A DNA stretch of 42,662 nt from Desulfobulbaceae bacterium. GTDB taxonomy: Bacteria > Desulfobacterota > Desulfobulbia > Desulfobulbales > Desulfocapsaceae. The position numbers and the translations under genes are program-made. Below, piece after piece: positions 1-42,662 of the stretch. Below the pieces are notes generated by a model that worked only from the letters and a program-made list of their open reading frames with translations, ran no database searches and was not told the DNA's origin. The DNA is taken from the NCBI GenBank assembly GCA_031256095.1, contig JAIRRG010000052.1, positions 1-42,662 on the forward strand. The letters are read 5' to 3'. Numbering within the stretch: position 1 is the stretch's first letter; every line of letters begins with the position of its first letter.

Positions 1-222
1 GCAAGTCAATTTATGGAAAAAATTTTAATATTTCATAAATGTTCCATTTGAATGGCTATCGTTCATTTGGCATATGAAACATACCAGCCGACCTTGACAT
101 ATAGGCCATGATATGTCAGAAATATAACTTGCTTAATTTGATATGATTGTAAGCGGCGGCGGCTTGACCGGAGTTATCAAACCTATGGGGCGCCTGCCTG
201 CTTCCCTTCCTCATCCGGTAAT

Positions 223-264
223 AAAAAAGGGGCGGTCATCGCCGCTTACGCGGTGACGCCGCCC
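223..264 (-). terminator. Rho-independent terminator downstream of the lptE-like gene
   Basis: On the minus strand a GC-rich imperfect hairpin (GGGCGGCGTCACCGC-GTAA-GCGGCGATGACCGCCCC) is followed directly by TTTTTT. It lies about 30 nt past the stop of ORF 292..927. Confidence 0.55.
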
Positions 265-291
265 GAGAAATAACCAGCGCCGGAAAAGAAA

Positions 292-927
292 TTATTGGTC
301 GTGGGCCGCGGGCCGCTGTTTGTCCTGAACTTCAGGTTGTTTCCGGCCTTGCGCCTGAGCCTGCCGTTTCGCCTCGAGCTTCGGGATCTCGGCCAGGCAG
401 CGCTGGTATATTCTCTGCGCCAAATCCTCGATCGCCTGGCTGAGGGCGCTATCTTCGTTATCGCGGGTGACCGAGGGATTGGCCGAGGAAATCAGATAGT
501 TTTCACTGAAGACATAGTTCGGTTCTTCCAAAAGCACCACGTCCGATTGCAGGTCCTTGAGAATATAGCGCACCGTCAGGTGCATTCGCCCTTCGATGGC
601 GATGTTGCTTGAGATATAAGAACGGCTGGGAAAGTAAATCGACTTGATTTCCCCGGCCAGGATCAGATCAGCCCCCAGCTTCTCGGCGCTGACATGCAAC
701 GAGCCGGATTTTTGGAACCAGCGCACCAAACTTTGATACAGTCTCGTGTTTATTTCCAGCTGGTTGCTGCGGTTTTTCCACTCGCTCATGTAGATGGTTT
801 TGTCGGGCCCGTCGTAGACATAGGGATTGTGGTAACCACAGGCGGTGACCAGGAACAAGGCGGCGGCAAACAGGGCGCAGCGGATCGCGGTTTTCAAAGG
901 AGGTCCTCCTGGAGGCGGAAACGGCAC
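292..927 (-). CDS. lptE: LPS-assembly lipoprotein LptE (RlpB)-like
   Basis: The signal peptide has a lipobox (LFLVTAC|GYH), and the C-terminal RDNEDSALSQAIEDLAQRIYQR resembles the LptE tail. It lies immediately downstream of leuS, the conserved leuS-lptE arrangement. The start codon is GTG. Confidence 0.7.
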   Translation of the reverse strand: MPFPPPGGPPLKTAIRCALFAAALFLVTACGYHNPYVYDGPDKTIYMSEWKNRSNQLEINTRLYQSLVRWFQKSGSLHVSAEKLGADLILAGEIKSIYFPSRSYISSNIAIEGRMHLTVRYILKDLQSDVVLLEEPNYVFSENYLISSANPSVTRDNEDSALSQAIEDLAQRIYQRCLAEIPKLEAKRQAQAQGRKQPEVQDKQRPAAHDQ

Positions 928-973
928 AAATGATTGTAATTCTATTTCTAAATTAAAACAGAATAATTCTCTG

Positions 974-1060
974 TGTCATTGCGAGCGAAGCAAAGCAATC
1001 CATTCTGTATTAAAAATTGAAAAAATGGACTGCTTCGTCACTCTATTCCTCGCAATGACA
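974..1060. repeat. MITE/REP-like inverted-repeat element in the leuS-lptE spacer
   Basis: The left arm is TGTCATTGCGAGCGAAGCAAAGCAATCCAT (974..1003). The reverse complement of the right arm (1025..1060) is TGTCATTGCGAGGAATAGAGTGACGAAGCAGTCCAT. They share a perfect TGTCATTGCGAG terminus and a GAAGCA(A/G)TCCAT inner block around an AT-rich loop. Confidence 0.6.
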
Positions 1061-1118
1061 TGGGCCATATTATATAAGTTTTGATTTATAAATAGAATAA
1101 AATTGGCCGGCGATATCC

Positions 1119-3623
1119 TTAGCATACAATGTTGACAAGTTTCTTTTTGACGACAACGGTCTTTTTCGCCGTCTTGCCGGCCATGGCGCGGATGATGTTT
1201 TCGTCGGCCAAGGCCATGACCACCAGGCGGTCGTCGTCAATATCAGCCGCCACCGACAGGCGCGACCGCACCTTGCCCTGCACCTGGACAACGATGGTCA
1301 GCCGTTCCTCCTGGGCAATGGCCTCATCCCAAACAGGCCAGTCCTGAGCGGCGACATCGCCCTTTTCGCCCATCGCCTGCCACATTTCGGCGCAGAAATG
1401 CGGCGACATGGGCGACAGCAGCAAAAGGATCGTCCGCATCGCTTGGCGGCGCCAATACAGGGACAATGACGCCTCGTCGCTCAGGCTGTTGAACAATTCC
1501 ATGACGGCGCTGATGGCGGTATTAAAATGGAAATTGCTCTCAATGTTTTCCGTCACCCGTTTGATGGTTTGATGGATGCGACGCTCCATGGCCTTGCCGG
1601 CCTCGCTTACCGGCGGAAGCGCGGTGACAGGAGTGCTGCCCAATTCCAGCGTGTAGCGGTACAGGCGGTTCAAAAAACGCGACGCCCCTTCCACCCCCTT
1701 GGCATTCCACTCGAGGTCGCGTTCCGGCGGCGCCGCGAACAGGCTGAACAGGCGGACGGTGTCGGCACCGTATTGGCGGATCAGCTCGTCGGGATCGACG
1801 ACATTGCCCTTCGATTTCGACATCTTGGCGCCATCTTTAATCACCATGCCCTGAGTCAGGAGATTGGTGAAGGGTTCGTCAATGTTCAGATAGCCGAGAT
1901 CGCGCATCACCTTAACGAAGAAACGCGAGTAGAGCAGGTGCAAAATGGCGTGTTCGACGCCGCCAATATACTGATCGACCGGCAGCCAGTAGGCGGCCTT
2001 CTCTTTTTCAACCGGGCCGTCCTCGTAACGCGGGCTGGTGAAACGGGCAAAGTACCACGATGACTCGACAAAGGTATCCATGGTGTCGGTCTCGCGGCGA
2101 GCGGCCTGACCGCATTGTGGGCAGAGGGCGGCGATGAATTCTGGACGTTGATGCAGCGGCAGGCAGGTATCCTTCGTCTGGTAGGCATCGACTGGCAGCT
2201 CCACCGGCAGCTCGGCCAGCGGCACCGGCACGACGCCGCAGCGTTCACAGTGGATGATCGGAATCGGCGCCCCCCAATAACGCTGGCGCGACAAGCCCCA
2301 GTCACGCAAACGGTAGGTGATCTGGGCGTGACCAAAACCCTTGGCGTCAGCATGGGCGATGATCGCCTGTTTGGCCGCCTCCGACTCCATGCCGGAAAAC
2401 GGCCCGGAATCGGCGAGGACACCAGGGCCGGTACTGGCCTCGCCCATATTTTCATCCAGGATCATACCTTCCGGCATCACCACCGGCTTAATCGGCAAGC
2501 CGTAGGTTTTGGCAAAGGCGAAGTCGCGATCGTCATGGGCCGGAACCGCCATGACGGCGCCGGTGCCGTATTCCATCAAAACGAAATTGGCGACATAAAT
2601 CGGCACCTTGTCTCCGGTAAAAGGATTCTCGCAGAAACGCCCGGTGAAAATTCCCTTCTTTTCCGGCTCCTCGCCGTAATTCAGTTGCTGTTTTTCGGTG
2701 GTCACCTCGTCGATGAAGGCGCGAACATCTTTCTCTTGCGGTGTCCCGGCGACGAGGGTATCCAACAAAGGATGCTCCGGGGCCAGCGACATGAAGGTGA
2801 CGCCAAAGACTGTGTCGGGCCGGGTGGTGAAAATGCTAATCTTGGCGTCACTGCCGGTCACCGGAAAATCGCAAGCCATACCGGTGGATTTGCCGATCCA
2901 ATTACGCTGCATGGTCACGACTTTTTCCGGCCAACCGGAAAGCTTATCCAGATCCTGTAGCAGTTCCTCGGCGTAACTGGTGATGCGGAAAAACCAGCCG
3001 CTCATGCGCCGTGGTTTGATGGCGCTGTCGCAACGCCAGCAGCAGCCGTCAATGACCTGCTCGTTGGCGAGAACCGTCTGGCAATGCTGGCACCAGTTGA
3101 CGGTGGTCACCTTCTGATAGATCAGGCCCTTTTCGTACATCTCCAGAAACATTTTCTGCTCGTGGCGAAAATATTTCGGGTTACAGGTGGCGATTTCCCG
3201 CCGCCAGTCGTAGGACAAGCCCAGTTGCCGCAACTGCTGACGCATGTAATCGATATTGCCGTAGGTCCAGGCGGCGGGGTGCATGTGGTTTTTTTGGGCC
3301 GCGCCTTCGGCGGGCAGACCGAAGGCGTCCCAGCCCATCGGATGCAAGACATTGTAGCCGCGCATCCGTTTGGACCGCGCCACCACATCGCCGATGGTAT
3401 AATTGCGGACATGGCCCATGTGGATACGCCCGGACGGATAGGGAAACATCTCCAGCACATAGTATTTGGGTTTGGCGGCATCTTCATCGGTCCGGTTGTC
3501 ACTCAGCCAGCGCGCCTGCCATTTCCCCTCGATAGCGCGGAAGTCATATTTATGGACGGCGGTAGCGCTGACAATACCGTTTATGGTGCCGCTGGCAGTG
3601 CCGCTGGCGGTGCCGTTAGTCAT
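1119..3623 (-). CDS. leuS: Leucyl-tRNA synthetase
   Basis: It has the class I aaRS motifs HMGH (GRIHMGHVRNY) and KMSKS (GAKMSKSKGN), with LeuS-like sequence throughout. The ORF-track start at 3746 overlaps dnaB. The ATG at 3621..3623 (MTNGTAS...) lies 28 nt after the dnaB stop. Confidence 0.95.
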   Translation of the reverse strand: MTNGTASGTASGTINGIVSATAVHKYDFRAIEGKWQARWLSDNRTDEDAAKPKYYVLEMFPYPSGRIHMGHVRNYTIGDVVARSKRMRGYNVLHPMGWDAFGLPAEGAAQKNHMHPAAWTYGNIDYMRQQLRQLGLSYDWRREIATCNPKYFRHEQKMFLEMYEKGLIYQKVTTVNWCQHCQTVLANEQVIDGCCWRCDSAIKPRRMSGWFFRITSYAEELLQDLDKLSGWPEKVVTMQRNWIGKSTGMACDFPVTGSDAKISIFTTRPDTVFGVTFMSLAPEHPLLDTLVAGTPQEKDVRAFIDEVTTEKQQLNYGEEPEKKGIFTGRFCENPFTGDKVPIYVANFVLMEYGTGAVMAVPAHDDRDFAFAKTYGLPIKPVVMPEGMILDENMGEASTGPGVLADSGPFSGMESEAAKQAIIAHADAKGFGHAQITYRLRDWGLSRQRYWGAPIPIIHCERCGVVPVPLAELPVELPVDAYQTKDTCLPLHQRPEFIAALCPQCGQAARRETDTMDTFVESSWYFARFTSPRYEDGPVEKEKAAYWLPVDQYIGGVEHAILHLLYSRFFVKVMRDLGYLNIDEPFTNLLTQGMVIKDGAKMSKSKGNVVDPDELIRQYGADTVRLFSLFAAPPERDLEWNAKGVEGASRFLNRLYRYTLELGSTPVTALPPVSEAGKAMERRIHQTIKRVTENIESNFHFNTAISAVMELFNSLSDEASLSLYWRRQAMRTILLLLSPMSPHFCAEMWQAMGEKGDVAAQDWPVWDEAIAQEERLTIVVQVQGKVRSRLSVAADIDDDRLVVMALADENIIRAMAGKTAKKTVVVKKKLVNIVC

Positions 3624-3651
3624 GGCATTCTCTCTGCGAGTGTATGGTTGG

Positions 3652-5097
3652 TTATCCGGTGAAATTTTCGCCGCTGATCTCTTGGCCGGAATAGGCCGGC
3701 GACTGATTGAAACGGGCCGTATCGTCAATGAGAGACGGATTTTCAAAACGCGTCACCTCGCGATGGAAGACGAGCCGGACGGCGCCGGTGGGGCCGTTGC
3801 GCTGCTTGCCGATGATGATTTCAGCGTAGCCGCGCTCCGGGTTAGTTTCACTTTTGTTGTAGACCTCGTCGCGGTAGATGAAGGCGATGACATCGGCGTC
3901 CTGCTCAATAGCCCCGGATTCGCGCAAATCGGCCAGCATTGGGCGTTTGTCGGTGCGGCTCTCAACGCCGCGGTTGAGCTGCGACAGGGCGATCACCGGC
4001 AGGTTGTGTTCTTTGGCCACGGCCTTCAGCGACCGGGAAATATCGCTGATTTCCTGGGTGCGGTTTTCCGCTGACCGGCCACTCATCAGTTGCAGATAAT
4101 CGACGACCACCAGGCCGATCTTTTCTTTGGCGGCCAGGCGGCGCAGTTTGCTGCGCATCTCCAGCACCGAAATGGCTGGGGTATCGTCGATGAAAATCGG
4201 GCTTTCCTCAAGAAGAGCCAAGGCGCGGGCCAGATTCGGCCAGTCGTCGCCCTGCATGTTGCCGGTGCGGATATGCTGGGAATCGACGCCGCCGACACTG
4301 GAAAGCAGGCGCATCGTCAGTTGCTCCTTAGACATCTCCAGGCTAAAAACGGCAACACCGGTCTTTTCCTTCAAAGCGGCATGCTGGGCGATGTTGAGGG
4401 CCAAGGCGGTTTTGCCCATCGACGGGCGGGCGGCGACGATGATCAGGTCGGAGGGTTGCAGCCCGGCGGTGATCTTGTCCAGTTCCTTGAAGCCGGTGGG
4501 CACGCCGGTGATCAGTTCCTTGCGCTGAAAAAGCCGCTCAACCTGGCGGAAGGCCTGCGGCGCGATATCTTTGACCGAGATGAACTGCTGCTCGCCGCGG
4601 CGCCCGGCAAGATCGAAAATCGCCTGCTCGGCGTCATCGACCAGCTGGTCAATGTCGTACTGCTCGTCGTAGCAGCGGGCGGCGGTGTCGGTGCTGACTT
4701 CGATCAGGCGGCGCAGGATCGCCTTCTGCCGGACAATGCGGGCGTAGGAGACGATGTTTGAGGCGACCGGGATGCGCGAAGTCAAAAGCGCCAGGTAGTC
4801 GTCACCGCCGGTTTTCGCCTCGAGATTGGCAGCCCGGAGATAATCGCCGACCGTCAGCGGGTCGATGCGCTCGTTTTTGTCAAACAGTGCCAGCATGGCC
4901 TCAAAGAGAGCCTGGTGGGCATCGCGGTAGAAATCCTCTGAGCGCAGGATTTCGATCACTTCCGGCAGAGATTTTTCCCGCAACAGGATGGAGCCAAGCA
5001 CGGCCTGCTCGGCCTCAAGATTTTGAGGAGGAATCCGTTTCAGACGGGTCTGATTCAGACGGGTCTGACCGGGCGGCGCTGCCGTGAAATCATCCAT
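3652..5097 (-). CDS. dnaB: Replicative DNA helicase DnaB
   Basis: The N-terminus reads PQNLEAEQAVLGSILL, with Walker A GARPSMGKTA, the LSQLNR motif and IIGKQRNGPTG. The start is ATG. Confidence 0.95.
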   Translation of the reverse strand: MDDFTAAPPGQTRLNQTRLKRIPPQNLEAEQAVLGSILLREKSLPEVIEILRSEDFYRDAHQALFEAMLALFDKNERIDPLTVGDYLRAANLEAKTGGDDYLALLTSRIPVASNIVSYARIVRQKAILRRLIEVSTDTAARCYDEQYDIDQLVDDAEQAIFDLAGRRGEQQFISVKDIAPQAFRQVERLFQRKELITGVPTGFKELDKITAGLQPSDLIIVAARPSMGKTALALNIAQHAALKEKTGVAVFSLEMSKEQLTMRLLSSVGGVDSQHIRTGNMQGDDWPNLARALALLEESPIFIDDTPAISVLEMRSKLRRLAAKEKIGLVVVDYLQLMSGRSAENRTQEISDISRSLKAVAKEHNLPVIALSQLNRGVESRTDKRPMLADLRESGAIEQDADVIAFIYRDEVYNKSETNPERGYAEIIIGKQRNGPTGAVRLVFHREVTRFENPSLIDDTARFNQSPAYSGQEISGENFTG

Positions 5098-5112
5098 GGG
5101 AAAATCCGGGGG

Positions 5113-5157
5113 AAAAACAAAAAACGGCCACCGGGCGGCAGGCCCGGCAGCCGGTGG
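5113..5157 (-). terminator. Rho-independent terminator after rplI
   Basis: On the minus strand, stem CCACCGG...CCGGTGG (plus-strand 5128..5134 / 5151..5157) is followed by TTTTTTGTTTTT (plus-strand A-run 5113..5124). It sits between the rplI stop (5167) and the dnaB start (5097). Confidence 0.55.
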
Positions 5158-5166
5158 AAAAAGCTT

Positions 5167-5619
5167 TTAGTTTTCTGTGGCGGCAACCACGGAGACAAGC
5201 AGATCGGCGGTGGTCTGTAAGCCGACCTTCACCTGCACCGTATACTCGCCAATGGCCTTGATCGGCTCGGCCAGGACAATTTGCTTCCGGTCGATGGCGA
5301 CACCCTGCTCGGCCAACAGCGCGGCAATTTCGCTATTCGTGACCGAACCGAACAAACGGCCATCCTCGCCAGCCGCCCGGCTGGCGGTTACCGTCACTCC
5401 GGCCAAACGGGCCGCGAGCTGATCGGCAATTTCCTTTTCTTTGGCCAGACGGGCGGCGATTGCCGCGCGGTTTTGTTCCAGTTCGGCCAGGTTTTTCTCG
5501 TTGGCTAAAACCCCTTTCTTCTTTGGCAACAAATAGTTACGACCATAACCCGCCTTGACGGCGACAACATCGCCTTCCCGGCCCAAGGTGCTGATCGTTT
5601 CTGTGAGAATCAGTTTCAT
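5167..5619 (-). CDS. rplI: 50S ribosomal protein L9
   Basis: MKLILTE..LGREGDVVAVKAGYGRNYLLPKKKG is the L9 N-terminal signature. The protein is 150 aa. Confidence 0.93.
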   Translation of the reverse strand: MKLILTETISTLGREGDVVAVKAGYGRNYLLPKKKGVLANEKNLAELEQNRAAIAARLAKEKEIADQLAARLAGVTVTASRAAGEDGRLFGSVTNSEIAALLAEQGVAIDRKQIVLAEPIKAIGEYTVQVKVGLQTTADLLVSVVAATEN

Positions 5620-5631
5620 GCTTACTCCTTA

Positions 5632-6585
5632 TTATGGTTTGGTTTGTGGTTTGCGGCGGCCCAGACGGCGAAAATCGGCCCAGACTTCGATCAGACCCAA
5701 AATCGCCAAGGCCATCAGGCCAAACGACTGCGACACCACAAGAAAGATGAGGATAAATTGCGCCGCCATCGGCATACGGCGGCTGTCGAAAAAAAACTTG
5801 ACCGCGGCCAGACCCTGCATGGCGTAGGCCAGGGACGCCAAGATCAGGGCGTTGATGGCAACGAGAGCAGGCAAACCATCCAGTAGACGGCAAACCGCCA
5901 CCAGGGCGATGACAAGCCACACGAGAAAATCCGGCAGGCGCCACAGCCGGAAATCAATCCAGCGGCGCTCTAGGCCACACAGGTTTTCGATGGCGTTGCA
6001 CAGCAAGATGGTGGCAAAAGGCACAAGCAGCGCCGGAATCAGCATTATCGCCGGCAAGACCAGCGGCACAAGCCGCGCCGCCTGGTTCAGAGTTTCCGTA
6101 ACCATGGCCTGGGTTTCCGCGGAAACTCCACCACCGGCGGCATACTGGGCGGCCTCGCGCAGCGCGCTCTGCAGAAAAACCACCAGTGCCTGATAGATAT
6201 TTTGCCCGGTCAAGAGCGACTCGGCCAACAACAGCGCCGCCGACAGCGCGGCCAGCGTCAGCGCCGCCTTGGCGAGCGACAATAGCGGGCCATCGCCACG
6301 GCTGGCGCTTGCCGCCAGGACAAGGCCCGCCGCCAAAAACGCCACCGACAGCACAAGGGTTGACAGCGACGACAGCCAAAGGGTCAGCGGCACGGCCAGG
6401 CAGGCGGCGCAAAGGAGCATCCTTTTGCCCGTGAACAGCCCATGGCGGCTGTGCAGATACAGCGCCGCCGGCGTCAGCAGCAGGCCTGTCAATGGCAGGG
6501 CAAACAGCAACGACAGGACAACAATGTCACGGAAAATCAGGGGCAGCTTGCCATTATCCATGCGTCCCACGGCCAGGCTGTTCAT
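5632..6585 (-). CDS. Polytopic membrane protein, DUF2232/YybS-like
   Basis: It is highly hydrophobic with many predicted TM helices. It sits between rpsR and rplI, the position YybS-type DUF2232 genes occupy in many bacteria. I prefer the ATG at 6583..6585 over the GTG at 6588. Confidence 0.6.
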   Translation of the reverse strand: MNSLAVGRMDNGKLPLIFRDIVVLSLLFALPLTGLLLTPAALYLHSRHGLFTGKRMLLCAACLAVPLTLWLSSLSTLVLSVAFLAAGLVLAASASRGDGPLLSLAKAALTLAALSAALLLAESLLTGQNIYQALVVFLQSALREAAQYAAGGGVSAETQAMVTETLNQAARLVPLVLPAIMLIPALLVPFATILLCNAIENLCGLERRWIDFRLWRLPDFLVWLVIALVAVCRLLDGLPALVAINALILASLAYAMQGLAAVKFFFDSRRMPMAAQFILIFLVVSQSFGLMALAILGLIEVWADFRRLGRRKPQTKP

Positions 6586-6591
6586 CACCTG

Positions 6592-6840
6592 TCATTCCTG
6601 CGGATTCCCGGCGTAAGGCAAGAGGGCGATATGCCGGGCCCGTTTCACCGCCTCGCTCAACCGCCGCTGATGGGTGGCACAGGTGCCGATGATCCGCCGC
6701 GGAATGATCTTGCCGCGTTCGGAAACGAAACCGGTGAGCGTCTTGGCATCTTTATAATTAATGGTCAGCTCTTTGTCGGTGCAGAAACGGCAGACCTTTT
6801 TCCGGGCAAACAGTTTTTTCGGTTGTTTCCCTTGTTGCAT
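6592..6840 (-). CDS. rpsR: 30S ribosomal protein S18
   Basis: It matches the S18 pattern: [62 protein letters not shown]. Confidence 0.95.
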
Positions 6841-6869
6841 ATTTGGCTCCTTGTCGCGTGAAGGTGAAT

Positions 6870-7313
6870 TTATTCGGAAACAGTCTCTGTTGCCAGATCG
6901 CTGTCGTCATCAGCCGGGGCGTCGGCCTCCGGCACCGCCGCGCTTTCGGCGCTTTCATCGCGCAGGAAAGCGGCATGGCGTTTGCCGTTGTCGGCAATGG
7001 CGGCTTGCAGTTCTTCGGCGCTGATGTCGTCGGCTATCTTGACAGTCAGATACTTCAGAACATTGTCGTCAATGCGGAACTTGCGGCCAATCTCGCTGAT
7101 GGCGGCGGGGCTGGCGGTATATTCATAAAAATAATACAGGCCCTGCTTTTCCTTTTTGATCGGATATGCCAATTTTTTCATGCCCCAGCGGGCGCAACAG
7201 ATAACCGTTCCCTGGTCATCCTCGATGATTTTCCGCGTATTTTCGACAATGGCGTTGACCTCGTCTTCGCCAAGGCCGGGGCGGAAAATGCTGATCATCT
7301 CATACCTGCGCAT
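6870..7313 (-). CDS. rpsF: 30S ribosomal protein S6
   Basis: [18 protein letters not shown]... is an S6 N-terminus, followed by an acidic C-terminal tail. The ATG at 7311..7313 is preceded by TAAGGAGGA. The longer track ORF (to 7433) has no RBS support. Confidence 0.9.
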
Positions 7314-7469
7314 GTGAATCCTCCTTATGGACTGTTGATGCGTTCGTCCCTTTCCTCGGGGGAAAAGGGAAAAGAGGGGAAAAGGCCGGAAAACGGCCAG
7401 ACTTGGCGCCACATAAACGATATTGCGGCGCATAAAAGCTTTTAAGTATACCGGGTAACCGGAAATGAG

Positions 7470-7889
7470 TCAATCACCCTGACCATCCTGATCCGATTTG
7501 CCGGCGGCGGCTTTTTCCTCAGCTTTGATGCGCCGCCACTGTTCATCCAGTTCTTCGATGCTCAGATGCCGCCGCTGACCAAAAACATGAGGATGACGGC
7601 GGCGGAGTTTGGCGCTGATGCCGGCAAAAACATCGTTGACGGAAAAAAGATTTTCTTCCTCGGCAATCTGAGCGATCAGCACCAGGACAAACATGAGGTC
7701 GCCCAGCTCTTCGCAAAGATTGGCGCTATCGCCACCGGCAATGGCGGCAAGCAGTTCCTCATGCTCGCTTTTCAGGTAATGAACCATGCTGGCGATGGTC
7801 TGCCGCCTATCCCACAGGCAACCCCCTTCACCGCGCAATTGCCGTGTAATTGCCAGCAGTTCATAGCAGGCTTGACTTGTCTCCGACAT
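7470..7889 (-). CDS. MazG-type nucleoside triphosphate pyrophosphohydrolase (single domain)
   Basis: It carries the motifs CLWDRRQT, EEL..AI, ELGDLMFVLVLIAQIA and RRHPHVFG. Confidence 0.8.
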   Translation of the reverse strand: MSETSQACYELLAITRQLRGEGGCLWDRRQTIASMVHYLKSEHEELLAAIAGGDSANLCEELGDLMFVLVLIAQIAEEENLFSVNDVFAGISAKLRRRHPHVFGQRRHLSIEELDEQWRRIKAEEKAAAGKSDQDGQGD

Positions 7890-8100
7890 TGTGGTACTCA
7901 GGGGCGCAATAATTGGTTAGTCTGACTTGTATTTCCTTCGCAAACACGCTATCTTTGTATAAGAAAAGGCCATTGTGGAGGAAGCTAGGCTGGCGGCTAC
8001 GGCAAGCCAGCTCATTCCGCGGGTAAAATGAATCCCCTTCGCGCCCTCATGGCAACGAAATGAAGGGAGTAATTCATTTTTTAAATCTTATTGGAGAAAA

Positions 8101-8586
8101 GTGGTGAAAAAAATGAGCGAAAAAAATGTGAAAGCAGCGGAAACCGTCATTCAGCCGGTAACTCCGGCAGAAAAGCATAAGGACATCGCTCGGATCGACC
8201 AGTTGAGCAAACGCACCCACGGCTGGTACGTGCGTGTGCGTTTCTTGGGGAAAACCCACTCCAAGTTCTTTTCCGACCGCAAATGCGGCAGCCGGGAAAA
8301 CAGCCTGAAAACCGCCGTTGAATGGCGCAACAAAACAGAGAGAAAACTGGGCAAGGTGCGCACCAACCGCCACATGGTCACCGTCTCCAACTCCGGCACC
8401 GGCGTGGTCGGCGTCCGCCTCAACGACAAACTGAACCGTTATGAGGTCAGTTGGGTGACGCTCCAGGGCAAACAGGGCAAGACCTCGGTCTCAATCACCA
8501 AACACGGCAAAAAAGAGGCATTCAAACGCGCCTGCGCCATCCGCCAGGAGCGCGAAAAACTGCGCTTGGAAAGCGGCAAGCCGTAA
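8101..8586 (+). CDS. AP2-domain DNA-binding protein with two tandem AP2-like modules
   Basis: Module 1 is THGWYVRVRFLGKTHSKFFSDRKCGSRENSLKTAVEWRNK. Module 2 is GVVGVRLNDKLNRYEVSWVTLQGKQGKTSVSITKHGKKEAFKRACAIRQE. Both show the beta-sheet-then-helix pattern of bacterial AP2 (PF00847) domains. The start may instead be the ATG at 8113. Confidence 0.55.
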   Translation: MVKKMSEKNVKAAETVIQPVTPAEKHKDIARIDQLSKRTHGWYVRVRFLGKTHSKFFSDRKCGSRENSLKTAVEWRNKTERKLGKVRTNRHMVTVSNSGTGVVGVRLNDKLNRYEVSWVTLQGKQGKTSVSITKHGKKEAFKRACAIRQEREKLRLESGKP

Positions 8587-8736
8587 TTGGCCCTTGCCCG
8601 ACAAGCCAATCCATTTCAGAGCGGGACGACGTTTCAGCCCATCCCGCTCTTGCCGTTCGTCCCATCGCCAGCGGGATATTTTGTTCTGTTGTGCGCCAAG
8701 CGAAACGAAAAGATTTTTCTTCACGGCGATTAGTCG

Positions 8737-8765
8737 TTGACGAATACGCCCCAGCCAAGTATGCT
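8737..8765 (+). promoter_or_regulatory. Candidate sigma70 promoter for rplU-rpmA-obg
   Basis: TTGACG (8737..8742), a 17-nt spacer, then TATGCT (8760..8765), about 70 nt upstream of the rplU ATG. Confidence 0.45.
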
Positions 8766-8833
8766 TTTTGACTCGCATTGAATTGGTGCGCGTAATACGG
8801 CTTCGAGCCGGTCAAAAATCCGAGGATTTAAGC

Positions 8834-9154
8834 ATGTATGCGATAGTGCGGACAGGCGGCAAGCAGTATCAGGTGGCTTGCGGCGATATGGTACGGGTGG
8901 AAAAGCTGGACGGTGACATTGGCGCCGCTATTGATCTTTCCGAGGTTTTGTTGCTGGCCGACGGCGACAATGTGCGGATTGGGCAGCCGCTGTTGGCCGA
9001 TGTCAAGGTGGTGGCGAAAATTGCCCACCAGGGACGCGGTAAAAAGGTCATCATCTTCAAGAAAAAACGCCGCAAGGGCTACCGCCTGCGCCGTGGGCAC
9101 CGTCAGTCGTTCACTGCCTTGAAGATCGAAGAGATTGTTGGCGCGGCAGCCTGA
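8834..9154 (+). CDS. rplU: 50S ribosomal protein L21
   Basis: MYAIVRTGGKQYQV... is the L21 signature. The ATG at 8834 replaces the longer track ORF starting at 8768. Confidence 0.95.
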   Translation: MYAIVRTGGKQYQVACGDMVRVEKLDGDIGAAIDLSEVLLLADGDNVRIGQPLLADVKVVAKIAHQGRGKKVIIFKKKRRKGYRLRRGHRQSFTALKIEEIVGAAA

Positions 9155-9223
9155 TTATTGGAATCAATTTAAGCCGCCATCACGCGGGCGGCATTGTTAC
9201 AACTGGTGAAGGGGTAAAGGGCC

Positions 9224-10584
<1,361 letters not shown>

Positions 10585-10652
10585 CAATATGCAATTCATG
10601 CGCGGTTTGTTCCCCTCTTTCCTAACCCATTGACAATCGCGGACGCAACGAC

Positions 10653-11804
10653 ATGATCTGTCAGCTTTCCTATCAAGATGGACTCGCCACCCGCCGCTTG
10701 CTCCTCGATAAAGCCAGGCGGGTGGTGGTTAAGGTCGGCAGCGCCATCCTTACCGATGAAGATGGGATGAATCTGCCGCTGGTCGAACGGCTGGTTGACA
10801 GTCTGCTGTTTCTGCGACAATCGGGGCGCGAGGTGATTCTCGTCAGTTCCGGCGCCGTGGCCGCCGGACGCCGCCGCATCCGCCTGACTCAAGAAGATGG
10901 CATCCGGGAAAAACAGGCGCTGGCAGCCATCGGCCAGTCAATCCTGATGCACACCTATGACCGTTTTTTTTCCCGCCGCGATACCACGATCGCCCAGGTG
11001 CTCTTGACCCACGACGACCTCGACCATCGCCACCGTTACCTGAACATTCGCAACACCCTGACCACACTATTGCGGTTTGGAGCCGTGCCCATTATCAACG
11101 AAAACGATACGGTCTCGGTGGAAGAGTTGCGCTTCGGCGACAACGACCGTCTAGCCGCCCTAATTACCAACCTGACCGAGGCCGACCTCTCCATCTGCCT
11201 CACCGATGTCGCCGGCCTTTATCCGGCGCCGCCCGACCAGCTGGAAAATCCCTCCCCGATTGCCAATATTGTGGAAATAAATGAAGAAATAGAAAAGATG
11301 CTGGGGGAAAGCGTAAGCGGCGTCGGCACCGGCGGCATGGCCACCAAGGTTCGCGCCGCCAAGATGGTCGCCGCCCGTGGCGGCGCCTCCTTCATCGGGC
11401 CAGGCCGGGAAGAAAGGGTGATTGAGCGGCTATTCGCCGGGGAAGATGTCGGCTCGTTCTTTTTCCCAGCCAAGCATCCGCTGCACAGTCGTAAACATTG
11501 GATCGCTTACACCCTAAAACCGAAAGGCGAGCTCATTCTCGATGACGGCGCCTGTGCCGCCCTCACCAAGAAAGGAAGAAGTCTACTGCCTTCCGGCATT
11601 ATTGAGGTGCGCGGCGACTTTGGCCCGGGCGACGCCGTCCGCTGTCTGGATAAAAACAACCGCCCGGTGGCCGTCGGTCTCATCAACTATGCCGCCGCCG
11701 ACACCAAACGCATCCAGGGCGCCCACTCCGACCAGATCGCCACCCTCCTCGGCTACAAGGACAGCGACGAGCTTATGCATCGCGATAATTTGGTGCTGTT
11801 GTAA
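10653..11804 (+). CDS. proB: Glutamate 5-kinase with C-terminal PUA domain
   Basis: It has VVKVGSAILT, VSSGAVAAG, the INENDTVS motif and a PUA-like C-terminal region. The protein is 383 aa. Confidence 0.93.
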   Translation: MICQLSYQDGLATRRLLLDKARRVVVKVGSAILTDEDGMNLPLVERLVDSLLFLRQSGREVILVSSGAVAAGRRRIRLTQEDGIREKQALAAIGQSILMHTYDRFFSRRDTTIAQVLLTHDDLDHRHRYLNIRNTLTTLLRFGAVPIINENDTVSVEELRFGDNDRLAALITNLTEADLSICLTDVAGLYPAPPDQLENPSPIANIVEINEEIEKMLGESVSGVGTGGMATKVRAAKMVAARGGASFIGPGREERVIERLFAGEDVGSFFFPAKHPLHSRKHWIAYTLKPKGELILDDGACAALTKKGRSLLPSGIIEVRGDFGPGDAVRCLDKNNRPVAVGLINYAAADTKRIQGAHSDQIATLLGYKDSDELMHRDNLVLL

Positions 11805-11886
11805 CTGTTGTCGCGCTGTTGAAATTTTTACCGCTGGTCTCTTTTCCAGGATTACCTATTAAACAATAGCAACGTTAGGAGGGAAT

Positions 11887-12573
11887 ATGCCCAGTAAAGT
11901 TGGCGCCAAACCATCGATTGCAGTCGTCCTTTCCGGTTGCGGCCATCGCGACGGCTCGGAAATCCATGAGGCCACCCTGACGCTTCTGGCCATTCATCGC
12001 CACGGCGCCGATTACCAATGCTACGCCCCGGACCGTGGCCAGCTTGCGGTCATCAGCCACCTGACCAGCGAGAACATGGCCGAGAGGCGCAACGTGCTGG
12101 TCGAGGCGGCGCGGATTGCCCGTGGCCAGATTAAGCCGCTCGCCGCCTTCAATGCCCTGGCGCACGACGCCCTTATTTTTCCCGGCGGTGTCGGCGCGGC
12201 CATGAATCTGTGCGATTACGCCGAGAAAGGCGGCGACTGCCAGCCGCTGCCGGAAGTGGCGCAAGCAATTGCCGCCATGCGGACCGCTGGCAAACCGATT
12301 GGCGCCTTGTGCATTGCGCCGGTAGTGCTGGCTGCGGCTATCGGCGGCGTGACCTTGACCATCGGCAATGACGACAAGGTCGCCGCCGATCTGCGGGCCA
12401 TGGGAGCGCACCACGAGAAAACCGGCCCAGACGGGGTGGTGATTGACAAAAAATTCCGTGTGGTGACAACGCCCTGCTATATGTTTGACTCTATCCGCCT
12501 CGATACGCTGGCTGCCAGCATCGACCGGCTGGTAGCCGCTGTTTTGGAATTGGCCAAAGAAAGCGTATTGTAA
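11887..12573 (+). CDS. elbB: ElbB-type DJ-1/PfpI family protein (isoprenoid biosynthesis glyoxalase)
   Basis: It is collinear by eye with E. coli ElbB (VVLSGCGHRDGSEIHEATLTLLAI..., RNVLVEAARIARG, VTTPCYM). The RBS AGGAGGG precedes the ATG. Confidence 0.85.
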   Translation: MPSKVGAKPSIAVVLSGCGHRDGSEIHEATLTLLAIHRHGADYQCYAPDRGQLAVISHLTSENMAERRNVLVEAARIARGQIKPLAAFNALAHDALIFPGGVGAAMNLCDYAEKGGDCQPLPEVAQAIAAMRTAGKPIGALCIAPVVLAAAIGGVTLTIGNDDKVAADLRAMGAHHEKTGPDGVVIDKKFRVVTTPCYMFDSIRLDTLAASIDRLVAAVLELAKESVL

Positions 12574-12845
12574 GAAATAACACGGAAAAGCGACTGAATT
12601 GTCTCTGGCCCGGCAATGACTGGTAAATGGCTTTGCGCGAAGTTGCCAAAGCTCTTTCGAGATTATGCTTCGCCAACTTCACCTCCGCCATGGCGGCTGA
12701 ATAAATCCAAGAATTTTTTGTCAAGAGGTAAGAAGGGAGGCCAGGAAAAGCTATCTAATCTATCTAATCATTGCATGTTGCTAGCTTTACTATTCTGAAG
12801 CCCAATCCCACAAACAAACTCATTTTCCAAATAATAGGAGGCGCC

Positions 12846-13442
12846 ATGCCAACACCGCAAATCATTCACCAGTTCAAAATCACCCTACTTGATACTCATC
12901 CGGCGATTTGGCGAAGAATTCAAGTGCCGGAGACGTATAAGTTCTGGGATCTGCATGTGGCCATTCAAAGCGCCATGGGCTGGCAGGATGAGCATCTTCA
13001 TATGTTCCGTATTGGCAGGCGTAGCGCCATCATCATCAACGGCAATCCGATTGAAGATCCCTTTGCCGACGAGAACACTCACAATGGCTGGGAAACCGAA
13101 GTTGCCAGTTTCCTGAATATGCCCGGTGATGTTGCAACATACGAATACGACATGGGCGACGGCTGGCTGCACGAGATTTTGCTGGAAGGCATTTTTTTGA
13201 AAGAAAAAGGCGTCAAATATCCGCGTTGCATCGGCGGAGGGCGCGCCTGCCCGCCGGAAGATTGCGGCGGCATACCGGGCTATGAGCATTTGCTCGAGGT
13301 TTTGGCATCTCCCAAACAACCCGAACATGCACAACTTATCGACTGGCTGGGTAAAAAATACGATCCGGAAAAATTTGACGCGGAAGCCGTCAAATTCGCC
13401 CATCCAAAAACCCGATGGAAACGTTGGCAAGAAGATTGCTGA
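12846..13442 (+). CDS. Plasmid pRiA4b ORF-3-like (PF07929) protein
   Basis: IHQFKITLLDTHPAIWRRIQVPETYKFWDLHVAIQSAMGWQDEHLHMF matches the family signature. The ATG at 12846 follows AGGAGG. The gene is AT-richer than its neighbours. Confidence 0.75.
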   Translation: MPTPQIIHQFKITLLDTHPAIWRRIQVPETYKFWDLHVAIQSAMGWQDEHLHMFRIGRRSAIIINGNPIEDPFADENTHNGWETEVASFLNMPGDVATYEYDMGDGWLHEILLEGIFLKEKGVKYPRCIGGGRACPPEDCGGIPGYEHLLEVLASPKQPEHAQLIDWLGKKYDPEKFDAEAVKFAHPKTRWKRWQEDC

Positions 13443-13601
13443 CGGAATTAACTCAAATTGACGGATAAAAGCCGTGCCCCCACATGGGCGCGTGGACTGA
13501 AACGCTGGTGTCGGCGTTTTTGGTGTCGGCCTGCCCATTGTTGCGCCCCAGCCTGGAGACAATCCGTCTGCGGAGCCTGGCGCAAGTTTCCAGGCTGATC
13601 C

Positions 13602-14348
13602 TTATGGCAGATAATCCGCTCTAACATTTTTCATGGCGGAAAATACCGCCAGCCTGGCGTCAGGCTGGAAACGCTCAATGGCGGCGACAATCTCCCGCGC
13701 CGTCTGGCGGCGGCTGTCATCGGCGTGCGGGCACAGGTTCGGCTGTGGCCTGAGAGCCCACAGGCGGCCAATGGTACACACCTCGGCTTTGCTCAGGTAG
13801 GCGAGGGGCCGCAATAGCTTCAGCCGCCCGTCAAAGAGTATCTGCTTTGGCCTCATGGTCGAGACATTGCCGCCATAAAGAAGGTTGAGGAAAAAGGTAT
13901 CAATCAAATCGTCGCGATGATGGCCAAAGCAAATGGCCGTGTGGCCGTTGTCGCGGGCGATGGTGAAAAGTTGGCTGCGGCGGTCGCGGGCGCAGTGGAA
14001 GCAAGACTGGGCCGCGCCCGGCTCCCCCCAGGCCGTTTCCTGGCGCAGGGCCAATCCCCAGGGACGCAACTGCCCCTCAATGGCAAAAGCCGGATTTTCG
14101 GTGCCCGTCCGCCGCCAGTAACCATGATCGATGGTGATGGCGGCCAGCTCAAAAGTAATCGGCGCCTTGCGCCGCCACCAGGATAATACCGCCGCTAAAG
14201 CCAGAGAATCGATGCCACCGGAAACCGCAATCAGCAAGCGGTCTCCCGCTTCAATCATGGCGTAATCATGGAGCGCCAGGCCAATCTTGCGATTGAGTTC
14301 TCGCGGCAAGGCGGGCGGGCGCGCTGCCGGGGCGACTGGTTGCGGCAT
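13602..14348 (-). CDS. PP-loop ATPase, TtcA-like tRNA 2-thiocytidine synthetase family
   Basis: It has the PP-loop VSGGIDS, a CFHCARDRR cysteine motif and a later NLCPH motif. The protein is 248 aa. Confidence 0.6.
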   Translation of the reverse strand: MPQPVAPAARPPALPRELNRKIGLALHDYAMIEAGDRLLIAVSGGIDSLALAAVLSWWRRKAPITFELAAITIDHGYWRRTGTENPAFAIEGQLRPWGLALRQETAWGEPGAAQSCFHCARDRRSQLFTIARDNGHTAICFGHHRDDLIDTFFLNLLYGGNVSTMRPKQILFDGRLKLLRPLAYLSKAEVCTIGRLWALRPQPNLCPHADDSRRQTAREIVAAIERFQPDARLAVFSAMKNVRADYLP

Positions 14349-14381
14349 GGTCTTGGACGGTGTCAGTGAATTACGATTGAT

Positions 14382-15095
14382 TCAATCATCATCGTTTTGC
14401 GAGCACGCGTTATCTTGCAGCGCCCGCGCCCGCCACGCATTTAGTAGAGCGGCAAGCTCTTTGTGCGTTGTAAAGCTGTAAGTATCGAATATAGTTGAAT
14501 TGTAATCTGAGAATCGACTCTTCTTGCGTGCCGCATTATTGAATACGGTACCCTCAAGGTGAGCGCTGGCAGACAATGTGGACGGGGTAAACTCACTTGT
14601 GTCGTGCCATCGTACTTTTGTGGGACGCCGCAAAGCGACGACTTCAAGGCTGTCGCGGCTCAGGCGGAGTGAGGAGCCTTTGACGGACGCAACGAGTAGA
14701 AGTATGGTGCCAACGAGACAGAGGAGAATGCCTAACCCTAGCAGCACCTGCTCCAGTATCGATGGTGGTGGGTCATCTCGTAGTATCGATACGAGCACGC
14801 CGCCAATAGCAACCGCCCCAACCGCGTAAACCAGAAACTTGGCCGTGACGCTCTTTAATACTACCGGCCCCGGATAGTGTGACAACAGTAACTCAAGTGA
14901 GGGCGTCTCGCGCTGAAACATTCGTGGCCAGAGGTTTATTGCATAAAAAACTGATCCTGCTCCGGAAAGCAGCGCTATTGACCCACTAAAAAGCCCAACA
15001 TCATGGCCTGTTCCGCGTGCGACGCCGAACGCGATGGCGCCAGCAGCAAACACCAGGCTCACGATAAGGCCGAAGTAGAGAAAAGTACGAGACAT
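14382..15095 (-). CDS. Hypothetical membrane protein (4-5 TM plus soluble C-terminal domain)
   Basis: The N-terminal two thirds are hydrophobic and the C-terminus is charged. I recognise no family. The ATG at 15093..15095 follows GGAGAG, whereas the track start at 15110 is TTG. It is AT-richer than the flanking ttcA-like gene and hisB. Confidence 0.45.
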   Translation of the reverse strand: MSRTFLYFGLIVSLVFAAGAIAFGVARGTGHDVGLFSGSIALLSGAGSVFYAINLWPRMFQRETPSLELLLSHYPGPVVLKSVTAKFLVYAVGAVAIGGVLVSILRDDPPPSILEQVLLGLGILLCLVGTILLLVASVKGSSLRLSRDSLEVVALRRPTKVRWHDTSEFTPSTLSASAHLEGTVFNNAARKKSRFSDYNSTIFDTYSFTTHKELAALLNAWRARALQDNACSQNDDD

Positions 15096-15124
15096 CTTCA
15101 ATCTCTCCAATTCAATTTTCTATT

Positions 15125-15736
15125 TTACAGCGATCCTTTGGAAGACAAAACGCCGCCGGCGCCAAACCCATCTAGAGGCCGCGTCGCCTGGCGCAAGCAG
15201 CGGCCTAGCCCTTTGAAAATGGCTTCGAGAATATGGTGACTGTTATCGCCGCGCAAGAGATCGACATGCAAAGTCAGGCCACCATGCTGGCTAAAAGCGC
15301 GGACAAATTCTTTGGCCAGGGCGGTATCGAAGTTACCAACTTTCTGGTCAGGGGGCGTCACTTGCCAATGGAGCAAGGGACGATTGGAAAGATCGACCAC
15401 GACGCGGGCCAAGGCTTCATCCATTGGCAAATGAACGCAGGCGTAGCGTTCGATGCCGCCCTTATCCCCCAGGGCCTTGGCCAAAGCCTGACCCAGGCAG
15501 ATGCCGATATCTTCCACGGTATGGTGGTCGTCGATCTCGACATCGCCCTTGGCCTGCAAGCTGAGATCAAAAAAACCATGCACCGCGAACAGGGTCAGCA
15601 TATGGTCGAGGAAAGGGACGCCGCTGGCAATTTCCCGGCGGCCCTGGCCATCCAGGAAGAGTTCGAGGGCAATGTCAGTTTCGGTGGTAGTCCGGCGGAT
15701 GGCGGCCTGGCGCGGGCGGGAAGAGTCGGCGGTCAT
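15125..15736 (-). CDS. hisB: Imidazoleglycerol-phosphate dehydratase
   Basis: It has RRTTTETDI, FLDHML, DDHHTVEDIGI and NSHHILEAIFKGLGR motifs. Confidence 0.95.
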   Translation of the reverse strand: MTADSSRPRQAAIRRTTTETDIALELFLDGQGRREIASGVPFLDHMLTLFAVHGFFDLSLQAKGDVEIDDHHTVEDIGICLGQALAKALGDKGGIERYACVHLPMDEALARVVVDLSNRPLLHWQVTPPDQKVGNFDTALAKEFVRAFSQHGGLTLHVDLLRGDNSHHILEAIFKGLGRCLRQATRPLDGFGAGGVLSSKGSL

Positions 15737-15929
15737 AACGGCAAAGAGTTGGTGAAAGATTGGCGGTTATTGCTTGACAATGAAAAATAATATTCTACCC
15801 GATAGCGGCGCAGCTATCCCGTATTTTATCGCTGCCAGCGAAAAAAACGTCTTCATTGCCCCATTTTCTGTTGACAGTCAGGCATTGGGCCTGTATAAAA
15901 CGGCGCTTCGAATAAGGCTTACGAACACT

Positions 15930-16004
<75 letters not shown>

Positions 16005-16016
16005 AAGATTGACAAA

Positions 16017-16048
16017 AGGGTTCAGCGTCGCCTGAGCCCTTATTTTTT
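16017..16048 (+). terminator. Rho-independent terminator after tRNA-Gly
   Basis: A 9-bp stem AGGGTTCAG / CTGAGCCCT (one G-U pair) with loop CGTCGC is followed by TATTTTTT. Confidence 0.7.
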
Positions 16049-16070
16049 CAGAAGGTAAGAGGTTGACAAT

Positions 16071-16511
16071 ATGGAAACCTGCGTAAAGACATATCTGGCG
16101 CCGGTCGAGTCGATTGAAAAAAAGTGGTTCATCGTTGACGCCAAAGACAAAGTATTGGGGCGTGTCGCTTCCGAGGTCGCCAGCCGTTTGCGCGGCAAGC
16201 ACAAACCGACCTTTTCCACCTTCATCGACAACGGCGATTTCGTCATCGTTACCAATGCCGACAAGGTCAAATTGACCGGCAATAAATGGTCGGACAAAAA
16301 ATACTACCATCATACCGGCTATATGGGCGGTTTGAAAGAGGCGACCGCCAAAGATATGGTGATCAAACATCCCACCAGTCTGGTCATGTTGGCGGTGAAG
16401 GGAATGCTGCCGAAAAACCGGCTGGGCCGGGCGCAGTTGAAAAAATTGAAGGTCTACGCTGGCGATGAGCATCCGCACGCCGCGCAGCAACCAGTTGTCC
16501 TGGATATTTAA
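16071..16511 (+). CDS. rplM: 50S ribosomal protein L13
   Basis: KKWFIVDAKDKVLGRVASEVASRLRGKHKPTF is the L13 signature. Confidence 0.95.
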   Translation: METCVKTYLAPVESIEKKWFIVDAKDKVLGRVASEVASRLRGKHKPTFSTFIDNGDFVIVTNADKVKLTGNKWSDKKYYHHTGYMGGLKEATAKDMVIKHPTSLVMLAVKGMLPKNRLGRAQLKKLKVYAGDEHPHAAQQPVVLDI

Positions 16512-16531
16512 TCGGAGGAGCAAACGTTATT

Positions 16532-16924
16532 ATGGCTCAAAACCGTTTTTACGCCACCGGCAAACGGAAAAGTGCTGTCGCCAGGGTTTGGCTGATTCCG
16601 GGCGCCGGCAAGGTCACAGTCAATGGCATGGACACCGCAAGTTATTTCGGCAATCTCCATACTACCAACAAGATAAGCCGTCCTTTCGCCCTGACGGAAA
16701 ATGCGGATCGTTACGACGTGATGGCCACCTTGGCTGGCGGTGGCAAATGTGCGCAGATCGACGCGTTGGCCCATGGCATTGCCCGCGCCCTTCTTGAGGT
16801 GGACGCCGAAAATCGGCAGCCGCTGAAAAAGGCTGGCCTTCTCACCCGTGACCCGCGCACCAAAGAACGGAAAAAATACGGCCAGAGGGCGGCCCGCGCC
16901 AAATTCCAGTTCTCCAAACGCTGA
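16532..16924 (+). CDS. rpsI: 30S ribosomal protein S9
   Basis: The N-terminus is YATGKRKSAVARV and the C-terminus is LTRDPRTKERKKYGQRAARAKFQFSKR. Confidence 0.95.
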   Translation: MAQNRFYATGKRKSAVARVWLIPGAGKVTVNGMDTASYFGNLHTTNKISRPFALTENADRYDVMATLAGGGKCAQIDALAHGIARALLEVDAENRQPLKKAGLLTRDPRTKERKKYGQRAARAKFQFSKR

Positions 16925-17060
16925 TTTCTTTTTTGGCTCCGGGCATCGTCGTTGTCTGATGCCGGGCCGGTTTTCATATGGGGGAGTAGCAGCCAGTCTG
17001 CTATTCCCCTATTTTCGTTCATCATCAGAAATATTTTCAGATTCGCTCAGGAGGGCCACC

Positions 17061-18119
17061 ATGATTTCTTCCCCGGAAAAAGTAGCGGTCGCCGTCATTG
17101 GCGCGTCGGGTTACACCGGCGGCGAACTGGCCCGTTTGCTCTCCATCCATCCGACGGCACAACTGGTCGCGGTCACCTCGCGGCAGTACGCCGGTCAAAA
17201 GATGACCAAGGTATTTCCCAGCCTGCGCGGCATCTGTGATTTGTCGTTTGAAGAACCGGCCATTGAGGACATTTGCCGTCGCGCTGAGATTATCTTCACC
17301 GCTGTTCCTCACAAAACAGCGATGCTGGTGGCGCCGCAAATTCTGGCCGCTGGCAAGAAGCTCATCGATCTGTCCGCCGATTTCCGCCTGGACGACGCCG
17401 CCACCTACGAACAATGGTACGAGCCGCACAGCGCCCCCGAGTATCTGGCTGAAGCCGTTTACGGGCTGCCGGAGCTGTATCGCGACGACATCAAAAAGGC
17501 CAGGCTGATCGCCAACCCTGGCTGCTATCCGACCTCAATCATTTTAGCTCTGGCACCGCTTTTGCGGGCTCGGGTCATCGACGTCACGACGATCATCGCC
17601 GACAGCAAATCCGGCACCTCCGGCGCGGGCCGCGGCGCGGTCATTTCTTCTCTGTACTGCGAGGTGGCCGATGGCTTTCGTCCCTACAAGGTCGGCGGCG
17701 TCCATCGGCATATTCCGGAAATTGAGCAGGAATTGGGAAAACTGCACGGGTCGGCCATCACCATCACCTTCACGCCGCATTTGCTGCCGGTTTCGCGCGG
17801 CATCCTCAGCACCATTTACGCCCGGTTAAAAGAAGATGTGACAGCCGAACAAATCGCCGGCTTGTACGCCACGATGTATGGGCGGGAAGAGTTCGTCCGT
17901 CTGCTCCCGGCAGGCGGCATTCCCGCCACCCAGTACGTCCGGGGCAGCAATTATTGTGACATCGGTTTCTGCCTCGACCGCCGCGCTGGCCGGATCATTG
18001 TCATGACCGCCATTGACAACATCGTCAAAGGCGCTTCCGGCCAGGCCATCCAGAACATGAATCTGCTCTGTGGGTTCCCGGAACATACCGCTTTGGCCGC
18101 GCCCGCCTTCTTCCCTTGA
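17061..18119 (+). CDS. argC: N-acetyl-gamma-glutamyl-phosphate reductase
   Basis: It has VIGASGYTGGEL and the active-site NPGCYPT. The ATG at 17061 follows CAGGAGGG. The track ORF from 16848 is an upstream read-through. Confidence 0.93.
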   Translation: MISSPEKVAVAVIGASGYTGGELARLLSIHPTAQLVAVTSRQYAGQKMTKVFPSLRGICDLSFEEPAIEDICRRAEIIFTAVPHKTAMLVAPQILAAGKKLIDLSADFRLDDAATYEQWYEPHSAPEYLAEAVYGLPELYRDDIKKARLIANPGCYPTSIILALAPLLRARVIDVTTIIADSKSGTSGAGRGAVISSLYCEVADGFRPYKVGGVHRHIPEIEQELGKLHGSAITITFTPHLLPVSRGILSTIYARLKEDVTAEQIAGLYATMYGREEFVRLLPAGGIPATQYVRGSNYCDIGFCLDRRAGRIIVMTAIDNIVKGASGQAIQNMNLLCGFPEHTALAAPAFFP

Positions 18120-18131
18120 GAGAAGACAGCG

Positions 18132-18896
18132 ATGGCGGCGACGCGCAATATCTGCCTGATCATCGCCTATGACGGCAGCGATTACCAGGGCTGGCAGCGC
18201 CAGGCAGCGGCCCCAACCATCCAAGGCGAAATCGAGGAACGCCTATCAATCATTACGACAAAAAGCGTGACACTGCACGGCGCCGGCCGTACTGACGCCG
18301 GTGTGCATGCCGCCGGCATGACGGCCAACTTTCATACCAATTCCGCCCTGTCCTGCCTGCAACTGCAAAAATCTTTGAATTCCATGCTGCCGCCGGCTAT
18401 CCGCATTATCGGCGCCAAAGAGATGACCGTCGGTTTTCACGCCCGTTTCTCCTGCCGCGGCAAGCGCTATTGCTACTATCTCGACACCGCCCCGGTGCAG
18501 CCGCCTTTCCTCCGCCGCTACGCCCTGCACGTGCCGGCGGCGCTCGATGATCAGCGTATGCAAGACTGCCTGAATACCCTGCTGGGTACCCACGACTTCA
18601 GTTCGTTTGAAAACAGCGGCAGCCGCGACAAGGAGAATGGGCAGGGACGCGGCGCGGTGCGGACGCTTTTTGCCGTCACCTTTGGGCGGCCTACTCAAAA
18701 CATATTTACTATCGAGTTGACCGCTGATGGCTTTTTGCGCAACATGGTGCGCAACATCGTTGGCACCCTGCTTCTGGCCGGGGAAAAGAAAATCAGCGTT
18801 GCCGACTTCGCGGCGATACTGGCGGCGCAAAACCGGACGCTGGCTGGGGCAACCGTACCGCCACACGGGCTCTTCCTGAAGAATGTTCTCTATTGA
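18132..18896 (+). CDS. truA: tRNA pseudouridine(38-40) synthase TruA
   Basis: It has YDGSDYQGWQRQ, the catalytic GAGRTDAGVHA and FLRNMVRNIVG. Confidence 0.9.
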   Translation: MAATRNICLIIAYDGSDYQGWQRQAAAPTIQGEIEERLSIITTKSVTLHGAGRTDAGVHAAGMTANFHTNSALSCLQLQKSLNSMLPPAIRIIGAKEMTVGFHARFSCRGKRYCYYLDTAPVQPPFLRRYALHVPAALDDQRMQDCLNTLLGTHDFSSFENSGSRDKENGQGRGAVRTLFAVTFGRPTQNIFTIELTADGFLRNMVRNIVGTLLLAGEKKISVADFAAILAAQNRTLAGATVPPHGLFLKNVLY

Positions 18897-18902
18897 TCCG
18901 AT

Positions 18903-19892
18903 TCAACCTGGATGCCGCATCCGGCCTGCGGAATGCCGCGCCAAAAGGGATTGCAGACGCCACGGCGACGATAGACAAGTACGTTCTTCCTGGGTGCAGA
19001 CTGACATAATATTGCAAAGGCTGGTGAACTCGGTCAGCGGCGGCGACAGGACTTTATCTTTGCGCATAATGACTTGCAGTTGCCGACGCATATCTATCCC
19101 CTTGACCTTGAGGCTCTTGATCCAGCCGTGCTCAACCTCGCGGGCAAGGCACAGATTCGACAGGCAAGCGATCCCAGCCCCGGACTCGACAGCCCGCTTG
19201 ATCGCTTCCGGATGACCTATCTCCATGACGATATTAATATCATCCAGGTAATTTTTGAATTTTTCGCGGAAAATCGCCGCCGTGCCGGAGGTTTTTTCGC
19301 GCATAACCCACTTCTTGTTGCGGATGTCGCTTTTGACATCGAAAACATCCTTATGCGATAGCGGGTCGCTCGGCCCACAGAGGACGACCAGTTCATCACG
19401 GAACCAAGGCCGCGCTTGCAAATCCTCATTATGCGAGGGCAAGCCCTCAACATAGGCGATGTCGGAGCTGCCTGCCAACAGCATCTTTTCGCATTCGCTG
19501 GTGTTATAGACCAGCAGATTGATATGGACGCGGGGATGCGCCCGTTTGAAAGCACCGACCAGATAGGGCAGGATGTAATTGCCAAGCGTGGTGCTCGCCA
19601 CCACGTTGATCTGTCCCTCCAAGGAATCGTTACGTTCGGTCATGGTGCTTTCGATGCCGTTGACCTGTTCGGCAATCTCCTTGGCCAGCGGCAGCAGATA
19701 ACGGCCACGGGCATTGAGGACAAGACTGCGGCCATGACGGTCGTAGAGAGGACCACCCAGCTGATTCTCCAACTCCGCCAGAGCCATACTGACCGCCGAT
19801 TGGGTGACGAAAAGCTTTTTGCTGGCTTTCGTCACCTGAGCCGTCTCGGCTACCGCGATAAAAATTTCCAACTGCCGTAGTGTAATAGACAT
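18903..19892 (-). CDS. LysR-family transcriptional regulator
   Basis: The N-terminal wHTH is LRQLEIFIAVAETAQVTKASKKLFVTQSAVSMALAELE, followed by a LysR substrate-binding region. It converges on truA with a 6-nt gap. Confidence 0.85.
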   Translation of the reverse strand: MSITLRQLEIFIAVAETAQVTKASKKLFVTQSAVSMALAELENQLGGPLYDRHGRSLVLNARGRYLLPLAKEIAEQVNGIESTMTERNDSLEGQINVVASTTLGNYILPYLVGAFKRAHPRVHINLLVYNTSECEKMLLAGSSDIAYVEGLPSHNEDLQARPWFRDELVVLCGPSDPLSHKDVFDVKSDIRNKKWVMREKTSGTAAIFREKFKNYLDDINIVMEIGHPEAIKRAVESGAGIACLSNLCLAREVEHGWIKSLKVKGIDMRRQLQVIMRKDKVLSPPLTEFTSLCNIMSVCTQEERTCLSSPWRLQSLLARHSAGRMRHPG

Positions 19893-20442
19893 AACGAAAA
19901 TAGACTCCTGAGTTGATTAAATGAAACAAAATAAAATCATCAATTATTAATATGATGATACCCTATTTCTTTTGTTTGCAAAATAAAAATCATCTTGTTC
20001 GCTCGCTTCTCAACCTACCGACCGGATCGTTTTGGCGCTGCGCGAGCAAGCAGTGTATTGCCATGGTGCCGCTTCTTTATCAAAACTATTTCTTCCATCC
20101 TGACAGGTTGATTTGTGAGAATATCAAATGATATTAAAGAGAAAAGGCTAAAACGGACTCTAGCCAACACCACATTAAATATTTCTAGGAGCGGCAAGAA
20201 GCAAAACAGCGGCATGGTACAGTGGCATCAACCGACTGGGCTTAAAGCTAAGCTGGAAGCGGAGCGGAAAACACGAAAACTTCTGACGCCTTGGAGAAAA
20301 AGCGCGACCATCTGCGGCGTCGCCTGTTCACAGTGACGGGAGGCAATCGAGAAGCTAACGACCATTTCATCCTGGCGGCATAAATTCGACCGAGTCCACG
20401 ACCGCGACCGCCATAGGGAGTCGAAAAATCGGAGCCCTATCT

Positions 20443-20572
20443 GTTTTTAACAATTTTAAAGTAGATTATTTTTTAAAAAAGTAAATATAATAATATTAAT
20501 AATTATTATTATATAATTTAAAGCAATTTTTTTAGAATAAAACTTTTTGAAAATAAGTCAATAGTTTTTTCG
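20443..20572. other. Extreme AT tract
   Basis: In the 60 nt at 20461..20520 I count only 3 G and 0 C. The surrounding ~130 nt consist of A/T runs (TTTTTTAAAAAA, ATAATAATATTAATAATTATTATTATATAATTTA). Confidence 0.9.
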
Positions 20573-20687
20573 AATATCACCTATTTATCGGATCTTGGCG
20601 AAAGCTTTCTATGCCAAGTTGTTTAATCCAGATTATTGGGCGGCCCAATCTCCCTGATTGGAAAGATGCGTTATAGGATAATTTCAC

Positions 20688-20900
20688 ATGACTGCTCTAC
20701 GACGACGAAGACAGGGCGTCAAACAAAAGACAGGGCATAGCGAAGATAACATAAGAGTTTTGGCGAGCCGCTATGGCATCTCCCGCCTGCTTGAGCTGCA
20801 AGGCGATAAACCGGTCAAGTAGAAATTGAAACCTTACCCCACCGGATATTTCCAATTACCTGACATATTATCGATACGTCCGCAAACTCTAGACAACTAA
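20688..20900 (+). pseudogene. Decayed IS481-family-like transposase relic
   Basis: Read in one frame, MTALRRRRQGVKQKTGHSEDNIRVLASRYGISRLLELQGDKPVK is followed by an in-frame TAG, then KLKPYPTGYFQLPDI. The first part looks like a transposase N-terminal HTH. The second resembles the K.YP.GY.H.D block that begins the DDE core of some IS481-like transposases. Everything in between and after is missing. Confidence 0.35.
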
Positions 20901-21137
20901 ATCAGAACAGTTTACTATGAATTTAACCCATCAAACGCTGGAACTAAACATCTCAGCAATCAGCTGGATTTATACCGCTGCGCAAAAAGAAAAGCCTCGA
21001 AAGCATTTGCCCTGCGATGGATGACGTATTATTACCCAATTTGGCGATTCAACGGCGCATAGGCCAATCGCTGCCGCGCCTTGCCTTCTGGCCGCTCTTC
21101 TTGACGAGCTAAAACTTTCTTCTGAGGGAGGTTTTCC

Positions 21138-22298
21138 ATGACATTCGCGTTCAAATTTGCGTCGGCTGCCGCCGCTCTACTCCTGGCTTTTGGCCTTCAA
21201 TCCGCCCAGGCCGCCGATATTCACGTCGGCGTGTCCGAGGCGCTCTCGGGCGGCGCAGCCCAATACGGCAATAATATTCGCAACGGCATGCAACTGGCAG
21301 CCGACGAAATCAATGCCGCGGGCGGCATCAACGGCAACAAGCTGGTACTGGTGATCGAAGACGACCAGACCAAAAAAGAAGAAGCCATCAACGTCTTCCG
21401 CAAGCTGATTTTTCAGGATAAGGTGTTGATGGTCTTTGGCCCGACGCTGTCCAATGGCGCGCTGGCGGCCCATCCGATCGCCCAGGCCGCTAAAACGGTG
21501 GCGTTTGCCACCTCGAACACGGTGGACGGCATTACCGATCCGGGTAACTACATTTTCCGCAGCTCGGTTACCGAGGCCTCGGTCATTCCGGTCACGGTGC
21601 AAGTCGCCAAGGAAAAACTCGGTCTGAAGAAGGTCGCTGTCCTGTACGGCAACAATGACGCCCTTTCCAAGGGCGGCTATGACGTGTTCAAAAAGGCGCT
21701 GGAAGACCAGCACATTGCGGTGACGACAACCGAAACATTCGCCACCGGCGATGTCGATTTCAAGGCGCAACTAACCAAGATCAAGGGCACTAACCCGGAT
21801 GCCGTCGTGCTGTCGGCGCTGATCGCCGAAGCCGGGCCGATCGTGGCGCAAGCTCGCCAATTGGGCATCAACGTGCCTTTTATCGGCGGTAACGGCTTGA
21901 ATAATCCCCGCATCTTCGAGATGGCGCCGGGCACGGCTTCCGATGATATATGGGTGGGCGGCCCTTGGTCGCTGGACAACGCCACGCCTGAAAACAGCAA
22001 GTTCATTGCCAACTACAAGGCTCATTACAATACCAACCCCGACCAGTTCGCCGCCCAAGCCTACGACGGCATGTGCATTGCCGCCGCGGCCATGAAAAAG
22101 GTGCATTTCAGCGGCGATATTGCCAATGATCGCGCCGCGCTGCGCGACGCCTTGACCAATGTCCAGTGGACGGGCGCTACCGGCCCCTTCAAGTTCACCC
22201 AAATCAGGAACAAGGCAGGCCAGCTTGCCGGCTACGACGCCGTGCAAACACCGATCATCAGCGTCACCAAAGACGGCAAGTACAACATCGTTCATTGA
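21138..22298 (+). CDS. livK: Periplasmic branched-chain amino acid (Leu/Ile/Val)-type ABC substrate-binding protein
   Basis: The Sec signal peptide ends LQSAQA|AD. It has LivK/LivJ-like motifs (GVSEALSGGAAQYG, INAAGGINGNKL). The RBS GAGGGAGG is present. It is the first gene of a liv-type operon. Confidence 0.85.
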   Translation: MTFAFKFASAAAALLLAFGLQSAQAADIHVGVSEALSGGAAQYGNNIRNGMQLAADEINAAGGINGNKLVLVIEDDQTKKEEAINVFRKLIFQDKVLMVFGPTLSNGALAAHPIAQAAKTVAFATSNTVDGITDPGNYIFRSSVTEASVIPVTVQVAKEKLGLKKVAVLYGNNDALSKGGYDVFKKALEDQHIAVTTTETFATGDVDFKAQLTKIKGTNPDAVVLSALIAEAGPIVAQARQLGINVPFIGGNGLNNPRIFEMAPGTASDDIWVGGPWSLDNATPENSKFIANYKAHYNTNPDQFAAQAYDGMCIAAAAMKKVHFSGDIANDRAALRDALTNVQWTGATGPFKFTQIRNKAGQLAGYDAVQTPIISVTKDGKYNIVH

Positions 22299-22339
22299 GC
22301 ACGACCAGAGCATTTTTCATTCAAGCGAGGCATCAGCGA

Positions 22340-22429
22340 GGTAGGATAGGTAGAGCCGAAGGCGAAACCCATCGTTTTCCGATTCGACGTTGTTGTTGAT
22401 GGGTTTCGCTGCACTCTACTCATCCTACC
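22340..22429. repeat. Inverted pair of REP-like ~32-nt units (also a plausible livK terminator)
   Basis: Unit A is GGTAGGATAGGTAGAGCCGAAGGCGAAACCCATC (22340..22373). The reverse complement of 22398..22429 is GGTAGGATGAGTAGAGTGCAGCGAAACCCATC. The spacer is 24 nt. Confidence 0.7.
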
Positions 22430-22518
22430 TTGCTAGTGGTGATGAAAGAAGCGCTGGAAGACCCGGCGCGGTTGTTGTTTGATATTTGAGTTGGAAATTA
22501 CCTCGAAAGGAATACAGA

Positions 22519-23301
22519 ATGTTTGTTGTTATCTGGCGAGGCGCTGGCATTTTGGCTGTTTTGATTCCTGTTGGCGCACTGGTCGCGGGATGGCTAGGGC
22601 TGGAATACGGTCTCGGTGAGGCATGGACAAAACGCCACCCAGGATTTGTTGGGGCGATTTCGTTCTTGTCCGGCGTTGTTGTATGGTTTCTTGGGCGAAA
22701 ACTCAATGGACATTTTGAAAAAAAGCTGACCGACCAGCTTACACAAGAAAAAACCATTTCTAATAATCGGCATACCCTGTTTTTCATTCCAATGGAATAT
22801 ACGGCGATTTTTTGGTGCCTCGTGGGTGCTTTCTTATTTTTTAATTTGAAAGGTGGTGTCCCACAGGACGAAGCACAAACTGTGGCCCAGTATCGCAATG
22901 CCGCTGAACAAGGGGATGCCAAATCACAATTCAACCTCGGCGTGAGGTATGAGCAGGGATCGGGCATTATCAAGGACGAAACACAAGCCGCAGATTGGTA
23001 TCGCAAAGCGGTTGAACAGGGGCTTGCTGACGCTCAATTCAACCTTGGCGTGATGTATCTCCAAGGTCGGGGCGTTGCCAAGGACGAAACACAGGCGTTT
23101 GCTTTGTTCCGAAAGGCTGCCGAACAGGGGCATGTTAATAGCCAAAACAATCTCGGTTTCATGTACGCAAATGGCCGGGGTGTTGCGCAAGACGATGCGC
23201 AGGCTGTTGTGTGGTTTCGCAAGGCCGCCGAACATGGGAGCGTTGACGCTCAACAAACGCTGGACGCGATGAAAGCCAGTGGCCGCGGAAACTTAAAGTA
23301 A
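22519..23301 (+). CDS. Membrane-anchored Sel1-repeat (SLR/TPR-like) protein
   Basis: About 3 N-terminal TM helices are followed by 3.5 Sel1 repeats (AEQGDAKSQFNLGVRYEQGSGIIKDETQAADWYRKA, then two near-copies and a partial fourth). I prefer the ATG at 22519 over the TTG at 22486. Confidence 0.8.
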   Translation: MFVVIWRGAGILAVLIPVGALVAGWLGLEYGLGEAWTKRHPGFVGAISFLSGVVVWFLGRKLNGHFEKKLTDQLTQEKTISNNRHTLFFIPMEYTAIFWCLVGAFLFFNLKGGVPQDEAQTVAQYRNAAEQGDAKSQFNLGVRYEQGSGIIKDETQAADWYRKAVEQGLADAQFNLGVMYLQGRGVAKDETQAFALFRKAAEQGHVNSQNNLGFMYANGRGVAQDDAQAVVWFRKAAEHGSVDAQQTLDAMKASGRGNLK

Positions 23302-23305
23302 GTGC

Positions 23306-23337
23306 GGTAGGGTGGGTGGAGCGAAGCGATACCCACC
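23306..23337 (+). repeat. Third copy of the REP-like unit
   Basis: GGTAGGGTGGGTGGAGCGAAGCGATACCCACC has the same architecture as the units at 22340..22429. It has an internal GGTGGGT/ACCCACC hairpin and lies 5 nt after the Sel1 gene stop. Confidence 0.65.
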
Positions 23338-23491
23338 AAGTGCCACGCCAACGCGAGGCGTTCACCAGAAACAATAGCTGATAGCGCAAGCCAGTAAACG
23401 ATTACAGACACAAAACACACTGAAATCGGCTACCATCAAGCGCGGCCAGCTATCAATTTAGAATCTTCCGATCCGCAAGCGTTTCATTGCC

Positions 23492-24373
23492 ATGCTGGAA
23501 CAACAATTCGTCAACGCCCTGAGCCTGGGCTGCATCTATGCGCTGTTCGCCCTGGGATTTACGCTGGTTTTTGGCGTCTTGGGCATCATCAACCTCGGGC
23601 ACGGCGCCGTGTTCATGGTCGGCGCCTACGCGGCGCTGATGACTGTCATCCACTTGAATCTGCCGCTGTGGGTCGCAATCATCGCCGCCATGATCGCCGC
23701 CGGACTGGCCGGGGCGGCCATCGACGCGCTGGTGCTCAAGCCGCTACGCAAGCGGGGGGCGCCGCACCTGATCCCGATGATCGCCACCATCGGCACAGCC
23801 ATCATCCTGAACAACGGCGCCCAGGCCGTATTCGGGGCGGGCACGCTACGCTTTCCTTTCGGCACAGTCCCGGAAGAAGCCCTGCAAATCGCCGGAGTGA
23901 AAGTGACCGCGCTCGATCTGGGCATCATCGTCCTGTCCTTCGCAATGATGGCGGCTTTACTGCTCGTGATGCGCCGCACCCAGTTCGGCCGCGCCCTGCG
24001 CGCCATTGCCGAATCACCAAAGGCCGCCCGCCTCTTGGGCATCAACGTCGAGCGGCTGTTCTTCGTGACTTCGCTGGCCGCCGCCGCCTTGGGCGGGCTG
24101 GCCGGTGTGCTCATCAGTCTTAATTCCAACGCCATCTTCCCGTTGATGGGCCAGGACATCCTGCTCAAGGGTATCGCGGTCATCATCCTGGGCGGCATGG
24201 GCGACATCCGCGGCGCCATGCTGGGCGGGCTGTTCCTGGGCTTTGCCGAGGTGCTGTCGGTAGCCTACATCGGCTCGGACATGCGCGACGCGGTGGCCTT
24301 CGGCCTGCTGTTCCTGATTCTGCTGCTGCGCCCGCAAGGTCTGTTCGGCAAAGTAGTGCAGCGGAAAGCTTGA
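23492..24373 (+). CDS. livH: Branched-chain amino acid ABC transporter permease LivH
   Basis: It is a polytopic permease with LivH-like sequence (QQFVNALSLGCIYALFALGFTLVFGVLGIINLGHGA). Confidence 0.9.
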   Translation: MLEQQFVNALSLGCIYALFALGFTLVFGVLGIINLGHGAVFMVGAYAALMTVIHLNLPLWVAIIAAMIAAGLAGAAIDALVLKPLRKRGAPHLIPMIATIGTAIILNNGAQAVFGAGTLRFPFGTVPEEALQIAGVKVTALDLGIIVLSFAMMAALLLVMRRTQFGRALRAIAESPKAARLLGINVERLFFVTSLAAAALGGLAGVLISLNSNAIFPLMGQDILLKGIAVIILGGMGDIRGAMLGGLFLGFAEVLSVAYIGSDMRDAVAFGLLFLILLLRPQGLFGKVVQRKA

Positions 24374-24382
24374 GACCCGGTC

Positions 24383-25246
24383 ATGGATTTACAAAACTTC
24401 TGGGACGTTTACGGTAATCTGGTGCTGACGCTGGGCACCAACGCGCTGCTGGCCCTGTCGATCTGGCTGACGCTTGCTTGCGGCATGCTGGCCGTGGCTA
24501 ACGCCGCGTTCATGGGCATCGGCGCCTATACCGCAGCCCTGCTGACGATGAAGTGCGGCGCACCGTTTGCCCTGTCGCTGGCCGCCGGTATCATCATGCC
24601 CGCCCTCATCGCCGTTATCATCGGCCTGCCGGTAATCCGCCTGTCCGGAGTGTATCTGGCGATGGCGACGCTGGCTTTCGGCGAAGTGGTGCGGGTGTTC
24701 ATCCTTAACGCCGAATCCTGGACCGGCGGCGCCATGGGTCTAAACGGCATCCCGCAGTACACCCAATGGTGGCACGTACTGCTGGCGGTCGTGCTGGTGC
24801 TGTTGGCACTCTGGCGCGTGCGCGCCTCCAAGATAGGCCGGGCGTTCGATGCCATTCGCGGCGACGAGACGGCCGCCAGCCTGATGGGCGTTGACGTGCG
24901 CACCAGAAAAATGCAGGCTTTCGTGGCCGGGGCAGCCATCGCCGGGCTGGCCGGGGCGCTCAATGCCCACCTCACCTTTTTCATTAGCCCTGGAGAATTC
25001 GGCTTTGACAAGGGCGTGGAGATTCTCACCATGGCCATTCTCGGCGGTACCGGCGGGCTGGCCGGGCCGATTCTGGGTGCCGGCATCATTACCGTGCTGC
25101 CTGAGGCGCTGCGCGGCCTGGCCGACTACCGGCTGATGGTCAACGGCGTCATTTTGGTGTTGATCGTCCTCTTTTTGCCGCAAGGCATTTGGGATCCGGC
25201 GCGCTTCAAGCGCTGGTTGGTCCCAAAAAAGGCGGCTCATGCTTGA
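24383..25246 (+). CDS. livM: Branched-chain amino acid ABC transporter permease LivM
   Basis: It is a polytopic permease with LivM-like sequence (NAAFMGIGAYTAALL, YLAMATLAFGE). It overlaps livG by 8 nt. Confidence 0.9.
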   Translation: MDLQNFWDVYGNLVLTLGTNALLALSIWLTLACGMLAVANAAFMGIGAYTAALLTMKCGAPFALSLAAGIIMPALIAVIIGLPVIRLSGVYLAMATLAFGEVVRVFILNAESWTGGAMGLNGIPQYTQWWHVLLAVVLVLLALWRVRASKIGRAFDAIRGDETAASLMGVDVRTRKMQAFVAGAAIAGLAGALNAHLTFFISPGEFGFDKGVEILTMAILGGTGGLAGPILGAGIITVLPEALRGLADYRLMVNGVILVLIVLFLPQGIWDPARFKRWLVPKKAAHA

Positions 25247-26051
25247 GTTGGCGGGTGTTTCTAAACACTTCGGCGGCCTGCAGGTGTTGAGTGAGGTCGA
25301 TCTGTGCGTGCCGCAAGGCACTATCTTCGGACTGATCGGTCCCAACGGCGCCGGCAAGACCACCGTTTTCAACCTCATCACCGGCCTGCTCGCGCCCAAC
25401 AGCGGGCGCATGAGCTTCGAGGGGCAAGATCTGCTGCGCCAAAAGCCCCACCAGATCACGCGGCTGGGCATCGCGCGCACCTTCCAGAACATCCGCCTGT
25501 TCAAGGAAATGACCCTGCTCGAAAACGTGGTGGTGGGTACGTACCGCCACATGGACTACGGCTTGCCCGGTCTGTTATTGGGGTTGCCCGGCTTTCGCGC
25601 CCACGAGGCGCGTGCCCGCGCGCGGGCGCTGGAACTGCTGGCCTGGATGAAGCTCGATGGCAAGGCGCACGATTTGGCCGATAACCTTTCTTACGGCGAG
25701 CAGCGGCGGCTGGAACTGGCGCGGGCGCTGGCTACCGAACCGCGCCTGCTGCTCTTGGACGAACCGGTGGCCGGCATGAATACCGGCGAACGCGCCGAGT
25801 TGATGGCCGAAATTCAGGCCATCCGTGCCCGCGGCTACACCATTCTCATGATCGAGCACGACATGCGCTTCGTCATGGGCCTGTGCGAGCAAATCGCCGT
25901 GCTCAACTTCGGCAAGGTCATCGCCTGCGGCGGGCCGGATAAAATTCGCAGCAACGCGCAGGTGATCGAAGCCTATCTAGGCCGCGACGATGAGGAACAT
26001 GACGTAGCCCCAAGCGCAGTTGTGTGCGCGAACGACGGAGACGCGCAATGA
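25239..26051 (+). CDS. livG: Branched-chain amino acid ABC transporter ATP-binding protein LivG
   Basis: It has Walker A GPNGAGKTT, the signature LSYGEQRRLELARAL and Walker B LLLLDEP. Confidence 0.92.
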   Translation: MLELAGVSKHFGGLQVLSEVDLCVPQGTIFGLIGPNGAGKTTVFNLITGLLAPNSGRMSFEGQDLLRQKPHQITRLGIARTFQNIRLFKEMTLLENVVVGTYRHMDYGLPGLLLGLPGFRAHEARARARALELLAWMKLDGKAHDLADNLSYGEQRRLELARALATEPRLLLLDEPVAGMNTGERAELMAEIQAIRARGYTILMIEHDMRFVMGLCEQIAVLNFGKVIACGGPDKIRSNAQVIEAYLGRDDEEHDVAPSAVVCANDGDAQ

Positions 26052-26758
26052 CGGCAATGCTTGAAGTGTGCGGCCTGACTGTGAATTATGGCCGTATTCA
26101 GGCCGTGCGCGGCATCGACTTCACGCTGGAGACGGGCCAAATTAGCGCGCTGGTCGGTGCCAATGGCGCGGGCAAATCAACCACCTTGCTGGCCTTGTCC
26201 GGCCTGCTGCCCAAGGCGGGCGGGCAGGTGCGCTTCGAGGGCGAAGACATCACGCGCCTGGCCCCGCACCAGATCGTTGCGCGCGGCATCGTCCAGGTGC
26301 CTGAAGGTCGCGCCATCCTCACCACGCTGACGGTGCTGGAGAACCTGGAACTGGGCGCTTACCGACACGGTCTGAAAGCCGCCGACGACGAGCTGGACGC
26401 TGTCTTGCACCTGTTCCCACCGCTAAAGGAGCGTCTGCACGGCCTGGCTGGCAACCTGTCGGGCGGCGAGCAGCAAATGCTGGCCATAGGCCGCGCCCTG
26501 ATGGCCAAACCTCGCTTGCTGTTGCTCGACGAGCCTTCAATGGGACTGGCCCCGCTCGTAGTACAGGAAATCTTCCGCGCCCTGCGCGCCATCAATAGGG
26601 GCGGGCTAACGCTGTTGCTGGTCGAACAAAACGTCTGCCAGGCACTCAAGTTGGCCCAACATGGCTACGTGCTGGAAAACGGCCTCATGGCTCTTTCCGG
26701 CCCAGGCCGCGAACTACTGGGCCACCCGCGCATGCTGGAGGCTTACTTGGGTGGATAA
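26048..26758 (+). CDS. livF: Branched-chain amino acid ABC transporter ATP-binding protein LivF
   Basis: It has Walker A GANGAGKST, the signature LSGGEQQMLAIGRAL and Walker B LLLLDEP. Its ATG at 26048 forms an ATGA overlap with the livG stop. Confidence 0.92.
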   Translation: MTAMLEVCGLTVNYGRIQAVRGIDFTLETGQISALVGANGAGKSTTLLALSGLLPKAGGQVRFEGEDITRLAPHQIVARGIVQVPEGRAILTTLTVLENLELGAYRHGLKAADDELDAVLHLFPPLKERLHGLAGNLSGGEQQMLAIGRALMAKPRLLLLDEPSMGLAPLVVQEIFRALRAINRGGLTLLLVEQNVCQALKLAQHGYVLENGLMALSGPGRELLGHPRMLEAYLGG

Positions 26759-26772
26759 AAGGCGGTGAAGCG

Positions 26773-27516
26773 TCAGACGGCCAGCATGATCAAGGAGGCG
26801 TTGCGTCCGGTGGCAGTCAGGTTCGCCGCCGCTGTCCGCCGGTAGGAAAAGTAATCGCCGTCGCAGCGTGTGCAGATGCTGGGCAGACGGATGTGTTCGC
26901 GGCGCAAGCCCGCTTCCGTCAATTGGCAATGGCTGATCCTCCAGAAATCGATATGGTTTTCCCGCGGCATAAAACACTGAAATTCTTGCGGCAAGTGTTG
27001 GCGGTAATCAATGAATTCGCCGCAGCAGGGGCCAAGTGACGGGCTGATCCAGGCTCGTAGATTTTCAGGACGGCAATGCCAATCGGCAGCCAAGCGCGCC
27101 ACTACCGCCGGGAGAATGCCGGCGGCGCTGCCCCGCCAGCCGTTGTGGATGGCGGCGATGATCTGACGCTCAGGATCATGAAGCAGCACTGCCTGGCAAT
27201 CAGCATGTTGGATCATCAGGGCGACACCGGATTGGCCGGTAATCAAGGCGTCGCAATCGTCAACTTCCTGGTCGTCATCGAGTGGTTCAGTCAGGCTGAA
27301 GATATTGACGCCGTGCGTCTGCTGCGCCGACAGCAGCCGCACCGCCCCGAGCCAGGTTTTCAGGCGGCGGCGGTTTTCCATGACCAGATTGGCATCGTCA
27401 CCGACATGCAGCCCGATGTTCAGCGAATCGTAGAGGCCACCGCTGACACCGCCATGACGGTTGGCAAACAGGCAACGCCCGCCAGGAAAGGCGAAGGGCT
27501 TGTTTTCAGCGTTCAT
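26773..27516 (-). CDS. pgeF: YfiH/PgeF family laccase-domain protein (peptidoglycan editing factor / purine nucleoside phosphorylase)
   Basis: It has DUF152-type motifs: QTHGVNIF, DALIT, ADCQAVLLHD, AIHNGWRG and ICTRCD. Confidence 0.85.
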   Translation of the reverse strand: MNAENKPFAFPGGRCLFANRHGGVSGGLYDSLNIGLHVGDDANLVMENRRRLKTWLGAVRLLSAQQTHGVNIFSLTEPLDDDQEVDDCDALITGQSGVALMIQHADCQAVLLHDPERQIIAAIHNGWRGSAAGILPAVVARLAADWHCRPENLRAWISPSLGPCCGEFIDYRQHLPQEFQCFMPRENHIDFWRISHCQLTEAGLRREHIRLPSICTRCDGDYFSYRRTAAANLTATGRNASLIMLAV

Positions 27517-27603
27517 GGGAGAGAAAGATAAACGGTGCGGATAATTTTTCGATGTTAGTGTTACATTGAAAAGGGTGTAAGGAAAGGTTATCCGCCAAGC
27601 ATC

Positions 27604-28857
27604 TCAGGCCAGCAAATGTCCGAGGCCAGGGGCGGGAAACTGACGGCAATACTCTTTCACGTGAGCGGCGGTTTTGGCCAGAAATGCCTCATCGTCGAGG
27701 CGGGCAATGACGGCGGCGATGATGTCGCCGACAAAAACCATGTCTTTTTCTTTGAAACCGCGCGAGGTGACGGCGCAGGCACCCATGCGGATACCGCCCG
27801 GGTCGGTGGGCTTACGGGTATCAAAGGGAATGGTGTTGTAATTCAAGACAATCCCGGCCCGATCCAAGGCCTTGGCCACCTTTTTACTGCTGAGACCGGT
27901 GGCCGACAGATCGACGAGCAACAGATGGTTGTCGGTGCCGCCAGTGACCAGATTGAAGCCTTTATCGAGTAAAGTTTTAGCCAGCGTCCGGGCGTTTTTC
28001 ACCACCTGATGGGCGTAATCTTTGAAGGCGTCGCTGGCCGCTTCCTTCATGGCCACGGCGATTGCCGCCGTTGTGTGGTCGTGCGGCCCACCCTGCAAAC
28101 CGGGAAAAACGGCCTTGTCGATGGCGGCGGCGTACTGGTCGCGGCAGAGGATCATGGCGCCGCGTGGCCCGCGCAAGGATTTATGGGTAGTAGTGGTGAC
28201 GACATCGGCATAGGGAACCGGCGACGGATGGGCGCCACCGGCGACCAGACCGGAAAAGTGCGCCATATCGACCATGAAGATGGCGCCGACCTCATCGGCA
28301 ATCTGTCGGAATTTGGCGAAATCAAGGATGCGCGGATGGGCGGAATGGCCAGCGACCAGCAGGCGCGGGCGGCATTCAAGCGCCCGTTTGCGCACCTGGT
28401 CGTAGTCGAGGCGTTTACTTTCCGGGTCAACACTGTACGACTCGGCACGGAAATAACGACCGGAAATGCTGACCGGCGCGCCGTGGGTCAGGTGGCCGCC
28501 ATGCGGCAGGGCCATGCCTAAAATGGTGTCGCCGGGCTGCAAGAAGGCCAGATAGGTGGCGATGTTGGCTGGCGAGCCAGAATAGGGCTGGACGTTGACG
28601 TGTTCAGCGGCGAACACCGCTTTGACGCGGGCGATGGCCACAGATTCCACCTGGTCGATGATCTGCTGGCCTTCATAATAACGTTTGCCAGGATAACCCT
28701 CCGAATATTTGTTGGTCAGAACCGAGCCCGTGGCCTGCATGACTGAATTCGAGACATAATTTTCCGAAGCGATGAGCCGTATCTTGTCGGATTGCCGCTC
28801 CTCTTCCTGGCAAATGAGAGCGTGAATCTCCGGATCGGTGGCTTGCAATGCGTTCAT
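27604..28857 (-). CDS. glyA: Serine hydroxymethyltransferase
   Basis: It has the PLP-lysine block TTTTHKSLRGPRG, plus IASENY and GYPGKRYY. The ATG at 28855..28857 follows AAGGAA. The track start at 28863 is TTG. Confidence 0.95.
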   Translation of the reverse strand: MNALQATDPEIHALICQEEERQSDKIRLIASENYVSNSVMQATGSVLTNKYSEGYPGKRYYEGQQIIDQVESVAIARVKAVFAAEHVNVQPYSGSPANIATYLAFLQPGDTILGMALPHGGHLTHGAPVSISGRYFRAESYSVDPESKRLDYDQVRKRALECRPRLLVAGHSAHPRILDFAKFRQIADEVGAIFMVDMAHFSGLVAGGAHPSPVPYADVVTTTTHKSLRGPRGAMILCRDQYAAAIDKAVFPGLQGGPHDHTTAAIAVAMKEAASDAFKDYAHQVVKNARTLAKTLLDKGFNLVTGGTDNHLLLVDLSATGLSSKKVAKALDRAGIVLNYNTIPFDTRKPTDPGGIRMGACAVTSRGFKEKDMVFVGDIIAAVIARLDDEAFLAKTAAHVKEYCRQFPAPGLGHLLA

Positions 28858-28995
28858 CTTCAATTCCTTTTCAGGTGGTCTGTCGGGATAAGCCGTAAGA
28901 AGTCAAGCGGCAAACTTGTTACTATACAAAAGCATCCGGCAAAAGCATAGAGGAAACTCCCCTCTTAGCCAGTCGTACTCTTTTCGATATTCTAT

Positions 28996-31683
28996 TTATC
29001 CTTTTGCCAGCGAATCGCCTTTGACGATATTGACAGTCAGCGGCACCGCCAGTGGCACCGCCTCTTCCATTACCTGTTTGAGCAGCGGTTGAGCGGCGTC
29101 GAGCCAGCGTTCTTCCAGTTCAAAAACCAGCTCGTCATGGATCTGCAAAAGCAAGCGGGCGTCGATACGCCGTGCCGCCAGATCCTGTTCGGCTTTGACC
29201 ATCGCCACCTTGATAATCTCGGCGGCGGTGCCCTGAATCGGCGTGTTGATGGCCGTGCGCTCGGCAAATTCCCTGAGCGATTTATTTTTTGAATTGATGT
29301 CAGGCAGGATACGCCTACGTCCAAACAGCGTGGTAACGAAGCCATCGCGCCGCGCCTGGGCAGCTATCTCTTTCATGAAGCGTTCAACATCAGGATAGTG
29401 CTGGAAATAACGGTCGATGAATTTCTGCGCCTCTTTGCGGCCAATATTCAATTGATTGGCCAGGCCAAAGCTGCTCATGCCGTAGACAATGCCAAAGTTG
29501 ATACTTTTTGCCACCCGTCGCATATCACCCGTGACCATCAGCGGCGCGACGCCGAAAACCTCAATCGCCGTGCGGCTGTGAATATCCTCGCCACGGACAA
29601 ACGCCTGGCATAACGCCGTGTCGCGGCTGTAGTGGGCCAGTACCCGCAAATCGATTTGTGAATAATCGGCGGAGAGAAAAACCATGCCGGGGGCTGGCAC
29701 GAAAGCGCGGCGAATGCGGTTTCCATCCTCGCCGCGAATGGGAATGTTCTGCAGATTAGGATTTGTGCTGGAAAGCCGCCCCGTGGCCGTCACCGCTTGG
29801 TTGAATGATGTATGCACGCGGCCAGTGGCCGGGTTGCGCAGTTGCGCCAGTTTTTCGACATAGGTGGCGAGCAGTTTGGCCACCGTGCGGTATTCGAGGA
29901 TTTTGCCTGGCAGCGGGTGGTAGCTGGCCAGCTTTTCCAGCACCGAAACATCGGTCGAATAGCCGGTTTTCGTCTTCTTGCCATGTGGCAGCTTCAACTC
30001 CTCAAACAGCACTTCCCCCAATTGTTTCGGCGACATGATGTTCAGTTCGCGCCCGGCCAATTGATAGATTTCCTCGCGCAAACGCCGCATCTTGTCTTGA
30101 AATTCACCGGCCAATATCCGCAAATGCGCGGCATCCACCCGAATGCCGCGCATTTCCATGGCGGCCAGGACCGGGACAAGCGGCATTTCGACCTCATCCA
30201 TCAGCCTGGCAATGCCGCGTTCGGCCAGCTTCGGCGCATAGTCCAGATACAGCCGCCAGGCCGCGAAGACATCCTCGCAAGAGTAATCACAGGCCGCGTC
30301 CAAGGCGACATGGGCGAAGGCGTCCGGGCGGGCGCCGTCTTTCGTCACTTCGGCGAAACTGGTCAGGCGAAAGCCCAATTCCTCTGCCAGATCATCGAGC
30401 TTCAGCGACCGTTCGCCGATTTCCAGCAGATGGGCGGCAATCATGGTGTCGAACAGCGGCGGGGCCAGCGGCAGTTGCCAACGGGCGGCCAAGATCGTGT
30501 AATCAAATTTCAGGTTATGGCCAATTTTAACAAGGCCGGAAGATAACAGAGGCGCCAAGGCCTGTCGTACTTTATCTTCTTTTATCTGGCCAGGGAGAAG
30601 CGCCCCATTTTCATCCTTGTGTCCGACAGGTAAATACCAGGCGCGGCCATCCTCGGTGGCAAAAGAGAGGCCAACCAGACGGGCCGACCTCGCCTCCAGC
30701 GAATCGGTTTCCGTGTCAATGGCAATGGCCTTCTCGCCGCTCAGGGCATCGACCATGGCCTGAAGCTGTGCCTCGCTTTGCACTAGGGTGAATTTGGCGG
30801 TATCAACCGGCTTGGCTGTAGACGCCGCGCCGTTCGTTGGCATCTCGGCGAGCAGGCTGTAAAATTCCAGTTTGGTGAAGAGGGCGGCCAGCCGCGCCGC
30901 GTCCTCATCGCGACGGGCATAGGCGGCAAGATCGCGCGGCGCCAAGGCGTCGGTTTTTAAGCGGATCAACTGCCGCGACAAAAACGCCTGTTCGCGGTTT
31001 TCGGCCAGGCGCTCTTTGTTCTTTGAAGCTTTCATCGTGCCAATGGCTTGGTATATACCATCCAATGACCCGTAATCACTAATTAATTTCGCGGCGGTCT
31101 TTGGGCCAATACCTGGCACGCCCGGCACATTGTCGCTGCTGTCGCCCATCAGGGCGAACAGGTCGAGGAGCTTTTCTGGCGGCGCCTGGTATTTGTCCGC
31201 CACCGCCTGGGCGTCGTAGACGGTATTTTTCATCGGCTCCCATACCGTCAGGCCGTCTCCCACCAATTGCAGCAGGTCCTTGTCGCCGGAAATGATTACC
31301 ACCTCGTGTCCGACCTGACGTAAAAAAAACGCCGCTGAAGCCAGCAGGTCGTCGGCTTCGACGCCCTCTTGGGCCAGACAGAGAATGTTTTCCGCTTCAA
31401 CGTATTCGTGGATATGAGGAATCTGACAGGCCAGGTCTTCGGGCATCGTAGGCCGGTTGGCCTTATACTGCGCATACATGTCATGGCGGAAAACCTTGCC
31501 GCGGCTGTCAAAAGCAACGGCGAGATAGCGCGGCTCTTTTTCCCGCAACAGGCGGCGGACGATACTGATGAAGCCAAACACGGCCTGGGTCGGCATCCCG
31601 GCCTTGGTGGTGAGCGGCGCCAGTGCGTAAAAGGCCCGGTAGATATAGGCGCTGCCGTCGATGAGATAGACCGTTTCCTTCAT
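28996..31683 (-). CDS. polA: DNA polymerase I
   Basis: It has a 5-prime nuclease N-terminus (LIDGSAYIYRAFYA), a 3-5 exonuclease region (AIDTETDSL) and Pol motifs DYSQIDLRVLAH, RRVAKSINFGIVYG and QIHDELVFE. I prefer the ATG at 31681..31683 (MKETVYLIDG). Confidence 0.95.
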   Translation of the reverse strand: MKETVYLIDGSAYIYRAFYALAPLTTKAGMPTQAVFGFISIVRRLLREKEPRYLAVAFDSRGKVFRHDMYAQYKANRPTMPEDLACQIPHIHEYVEAENILCLAQEGVEADDLLASAAFFLRQVGHEVVIISGDKDLLQLVGDGLTVWEPMKNTVYDAQAVADKYQAPPEKLLDLFALMGDSSDNVPGVPGIGPKTAAKLISDYGSLDGIYQAIGTMKASKNKERLAENREQAFLSRQLIRLKTDALAPRDLAAYARRDEDAARLAALFTKLEFYSLLAEMPTNGAASTAKPVDTAKFTLVQSEAQLQAMVDALSGEKAIAIDTETDSLEARSARLVGLSFATEDGRAWYLPVGHKDENGALLPGQIKEDKVRQALAPLLSSGLVKIGHNLKFDYTILAARWQLPLAPPLFDTMIAAHLLEIGERSLKLDDLAEELGFRLTSFAEVTKDGARPDAFAHVALDAACDYSCEDVFAAWRLYLDYAPKLAERGIARLMDEVEMPLVPVLAAMEMRGIRVDAAHLRILAGEFQDKMRRLREEIYQLAGRELNIMSPKQLGEVLFEELKLPHGKKTKTGYSTDVSVLEKLASYHPLPGKILEYRTVAKLLATYVEKLAQLRNPATGRVHTSFNQAVTATGRLSSTNPNLQNIPIRGEDGNRIRRAFVPAPGMVFLSADYSQIDLRVLAHYSRDTALCQAFVRGEDIHSRTAIEVFGVAPLMVTGDMRRVAKSINFGIVYGMSSFGLANQLNIGRKEAQKFIDRYFQHYPDVERFMKEIAAQARRDGFVTTLFGRRRILPDINSKNKSLREFAERTAINTPIQGTAAEIIKVAMVKAEQDLAARRIDARLLLQIHDELVFELEERWLDAAQPLLKQVMEEAVPLAVPLTVNIVKGDSLAKG

Positions 31684-32215
31684 GCTTTTGCACCTAACAA
31701 TGGAGAACTTGTTTAGCCGCGAGGCCCGAACCACTCGCCAGTTCTAGCCCCTTGCCGCCCACCGCGCTTTAAGGAAAAGAATGCGCTGCATGACACAAGC
31801 GGGAATAAAGCATCCTCCCGCCGCGCAACTGTGAGGAAATGGCTGAAAACTCTGGATGATAGGTATGGCATGGCCGTGCTGCATTGGAAATGAGGGGCGC
31901 TCATTGTAGGATGGTGAAGCTTGTAAACTCCAATTTCCCACCCCCTTTCAGATTAACAATCTGTTGAACCCTCACATCTTCGTCACAAGTATCATCAAAG
32001 CAAGCAGCCTCTATGAGAAATTCCGCCAAAGCCACCCCATAGCCTGCCCAATTCCCATGCAAACGCCTTCCAGTGACAAATCAAGCCGCTCAACCGGTAT
32101 AATTCGCGATGGTGGTTAAGAATAATTTGCAAATGGTTGCGAAATGATGAGTGACAATCTATCTTTTGGCTTGCATCGGAAATCACCAAAAACTCAAGGG
32201 GGAATGCCAAATATC

Positions 32216-32557
32216 CTACCCTAGGTGTATGCCTTTATTAAACAATCCGCAACCGCCTGTACCAACGAAAATGATGATAAACGGCGTTATGCTTCCCAGA
32301 AGTATTCCCAATGCAACAGACCTATTTTTGTTCCACATTACAAAGCCAATAACTATTCCAACTATTATAGAGGGTATACTAACCATAAACGCTGGGATAA
32401 CCCAATAACTTAAATCTGTGCCAGCAGTGAAAAGCAATGTAATAGCGGTCAGAACGACAAGCGTTATCAAATACGAGACATAAAACAGCCAATTTTTGAA
32501 TGGATTCCCTTTTTCTGGCTGGCCGCCTGATTTATTGATATTATTGTTCTCCTCCAT
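32216..32557 (-). CDS. Small membrane protein (3-4 TM), last gene of the AT-rich operon
   Basis: It is 113 aa with a polar N-terminus (MEENNNINKSGGQPEKG) followed by hydrophobic segments, and GTGGCG near the C-terminus. Its ATG overlaps the stop of the Lgt-like gene by 17 nt. Confidence 0.5.
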   Translation of the reverse strand: MEENNNINKSGGQPEKGNPFKNWLFYVSYLITLVVLTAITLLFTAGTDLSYWVIPAFMVSIPSIIVGIVIGFVMWNKNRSVALGILLGSITPFIIIFVGTGGCGLFNKGIHLG

Positions 32558-33260
32558 TTTCTCTCCTCCTCAATAAAACCGTCGTTATATATATTATCCC
32601 AAGTCCGCATATGATTTGATAAATTGTCATCCCAGCCCATATGACAGGATTTTCCCGTATGAACTCTATTAAAAATCTGAATATGAAATACGCCAAAACA
32701 TACAGCTTAAAAAGTAGCCCGGCTGTTTTAACTCTGCCTTTATAATAGAGCAAAAGAATAAAGGAGACTACATGGAAGCCGACTTCAAACAATTGTGTCG
32801 GTAATCTGGGGAATCCGTCCCCAAAATCAAAACCCCACGTTGCGATCTTGCCGTAACAGCAGCCGTTAAAAAAGCAGCCAAGCCGCCCGATAGCCATACC
32901 AAGCGCTATCGAAGGGGCAATGACATTGCCAAGTTTCAATCGGATTCTGAAGATTCGCTTAACTGCGACAACGCCGAACATACCGCCGACAAGACCACCG
33001 ACAATCGATTTGTCGTACAGTATTTCTTCCCAGCCGCGTCCTTCAAATAGCAAGGGGATTTTCGCACCGATGACGCCGAAGATGAGCGCGGAAAACACAA
33101 TTTTAATTGCGCCTTCACTGGCCTGACCTTTGCGGCTTAAATCCGTGAAATAATATATAAGCCCGGCGACTATTCCCAACACTACGAAAAATGTATACGC
33201 GGGGATCCCAAGTATAAACGGCGCCGCTTTTCCGTAGAGCCGTTCATGAACGTCCAACAT
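32541..33260 (-). CDS. Prolipoprotein diacylglyceryl transferase (Lgt, PF01790) family paralog
   Basis: It is polytopic. The motifs GGLVGGMFG, IGRLGCFFNGCCYGK and LPTQLFE match the Lgt family signature regions. It is shorter (239 aa) than typical housekeeping Lgt. Confidence 0.7.
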   Translation of the reverse strand: MLDVHERLYGKAAPFILGIPAYTFFVVLGIVAGLIYYFTDLSRKGQASEGAIKIVFSALIFGVIGAKIPLLFEGRGWEEILYDKSIVGGLVGGMFGVVAVKRIFRIRLKLGNVIAPSIALGMAIGRLGCFFNGCCYGKIATWGFDFGDGFPRLPTQLFEVGFHVVSFILLLYYKGRVKTAGLLFKLYVLAYFIFRFLIEFIRENPVIWAGMTIYQIICGLGIIYITTVLLRRRENGGEQ

Positions 33261-33723
33261 TATCCTTTACCTTTTTAGCCAATCGGCCAACTCGGCAGCA
33301 GTTACCGTCGGTCATACAGTTATATAATTTAAGGACGGAACAGAATCCGCACGCCGCGGACGTTTGGAGTATGGTGAACAAGCCTGTCATTCCCCATGCC
33401 ACAGTCGGATTCGCGAAGTATAACAGGAAAAGACAAATAACCGAGAAGATTGTCCCGGCTAAATGAGAAGCGTAAATTCCCTTTTCATCAACGATTATTT
33501 TTTCACCGGGACTAATTCGATCAACTGTGTATTTATAAAGCAGAATAAGCGGAGCCTTATCCACTTTTAATAGAGCGGAAAAAAGCATAATCAGGAAAAC
33601 CACGCCGACCAAGTATTTTATCTGGAAAATTATACTGAGCCATAAAAGCCCGGCTATCATTATCCTGCAAAACGCAAAGCTGCCCTTTGAAATCGTTTTC
33701 AGCCTAAACTGCGCCTGTGCCAT
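33244..33723 (-). CDS. Polytopic membrane protein with Cys-rich C-terminus (possibly DUF4395-like)
   Basis: It has 4 hydrophobic segments. The C-terminal AACGFCSVLKLYNCMTDGNCC gives CxxC-x7-C-x5-CC. I prefer the ATG at 33721..33723, which overlaps the upstream gene by 20 nt. The family call rests on remembered DUF4395 features only. Confidence 0.45.
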   Translation of the reverse strand: MAQAQFRLKTISKGSFAFCRIMIAGLLWLSIIFQIKYLVGVVFLIMLFSALLKVDKAPLILLYKYTVDRISPGEKIIVDEKGIYASHLAGTIFSVICLFLLYFANPTVAWGMTGLFTILQTSAACGFCSVLKLYNCMTDGNCCRVGRLAKKVKDNVGRS

Positions 33724-34300
33724 CCGCTCCACCTCTTAGTTTCGGGAAAAACATCCCCGTATTTTTTATATAGTTTTCATACTCCGCAAATTCTTCCCGC
33801 AATAACGCTTCTTCTTGTTTTGCCCGATAATACATAAACGGAATAAATATAAATGCGGTCAGCGCGGCACTTAACCAATTCCTGTAAACAAGGCTTCCTC
33901 CAAGCAACATGAGCATTATCGAAGCATACAATGGATGTCGTACAAGTTTGTAAACGCCATGGTTAATAAGGGTGTGATCTTCATATACCTTAATGTGGTT
34001 AGCCCAATTCCCCTTGAGCTGCAACCTGCCTAATATATTAGTAACCGCGCCTGTGACGACCATTGCCGTTCCCAAAAATACTATTAGGATATGCGCATTA
34101 TGATCAAAATTTCCCAAACGGAATCGCAACACAAGATAGTAAACAAAGTAGAAGCCTATCATACTTCCTGTTGCTACTATTACACGTTTACTTTTCTTAA
34201 CAGTATCCTTTTCCCCATATAATATAAAATCAATAAAAATCGCCAGAAAAACCGATACAACAGATAACGAAATCACAATGGGAATGATATTATTAATCAT
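33704..34300 (-). CDS. ICMT/PEMT-type integral-membrane methyltransferase
   Basis: It has HTLINHGVYKLVRHPLYASIMLMLLG followed by AKQEEALLREEFAEYENY. This is the signature of the isoprenylcysteine carboxyl / phospholipid methyltransferase superfamily (PF04140/PF04191). It starts 1 nt after the radical SAM gene stop. Confidence 0.7.
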   Translation of the reverse strand: MINNIIPIVISLSVVSVFLAIFIDFILYGEKDTVKKSKRVIVATGSMIGFYFVYYLVLRFRLGNFDHNAHILIVFLGTAMVVTGAVTNILGRLQLKGNWANHIKVYEDHTLINHGVYKLVRHPLYASIMLMLLGGSLVYRNWLSAALTAFIFIPFMYYRAKQEEALLREEFAEYENYIKNTGMFFPKLRGGADGTGAV

Positions 34301-34301
34301 T

Positions 34302-35663
34302 CTATGCGCTCCTGTGTATCATATTATACGCGGAAAACGGTATACGTCTTAGGTCGGTCGTAATGATATGCACACATTCTTTTTGCATTGACTTCATATC
34401 AAAATTATACTTATCGACAAAGGAGCTGACGCTTATTCTAAAAGTATTTTCATCGACAAATTTCATCTTTTCTTCCTTCGATTTTAAAATGAAATTCCCA
34501 GGCGAATACTTTTTTATATCGTTTATAAAGTCACAACAGGCGCAAACATTGAATATCTTGCTGCCATCATTAAAATTTTCTAAGGCGTCCTCAAGTGTAA
34601 ACATGAAAGTGTTTCCGATAAATCTTTTAAATTCGCTTAAATCTCTATCGCGGATAACTGGAATAAACCCGTCCTTATCTTTAAACAAATATGTAATAGC
34701 GACCCGCTCAACGTTACATGGAAGCGGTATAAAATCAGAGGTTTTTATCATTTTGTTTGTTTGTTTCTCGATCCTGTTTAAGACCCCAGAAAGGGTGACC
34801 CTGTCTGGGGGAGCGTCAATATTCCCATAATAGCTTACCGGTTGATAATTCACTCCACGCACACAGGGCTGGTTCATTCCATAAACCAAAATTTCACCGC
34901 ATAGATGATCGCTTACGCCGCCTTCTATCGTTGCCACTAATGTTGTTGGCACGTTATATTTGTTCAAATTTTTTATCGCCTTTTTTTTGATACTCACAAG
35001 GTTTTTTCCACGTAATCTTGAATAGACTTTATTCTCAAGCCCATCAAATTGTAAGTAAATTTCAAAGCCCCCACGGAATTTTGCAATTTCACGAACAAAA
35101 TTTTCATCTTCCGCAATCCTAACCCCGTTGGTATTTAACATAACATATTTGAAACCCTTGTGTTTTGCCATTCCAATTATATCTATAATATATTCATGCA
35201 GCGTCGGTTCGCCACCACTGATTTGTAAAATCTCCGCTCTATTATTTTCGGCGGACATATAAAAATCCATCATTTTTTCAACTAGATGAAGCGGCAAGTC
35301 TGCATCGTCAACCGCACGAGCATAGCATATCGGGCAAGATAAATTACACCTTCTCGTTATCTCAATAAGGCCAATACAAGTGTGTTGGTCATGATTTTCG
35401 CACAATCCGCAATCATATGGGCAGCCGCGGCTAATAATTGTCTGTGTGCCGCTTTTTGTTCCCTGTTTGTCATATTTATATTTTTGAAGATGATATTGAA
35501 AATCTTCTTCTAAAATCTCAAAATGTTCCCCGCATGTCCGACAGTTTTTTAAGATAAATACGCCTTTTTCGTTATACACGATTTTGCCGTCAATTAAACC
35601 GCCGCACTTTGAACATATTGTCCTGGTAAAGGTTTGGTAAATGTAGTCCCTGTTCATTCGCAT
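34302..35663 (-). CDS. Radical SAM enzyme with N-terminal zinc ribbon (MJ0619 / tetraether-lipid-synthase-like architecture)
   Basis: The CX3CX2C cluster is RRCNLSCPICYA and the SAM-binding motif is QISGGEPTL. The N-terminus has CSKCGG...x17...CRTCGEHF (a 4-Cys ribbon). There are extra Cys in CPYDCGLCENHDQHTC and CACCDF. The RBS GGAGG is present. Confidence 0.8.
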   Translation of the reverse strand: MRMNRDYIYQTFTRTICSKCGGLIDGKIVYNEKGVFILKNCRTCGEHFEILEEDFQYHLQKYKYDKQGTKSGTQTIISRGCPYDCGLCENHDQHTCIGLIEITRRCNLSCPICYARAVDDADLPLHLVEKMMDFYMSAENNRAEILQISGGEPTLHEYIIDIIGMAKHKGFKYVMLNTNGVRIAEDENFVREIAKFRGGFEIYLQFDGLENKVYSRLRGKNLVSIKKKAIKNLNKYNVPTTLVATIEGGVSDHLCGEILVYGMNQPCVRGVNYQPVSYYGNIDAPPDRVTLSGVLNRIEKQTNKMIKTSDFIPLPCNVERVAITYLFKDKDGFIPVIRDRDLSEFKRFIGNTFMFTLEDALENFNDGSKIFNVCACCDFINDIKKYSPGNFILKSKEEKMKFVDENTFRISVSSFVDKYNFDMKSMQKECVHIITTDLRRIPFSAYNMIHRSA

Positions 35664-35682
35664 ACCTCCGTGAACCGTCCCT

Positions 35683-35710
35683 AATTTAGCTCATTTCAAA
35701 CGACAGGCAA
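35683..35710 (-). promoter_or_regulatory. Candidate promoter of the AT-rich operon
   Basis: On the minus strand: TTGCCT (35705..35710), a 16-nt spacer, then TAAATT (35683..35688), about 20 nt upstream of the RBS. The palindrome AGGCAAATGTGCCT (35705..35718) overlaps the -35 element. Confidence 0.35.
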
Positions 35711-35788
35711 ATGTGCCTATCCTTCCAATCTAAGATTCTATAAGACCGCAAAACAGCGGCGCTGCCCAACCCGCTCCGGAATCACTGC

Positions 35789-37693
35789 CTAGACTGGCAG
35801 ATGGGTGCCGATCTCCACCACCCGTGAGCTGGGGATATTGAAAAAGGTCGAGGCGTTCCAGGCGTTGTTGCTTAAAAAAATGAACAGGGCCCGCCGCCAG
35901 GGCCGCATTACCGGCTCCTCCGCCGAGGCCAGAATGGTTTCGTGGCCCAGGTAGAAGGTGCTATCGTAGAGCGGCAGATGCATGGCCGTCTTGCGGGAGC
36001 ACTCGGAAATTTCCTCCATGTCGGGCCGCTGCATATAACCGTAGGTGACAGTCATACGGTAGAGGCCAACATCTTTATCTGACATATTGAGACGAACGCG
36101 CTCCTCCTTAGGAACGTAAGGAACCTCGACGGTGGCAATCGTCAAGATTATGATGGTCTCCGGCACCGTATGGATCAGAGCGATGGAACGGGCCAAAGGC
36201 ATTGGCGTCAGGTTCTGATTCATGGTCATGAACACGCCGATGCCGGGGCTACGATTAGTGTTCACTTGCCGCAAGCTGGTGAGAAATGCAGTCAGCGGCA
36301 TACTCATCTGAACGAAACGCTCTCGCAGATAGGCGCGGCCTTTCTTCCAGGTGGTCATGACGGTGATCAGGATTACGGCAGCCAACATCGGCAACCAGCC
36401 GCCATCGATAACTTTAATCAGATTGACGCTAAGAAAAGGCAGATCGAACAGTAGGAAAAGCGCCAGCAGCGGCGCGGCTTTCCACAGCGGCCAGTTCCAG
36501 GCGAGATAAACGACAGAAAAATAGAGTATACTGGTTATGGTCATGGCCCCGATAACCGCCAAACCATAAGCGGCGGCCAAGGAACTTGAATTCTGAAAGA
36601 TCAGGGCCAGGCCGATGCAGGCCACCATCAGCAGGGCATTGATGGTCGGCAAATAAATCTGCCCCTTGGCGGTGGGAGAGGTATGGACAAGCCGCATACG
36701 GGGGAGAAAGCCTAAGTGTACGGCTTGCTGGGTAAGGGAATAGACCCCGCTGATCACGGCCTGTGAGGCAATGACCGTGGCCATCGTGGCGAGCAGCAGC
36801 ATGGGAATAAGCAAAGGCGGCGGCAGCGCATGGTAAAAGGGATTATACGCCGCTTCCGAGTTTTTCAGGATGACCGCGCCCTGCCCCAGATAATTGAGCA
36901 GGAGCGCTGGATAAGCGACAAACAGCCAGCCCCTTTTGATGGGGACGCGGCTGAAATGGCCGAGATCGACGTACAGGGATTCGCCGCCGGTAACGCACAG
37001 CACCACGGCGCCGAGGATGATTATGCCATGCAGGTGATTGGCCTTAAAATAGGCAAGGGCGTAATACGGGTTGATGGCATAAGCCACAGCCGGGTTAGAA
37101 ATGATATTGTACAGACCGCTGGCGGCCAGGGCGGCAAACCACAGCAACATGACGGGGCCGAAAATCCCCCCAATGCGGGCGGTGCCATATTTTTGCAGTA
37201 AAAAAAGCAGGACCAGGATGCCGCAGGTAATGGGGACGACAAGCTTCGTCGCTGCTGACGAAACGATGCTTAATCCTTCGACGGCGGACAGTACCGATAT
37301 AGTTGGGGTGATGATACCGTCGCTGTATACCATCGCCGCGCTGCACAGGGCCAGATAAGGCACTATTTTGAAAAAACGGGGCGAAGACATTTTTTTCCTC
37401 ATGGCGTTGTGGATTAGCGCCAGCAGGGCAAAGGTGCCGCCCTCGCCGTGGTTGTCGGCCTTGGTGACAAATGACACGTATTTGATGGTAATGACCACCG
37501 TCAGACTCCAAAAGATCAGCGACAACACGCCCATCACATTGTCATGGCTGACAGCTATGGCATGAGGGCCGTGGAAGCATTCTTTCAGGGTGTAAAGCGG
37601 GCTGGTGCCGATGTCGCCATAGACCACGCCCAAAGCTGTTATCATCAACGCCGCCATGGACTTGCGCGGACTATTTTGGCATTCGTTTGCCAT
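35789..37693 (-). CDS. kup: KUP/HAK/KT family potassium transporter
   Basis: It has the signature LGVVYGDIGTSPLY, 12 TM-like segments and a soluble C-terminal domain. I prefer the ATG at 37691..37693 (MANECQ...) over the track start at 37759. Confidence 0.93.
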   Translation of the reverse strand: MANECQNSPRKSMAALMITALGVVYGDIGTSPLYTLKECFHGPHAIAVSHDNVMGVLSLIFWSLTVVITIKYVSFVTKADNHGEGGTFALLALIHNAMRKKMSSPRFFKIVPYLALCSAAMVYSDGIITPTISVLSAVEGLSIVSSAATKLVVPITCGILVLLFLLQKYGTARIGGIFGPVMLLWFAALAASGLYNIISNPAVAYAINPYYALAYFKANHLHGIIILGAVVLCVTGGESLYVDLGHFSRVPIKRGWLFVAYPALLLNYLGQGAVILKNSEAAYNPFYHALPPPLLIPMLLLATMATVIASQAVISGVYSLTQQAVHLGFLPRMRLVHTSPTAKGQIYLPTINALLMVACIGLALIFQNSSSLAAAYGLAVIGAMTITSILYFSVVYLAWNWPLWKAAPLLALFLLFDLPFLSVNLIKVIDGGWLPMLAAVILITVMTTWKKGRAYLRERFVQMSMPLTAFLTSLRQVNTNRSPGIGVFMTMNQNLTPMPLARSIALIHTVPETIIILTIATVEVPYVPKEERVRLNMSDKDVGLYRMTVTYGYMQRPDMEEISECSRKTAMHLPLYDSTFYLGHETILASAEEPVMRPWRRALFIFLSNNAWNASTFFNIPSSRVVEIGTHLPV

Positions 37694-38438
37694 GAACTGT
37701 CTCCGGGTTTCTTTATGTTGCTCTGCCTCCGCCTGCTGGCGGCGCCATCCTAATCGCAAACGGAAAATTCAGCGAATAATTCCTGGCCCCGCAAATAAAC
37801 GCCGCGCCCGACTCGGCTTCCCCCCGTTCCAACTGAAAAAGCCGATACGGTCATTGTCATAAACGAGGTTCAGCCACGGCAACGTGAATAAATCTTTACG
37901 AAAACGACATGGTCAATCCCGACGGCCAAAGGGTGGATTCATAGGTCTTGCACATGCAAAAAAACTGAGCGCCAAAGATTCTATGATTCCGTTTCAATGC
38001 CTTAGCTGGAAAAAACGGACTAAAAGGCATAACGGAGTTGACAAAATCGAGATTGCTGATGGTAATGGGAGGTAGGAAATTTGCGGATCGGCCCAAGCCG
38101 CGCCAACCGGCCAAGCTATCAAATTTATGTCGCGGCGGAAAATTTTGTCATTTGATTGAAAATGATGTTATGGATTCAAGACAGTGTTATAACGGAGGGA
38201 ATATGGCTCGGAACTTCCTGGTTTGTATGATCTTTTCTTAAAGTCATTATGCAGCCAGAGAGGCTCTATTTACCGCCCGGCCTGGGCGGCGTCGCGCCTC
38301 ACTAACCAAGGGGAATTGCCATGGCCTTTTACAGACTTTCAGCCAATGAAACGTGGTTTGAGTTTAGTATTCAGACTGGGGAAGCGGGCGCGTTGTCGTC
38401 CGGCGGTTCGGAGAGCGCGGAGGCGAAAGGGTGAGGTC

Positions 38439-41414
38439 ATGAGCGAGCAAGCGAAGAGTCAAACGGTGAAAAATCCTCGGGGGTATCTTAAATCTGGCGA
38501 TTGCGTCATCCTCTATCCGGCATTGACCTCTCCGGCGCTTGTGCCGGTGGGCGACAAGGGCGAACTGAACATTATTCTCGCCGGCAACGAGGATGTAAAA
38601 AGCTACTACGACAACGCGGAGAAGAAGGAGTTTTTGCGCTATTGCCATTCCCATCTGCGCCTGCCGCCCTGGCGCGATCTCTACGGCGAACCGCACCCAA
38701 AAGGGTCTGTGCCGAAAGGCCAGATTTTCAACACAGGCCAGGCCCACTACAATGACTTGTATGATCTCTCCGGTTACCAAAACATGATCTATAAGAGAGA
38801 TCAGCATGATGGCCCTATAAAGGCGTATGACGCGGGGCAATGTGACGGATGGTTTTTGAGAGAATTGAAGCCCGGCAAGGAAGAGGATGGCACGGTATCG
38901 ATTGATGACGGGAAAACGCCTTTCGGCATTCTTGGAAGCTCGGCGGTCGCTATGCTCCTTGGCGCTCCCAAGGATGAAAATAAATATAAATATCTTTTTC
39001 ATCTGCGTTTCTCCGGCATTCAAAACAGAGACGAGGGGATGTACGAGGTGATATGGTTCGCCTGTTGGCGTGATGAAAAAAACCCGGAGAAACCATGGCA
39101 TTATATTCCCAAGGAAGATATCGTGTTGCCGAAATTCACACAAGAAATTGTTCAGGGAGGCGAAAAAGCCAATAACAAACAGAAGCTGCTTCAGCCGGCC
39201 AAGCCGCCTGAGGCAAGCGATGAATCACTGCCGCCGAAGGAAAAGCCGCGTTGTGAAAATAGTTACGCCTTGTTTGACCTGGGGGTACCTTGCGTAACCC
39301 CGGAGCAAAAAAGCTTCGCCAGAAACCAAAACCAACCGCCTGAAAAACAACCTGACTCATCGGTTCCCCCGCTTTCTTGCCTATGGCAAAGCGGCCACCT
39401 GTTTACGCCCAGGCATCCCGTCTATTTTTCCGACAAGCCCTTGCTCGACATCGGCGTTATCGCCGACCCGCATATCTCGTCGAGGCAGAGCCTGTACAAA
39501 ACGGTTGGGGCGAGAGTGATACCCGGCGTCGATAGCTTTGATCAGTCGCAAATTGTTTCAGACGGCAAGGCAAAAATTGTCGCGCCGGAGGCAAGCGACT
39601 CGCCGCTGATTGGGCTGATGGCCCACGAGAATCTGCAAACGGCGCGCGAGTTGTTTGAAAAGATTGGCGCCGCAAGCGATGTCATTGTTTTTGCCGGTGA
39701 TATATACGACCATATCCGCAACCTCAATCCCAAAGCGTATAAAAATCCCGAAGGGAAAACCAGCGTTTTGTGGAACTCTCTCAGGTATCGCAAAAACTAT
39801 GAAAACGACCGGCAAACCTATCCGCGTTTCATTGACGCCATGATGGCCCTGGAGCTTATCTATCAAACCTATGCCGGCGGCAAAGCGGTTATTTACCTGG
39901 CCGGCAACCATGAAGGCTATGAGCGGCCTTACGGCATTTCGCCAAGGGTGCCAAGCGCGACGGTTGACATGGTGAAAGCCAATGAGGGCATCCCGCTTGA
40001 CCATAATTTGACCTTTTACGAGGCGGTGCTGCTCTATGGCGACGCCTATGGCGACTATTATATGGGGAACTATGCCAAAGAGAATTACGACTGGCTTCAT
40101 ACGACCCTGTCGCCATGGAAGGATATATTTATTTCCTATGGCGAAAAACAAAATATAGTCTGCCTGGATTGGGGCAGGGATGAAAAATATGTTGATAACT
40201 TTGTCAGCGGCGGCGATACCTTGCCCCGGGCCAGTCAGGCTATCGACGACAAACAACTGAAGCTGCTGCAACGCGCTCCGGCAAAAGGCGGCCAGAACGG
40301 CGTCGTCAATATTTTATGCAGCCACTTTACCTTTGCCGCTTATACTCCAGGCAAATCCCTTTTTAATGACGCCTTTGCCAGCAATGAGCCGGTTCAGGCG
40401 AAAACAACGACAACATCGGCGACCAAGGAAGGCTACAGCGTTGATGTCGGGACATTCGGCGAGCGGAAAAGCGAGGTATGGTCAATCGCCTGTGAAAAAT
40501 TCACATATATCATTTCCGGCCATACGCACCGGGCGGGCATCTATGAACTCAGCGCCGAAAAGAGCGAGGCATATACTCCCGACTACGGGACGGGACAAAC
40601 GATACAATCCAACAAGATAACGCCGATGTCCGCCATGAAGGATTTGCGCGACGCGATTTTTATCGGCGGCGGGAAAGAAACGCTGGCGCTGGTCAGCGGC
40701 TCCTGCGGCACCTACAACAAGCGCAACATGTTTGGCGAGTTTGCCGGGCACGGCTTCGATGTGCCGCAGGGCATGGTGCTGGAGCCGCGGGGAAAATGGG
40801 TGAAAATCGTTTTGAGCAAGGCGCCCAAGCCGCGCCTGGCCGTGGTTATGGATTATCTGTGGTTTGACGGCAAAGAGCTTTTTGAGCCTGTTCAAGGCAT
40901 CTGGGCTGAATTAACCGCATCCTATCAATTCAATCCCAATCAAACATTACGGAATCTATTCCGCTATCAGGCGGCCGATGGGCGATTCGCTCCCTCCATT
41001 CCTGTTGATTATATGAAGCTGCACGCGGTGACAAATGACGGGACGCATCGGGGATGTCTGCTCATGAAGGTGGAAGACGCCACTGCTAAAACCGTGCAAT
41101 TAGAGGTAACCGGCGCCGATGTTGCGAAGTTTGTTCAATTCGCTGAGTCGAAGGTACCAGATAAAAATTCTCTCTACTACTTTCTAAGCATCCATTTTGG
41201 CGGCAAGAGTTGTTCAGCAAAACACATAGCCGATTACTACGACCTCGCTTCTCCGTGGTGTATGCCGGTAACGTTGAGAAAGCTCAATCCGCGTTGGGGA
41301 AACTATGCCATCCATCGCGGCGGCGGTTTCGGCAATATCACGGGAGAATTGCCTGATTTTGAAAAACTTAAAAAGATTCCTGAATACGCACTAAAACCAA
41401 GCGCACAAAAATGA
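38439..41414 (+). CDS. Large (991 aa) multidomain calcineurin-like metallophosphoesterase of unknown function
   Basis: All five Metallophos (PF00149) motifs occur in order: GVIADPH, FAGDIYDH, LAGNHE, LCSH and SGHTH. The ATG at 38439 follows GGTGAGG. The track ORF from 38223 adds an Arg-rich extension with no RBS. The flanking N- and C-terminal regions are unassignable by eye. Confidence 0.75.
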   Translation: MSEQAKSQTVKNPRGYLKSGDCVILYPALTSPALVPVGDKGELNIILAGNEDVKSYYDNAEKKEFLRYCHSHLRLPPWRDLYGEPHPKGSVPKGQIFNTGQAHYNDLYDLSGYQNMIYKRDQHDGPIKAYDAGQCDGWFLRELKPGKEEDGTVSIDDGKTPFGILGSSAVAMLLGAPKDENKYKYLFHLRFSGIQNRDEGMYEVIWFACWRDEKNPEKPWHYIPKEDIVLPKFTQEIVQGGEKANNKQKLLQPAKPPEASDESLPPKEKPRCENSYALFDLGVPCVTPEQKSFARNQNQPPEKQPDSSVPPLSCLWQSGHLFTPRHPVYFSDKPLLDIGVIADPHISSRQSLYKTVGARVIPGVDSFDQSQIVSDGKAKIVAPEASDSPLIGLMAHENLQTARELFEKIGAASDVIVFAGDIYDHIRNLNPKAYKNPEGKTSVLWNSLRYRKNYENDRQTYPRFIDAMMALELIYQTYAGGKAVIYLAGNHEGYERPYGISPRVPSATVDMVKANEGIPLDHNLTFYEAVLLYGDAYGDYYMGNYAKENYDWLHTTLSPWKDIFISYGEKQNIVCLDWGRDEKYVDNFVSGGDTLPRASQAIDDKQLKLLQRAPAKGGQNGVVNILCSHFTFAAYTPGKSLFNDAFASNEPVQAKTTTTSATKEGYSVDVGTFGERKSEVWSIACEKFTYIISGHTHRAGIYELSAEKSEAYTPDYGTGQTIQSNKITPMSAMKDLRDAIFIGGGKETLALVSGSCGTYNKRNMFGEFAGHGFDVPQGMVLEPRGKWVKIVLSKAPKPRLAVVMDYLWFDGKELFEPVQGIWAELTASYQFNPNQTLRNLFRYQAADGRFAPSIPVDYMKLHAVTNDGTHRGCLLMKVEDATAKTVQLEVTGADVAKFVQFAESKVPDKNSLYYFLSIHFGGKSCSAKHIADYYDLASPWCMPVTLRKLNPRWGNYAIHRGGGFGNITGELPDFEKLKKIPEYALKPSAQK

Positions 41415-41424
41415 GGGTAACGCC

Positions 41425-42662
41425 ATGTCAGAAAAATATACCCTCAAAACTTTTCTCAAGCGTTATCGTTATCACCTGATTGTCCTGCTACTCTTACTTG
41501 GAGGATATTCCATGTATCCAATACAAAATTCTGTCATGTATTCTCCACAGGAGATAAGCGCCAACCCGACGCTGCTGAATCATGGCACCCTTACCGGCAA
41601 GGGATACAGCACGCTTCTGAGTATCGCCAACTGTACCATCACCGGCGCCAGATTGAAAAATATCAGGCTTGATGACCTGAAAGTGGAAAACGTCACCTTT
41701 AAGAATTGCGTATTTGAGAAAGTTGAATCGCTGGGCGCGGTGTTTACGAATGTTATCTTTGATCACTGTACCTTTATCAGCGCCCAATTTGATAAGGGAA
41801 AATTGGATAAGGTCTTGTTTCACGGCGGCAAAATGTATTCCGTCGGCGATCCTGAACGTGTGAATGATAATGGTTATTTCTATGGCACATTTTTTGACAA
41901 TGTCATTTTTGATGACATTGAACTGAATAATGTCAACCTGTGGCCTGTCGGCGAATCTGTTTTTTTTAGAAATATCAGCAAAGTATCTAATCGTGGAGGC
42001 GTAATATCGACTGGCGATAGCATATATGCGCGTATTGATAATTCACATATCAAAGATACCGACTTTGTTACCGCCGGAGATGGCTCATCCATTTACGCGA
42101 CTAACAGCACGCTTTTTCGATCAGGTCTTAGGGGCGGGAAATTCGTATATATTGAAAATTGCGATATGCGACGGACAGGATTGAGTAGTGATGAAGTTCT
42201 GGTCGTGAAAAATTGTGTAGTAGGCGGCGCAGCAAAGGGATCGGAAAACAGCAAATTTTATATTGTTAATTCCAAAACACCAGTAGCACCAGATATAACA
42301 TCAGATGATCCTACAGATCGCGCCCGTGTCGCTTTCGACGGAAAAGATTTGACCGAAGTATATATATTGAATCCATCAGGGCCATTCCGCGCCGGGATAT
42401 ACCGAGGCAGGATAACAGCCATAAATACTGAGCTTGTTGATTTTTATATTGGAGAGGTTCCTGTGGACATTGATCTGAAAGACGTAACCATCCGGGGCGG
42501 CGAATGGAAGGACTTGCGCATGAAAGGCGGCGGCCGCTGGGAGAATGTCAAAATTTATCCGCAAATTACGCTGGAAAATGCCGTGCTGGGCGACATCGAG
42601 GCTTATAACCTGACCTTTCCCGAAGGCAATCCCTGGGTCGGCAACGCCAAATCCAACTTGAA
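41425..42662 (+). CDS. Membrane-anchored pentapeptide-repeat / beta-helix protein (3-prime partial, runs off the window)
   Basis: It is not in the ORF track. I translated it codon by codon from ATG 41425 (RBS GAGGG, 10 nt after the upstream stop) to 42660 and found no stop. The N-terminal TM is YHLIVLLLLLGGY. About 14 consecutive 5-residue repeats follow (NCTIT GARLK NIRLD DLKVE NVTFK NCVFE ... NVIFD HCTFI SAQFD). Confidence 0.75.
   Translation, partial: MSEKYTLKTFLKRYRYHLIVLLLLLGGYSMYPIQNSVMYSPQEISANPTLLNHGTLTGKGYSTLLSIANCTITGARLKNIRLDDLKVENVTFKNCVFEKVESLGAVFTNVIFDHCTFISAQFDKGKLDKVLFHGGKMYSVGDPERVNDNGYFYGTFFDNVIFDDIELNNVNLWPVGESVFFRNISKVSNRGGVISTGDSIYARIDNSHIKDTDFVTAGDGSSIYATNSTLFRSGLRGGKFVYIENCDMRRTGLSSDEVLVVKNCVVGGAAKGSENSKFYIVNSKTPVAPDITSDDPTDRARVAFDGKDLTEVYILNPSGPFRAGIYRGRITAINTELVDFYIGEVPVDIDLKDVTIRGGEWKDLRMKGGGRWENVKIYPQITLENAVLGDIEAYNLTFPEGNPWVGNAKSNL

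Follow-up and report, generated by a model that had tools for sequence, protein, structure and literature searches.

Gene content and organization of the locus

Five genes on the minus strand form a compact block between polA and kup on contig JAIRRG010000052.1 of a Desulfobulbaceae bacterium, a relative of sulfate reducers (GenBank assembly GCA_031256095.1). The block occupies positions 32216-35663 of the window, i.e., the whole 42,662-nt stretch of DNA that was analysed. The features are as follows:

35789-37759: kup, flanking gene
35664..35788, minus strand: kup-rSAM intergenic region, 125 nt, likely carrying the cassette promoter and RBS
34302..35663, minus strand: Tes/GDGT-MAS-like radical SAM enzyme (rSAM), 453 aa from the first ATG
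33704..34300, minus strand: ICMT/PEMT-superfamily integral-membrane SAM methyltransferase (ICMT-like), 198 aa
33244..33723, minus strand: DUF4395 four-TM protein, 159 aa from ATG 33723
32541..33260, minus strand: Lgt-fold paralog (Lgt-like), 239 aa
32216..32557, minus strand: small 3-TM protein (gene 5), 113 aa
31735..32215, minus strand: spacer from the last cassette stop to the polA start, 481 nt, 48% G+C
28996-31734: polA, flanking gene

The ORFs and their junctions exactly match the coupled packing (1-nt gap, 17-20-nt overlaps) given in the first-pass annotation. The gap lies between rSAM and the ICMT-like gene (stop 34302, next start 34300), and the three other junctions overlap by 20, 17 and 17 nt. 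Judging by the gene caller and the spacing of the RBS, rSAM more probably starts at ATG 35657 (451 aa), which is preceded by the RBS GGAGG, than at the 453-aa start. We can only infer the cassette promoter, because no consensus sigma-70 site scored in the kup-rSAM intergenic region. This region also forms the upstream edge of a low-G+C island, marked by a step in composition, while the downstream edge is the polA-side spacer, where no clear terminator or repeat was found. The earlier statement that tRNA, integrase and clear edge repeats are missing was borne out as well: the surrounding 16 kb are free of tRNA, and neither an integrase nor convincing repeats at the flanks were found.

Base composition and horizontal acquisition

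The cassette has a G+C content of 40.2% compared with 55.4% for the rest of the window; its rSAM/ICMT half lies at 33-39% and its DUF4395/Lgt half at 43-49%. Similarly, GC3 is 39-48% in the cassette and 68-70% in polA, kup and SHMT. The contrast with the flanks that had been described is real, but the by-eye estimate made it too large, with about one third G+C for the block instead of 40%. Such a 15-point deficit is not seen in 12 other cassette-bearing genomes. The nearest relatives of the cassette are from Clostridia (57-79% identity), whereas the host PolA is that of Desulfobulbaceae, and the cassette is missing beside polA in the three closest relatives of the host. These observations support the proposed horizontal acquisition, namely import into a Desulfobulbaceae genome from a low-G+C, Clostridia-like donor.

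Conservation of the gene order

The rSAM is carried by 268 species-representative genomes of Bacteria and Archaea. Gene order was analysed in the related loci of the best 80 among these, 72 of which have a contig reaching the Lgt position, and the order rSAM>ICMT>DUF4395>Lgt on one strand was found in 71 of these 72. The best 80 loci span Bacillota, Actinobacteria, Bacteroidota, Patescibacteria, Desulfobacterota, DPANN and Methanosarcinales, and no other recurring neighbour genes were found around the related loci. With the same order in 71/72 loci, the arrangement is far beyond chance. The first-pass annotation had suggested looking for rSAM, ICMT-like and Lgt-like genes in the same order in unrelated genomes, and the outcome was strongly positive, with order and strand shared across unrelated phyla and two domains. 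The five genes are one conserved unit, a widespread and laterally mobile module. In agreement with the earlier claim, neither the literature nor NCBIfam yielded a characterised pathway made up of these genes, and the product of the cassette is undescribed in any paper or curated family found. The three family calls made at first pass all exceed the Pfam cut-offs (Radical_SAM, 59 bits; ICMT, 49 bits; LGT, 114 bits).

The radical SAM enzyme

In addition to Radical_SAM, rSAM matches Pfam Zn_ribbon_HMPTM. Its best curated family is the radical SAM (seleno)protein TrsS (NCBIfam NF045646; Haft & Tolstoy 2025), with a whole-protein match of 323 bits over residues 13-450 against a cut-off of 490, while the Tes family (NF045702) gives 274 bits against an equivalog cut-off of 450. 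It also aligns over its full length with the tetraether lipid synthase Tes/GDGT-MAS of M. jannaschii (MJ0619, 7TOL/7TOM; for 7TOL, E 7e-64, residues 13-452, about 30% identity), and its AF2 model superposes on 7TOL with a TM score of 0.78, compared with 0.40 or less for other rSAMs. A rubredoxin-like metal site (C17x2C20x20C41x2C44), an N-terminal auxiliary cluster (C81x3C85x2C88 plus His) and the RS cluster (C106x3C110x2C113, the CX3CX2C motif quoted earlier) are predicted, and the cysteine spacing is identical to that of GDGT-MAS as given in PMC9433317. Common to rSAM and Tes are the rubredoxin motif C-x2-C-x20-C-x2-H/C, the C-x3-C-x2-C+His N-terminal cluster, the RS CX3CX2C and a C-terminal block, F-R-I-S...F-x-D-x-Y-N-F-D...C-x-H...IPF. 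Judged from sequence and model, rSAM is of the Tes/GDGT-MAS type with all four Tes metal-site signatures, the [4Fe-4S]C ligands being mapped without confidence; pLDDT in the C-terminal domain falls below 50 at residues 340-378.

There are, however, differences from Tes. The lipid-pocket/C-terminal cluster region (about residues 316-380) is shorter, and rSAM has C316, C374/C376 and C430, where MjTes uses other positions and Met439. Tes acts alone, whereas rSAM is always inside the five-gene cassette and mostly bacterial. TrsS and the cassette enzyme evidently belong to sister clades of the Tes-like group; the cassette enzyme is set apart by its score below the cut-off and by the absence of Sec (no in-frame TGA/selenocysteine was found in the rSAM gene). 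The bacterial membrane-spanning lipid synthase Mss, with which anaerobes couple lipid tails by radical SAM chemistry (Sahonero-Canavesi et al. 2022), has a Tes-like predicted architecture and, like the cassette, a broad distribution shaped by HGT, covering Clostridia, candidate phyla and some archaea. Under the BLAST criteria of Sahonero-Canavesi et al. (2022), the model organisms that carry Mss lack Tes homologs, whereas the cassette rSAM is a clear Tes homolog; the separation from Mss follows the published description, and no Lgt/ICMT/DUF4395 linkage is reported for mss.

The methyltransferase and the DUF4395 protein

The ICMT-like protein scores 49 bits with Pfam ICMT, 38 bits with PEMT, and 83 bits with NF040696 (cut-off 160). 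It resembles the isoprenylcysteine carboxyl methyltransferase Ma-ICMT (4A2N; E 9e-15, residues 47-188) in size (198 vs 194 aa) and in the conserved RHPxY and EE...F..Y SAM-site motifs; across 76 homologs, conservation reaches at least 90% at R121 H122 P123 L124 Y125, at E163 E164 and at further positions, and the RHPLY...EE motif quoted at first pass is present. A weak match to the methanethiol S-methyltransferase MddA (E 1e-4) was also obtained.

The protein described earlier as a "Cys-rich TM protein" is DUF4395 (Pfam, 34.7 bits). Five cysteines, C22, C131, C139, C145 and C146 in 162-aa numbering, are family-invariant (conserved in 71-74/74) and are all predicted at the cytoplasmic face, the topology being taken from K+R counts. 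Weak YgaP-like_TM matches occur in 21/52 members, at E 0.005 or worse.

The Lgt-fold paralog

The Lgt-like protein scores 113.6 bits with Pfam LGT but 67 bits with TIGR00544, for which the equivalog cut-off is 118.9. Its AF2 model (pLDDT 86.6) significantly matches just one PDB entry, E. coli Lgt 5AZB (TM 0.75), and has the same seven-TM fold, with a signature predicted to face the outer leaflet. This signature, GRLGCFFNGCCYG...PTQL, is present as quoted at first pass; GR.GCF.NGCCYG is, however, not a mark of the Lgt family but a subfamily-specific deviation that removes the essential E151 of Lgt. It contains an invariant Cys triad (C129, C134, C135), and the equivalents of EcLgt N146, E151 and L152 are Cys in 71/71 homologs, while the H103 equivalent is never His (V/T/I/L instead). 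In E. coli Lgt, mutation of H103 or E151 inactivates the enzyme; the roles of the pocket residues and of N146/E151/L152 (PG-head-group/selection) are likewise from that work (Mao et al. 2016, PMC4728403). The cassette protein keeps the equivalents of G142, G145, G154 and Y26 together with those of the diacylglyceryl pocket, R143, E202, Y235, R239, E243 and R246, pocket residues being kept in 71/71 homologs. It differs from EcLgt in its periplasmic head, which has 18-22 residues in place of about 46, in being linked to one small protein of its own instead of serving a whole lipoproteome, and in occurring on archaeal contigs as well. NCBI and JGI label these proteins 'prolipoprotein diacylglyceryl transferase'.

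The small cysteine protein encoded by gene 5

Gene 5 encodes a protein of predicted N-in/C-out topology, in which a basic loop precedes a last helix ending ...FVGTGGC103GLFNKGIHLG, with the Cys predicted, as is the Lgt-like signature, at the outer leaflet. An iterated HMM search of 1127 ORFs recovered 80 homologs in 58 loci. Every one of them follows the Lgt-like gene immediately and in the same orientation, and no ORF in any other place was matched; four further cases found by inspection raise the number to about 62 loci, and gene 5 was not seen in about 8/66. The homologs have a single feature in common, in which a basic loop and a hydrophobic helix lead to [FVLIT]-G-[AGST]-C, 4-15 residues before the C-terminus. 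Gly stands at -2 of the Cys in 57/69 and a small residue at -1, where T/V/L/M are also found, and upstream lies a stretch with a net charge between +2 and +5 followed by one TM helix, a layout with the n-/h-region geometry of a lipoprotein signal peptide. The motif Cys is the sole Cys in 44/80 homologs. Two to five tandem copies occur in 12 loci, some of the copies lacking the Cys, and the motif is kept in 33/38 independently retrieved relatives (5/38 without Cys). Far from being incidental, gene 5 is a fast-evolving yet conserved member of the cassette, and its product is the likely acceptor substrate.

Proposed function and alternative explanations

Our best reading, to which we give a probability of about 45%, is that the five genes are self-sufficient, S-lipidating the small protein that they themselves encode and tailoring the lipid; the present locus would be one copy of this widespread mobile module. 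The Lgt-like enzyme would transfer a glycerolipid (diacylglyceryl-type) moiety to a thiol at the outer leaflet, most likely the lipobox-like Cys of the gene-5 protein, much as RiPP clusters encode their own substrate. The Tes-like enzyme would perform radical C-H chemistry at the lipid-tail terminus, e.g., tail-to-tail coupling or another cluster-mediated functionalisation, and the ICMT-like enzyme, acting at the inner interface, may methylate the lipid or lipid-Cys on a polar group. DUF4395 would be a membrane partner whose cysteines serve metal, Fe-S or sulfur relay, or a docking site of the cytoplasmic enzymes. In the cell envelope of anaerobes, the cassette would yield a tailored lipid or a small protein anchored by lipid. 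The tailoring cassette proposed at first pass is supported to this extent, but its partners are not all membrane proteins, since rSAM is soluble (maximum 19-aa hydropathy 1.1).

In the eukaryotic CaaX pathway, a Cys near the C-terminus is lipidated and then methylated. The likeness is conceptual, i.e., a small protein with a near-C-terminal Cys, a lipid transferase and an ICMT-type enzyme; the cassette has no prenyltransferase or CaaX protease, and the gene-5 Cys lies 4-15 residues from the end, not 4, and on the predicted membrane face opposite the SAM site. This sidedness is awkward for S-lipidation, as the methyltransferase, rSAM and DUF4395 cysteines are placed in the cytoplasm while the Lgt-like site and gene-5 Cys are predicted outside. 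Furthermore, the gene-5 motif does not read as a canonical lipobox, with G dominating -2 at the C-terminal end of an internal helix, and diacylglyceryl transfer is an extrapolation because H103 and E151 are missing. Alternatively, the invariant Cys triad may make up a metal or disulfide centre together with the Cys of gene 5.

It is also conceivable, though unlikely, that the operon serves membrane-spanning lipids, the Tes homolog coupling bulk lipid tails (brGDGT/diabolic-acid type) with the other four proteins in accessory handling or remodelling and no protein lipidated. This would agree with the full-length Tes homology and fold of rSAM, with the proposal of bacterial Tes homologs as brGDGT synthases (PMC8941075), with the binding of bacterial phospholipids by GDGT-MAS (PMC9433317) and with the lipid head-group methyltransferases of the ICMT/PEMT superfamily (PEMT, LmtA matches). 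Archaeal Tes and bacterial Mss, however, each function alone in heterologous expression, so that the strict linkage of the Lgt-fold, DUF4395 and small Cys proteins is unaccounted for, as are the invariant cysteines, and the rSAM score is below the Tes cut-off. The cassette is moreover common in Patescibacteria and DPANN, which are generally believed to lack lipid synthesis of their own.

We consider somewhat less probable still a thiol/metal/sulfur-relay complex, in which the nine invariant Cys (three in the Lgt-like protein, one in gene 5, five in DUF4395) hold metal or Fe-S, or pass sulfur or electrons from one side of the membrane to the other, in support of the Tes-derived rSAM. The rSAM would functionalise a lipid tail, by sulfur insertion or in another way, and the ICMT/MddA-like enzyme would then methylate the new group, giving e.g. 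a methylthio-lipid. The distribution of 3+1 Cys on one membrane face and five on the other fits such a relay, and the Tes mechanism proceeds via a substrate C-S(cluster) intermediate (PMC9433317). The MddA match and the resemblance of DUF4395 to the YgaP-like TM domain of membrane rhodanese point the same way but are all weak, extracytoplasmic Fe-S centres are unusual, and a relay gives no reason for a retained Lgt fold with an intact diacylglyceryl pocket. By far the least probable reading takes the Lgt-like gene as the ordinary lgt of the organism beside unrelated neighbours, consistent with the database label and the Pfam LGT domain. Archaea, in which no Lgt is known, also carry the gene, and this carriage, the equivalog score, the missing H103/E151, the gene order conserved across two domains and the foreign composition of the block in its host effectively refute it.

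Organization and recurrence of the cassette

The cassette comprises five minus-strand genes lying between polA and kup, with the following coordinates (those of the cassette genes are taken from the ORF listing):

28996-31734, polA, DNA polymerase I, cassette flank
32216-32557, minus strand, gene 5, small membrane protein of 113 aa
32541-33260, minus strand, Lgt-like protein of 239 aa
33244-33732, minus strand, DUF4395 ORF, 159 aa from the ATG at 33723
33704-34300, minus strand, ICMT-like protein of 198 aa
34302-35663, minus strand, radical SAM protein (rSAM) of 453 aa
35789-37759, kup, Kup potassium transporter, cassette flank

All five packed ORFs described in the first-pass annotation were recovered. 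The rSAM and ICMT-like genes meet at TAG-A-ATG with a gap of 1 nt, the remaining three junctions overlap by 20, 17 and 17 nt, and a Shine-Dalgarno-like GGAG is found upstream at each junction.

A pattern scan over 185,579 species, each represented by one genome, revealed 268 loci with rSAM relatives, the best 80 of which were retrieved and searched with the four partner proteins by tblastn. Wherever the contig was long enough, the ICMT-like, DUF4395 and Lgt-like genes followed directly downstream of rSAM in the same order and on the same strand, with a single exception (L030). These best 80 of 268 loci thus include 70 complete copies, one copy cut by a contig end and the one exception, while the eight other cases that seemed to be missing are contig ends. 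The loci belong to many Bacillota, Coriobacteriia and other Actinobacteria, Bacteroidota (Mangrovibacterium marinum), Cloacimonadota, Elusimicrobia, Acidobacteria, Omnitrophota, Ignavibacteriales, Desulfobacterota and numerous Patescibacteria, as well as to archaeal MAGs of Woesearchaeota, Nanoarchaeota and Methanosarcinales, so that the recurrence in unrelated genomes envisaged in the first reading is borne out in both bacterial phyla and archaeal MAGs. The Methanosarcinales MAG contig (L080, 89.7 kb) carries its Lgt-fold gene at 9637-10386 and appears to be archaeal because pelota (TIGR00111, above cut-off) is located 1.3 kb from the cassette; Lgt-fold genes are also found on further archaeal MAG contigs (L042, L046, L049, L058, L065, L076 and L078). 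Clustering of 1,127 neighbouring ORFs yielded no sixth recurrent gene, such as Lsp, a CaaX protease, a transporter or a regulator.

The exceptional locus, L030 from a Clostridium MAG, has kept rSAM, the methyltransferase, DUF4395 and gene 5, and its Lgt-like gene is a 46-aa remnant (2777-2914) that could reflect either an assembly error or a natural knockout. Apparent ICMT-DUF4395 and DUF4395-Lgt fusions in five other loci (L013-15, L045 and L039) were dismissed, as each contains an ordinary in-frame stop with a ribosome-binding site.

A Tes-like radical SAM enzyme

The presence of Pfam Radical_SAM, together with an N-terminal Zn_ribbon_HMPTM domain, agrees with the original family call, and the protein can be placed more specifically as Tes-like rather than as a generic radical SAM enzyme. 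Its best curated matches in NCBIfam are TrsS (NF045646, 322.9 bits against a cut-off of 490) and Tes (NF045702, 273.8 bits against a cut-off of 450, the best stretch covering residues 13-318 only), so that by score it is neither Tes nor TrsS, and it appears to represent a third clade of the Tes-like group. Most TrsS members contain selenocysteine encoded by an in-frame UGA, whereas the rSAM ORF (34302-35663) spans TrsS profile positions 3-433 of 441 uninterrupted, with no TGA. The similarity to the Tes of M. jannaschii (GDGT-MAS; 7TOL/7TOM) extends over residues 13-452 (phmmer, E 7e-64 to 7TOL), and the four-domain architecture and overall fold are shared according to both phmmer and an AF2 model of moderate confidence (pLDDT 71.4, pTM 0.80), which matches 7TOM/7TOL at TMq 0.77-0.78 (E 1e-32); other radical SAM structures reach a TM of at most 0.40, over the core barrel only.

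Three of the metal sites tell a similar story. Among the best 80 of the 268 rSAM relatives, C17-x2-C20-x20-C41, C81-x3-C85-x2-C88 with H91/H94, and the RS motif C106-x3-C110-x2-C113 are all invariant (80/80), and position 44 is either His or Cys. For GDGT-MAS, a rubredoxin-like site (C9X2C12X20C33X2H36), a [4Fe-4S]N cluster (C73, C77, C80 and a His) and the RS cluster are described, and the rSAM spacing is identical at all three (PMC9433317). The [4Fe-4S]C cluster of Tes has three Cys and a labile Met439 and captures the substrate radical. The reaction of Tes is a tail-to-tail C-C coupling of archaeol-type lipids. It removes a hydrogen at the terminal lipid-tail carbon and makes C-C bonds via a carbon-sulfur(cluster) intermediate (PMC9433317). 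Candidate [4Fe-4S]C ligands in rSAM are C316 and C430, which are invariant, and C374/C376 (65/80), in a region that aligns poorly to the M. jannaschii enzyme and is modelled at pLDDT <50. Since rSAM has no hydrophobic segment (19-aa hydropathy maximum 1.1), it should be soluble or peripheral. Mss is a validated bacterial tail-coupling enzyme whose organisms lack Tes homologs by BLAST (Sahonero-Canavesi et al., 2022). As rSAM is a strong Tes homolog, orthology to Mss (T. maritima Tmari_0825 / T. ethanolicus WP_129545148.1) is indirectly unlikely. The fourth ligand of the rubredoxin site (residue 44, codon 35532-35534) is His in 72/80 and Cys in 8/80 of the same best 80 relatives; Cys44 occurs in the window rSAM and its seven nearest relatives among them, with His elsewhere as in GDGT-MAS.

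The ICMT-like and DUF4395 proteins

Both the ICMT (PF04140, 49 bits) and the PEMT (PF04191, 37.8 bits) domains are matched by the second protein and both signature motifs are present, in line with the ICMT/PEMT-like assignment made at first sight. The protein aligns colinearly with Ma-ICMT (4A2N, E 9e-15), conservation of its SAM-binding motifs (RHPxY and the C-terminal EE...F..Y) among homologs is at least 90%, and it scores 83.4 bits against the protein-S-isoprenylcysteine O-methyltransferase model NF040696 (cut-off 160). Sequence comparison therefore places it as a putative membrane methyltransferase of the ICMT/PEMT superfamily, whose members use SAM at the cytoplasmic interface to methylate polar groups on substrates embedded in the membrane. 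Ma-ICMT itself, an archaeal ICMT of known crystal structure, was rejected as a cassette member, being 31-40% identical to all cassette methyltransferases and not closer to the Methanosarcinales copy.

The third protein belongs to DUF4395 (PF14340, 34.7 bits against a gathering threshold of 24.5), which is matched by 52/52 subfamily members. Five Cys (C22, C131, C139, C145 and C146) are invariant in 74 homologs and are predicted by the positive-inside rule to lie at the cytoplasmic face; the C-terminal C-x7-C-x5-CC falls outside the Pfam domain. A weak match to YgaP-like_TM, the TM domain of a membrane rhodanese, was seen for 21/52 members (best E 0.005, subfamily alignment A3); it faintly suggests a connection with sulfur or thiol trafficking and is too weak to build on.

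A Cys-triad enzyme with the Lgt fold

That the fourth protein is an Lgt paralog, as first proposed, holds for its domain (PF01790, 113.6 bits) and for its predicted seven-TM fold, the AF2 model (pLDDT 86.6) having E. coli Lgt (EcLgt, 5AZB) as its only significant PDB match (TMq 0.75). The motif GR.GCF.NGCCYG, which had been taken as the mark of the family, is instead the diagnostic deviation of this subfamily. The protein scores 67 bits against TIGR00544 (cut-off 118.9) and falls far under the cut-offs of all PRK00052 sub-models.

At the outer leaflet, Lgt passes the diacylglyceryl moiety of phosphatidylglycerol (PG) on to a Cys thiol, and the residue roles defined for EcLgt were mapped onto 71 Lgt-like sequences (Mao et al., 2016; PMC4728403). 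The diacylglyceryl/PG site 2 residues R143, E202, Y235 and R239 of EcLgt, together with E243 and G154, are kept in 71/71 as R126, E159, Y191, R195, E199 and G137, as is G142, and the counterpart of R246 (R202) is Arg in 67 and Lys in four. The position of H103 in the HGGL motif, however, is occupied by V (52), T (9), I (7) or L (3) and never by His, while N146, E151 and L152 of G-R-L-G-N146-F-I-N-G-E151-L-W-G are each Cys in 71/71, and the periplasmic head is reduced from about 46 to 18-22 residues. In EcLgt, H103A/N/Q/R/Y and E151A/Q are inactive, E151 being the "selection"-site residue that binds the head group of PG (PMC4728403). Because the pocket residues are kept, H103 is lost and N146, E151 and L152 are replaced by Cys, the Lgt-like protein is best described, on its residue pattern, as a distinct Lgt-fold enzyme with a putatively retained diacylglyceryl pocket and a remodelled, thiol-rich entry site, which judged by its alignment misses two tested defining features of Lgt. 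Public annotation names it 'prolipoprotein diacylglyceryl transferase' (P0256, P0257, P0259, P0271, P0277 and other protein entries); given the absent H103 and E151 and a score under the lgt cut-off, this is likely a systematic over-annotation.

Gene 5, a small membrane protein with a Cys near its C-terminus

Gene 5 has no family match among Pfam and NCBIfam profiles, and its BLAST matches were confined to the four closest loci. Nevertheless, a three-helix ORF of 90-130 aa lies right after the Lgt-like gene, often overlapping it, in almost every one of the best 80 of 268 loci. An iterated profile built from five alignable sequences converged on 80 proteins from 58 loci, each encoded on the cassette strand immediately after the Lgt-like gene, with no hit among about 1,000 other ORFs, a placement that argues against profile drift. 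Four more homologs were recognised by eye, and phmmer, run exhaustively with the window gene 5 against 1.84 billion representatives, returned 38 relatives, 33 of them with the motif described below. Gene 5 is part of the system.

The family shares a polar tail at the N-terminus, a pair of helices, a basic loop with a net charge of +2 to +5 and a last helix ending in L-L-[LVI]-[FVTL]-G-[AGST]-C, in which the Cys (C103 in the window) stands 4-15 residues from the C-terminus (median 7-8) and is the sole Cys in 44/80 proteins. Position -2 of the motif is G in 57/69; at position -1, 49/69 have A/G/S and 15 have T. A bacterial lipoprotein precursor bears [LVI][ASTVI][GAS]C in an N-terminal signal peptide, which is absent here, whereas the gene 5 motif is located at the C-terminal end of TM3; the n-region/h-region/Cys geometry is thus analogous only. 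Loop charges predict an N-in/C-out topology, by which the Cys would face the outer leaflet; the Lgt signature motif is placed on this side too, both in E. coli (PMC4728403) and, by the positive-inside rule, in the Lgt-like protein. Tandem arrays of 2-5 copies were observed at 12 loci (e.g., L037:10185-11975, L036:5431-7357, L043:10352-11970 and L069/L070 at about 10370-11655). Some of the extra copies lack the conserved C-terminal Cys, and in two rumen Bacilli MAGs (L050:7363-7803 and L051) an N-terminal CxxC...CxxC zinc-ribbon-like segment is fused to the TM part.

Possible function of the cassette

Full-text literature searches returned no description of a function for DUF4395, of the combination of Lgt, radical SAM and ICMT, or of a link between Tes homologs and diacylglyceryl transferases, and the impression that no characterised pathway has this gene set still stands. 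Three membrane enzyme families that have never been reported together are combined in the cassette; their folds are known, and the system as a whole is undescribed. It is widespread, strictly syntenic and crosses the lipid divide between bacteria and archaea.

We favour, with a probability of roughly 45%, a composite reading in which the Lgt-like enzyme would attach a glycerolipid to a thiol, the Tes-like rSAM and the methyltransferase would then tailor this lipid, and DUF4395 would provide a Cys cluster (metal, Fe-S or sulfur) at the cytoplasmic face or a docking site. The best candidate acceptor is the gene 5 Cys, because it follows a basic loop and a helix, much as a lipobox Cys follows the n- and h-regions of its signal peptide, and because gene 5 is fast-evolving and sometimes multiplied, like the substrate genes of RiPP-type clusters. 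By this analogy the cassette appears to encode its own substrate, although we assign the acceptor role to gene 5 only tentatively. The main difficulty for the composite reading is sidedness, as two of the enzymes and the DUF4395 Cys are predicted to be cytoplasmic and the Lgt-like site and the gene 5 Cys to face outward; the loss of H103 and E151 is a further difficulty for lipid transfer.

Among the alternatives, an ordinary lgt with chance neighbours is effectively refuted, given the strict synteny and the altered Lgt-like site. A plain operon for membrane-spanning lipids would suit the chemistry of Tes, but it leaves the constant partners of rSAM aside and we think it rather improbable. Still more doubtful is a thiol, metal or sulfur relay serving a sulfur-inserting Tes derivative, which would draw on the DUF4395 Cys and the Cys triad and has to be set beside the retained diacylglyceryl pocket. 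A more far-reaching reading, which we regard as unlikely in its entirety, is that the cassette constitutes an unrecognised protein-lipidation system of bacteria and archaea, in which the Cys-triad enzyme would link a glycerolipid to the gene 5 Cys by a thioether, rSAM would couple or functionalise the tail of the protein-bound lipid (e.g., by joining it to an opposite-leaflet lipid, so that a membrane-spanning lipid anchored to protein results) and the ICMT-type enzyme would add a methyl cap. If true, archaea and CPR/DPANN would here show Lgt-type lipidation for the first time, the Tes family would gain a new role, and many metagenomic 'Tes homologs' would not be tetraether synthases.

Palaeoclimate-proxy work currently takes Tes homologs from bacteria, CPR and DPANN to indicate (br)GDGT producers. 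In the literature these homologs are BLAST hits only, proposed as brGDGT makers or attributed to hosts (PMC8941075). Since the cassette clade always travels with the Lgt-like, ICMT-like, DUF4395 and small Cys proteins, it probably does something other than (br)GDGT synthesis, and gene-based source assignments would need revision. Lgt is regarded as missing from archaea, whose enzyme for lipidating lipoproteins is still debated, and the cassette places an Lgt-fold gene on archaeal contigs. No archaeal Lgt homolog is known according to a 2025 paper (PMC12462473). With culturable strains and a module of five genes, a new lipid or lipoprotein modification is directly testable.

Origin of the cassette in this genome

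The window PolA shares 84% and 79% identity with PolA proteins from Desulfobulbaceae MAGs, whereas the cassette proteins are 57-79% identical to copies from Filifactoraceae, Eubacteriales, Defluviitaleaceae, Anaerovorax and Oscillospiraceae and only 51-54% identical to those of other Desulfobacterota. The first-pass annotation had set a G+C content of one third against 60% in the flanks; the contrast is indeed large and sharp but its size was overstated, the values being 40.2% in the cassette and 55.4% in the rest of the window. Third-position G+C (GC3) is 39-48% as against 68-70% in polA, kup and SHMT. In 12 other genomes the cassette lies within 0-4.5 points of its flanks, compared with 15 points lower than the rest here. 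From these sequence comparisons we conclude that the cassette was acquired fairly recently from a Bacillota-like donor of low G+C; the earlier suspicion of horizontal acquisition is thus upheld by atypical composition and incongruent nearest homologs, with mobility genes, a tRNA target and repeats not found. In agreement with the first reading of the edges, no mobility genes (integrase included) were detected in the window, no tRNA is closer than 15930, and no convincing direct repeats flank the cassette. Neither the cassette nor kup is found beside polA in the three closest Desulfobulbaceae polA loci, and as these are not syntenic upstream of polA the exact insertion ends are not definable. 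The kup-cassette junction is identical in an independent assembly (Logan SRR14710885) and is therefore not a chimera. The window cassette thus offers a clean example of recent cross-phylum transfer of a cell-envelope function, mobility genes being absent.

Promoter and terminator scans gave no score above the shuffled background. A 15-nt imperfect direct repeat (13/15; GCATGGCCGTGCTGC at 31868-31882 and GCATGGCCGTCTTGC at 35980-35994) lies near both edges of the low-G+C island, with its second copy inside kup, and was judged to be probably a chance match. Adjoining kup, a 1063-aa ORF (38223-41414, plus strand) shows a weak, split match to a calcineurin-like phosphoesterase at residues 410-655 and is otherwise unannotated; its G+C of 51.6% and GC3 of 59% are below those of the housekeeping neighbours.

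Follow-up and report, generated by a model that had tools for sequence, protein, structure and literature searches.

A Tes/GDGT-MAS-fold radical SAM enzyme in a horizontally acquired five-gene membrane cassette of a Desulfobulbaceae bacterium

We analysed a stretch of 42,662 nucleotides (the window) from a Desulfobulbaceae bacterium (GenBank assembly GCA_031256095.1, contig JAIRRG010000052.1). The results showed that its radical SAM enzyme has the fold of Tes/GDGT-MAS, belongs to a clade of its own with rewired C-terminal cluster ligands, and is strictly linked to a set of membrane-protein genes that includes a small protein with a lipobox-like motif, all on an island acquired horizontally. 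On balance, the explanation we prefer is that this clade of Tes-fold radical SAM enzymes works only within a self-contained, horizontally mobile five-gene membrane cassette, in which the window enzyme would, with the same modest confidence, be a cytoplasmic, multi-cluster enzyme with the GDGT-MAS/Tes fold. The enzyme would most likely remodel, by radical chemistry, a lipid that is bound to the small protein or handled together with it, and general tetraether synthesis is unlikely. The functional steps proposed below are all drawn from homology and linkage.

The radical SAM gene is intact and carries the motifs of the Tes/GDGT-MAS superfamily

The radical SAM gene (34302-35663, minus strand) is open across 453 amino acids and lacks an in-frame TGA. 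The start is likely the second ATG, at 35657, because GGAGG sits 7 nt upstream of it; from this start the protein has 451 amino acids, the length also given by the gene caller. All of the motifs listed in an earlier note on this DNA were present in the intact frame: a rubredoxin-type ribbon (C17-x2-C20 ... C41-x2-C44), the radical SAM cluster motif CNLSCPIC (C106-NLS-C110-PI-C113, CX3CX2C), GGEPTL, TNG, LQFDG, LRG, and a C-terminal domain with CACCDF (C374-A-C376-C377-DF). The protein also carries an N-terminal auxiliary [4Fe-4S] cluster motif, C81-PYD-C85-GL-C88-ENH91, between the ribbon and the core, and its C-terminal domain is rewired as described below. Residues C17, C20, C41, C81, C85, C88, H91, C96, C106, C110, C113, C316, and C430 were 99-100% conserved in 81 orthologues, so a chance origin of the motifs was dismissed. 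The four-Cys ribbon of the earlier note holds for the window enzyme but not for the clade (hereafter the cassette clade), in which about 90% of members have His as the fourth ribbon ligand (position 44), like GDGT-MAS with its H36; Cys at this position was seen only in the window enzyme and its closest relatives.

Pfam searches recovered Radical_SAM at residues 100-252 (59.1 bits) and Zn_ribbon_HMPTM (PF23545) at residues 12-48 (30.3 bits, cut-off 27). The name of the latter domain, together with the label 7,8-dihydro-6-hydroxymethylpterin dimethyltransferase on some of the database homologues, recalls the legacy HMPTM annotation of MJ0619, under which the enzyme would be a class D radical SAM methylase acting on a pterin, another small molecule, or a lipid carbon. 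Lloyd et al. failed to reproduce the pterin methylase activity of MJ0619 and showed instead that it has a hydrophobic tunnel for lipids and acts as a tetraether and macrocycle synthase (PMC9433317), and the pterin methylase reading was rejected on this ground. Methanopterin synthesis is also unexpected in Clostridia, CPR, and Desulfobulbaceae, and the operon already holds a conventional methyltransferase of its own, so that we regard a class D methylase of any kind as very improbable.

The enzyme has the GDGT-MAS fold and forms a third clade

GDGT-MAS/Tes (MJ0619) was the sole full-length relative of known structure, by sequence and by fold, in agreement with the domain layout proposed earlier. 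The phmmer search matched 7TOL at E 7e-64 over residues 13-452 with 30% identity, and Foldseek with the AF2 model (pLDDT 79.5, pTM 0.84) matched 7TOM at E 3e-36 and TM 0.79, with runners-up at TM of about 0.39 over the core alone. SPASM/RiPP, MoaA, and viperin enzymes matched only within the core, and the SPASM/RiPP maturases, cofactor radical SAM enzymes, and anaerobic sulfatase maturases (anSME) named by the earlier note as competing best matches likewise gave core-only alignments, with TM about 0.39 (about 0.35-0.40 for the SPASM/twitch maturases and anSME). The ribbon ligands of MAS (C9, C12, C33, and H36) have counterparts in the window enzyme, and C81/C85/C88/H91 aligns to the MAS ligands C73, C77, and C80 plus His. 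The window enzyme has the ribbon, the N-terminal auxiliary motif, the core, and the full-length MAS fold by which the superfamily (IPR034474) is recognised.

Placement within the superfamily was assessed with curated models and a tree. The Tes model (NF045702) scored 273.8 bits against a cut-off of 450, which archaeal control genomes pass, and covered residues 13-318 only. The best-scoring curated model was TrsS (NF045646), which matched over the full length with 322.9 bits against a cut-off of 490. In the IQ-TREE phylogeny, the cassette clade (SH-aLRT 96-97), the MAS/Tes clade (100), and the TrsS clade (95) were each recovered, and the MAS and cassette clades lay on opposite sides of the deepest split. 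By these sequence comparisons, the window enzyme falls in a third, well-supported clade and is not a Tes orthologue, and the cassette clade is a distinct, uncharacterised branch of the Tes/GDGT-MAS superfamily. The earlier assignment to the Tes clade was rejected on the sub-cut-off score, the tree position outside the MJ0619 clade, and the absence of the C-terminal ligands and Tyr459. TrsS identity was also rejected, as the score is below the cut-off and the protein lies outside the TrsS clade.

The C-terminal cluster site is rewired

Column 455 was E/D in 21/21 cassette proteins versus C in 89/99 others, column 470 was S in 21/21 versus C in 88/99, and column 439 was S/T in 19/21 versus M or H in 77/99. 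The window enzyme accordingly shows M439 to S, C455 to E, C470 to S, and Y459 to I, and the rest of the cassette clade is alike, with Ile/Val at the Tyr459 position. C316 and C430 are kept and invariant, and new Cys residues appear at 374/376, where a strict CxC was found in only 57/80 cassette-clade members; the loops that bear C316, C374, C376, and C430 have low pLDDT in the AF2 model. In the archaeal enzyme, Met439 is the labile member of the [4Fe-4S]C ligand set, and Tyr459 is reported to be strictly conserved in 1,000 archaeal homologues (PMC9433317). Because the canonical C-terminal cluster ligands are missing, Tes-type chemistry may not apply to the cassette enzyme.

These data bear on a true bacterial membrane-spanning lipid synthase, that is, a Tes equivalent that would couple bulk membrane lipids (brGDGT or diabolic-acid type) through their fatty-acyl or alkyl tails, and this was the leaning of the earlier note. 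The full-length GDGT-MAS fold and neighbours of membrane-lipid type are consistent with it, and brGDGT synthesis has been put forward as a role of bacterial Tes homologues (PMC8941075). The enzyme nevertheless scores below the Tes cut-off, lies outside the Tes clade, and lacks C455, C470, Met439, and Tyr459. A constant linkage to an Lgt paralogue and a Cys-bearing mini-protein would also be superfluous for bulk lipid synthesis, and the cassette occurs in CPR and DPANN, organisms that mostly lack lipid synthesis. Clostridia make their membrane-spanning lipids with Mss, which BLAST misses as a Tes homologue, and Tes homologues were not found in those producers; among the screened producers of diabolic and iso-diabolic acids, Tes homologues were found only in 3/14 acidobacterial iso-diabolic-acid producers (PMC13159169). 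We consider a bulk-lipid synthase quite unlikely, and the link to membrane-spanning lipids drawn earlier is unsupported. An Mss identity for the window enzyme was rejected as well, because published Mss is reported to be undetectable as a Tes homologue (PMC13159169).

The enzyme heads a collinear operon of membrane proteins

The gene order is radical SAM enzyme, ICMT-like methyltransferase, DUF4395 protein, and Lgt paralogue, usually with the small membrane protein next. This four-gene core was collinear in 71/71 loci, with the radical SAM gene at the operon head; these are the loci with enough downstream sequence, and they come from Clostridia, CPR, DPANN, and other phyla. The cassette-clade branch was found in at least 373 species genomes. 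In the literature on TrsS, DUF4395, and Tes with Lgt, a published description of the cassette was not found, and TrsS appeared only as a table entry in a selenoprotein review.

The second gene (33704..34300, minus strand) starts 1 nt past the radical SAM stop and encodes an integral-membrane methyltransferase of the ICMT/PEMT family with 198 amino acids (Pfam ICMT 49 bits, PEMT 37.8 bits). The conserved RHPxY and EE motifs are present, and the best PDB match was 4A2N, the ICMT of M. acetivorans (E 9e-15). On the NCBIfam isoprenylcysteine methyltransferase model it scored 83 bits against a cut-off of 160, with LmtA and MddA weaker. The candidate targets of this enzyme stay broad because the ICMT family also methylates phosphate (LmtA) and thiols (MddA). 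The cassette lacks a protease that would expose a C-terminal Cys for ICMT-type methylation, an observation that counts against our preferred explanation.

The third gene (33244..33732, minus strand) encodes a DUF4395 membrane protein of about 155-162 amino acids (Pfam DUF4395 34.7 bits). Its invariant residues are C22, H90, C131, C139, C145, and C146 (five Cys), and its Cys-rich tail, which precedes a K/R-rich end, has a predicted cytoplasmic location. The structural model was confident (pLDDT 83), and Foldseek found no PDB fold relative for it (best E 0.87), so a DsbB- or VKOR-like thiol oxidoreductase fold, which had been considered, is unsupported.

The fourth gene (32541..33260, minus strand) encodes an accessory Lgt-family paralogue of 239 amino acids with 7 predicted TM helices (Pfam LGT 113.6 bits), which scored 67 bits on TIGR00544 against a cut-off of 118.9. 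When it was aligned to 5AZB, equivalents of the catalytic R143, R239, E243, and R246 were kept, while N146, E151, and L152 were replaced by three invariant Cys (GRLGCFFNGCCYG) and H103 by Val. The resulting signature is GRxGCxxxGCCYG, with C129, C134, and C135 invariant in 67/67 proteins; the canonical Lgt features G142-RLGNFINGELW-G154 (with N146 and E151) and HGGL with H103 were not found in it. H103 and E151 are essential in E. coli Lgt, and since both are missing the paralogue may not be a diacylglyceryl transferase at all. The host genome encodes a separate canonical Lgt elsewhere (243 bits).

A small membrane protein is a candidate substrate

The last gene (32216..32557, minus strand) encodes a small 3-TM protein of 113 amino acids; its last helix closes with the lipobox-like FVGTGG-C103, after which comes a tail of 10 residues. 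Across cassettes, the ending reads F-G-[GAS]-C, and the Cys lies 4-15 residues from the C-terminus in 61/64 small proteins. Position -2 is Gly in 53/61, and position -1 is G/A/S/T in 51/64, compared with 31/270 background ORFs (p = 2e-26). The uncharged stretch before the Cys has a median of 19 residues and is bounded by K/R in 59/61. We take the small protein as a candidate private substrate of the cassette. The earlier proposal that the enzyme may act on a lipid or a lipidated substrate fits these conserved neighbours.

The same genes could instead serve a peptide (RiPP-like) maturase, in which the radical SAM enzyme would directly change the small protein or the Cys tail of DUF4395, for example by a thioether or cross-link, and the lipid-type neighbours would act on the same peptide. 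A Cys-bearing small protein and a Cys-rich DUF4395 tail beside a multi-cluster radical SAM enzyme, a C-terminal cluster site rewired to an all-Cys set, and weak NCBIfam SPASM maturase matches across the core (about 30-62 bits, residues 99-250) all speak for such a maturase. Against it, no SPASM or twitch domain (CX9-15GX4C...CX2CX5CX3C) was found in the C-terminal part of the enzyme, which instead matches the lipid-binding domain of GDGT-MAS along its full length. Unlike a leader-core peptide, the small protein is polytopic in the membrane and its tail after the Cys varies, and the cassette contains no protease or exporter. Taken together, a peptide maturase appears unlikely.

The cassette lies on a horizontally acquired island

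The five genes lie on a low-GC island (31900..35700) with 33-45% GC and GC3 of 0.39-0.48, flanked by host-type polA (28996-31734) and kup (35789-37759) with GC3 of 0.68-0.70. The kup and polA genes are 75% and 85% identical, respectively, to those of a same-genus genome, and the host is a Desulfobulbaceae MAG, so the bacterial origin given in the earlier note stands. A cassette orthologue was found in 0/60 host relatives; the nearest relatives of the cassette are in Firmicutes, and all five genes share the same nearest relatives. The Desulfobulbaceae host acquired the island horizontally from a Firmicutes-type source (clostridia). The earlier note had overlooked the island. A clean pre-insertion (empty) site was not demonstrable in close relatives, where synteny is unconserved even within the genus, and no flanking direct repeats, tRNA-type targets, or mobility genes were found at the island edges.

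The foreign composition and the absence of the cassette from all 60 relatives would also suit an inert passenger, that is, a recent, unexpressed, or decaying insert or an assembly chimera that is functionless in this host, and the promoter and terminator matches at the island were no better than chance. However, none of the five ORFs is interrupted, they overlap or lie tightly together, and every residue invariant in the clade is retained. A chimera would moreover need two joins, because host-type polA and kup flank the two sides. We regard an inert passenger as improbable.

Proposed pathway

A possible, still tentative, account of the cassette is a new protein-lipid modification pathway of anaerobic bacteria, CPR, and DPANN archaea, in which thioether lipidation of the mini-protein Cys by the Lgt paralogue would come first and the radical SAM enzyme would then create a C-C or C-S bond in the acyl chains so attached, giving a macrocyclic or membrane-spanning covalent lipid-protein anchor, with the ICMT-like enzyme and DUF4395 completing and supporting the process. 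The explanation that we prefer is less specific about the product and proposes four steps. In the first step, the Lgt paralogue would move a glycerolipid moiety from a membrane phospholipid to the small protein, onto the thiol of the conserved Cys where the last helix has its outer end, mimicking lipoprotein lipidation; with E151, N146, and H103 replaced, it probably recognises its donor in an altered way. In the second step, the Tes-like enzyme would bind the lipid tails from the cytoplasmic side and, by analogy with GDGT-MAS, abstract hydrogen from a chain carbon that is unactivated. With the assistance of the C-terminal cluster, a new C-C (or C-S) bond could then form, so that the acyl chains of the anchor would be cyclised, cross-linked, or tied to a second lipid. 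GDGT-MAS itself binds phospholipid tails and couples sp3 carbons via a cluster-sulfur intermediate (PMC9433317). In the third step, the ICMT-like enzyme would methylate a carboxylate, phosphate, or thiol of the product, and in the fourth, the cytoplasmic Cys-rich tail of DUF4395 might dock the radical SAM enzyme or feed it electrons or a thiol. The pathway contains a topology mismatch, in that predictions place the small-protein Cys and the active site of Lgt outside the cytoplasm whereas the radical SAM enzyme is cytoplasmic (PMC4728403).

Significance

No enzyme other than Tes/GDGT-MAS has been shown to couple two unactivated sp3 carbons in lipid tails. The role of many bacterial Tes homologues was a question in both discovery papers and still is in a 2026 review, and geochemists are interested in whether they make the brGDGT lipids used as climate proxies. 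The cassette clade is a large, widely transferred branch with a different C-terminal cluster site and a fixed linkage to an altered Lgt and to a Cys-bearing mini-protein of its own, and genome surveys should not count it as tetraether synthase. Should the proposed pathway prove true, it would add a new type of lipoprotein modification and give Tes-type radical chemistry a new use, and it would also have bearing on how CPR and DPANN, which rely on scavenged lipids, build their envelopes. Because the cassette is small and self-contained and occurs in cultured strains such as Clostridium bowmanii DSM 14206, Youngiibacter fragilis 232.1, and Alkalibaculum sporogenes, all of them clostridia, it is directly testable.

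Comparison with known systems

The window enzyme has the four-domain architecture and fold of GDGT-MAS/Tes along its full length and shares with it the CX3CX2C core, the rubredoxin-type site, and the [4Fe-4S]N motif CPYDCGLCxNH. The cassette-clade enzymes, however, always occur in an operon with the Lgt paralogue, the ICMT-like gene, and DUF4395, whereas Tes has no such operon. TrsS, a radical SAM (seleno)protein, belongs to the same superfamily and has the same architecture. True TrsS proteins score 546-682 bits and include native paralogues in Desulfobulbaceae relatives of the host; their M439/C455/C470 positions are canonical, and the tree joins them with Tes. Rather than showing a linkage to Lgt, they often carry a fused AMP-binding domain. 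Mss (T. maritima Tmari_0825, T. ethanolicus) is a radical SAM lipid-tail coupler of anaerobic bacteria including Clostridia, with a published predicted catalytic architecture similar to that of Tes. It is set apart by its published descriptions, as it lacks the zinc-ribbon/HMPTM N-terminus and has no published link to an Lgt paralogue.

The Lgt-Lsp-Lnt pathway (E. coli Lgt, 5AZB) also uses an Lgt-family enzyme, and equivalents of its catalytic R143, R239, E243, and R246 occur in the cassette. The candidate acceptor of the cassette resembles that of this pathway: it has a K/R n-region and an h-region of about 19 residues, and small residues form a box ahead of the Cys. In the cassette, by contrast, the signature motif has three invariant Cys in place of N146, E151, and L152, H103 is lost, and the acceptor motif, instead of being part of an N-terminal signal peptide, stands at the C-terminal end of a mini-protein with 3 TM helices. 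Neither Lsp nor Lnt is present, and the system is coupled to a radical SAM enzyme. CaaX processing in eukaryotes and archaea (prenylation, tail proteolysis, and ICMT; Ma-ICMT 4A2N) likewise combines a near-C-terminal Cys, a lipid transferase, and an ICMT-family methyltransferase, which co-occur in the cassette too. Its cassette counterpart differs in that the lipid transferase is of the Lgt type with no prenyltransferase, the CaaX protease is absent, and the tail after the Cys is variable, with 4-15 residues.

An intact radical SAM protein with the GDGT-MAS fold

The minus-strand frame 34302-35663 is a real, intact open reading frame of 453 aa, counted from its first ATG. Since a GGAGG lies 7 nt upstream of a second ATG at 35657, translation probably starts there, giving a 451-aa protein that matches gene call P0001. 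Every motif that the earlier note listed for this frame was found in the protein. Pfam assigned an HMPTM-type zinc ribbon to residues 12-48 and a Radical_SAM domain to residues 100-252, and the motif Cys and His residues were 99-100% conserved (n = 81 orthologues). The exception was the fourth ribbon ligand. Like GDGT-MAS, about 90% of the cassette clade (the radical SAM proteins of the gene cassette described below) have His at this position; Cys is confined to the window protein and its closest kin.

GDGT-MAS (Tes), the M. jannaschii mj0619 product, was the only full-length relative of solved structure. A phmmer comparison with 7TOL aligned window residues 13-452 to chain residues 25-498 (E 7e-64), and an AlphaFold2 model built with 25 homologues as input (pLDDT 79.5, pTM 0.84) matched 7TOM with E 3e-36 and TM 0.79. 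MoaA, SkfB, viperin, SuiB and anSME matched this model in the core alone (TM about 0.35-0.42). Best hits to SPASM/RiPP, cofactor or sulfatase-maturing radical SAM enzymes would have spoken against the MJ0619-type layout read in the earlier note, but the full-length match was GDGT-MAS and those enzymes were limited to the core. A peptide maturase is unlikely. That the protein is a methylase is highly improbable; the older pterin methylase annotation of MJ0619 was not reproducible in the structure study (PMC9433317). The outdated pterin methyltransferase name persists on some database homologues.

Separation from Tes and TrsS

The best-scoring curated models for the window protein were TrsS (NF045646; 322.9 bits, full length, cut-off 490) and Tes (NF045702; 273.8 bits, residues 13-318 only, cut-off 450), both below cut-off, and an NCBIfam search with the five cassette proteins gave no model above its cut-off for any of them. 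Of 11 Desulfobulbaceae relatives of the host that were tested, 10 had a true TrsS (546-682 bits); none of these reached the Tes cut-off, which the controls M. jannaschii, S. acidocaldarius and M. acetivorans all passed. The window's own MAG (87% complete) yielded no TrsS. In the relatives, TrsS often occurred fused to an AMP-binding domain. Fusion proteins about 890-900 aa long and above the NF045646 cut-off were seen at loci L099, L100 and L103 (genomes G018, G030 and G024), and in the one scanned (L099) the domain, PF00501, was at the C-terminal end.

A maximum-likelihood tree was computed from 120 sequences. Besides the window protein and MJ0619, it included 17 orthologues from cassettes, 7 TrsS, 3 further Desulfobulbaceae paralogues and, from an exhaustive search, 91 representatives. 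The MAS/Tes clade (SH-aLRT 100) and the TrsS clade (95) fell on one side of the deepest split, and the window protein's clade (96-97) fell across it.

For GDGT-MAS, the structure paper (PMC9433317) assigns C9, C12, C33 and H36 to a rubredoxin-type site and C73, C77, C80 plus a His to an N-terminal cluster, in addition to the radical SAM cluster and a C-terminal one whose labile ligand is Met439; it also reports strict conservation of Tyr459 in 1,000 archaeal homologues. The ligand columns, in native MAS numbering, were compared between 21 cassette-clade proteins and 99 other superfamily members. Column 439 was S/T in 19/21 versus M or H in 77/99, column 455 was E/D in 21/21 versus C in 89/99, column 470 was S in 21/21 versus C in 88/99, and the Tyr459 position was Ile or Val in the cassette clade. 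The N-terminal sites are conserved, whereas the cluster site of Tes chemistry is rewired. The clade always keeps C316 and C430 (aligned with MAS C456), and Cys was gained at 374/376, with a strict CxC in 57 of 80 members; from these alignments, the C-terminal cluster site may now be all-Cys (C316, C374, C376, C430). The superfamily placement within the MJ0619/Tes-type claim is thus borne out by the full-length match and the fold, but Tes orthology is contradicted by the sub-cut-off score, the tree and the ligand columns: the protein is a variant member of the Tes/GDGT-MAS superfamily. A bulk membrane-spanning lipid synthase is quite unlikely. According to a 2026 review, bacterial Tes homologues are still detected bioinformatically only.

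A widespread five-gene cassette

The radical SAM gene heads a run of five minus-strand genes that overlap or lie tightly packed. The others encode, in order, an ICMT/PEMT-family methyltransferase (best PDB match 4A2N, E 9e-15; NCBIfam LmtA and MddA weakly), a DUF4395 membrane protein, an Lgt-family protein and a 113-aa protein with three predicted TM helices. All five occur in unchanged order, with unrelated flanks, in three Clostridia genomes. When one genome per species was scanned, at least 373 genomes carried a relative. Of the 80 best loci, 71 had enough downstream sequence, and in all 71 the core of four genes was collinear; contig ends interrupted the cassette in the remaining 9. Carriers were for the most part Clostridia, together with Erysipelotrichaceae and other Bacilli, Coriobacteriia, Fusobacterium, Cloacimonadales, Ignavibacteriales, Desulfobacterales, several CPR phyla, and Woesearchaeota and Nanoarchaeota MAGs. 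Among those in culture are Clostridium bowmanii, C. lacusfryxellense, Youngiibacter fragilis and Alkalibaculum sporogenes.

In a sister clade (P0248; L109:3598-6452) the order was Lgt, small membrane proteins of 100 and 63 aa, and radical SAM; this Lgt kept GRVGC and lacked the GCCYG part of the variant motif. Since TrsS in the host's relatives is instead often fused to an AMP-binding domain, Lgt linkage tracks the branch in which the canonical ligands were lost. On a Coprobacillaceae chromosome (L002:103-4511), IS66 TnpB and DDE transposase genes lay a few kb from the cassette, a hint at how it moves. The cassette-bearing Woesearchaeota and Nanoarchaeota MAGs (L083, L076, L086; G061-G063) held 2-3 Lgt-family PF01790 genes each, 1-2 of them at 210-246 bits and the cassette copy at 122-139 bits. 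According to a 2025 paper (PMC12462473), Lgt homologues are not known from archaea, and these genes may come from mis-binned bacterial contigs.

Horizontal acquisition by the host

Between polA (28996-31734) and kup (35789-37759), GC drops from 55-60% to 33-45% over about 31.9-35.7 kb. GC3 was 0.39-0.48 in the five cassette genes and 0.68-0.70 in SHMT, PolA and Kup. PolA was 79-89% identical to Desulfobulbaceae MAG proteins, and identity to a same-genus genome was 75% for Kup and 85% for PolA. None of 60 relatives from the genus, family and order had a cassette orthologue (best match 39% identity). All five genes had their nearest relatives in one and the same set of Firmicutes-type loci (Filifactoraceae, Eubacteriales and others), with 57-74% identity across the four larger proteins, and the tree nested the window protein among these relatives (support 99). 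The GC drop, the absence in relatives, the shared kin and the nesting together demonstrate that the host acquired the cassette horizontally, as one unit, across phyla. No mobility genes or repeats were found at the cassette edges, and no empty site in the relatives compared. An assembly chimera is unlikely, because two joins between host-type flanks would be needed. That the island is an inert passenger is improbable.

A 481-nt non-coding spacer of host-like GC (31735-32215) separates the last cassette gene from polA; no terminator or repeat in it was convincing. At the window's right end, 41000-42662, a second segment has lower GC (42-46%). The same-genus polA orthologue (L113; G002:C32:35431-38121) has one in-frame TAA, which may reflect a pseudogene or a sequencing error.

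Partner proteins and a proposed function

The cassette Lgt paralogue scored 64 bits, compared with 243 bits for a canonical Lgt elsewhere in the host. Residues equivalent to R143, R239, E243 and R246, placed in the catalytic centre by the E. coli Lgt structure paper, were retained. N146, E151 and L152 of the signature motif were replaced by three Cys, invariant in 67/67 orthologues (GRxGCxxxGCCYG), and Val occupied the H103 position; in the E. coli enzyme, E151 binds the head group of phosphatidylglycerol, and mutation of either E151 or H103 abolishes activity. In DUF4395, C22, H90, C131, C139, C145 and C146 were invariant. Its Cys-rich tail is predicted to be cytoplasmic, because about 12 residues averaging 4.6 K/R follow it; no PDB relative was found with a confident model.

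The small protein was poorly conserved in sequence but kept its design. A Cys lay 4-15 residues from the C-terminus in 61/64 examples, with Gly at position -2 in 53/61. Position -1 was G/A/S/T in 51/64, compared with 31/270 hydrophobic ORFs taken as background from these loci (p = 2e-26). An uncharged stretch (median 19 residues) preceded the Cys, K/R-bounded in 59/61, and K/R averaged 3.0 ahead of the last helix and 0.36 behind it. The Cys is predicted to be on the outer face, the side of the Lgt active site.

We propose that the Lgt paralogue would attach a glycerolipid to this Cys. By analogy with GDGT-MAS, in which bond formation passes through a cluster-sulfur intermediate (PMC9433317), the Tes-fold enzyme could then perform radical C-H activation on a lipid chain and form a C-C or C-S bond. 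The ICMT-like enzyme might methylate a carboxylate, phosphate or thiol, and DUF4395 might dock or feed the cytoplasmic radical SAM protein. We lean, by a little, towards this general reading. It is weak at several points: the radical SAM protein has lost the Tes ligands, the Lgt paralogue has lost H103 and E151, the predicted topology is split between inside and outside, and the cassette has no protease for an ICMT-type step. Literature searches found no published description of the cassette, and the window protein is best seen as the radical enzyme of a mobile, so far undescribed cassette for lipid-protein modification. The C-terminal end of the cassette's small protein is built like a lipoprotein signal peptide, with n-region, h-region and lipobox.

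What the first reader, a model, noticed from the sequence alone, without database searches (positions are those of the whole stretch)
38439..41414. 991-aa stretched metallophosphoesterase with two large unassignable flanking domains, in a lower-GC segment
Seen in sequence: all five calcineurin-like phosphoesterase motifs are present in order. They are GVIADPH (D343/H345), FAGDIYDH (D421), LAGNHE (N490/H491), LCSH (H629) and SGHTH (H695/H697), numbered from ATG 38439. They are spread over about 355 residues with long inserts between motifs II-III and III-IV. A ~250-aa N-terminal domain precedes them, then a Pro/Glu/Gln-rich linker (KPPEASDESLPPKEKP ... QPPEKQPDSSVPP). A ~290-aa C-terminal region follows. 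I recognise neither flanking domain. There is no signal peptide or TM segment. The gene is visibly AT-richer than the core genome and begins a block that continues to the window end. Inference: this is an accessory, probably horizontally acquired enzyme of unusual size and architecture (nuclease, cyclic-nucleotide or phospholipid phosphodiesterase are all possible). Together with the coupled downstream gene it forms a candidate two-component system of unknown role, such as defence, effector/immunity or envelope function.
Basis: partly seen in the sequence, partly recalled or inferred. Interest (0 to 1): 0.7.

Follow-up and report, generated by a model that had tools for sequence, protein, structure and literature searches.

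The report
Type VI secretion phosphoesterase toxin pair
The 991-residue metallophosphoesterase and the pentapeptide-repeat gene after it look like an uncharacterised toxin and antidote pair of the bacterial type VI secretion system, stranded here beside the stump of a deleted spike gene (vgrG).

Summary
ORF 38439..41414 encodes a 991-aa protein with all five calcineurin-like motifs at the stated residues. Pfam Metallophos scores above its threshold, the ligands are conserved in relatives, and there is no signal peptide. GC is lower than in the core genes.

The context in relatives identifies it. I fetched 108 related loci. A homologue of the downstream pentapeptide-repeat protein (PRP) is adjacent in 76 of 83 evaluable loci. 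A type VI secretion marker (VgrG, PAAR or the DUF4123 adaptor) is present in 52 of 65. Canonical orders occur: VgrG, DUF4123, phosphoesterase, PRP, PAAR. Tandem phosphoesterase-PRP arrays also occur.

Long relatives fuse Peptidase_M23, OmpA or PG_binding_1 domains. About 70-80% of PRPs carry an export signal, and the window's has an N-terminal membrane anchor. A good AlphaFold model (pLDDT 86) is closest to the phosphodiesterases Rv0805, GpdQ and SMPDL3B/acid sphingomyelinase.

In the window, a 37-codon vgrG remnant (38321..38434) lies 4 nt upstream of the gene.

Best reading: an orphaned type VI cargo effector, probably an envelope-directed phosphodiesterase, with a PRP immunity protein. Substrate, secretion and immunity are all untested. 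I found no characterised counterpart, but the literature check was incomplete.

The parts
38321..38434 (+). vgrG remnant. A 37-codon ORF (MAFYRLSANETWFEFSIQTGEAGALSSGGSESAEAKG) that keeps the start and first ~20 codons of a VgrG gene, then a short tail. It ends 4 nt before the effector ATG and is in a different frame from the effector.
   Evidence: A profile built from five VgrG N-termini gives this as the top six-frame hit in the window, E 3e-6; the next best is 0.15. blastp aligns remnant residues 5-32 to VgrG residues 7-34, E 9e-5 against six VgrG sequences. Locus L006, one of the two closest homologues (P0003), carries an internally deleted 126-aa mini-VgrG in the same place.
38439..41414 (+). 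991-aa metallophosphoesterase, the predicted type VI secretion cargo effector (stop codon included).
38439..39188 (+). N-terminal family-specific domain (residues 1-250), starting with the conserved strand ILYPALTSP (residues 24-32). No known fold could be assigned. Proposed, not shown, to dock the effector on VgrG.
   Evidence: The motif is present in 83 of 153 proteins examined. No Pfam or NCBIfam hit. The full-length AlphaFold model is poor here and gave no significant Foldseek match beyond the phosphoesterase fold.
39189..39428 (+). Pro/Glu/Gln-rich linker of low predicted order (residues about 251-330).
   Evidence: Sequence. pLDDT is below 50 over most of residues 240-331. The region is variable in length and sequence in the alignment.
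39429..40823 (+). Calcineurin-like metallophosphoesterase catalytic domain with long inserts (residues about 331-795). Motifs: I D343/H345, II D421, III N490/H491, IV H629, V H695/H697. Extra invariant elements: SSRQ 347-350, PYGISPR, and N-x-G-I-P-x-DHN 515-523.
   Evidence: Pfam hit. Invariant columns. AlphaFold model of residues 320-991: pLDDT 86.4, pTM 0.92. Foldseek: Rv0805 E 6e-8, SMPDL3B 2e-6, GpdQ 9e-6, acid sphingomyelinase 8e-5. The 795 boundary is inferred from secondary structure only.
40824..41411 (+). C-terminal beta-sandwich domain (residues about 796-960) and a low-confidence tail. It is conserved with the catalytic domain across the family. Its role is unknown.
   Evidence: Strand-rich, confident segment in the model. 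Profile matches in distant relatives extend to profile position ~1005. Only non-significant Foldseek matches to glycosidase beta-sandwich domains, probability below 0.4.
41425..42662 (+). Pentapeptide-repeat beta-helix protein, the predicted cognate immunity protein. It has an N-terminal membrane anchor (residues ~17-31, 41473..41517) and pentapeptide repeats (residues ~64-137, 41614..41835). The gene is cut by the window end about 25-45 codons before its stop.
   Evidence: PDB profile hits to pentapeptide proteins, E 4e-11. Homologues are adjacent to the effector in 76 of 83 evaluable loci. 55 of 80 homologues have a strongly hydrophobic N-terminus, and several more have Tat or lipobox signals. 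C-terminal completeness from the alignment.

Best explanation
[quoted passage not shown] They belong to a family that has not been characterised.

The 991-aa protein has no Sec signal. In relatives it is encoded directly behind the spike gene vgrG, sometimes with a DUF4123 adaptor or a PAAR gene. I infer that it is loaded on the VgrG/PAAR spike as a cargo effector and fired into neighbouring cells.

Its toxic part is a two-metal calcineurin-like phosphoesterase, with its conserved C-terminal beta-sandwich. The most likely activity is a phosphodiesterase or pyrophosphatase acting in the target's periplasm on a phosphate-linked envelope component. Candidates are phospholipid head groups or undecaprenyl-pyrophosphate-linked cell-wall precursors.

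The downstream membrane-anchored pentapeptide-repeat beta-helix would protect the producer and its kin, probably by binding and blocking the enzyme.

In this genome the vgrG gene has been deleted down to a 37-codon stump that still supplies a start codon and abuts the effector gene. The pair is therefore orphaned in a housekeeping region, next to kup. The organism is probably a Desulfobulbaceae-like bacterium. If a T6SS exists elsewhere in the genome, the effector would have to use a VgrG encoded there.

Shown here: the fold, the intact catalytic residues, the conserved gene pairing, the T6SS linkage in relatives, the export signals on most partners, and the vgrG stump.

Inferred only: secretion, toxicity, compartment of action, substrate, and the immunity function.

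The confidence given (0.75) is for membership of a T6SS effector-immunity family. For the envelope-phosphodiesterase step alone I would say about 0.4.
For: T6SS linkage in the first loci:
- VgrG is confirmed by Pfam directly upstream of homologues in L001-L005.
- PAAR genes are present in L001, L002, L007 and L008.
- Collimonas and Massilia loci show VgrG, DUF4123, phosphoesterase, PRP or beta-helix protein, and in Collimonas PAAR.
- L080 shows PAAR, DUF4123, a Peptidase_M23-phosphoesterase fusion, PRP.

Counts over 100 loci with a phosphoesterase ORF longer than about 500 aa:
- PRP adjacent in 76 of 83 evaluable loci.
- A T6SS marker in 52 of 65.
- VgrG directly upstream in 35 of 66.

Effector-immunity signatures:
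- Tandem phosphoesterase-PRP arrays and extra PRP copies occur in L010, L015, L052, L031, L034, L036, L090 and L091.
- Apart from one protein with an N-terminal membrane-like segment, none of the 153 proteins examined has a Sec-like signal.
- Most PRPs have a Sec, lipobox or Tat signal.

Envelope direction:
- N-terminal Peptidase_M23, OmpA and PG_binding_1 fusions occur in long members.

Catalysis and fold:
- Metal ligands are invariant or nearly so.
- The model has pLDDT 86.4, and its best Foldseek matches are the phosphodiesterases Rv0805, GpdQ and SMPDL3B/acid sphingomyelinase.

This window:
- The vgrG stump.
- Lower GC.

No other assignment:
- No PADLOC or NCBIfam family fits.
- Cultured-strain homologues are annotated only 'metallophosphoesterase'.
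Against: - The window holds no T6SS core gene and no intact vgrG. Delivery in this organism is therefore unproven, and the pair may be a relic.
- About 20% of PRP partners have no export signal, including the L010-L014 clade. A purely periplasmic site of action does not fit every clade.
- PRPs diverge much faster than the enzymes. In L015 the enzyme copies are 97% identical and the PRPs 39%. That is unusual if immunity depends on a tight, specific complex.
- 13 of 65 evaluable loci show no T6SS marker within the flanks.
- Pentapeptide proteins are also known as T6SS accessory factors, TagAB and TvpB (PMC13584744, PMC13373197).
- The substrate assignment rests only on fold neighbours and domain fusions.
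- The literature check was incomplete, because several searches timed out.
Confidence: 0.75

Rival explanations
1. It is a T6SS effector, but one that acts in the cytoplasm on nucleic acids or nucleotides, as an Mre11/SbcD-like nuclease or a cyclic-nucleotide phosphodiesterase. The pentapeptide protein would then be a substrate-mimicking inhibitor in the manner of Qnr and MfpA.
For: Rv0805, a cyclic-nucleotide phosphodiesterase, is the top Foldseek hit, and Mre11/SbcD appear at E 1e-3 to 1e-2. About 20% of PRP partners lack export signals. From general knowledge, pentapeptide proteins are classic DNA mimics.
Against: Most PRPs, including the window's, carry a signal peptide, lipobox, Tat motif or membrane anchor. 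Relatives fuse cell-wall-binding or cell-wall-cleaving domains. The PRPs are not consistently acidic, with pI from 5.0 to 8.9, unlike DNA mimics. Mre11/SbcD matches are weaker than the matches to GpdQ and SMPDL3B.
Confidence: 0.12
2. In this genome the locus is a decaying relic. With vgrG deleted, the effector can no longer be loaded or fired. What selection maintains, if anything, is the immunity gene, as protection against related attackers.
For: vgrG is reduced to 37 codons. There are no T6SS genes in the 42.6 kb window. The closest relatives, L006 and L009, are likewise orphaned, with a 126-aa mini-VgrG or none. No convincing sigma-70 promoter was found upstream on the + strand.
Against: The 991-codon ORF is intact and every catalytic residue is retained. 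The stump keeps a start codon and ends 4 nt before the effector ATG, which would preserve expression of the operon. From general knowledge, orphan effectors loaded on distant VgrGs are common. The rest of the genome is unseen.
Confidence: 0.25
3. The pentapeptide protein is a secretion accessory or chaperone, as TagAB and TvpB are, rather than an immunity protein. The effector would target eukaryotic membranes in the manner of a sphingomyelinase and would need no immunity.
For: Pentapeptide proteins are established T6SS accessory components (PMC13584744, PMC13373197). SMPDL3B and acid sphingomyelinase are among the top structural neighbours. Rapid PRP divergence against nearly identical enzymes is odd for cognate immunity.
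Against: TagAB and TvpB are cytoplasmic and linked to DUF2169. Here most PRPs are exported or membrane-anchored, and no DUF2169 was seen in the window PRP or in the neighbours scanned. Where an adaptor is present it is a separate DUF4123 gene. One-to-one tandem arrays and extra PRP copies fit immunity genes. Peptidase_M23, OmpA and PG-binding fusions point to bacterial cell walls.
Confidence: 0.08
4. It is not T6SS-related: an anti-phage defence pair or a housekeeping envelope enzyme with a partner.
For: The window has no intact T6SS gene. The downstream protein gives a weak NCBIfam hit to the HalA pentapeptide region, 28 bits against a cut-off of 250.
Against: No PADLOC hit. 80% of evaluable related loci carry VgrG, PAAR or DUF4123. 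There is a vgrG stump in the window. The HalA hit covers only generic pentapeptide repeats.
Confidence: 0.03

Closest known systems
VgrG- or DUF4123-dependent T6SS cargo effector-immunity pairs acting in the periplasm, such as the Tle phospholipases with Tli immunity proteins, and TseL of Vibrio cholerae with its Tap-1/Tec adaptor (named from general knowledge).
   Same: Gene order of vgrG, optional DUF4123 adaptor, effector, immunity gene, with PAAR nearby. The effector has no Sec signal and the immunity protein is exported or lipid-anchored. Tandem arrays and orphan copies occur. GC is lower, as in an island.
   Different: The toxic domain is a calcineurin-like two-metal phosphoesterase, not an alpha/beta-hydrolase lipase or a PLD. 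The immunity candidate is a ~440-aa pentapeptide-repeat beta-helix. The N- and C-terminal domains are family-specific. In the window vgrG is reduced to a stump.
Class III phosphodiesterases Rv0805 and GpdQ (PDB 3ib7, 2hy1, 3d03, 2zo9).
   Same: Best structural matches: Foldseek E 6e-8 to 2e-5, TM-score 0.56-0.63 over the target. Same five metal-binding motifs.
   Different: Sequence identity is about 10%. The catalytic core is about 465 residues rather than about 250, because of long inserts with their own invariant motifs (SSRQ, PYGISPR, NxGIPxDHN). There are extra N- and C-terminal domains. The genomic context is T6SS. The substrate is unknown.
Acid sphingomyelinase and SMPDL3A/B, lipid phosphodiesterases of the same fold (PDB 5jg8, 9k2e, 5kar).
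   Same: Metallophosphoesterase fold acting on lipid head-group phosphodiesters at a membrane surface, a plausible analogy for an envelope-directed toxin. Foldseek E 2e-6 to 8e-5.
   Different: No saposin domain or helical C-terminal domain is evident. Identity is 10-12%. No evidence for a lipid substrate was obtained here.
T6SS pentapeptide-repeat accessory proteins TagAB and TvpB (PMC13584744, PMC13373197).
   Same: Pentapeptide-repeat proteins encoded in T6SS loci.
   Different: Those proteins are cytoplasmic, fused or linked to DUF2169, and help assemble the VgrG-PAAR tip. The PRPs here are mostly exported or membrane-anchored. They pair one-to-one with the phosphoesterase and occur in arrays like immunity genes.
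Predicted 'metallophosphatase' effectors downstream of VgrG in Neisseria (PMC12046857).
   Same: A computational note that metallophosphatase-domain proteins occur behind vgrG.
   Different: No sequences or experiments were available to me, so I could not test whether they belong to the same family.
A membrane-anchored pentapeptide-repeat protein encoded next to a Min-Wnt lipocone domain in a predicted antiviral-immunity context in Bacteroidetes (PMC12419801).
   Same: A membrane-linked run of pentapeptide repeats coupled in an operon to an enzyme predicted to attack phosphate-linked lipid head groups or cell-wall precursors.
   Different: The enzyme superfamily is different, the setting is not T6SS effector-immunity, and the paper does not assign the pentapeptide protein an immunity role. 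The parallel is only suggestive.

Membership tests
Calcineurin-like metallophosphoesterase superfamily (Pfam PF00149) | Five ordered motifs: DxH, GDxxD(H/R), GNH(D/E), H, GHxH | tested here: met
   D343/H345, G420-D421..D424-H425, G489-N490-H491-E492, H629 and G694-H695-x-H697 are invariant in 9 relatives. They are invariant or at least 90% conserved in 85 sequences.
Calcineurin-like metallophosphoesterase superfamily (Pfam PF00149) | Profile score above the curated threshold | tested here: met
   34.5 bits against a cut-off of 21.5, E 3.7e-8.
Calcineurin-like metallophosphoesterase superfamily (Pfam PF00149) | The characteristic metallophosphoesterase fold | tested here: met
   The AlphaFold model has pLDDT 86.4 and pTM 0.92. 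The 16 Foldseek matches at E <= 1e-3 are almost all metallophosphoesterases, probability about 1.0.
Calcineurin-like metallophosphoesterase superfamily (Pfam PF00149) | Two-metal centre and hydrolytic activity | not testable with these tools
   Needs purified protein.
T6SS cargo effector | Genetic linkage to vgrG, PAAR or adaptor genes | tested here: met
   In relatives, 52 of 65 evaluable loci carry a marker and 35 of 66 have VgrG directly upstream, with Pfam confirmation. In the window only a 37-codon vgrG stump remains.
T6SS cargo effector | No Sec or Tat signal on the effector | tested here: met
   The window protein's maximum hydropathy is 1.19. Only one of the 153 proteins examined has an N-terminal membrane-like segment.
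T6SS cargo effector | Adjacent cognate immunity gene | tested here: inconclusive
   A conserved adjacent PRP gene is present in 76 of 83 loci, arrays occur, and most PRPs have export signals. A protective function was not tested, and about 20% lack signals.
T6SS cargo effector | T6SS core genes in the same genome | not testable with these tools
   Only 42.6 kb of the genome is available and it holds none. Exact-match look-ups for the effector (P0001) and the neighbouring radical-SAM protein found nothing on record.
T6SS cargo effector | T6SS-dependent secretion, and toxicity neutralised by the partner | not testable with these tools
   Experimental.
Pentapeptide-repeat protein family (downstream gene) | Tandem A(D/N)LXX-type repeats recognised by family profiles | tested here: met
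   PF00805 22.6 bits against 20.2. PF13599 scores 36.1, just under its cut-off of 38. A profile of 7 homologues hits solved pentapeptide proteins (2w7z, MfpA, the SV2 luminal domain) at E 4e-11 to 1e-9.
T6SS accessory pentapeptide proteins (TagAB, TvpB) | DUF2169 fusion or linkage and cytoplasmic location | tested here: not met
   The window PRP has no DUF2169 and none was seen in the neighbours scanned. The window PRP has an N-terminal membrane anchor, and 55 of 80 homologues have a hydrophobic N-terminus.
Known anti-phage defence systems (PADLOC-DB 2.0) | Match to a defence-system protein model | tested here: not met
   No hit for either protein at E <= 1.
Mre11/SbcD nucleases | Close structural or sequence similarity, and a capping or nuclease-specific domain | tested here: inconclusive
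   Foldseek gives only E 1e-3 to 1e-2, weaker than to the phosphodiesterases. The PDB profile hit to SbcD has E 0.11. An SbcC partner and a capping domain were not examined.
LpxH (UDP-2,3-diacylglucosamine pyrophosphatase) | Full-length similarity including the lid domain | tested here: not met
   Only a ~40-residue match around motif V, E 0.002 to 0.06. Foldseek gives E 0.02.

The most novel reading that the evidence does not exclude
This would be the first T6SS toxin built on the calcineurin-like phosphoesterase fold. It would kill by cleaving a pyrophosphate or phosphodiester bond in a periplasm-exposed lipid-linked envelope intermediate, such as lipid II, undecaprenyl pyrophosphate or a phospholipid head group. 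It would be neutralised by an exported pentapeptide-repeat beta-helix that mimics or shields the substrate, which would be an immunity principle not described for T6SS. The recurring reduction of vgrG to a mini-gene that keeps its first and last codons (the window and L006) would be a selected way of keeping the operon expressed after the spike gene is lost.
Probability: 0.2. Interest if true: 0.75.

Novelty: new variant of a known kind. Interest (0 to 1): 0.58.

Why it matters
T6SS effectors are a productive source of new antibacterial mechanisms and enzyme activities. This family is sizeable: about 290 clusters at 50% identity score E below 1e-30. It spans Desulfobacterota, Betaproteobacteria and an Acidiferrobacteraceae genome.

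Public databases call its members only 'metallophosphoesterase' or 'hypothetical protein'. The toxin fold and the immunity fold are both ones I could not find described for T6SS. Cultured carriers exist in Collimonas and Variovorax, so the prediction can be tested directly.

If the target is a phosphate-linked envelope lipid or a cell-wall precursor, the enzyme would mark a vulnerable step in the envelope. The PRP would extend the known roles of pentapeptide proteins, from DNA mimicry to periplasmic enzyme inhibition.

Tried and rejected
- PADLOC and NCBIfam gave nothing useful for the enzyme.
- Sequence searches of the PDB with two family profiles gave only a ~40-residue LpxH match around motif V.
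- tblastn against 72,556 plasmids found no match.
- The word-indexed protein search found only 8 relatives, and did no better with a profile. The exhaustive HMMER search was needed to see the family.
- The first AlphaFold run (full length, 9 sequences) was poor, pLDDT 55. Its Foldseek search assigned no fold to the N-terminal domain. A deeper alignment of residues 320-991 worked.
- I first thought the N-terminal domain was a swappable loading module, because phmmer linked it only to the closest clade. I rejected that when the ILYPALxTP motif turned up in 83 of 153 proteins examined.
- The idea that the PRP is a DNA mimic is weakened, because PRP pI ranges from 5.0 to 8.9.
- tblastn of VgrG, PAAR and DUF4123 proteins against the window found no intact T6SS gene.
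- Exact-match look-ups meant to extend the locus beyond 42662, or to recover the source record, found nothing.
- Rfam and tRNA scans gave no island landmark near the locus.
The literature check therefore rests on five successful searches.

Full report
**1. The observation**

The ORF at 38439..41414 (+) is real and encodes 991 residues. The longest ORF starts at TTG 38223. Homologue N-termini align to the ATG at 38439, and a GGTGAGG ribosome-binding site precedes it, so the ATG is the likely start.

They are invariant in the nine closest relatives. In an 85-sequence alignment they are invariant or at least 90% conserved.

Pfam Metallophos scores 34.5 bits against a gathering cut-off of 21.5. 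It aligns residues 338-583 to only the first 118 of 191 profile positions, which confirms the stretched spacing. NCBIfam and PADLOC give nothing for the enzyme.

There is no hydrophobic segment. GC is 51.4% (GC3 59.5%) for this gene and 44.4% (GC3 46.4%) for the next. Housekeeping genes of the window have GC 55-60% and GC3 64-75%.

The next gene starts at ATG 41425, 10 nt after the stop. It encodes an N-terminal membrane anchor followed by pentapeptide repeats, and it runs off the window about 25-45 codons before its expected end.

**2. What the neighbours of relatives show**

The word-indexed search found only eight relatives among 5.8 billion proteins. Their contigs were decisive.
- In L001-L005 the gene lies immediately behind a VgrG. 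Pfam confirms Phage_GPD, Phage_base_V, T6SS_Vgr and DUF2345.
- PAAR genes lie nearby in L001, L002, L007 and L008.
- A pentapeptide gene follows in L001, L002, L004, L007 and L008.

A scan of one genome per species added 20 loci. They come from Desulfobacterota (Desulfovibrionaceae, Geopsychrobacteraceae, Desulfuromonas, Desulforhopalus), Acidiferrobacteraceae, Collimonas, Massilia and Variovorax. A metagenome scan added 79 more.

I called ORFs in all loci and searched them with profiles of VgrG, PAAR, DUF4123, the pentapeptide-repeat protein (PRP) and the enzyme. Counts over 100 loci with an enzyme ORF longer than about 500 aa:

| Feature | Loci with it | Evaluable loci |
|---|---|---|
| PRP homologue adjacent | 76 | 83 |
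| VgrG, PAAR or DUF4123 in the flanks | 52 | 65 |
| VgrG ends directly upstream | 35 | 66 |

Collimonas and Massilia show the textbook order: VgrG, DUF4123 adaptor, enzyme, PRP or beta-helix protein, and in Collimonas PAAR. L080 shows PAAR, DUF4123, enzyme, PRP. Tandem enzyme-PRP arrays occur in L010, L015, L052, L086 and L096. Extra PRP copies occur in L031, L034, L036, L090 and L091. These are the usual signatures of T6SS cargo effector-immunity modules.

**3. The window's own locus**

The window is a housekeeping stretch: LeuRS, DnaB, Obg, ProB, SHMT, PolA and Kup. It holds no T6SS core gene and no intact vgrG, PAAR or DUF4123.

Four nucleotides upstream of the enzyme's ATG, in another frame, a 37-codon ORF (38321..38434) reads MAFYRLSANETWFEFSIQTGE... 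This matches the N-termini of the VgrGs that precede the relatives, for example SANTDWFTFHS and AANASWFNFQA. A profile of five VgrG N-termini ranks it first among all six-frame segments of the window, at E 3e-6; the next best is 0.15. blastp aligns it to VgrG residues 7-34.

Locus L006, which holds one of the two closest homologues (P0003), has a 126-aa mini-VgrG in the same place. It joins VgrG residues 13-67 to the last ~40 residues of VgrG. So in this clade vgrG has been internally deleted while its start and its junction with the effector gene were kept.

ProB of the window falls in a cluster at 90% identity or more with a protein from a Desulfobulbaceae genome, which suggests the source organism.

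**4. The protein family**

An exhaustive HMMER search of 1.84 billion representatives found 478 members at E <= 1e-3 and 293 at E <= 1e-30. The conserved module is the catalytic domain plus the C-terminal region, profile positions about 320-1005.

The N-terminal domain is more divergent. Its first strand, I-L-[YF]-P-[AS]-L-x-T-P, is present in 83 of the 153 proteins examined, about 200-330 residues upstream of motif I. It is therefore a family domain, not a swappable tag.

Only one of those 153 proteins has an N-terminal membrane-like segment; the rest have no Sec-like signal.

Long members carry N-terminal Peptidase_M23 (70 bits in P0069, L063 and L080), OmpA-family or PG_binding_1 domains. 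These domains cut or bind peptidoglycan, and the L080 fusion sits in a PAAR-DUF4123 operon.

Homologues in cultured Collimonas and Variovorax are annotated only as 'metallophosphoesterase' or 'hypothetical protein'.

**5. Structure**

The full-length model built from nine sequences was poor, pLDDT 55. A model of residues 320-991 built from 85 sequences is good: pLDDT 86.4 and pTM 0.92.

Foldseek against the PDB gave these matches:

| Match | E-value |
|---|---|
| Rv0805 (TM-score over target 0.56-0.63) | 6e-8 |
| SMPDL3B | 2e-6 |
| GpdQ | 9e-6 |
| Purple acid phosphatases | about 1e-4 |
| Acid sphingomyelinase | 8e-5 |
| Mre11/SbcD | 1e-3 to 1e-2 |
| LpxH | 2e-2 |

By the model's secondary structure, the catalytic fold appears to continue to about residue 795. 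A separate beta-sandwich covers about 800-960 and has no significant structural match. The N-terminal domain could not be assigned a fold.

**6. The partner**

A profile of seven PRP homologues matches solved pentapeptide proteins at E 4e-11. Of 80 PRPs with complete N-termini, 55 have a strongly hydrophobic N-terminal segment. Several others have Tat or lipobox signals, for example SRRSFL...ITGC in Collimonas. About 20%, including the L010-L014 clade, have none.

PRP and enzyme distances are correlated across 21 pairs, Pearson r 0.73. PRPs diverge faster, however: L015 has enzymes 97% identical with PRPs 39% identical, and L020 versus L022 gives 93% against 59%. PRP pI ranges from 5.0 to 8.9, so they are not uniformly acidic DNA mimics.

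**7. Mechanism**

These points are shown:
- an intact two-metal phosphoesterase fold;
- a conserved pairing with a PRP that is usually exported;
- T6SS linkage in relatives;
- cell-wall-directed fusions in some members;
- a vgrG stump in the window.

These points are inferred. The protein rides on VgrG or PAAR, via DUF4123 in some lineages, into a neighbouring cell's periplasm. There it hydrolyses a phosphodiester or pyrophosphate bond in an envelope component, such as a phospholipid head group or an undecaprenyl-pyrophosphate-linked precursor. The PRP, anchored on the periplasmic face, blocks it in the producer.

I put about 0.75-0.8 on 'T6SS effector-immunity family' and about 0.4 on the envelope-phosphodiesterase step. 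Whether the window's copy can still be delivered depends on a VgrG elsewhere in a genome I cannot see.

**8. Comparison with what is known**

The genetic logic is that of Tle/Tli-type periplasmic T6SS effector-immunity pairs. The catalytic fold is that of Rv0805, GpdQ and acid-sphingomyelinase-type phosphodiesterases.

Pentapeptide proteins are known in T6SS as the cytoplasmic, DUF2169-linked accessory factors TagAB and TvpB (PMC13584744, PMC13373197). Those features are not met here.

The five literature searches that ran found no characterised T6SS metallophosphoesterase effector. They found only one sentence on predicted 'metallophosphatase' effectors downstream of VgrG in Neisseria (PMC12046857). 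Later searches timed out, so prior description cannot be fully excluded.

**9. Verdict**

Its open-ended interpretation is narrowed to a T6SS effector-immunity pair with an unusual toxin fold and an unusual immunity fold, orphaned beside a vgrG stump. I class it as a new variant of a known kind, with moderate to good interest (0.58).

Noticed in passing
window 38321..38434 (+); L006 1059..1436: vgrG is reduced to a 37-codon stump in the window and to a 126-aa in-frame mini-VgrG in L006, the locus of one of the two closest homologues. The L006 version joins VgrG residues 13-67 to the last ~40 residues. Both keep the gene's start and its junction with the effector gene, which suggests the deletion preserved expression of the operon.
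   Followed up: yes
window 32541..35663 (- strand): A second low-GC island (37-44% GC) lies between polA and kup. It encodes an Lgt-like prolipoprotein diacylglyceryl transferase paralogue, a DUF4395 protein, an ICMT/PEMT-like membrane methyltransferase, and a radical SAM enzyme with an HMPTM-type zinc ribbon. It may be an acquired lipid- or lipoprotein-modification module.
   Followed up: partly
window 19893..21137: A 1.2 kb stretch with no convincing ORF and about 42% GC lies between a LysR regulator gene and a periplasmic binding-protein (Peripla_BP_6) gene. It has no Rfam match.
   Followed up: partly
L015 13205..18643: Two tandem truncated enzyme modules (~525 aa, lacking the N-terminal domain) are 97% identical, yet the PRP genes that follow them are only 39% identical. 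This is unexpected if PRPs are tightly specific immunity proteins.
   Followed up: partly
L010-L014, L058, L067, L076, L078, L083, L087, L092 (PRP genes): About one fifth of PRP partners have no signal peptide, lipobox or membrane anchor. In those clades the protective protein, and perhaps the toxin's site of action, may be cytoplasmic.
   Followed up: partly
L080 1..6536; L063 5910..13390: These loci encode dual-domain effectors of about 1,350-1,380 aa that fuse an N-terminal Peptidase_M23 domain to the phosphoesterase module. They sit in PAAR-DUF4123 operons and are followed by a PRP.
   Followed up: yes
P0061, P0068, P0076, P0094, P0104, P0126, P0132, P0150 (N-termini): Other clades of the family carry a conserved N-terminal motif resembling F-x-[LM]-Y-N-[LM]-F-W-Y-Y-P, about 30-40 residues ahead of the ILYPAL strand. 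It is absent from the window protein and might be a loading or recognition motif.
   Followed up: no
L007 2..2653; L008 3..2165: In these loci a PLD-like protein, a Sel1-repeat protein and a PAAR gene precede a 627-aa enzyme that lacks the N-terminal domain. From general knowledge, the first two resemble a Tle5/Tli5-type pair. This would place two effector modules around one PAAR.
   Followed up: no
window 22486..23301 (+): A Sel1-repeat protein (Pfam E 2e-35) is weakly similar (3e-8) to the Sel1 protein of L007. This is probably just shared repeats.
   Followed up: no
window 10653..11804 (proB): The window's glutamate 5-kinase falls in a cluster at 90% identity or more with HBT97111.1 from a Desulfobulbaceae genome assembled from a metagenome. 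This is the only clue to the organism that I found.
   Followed up: partly
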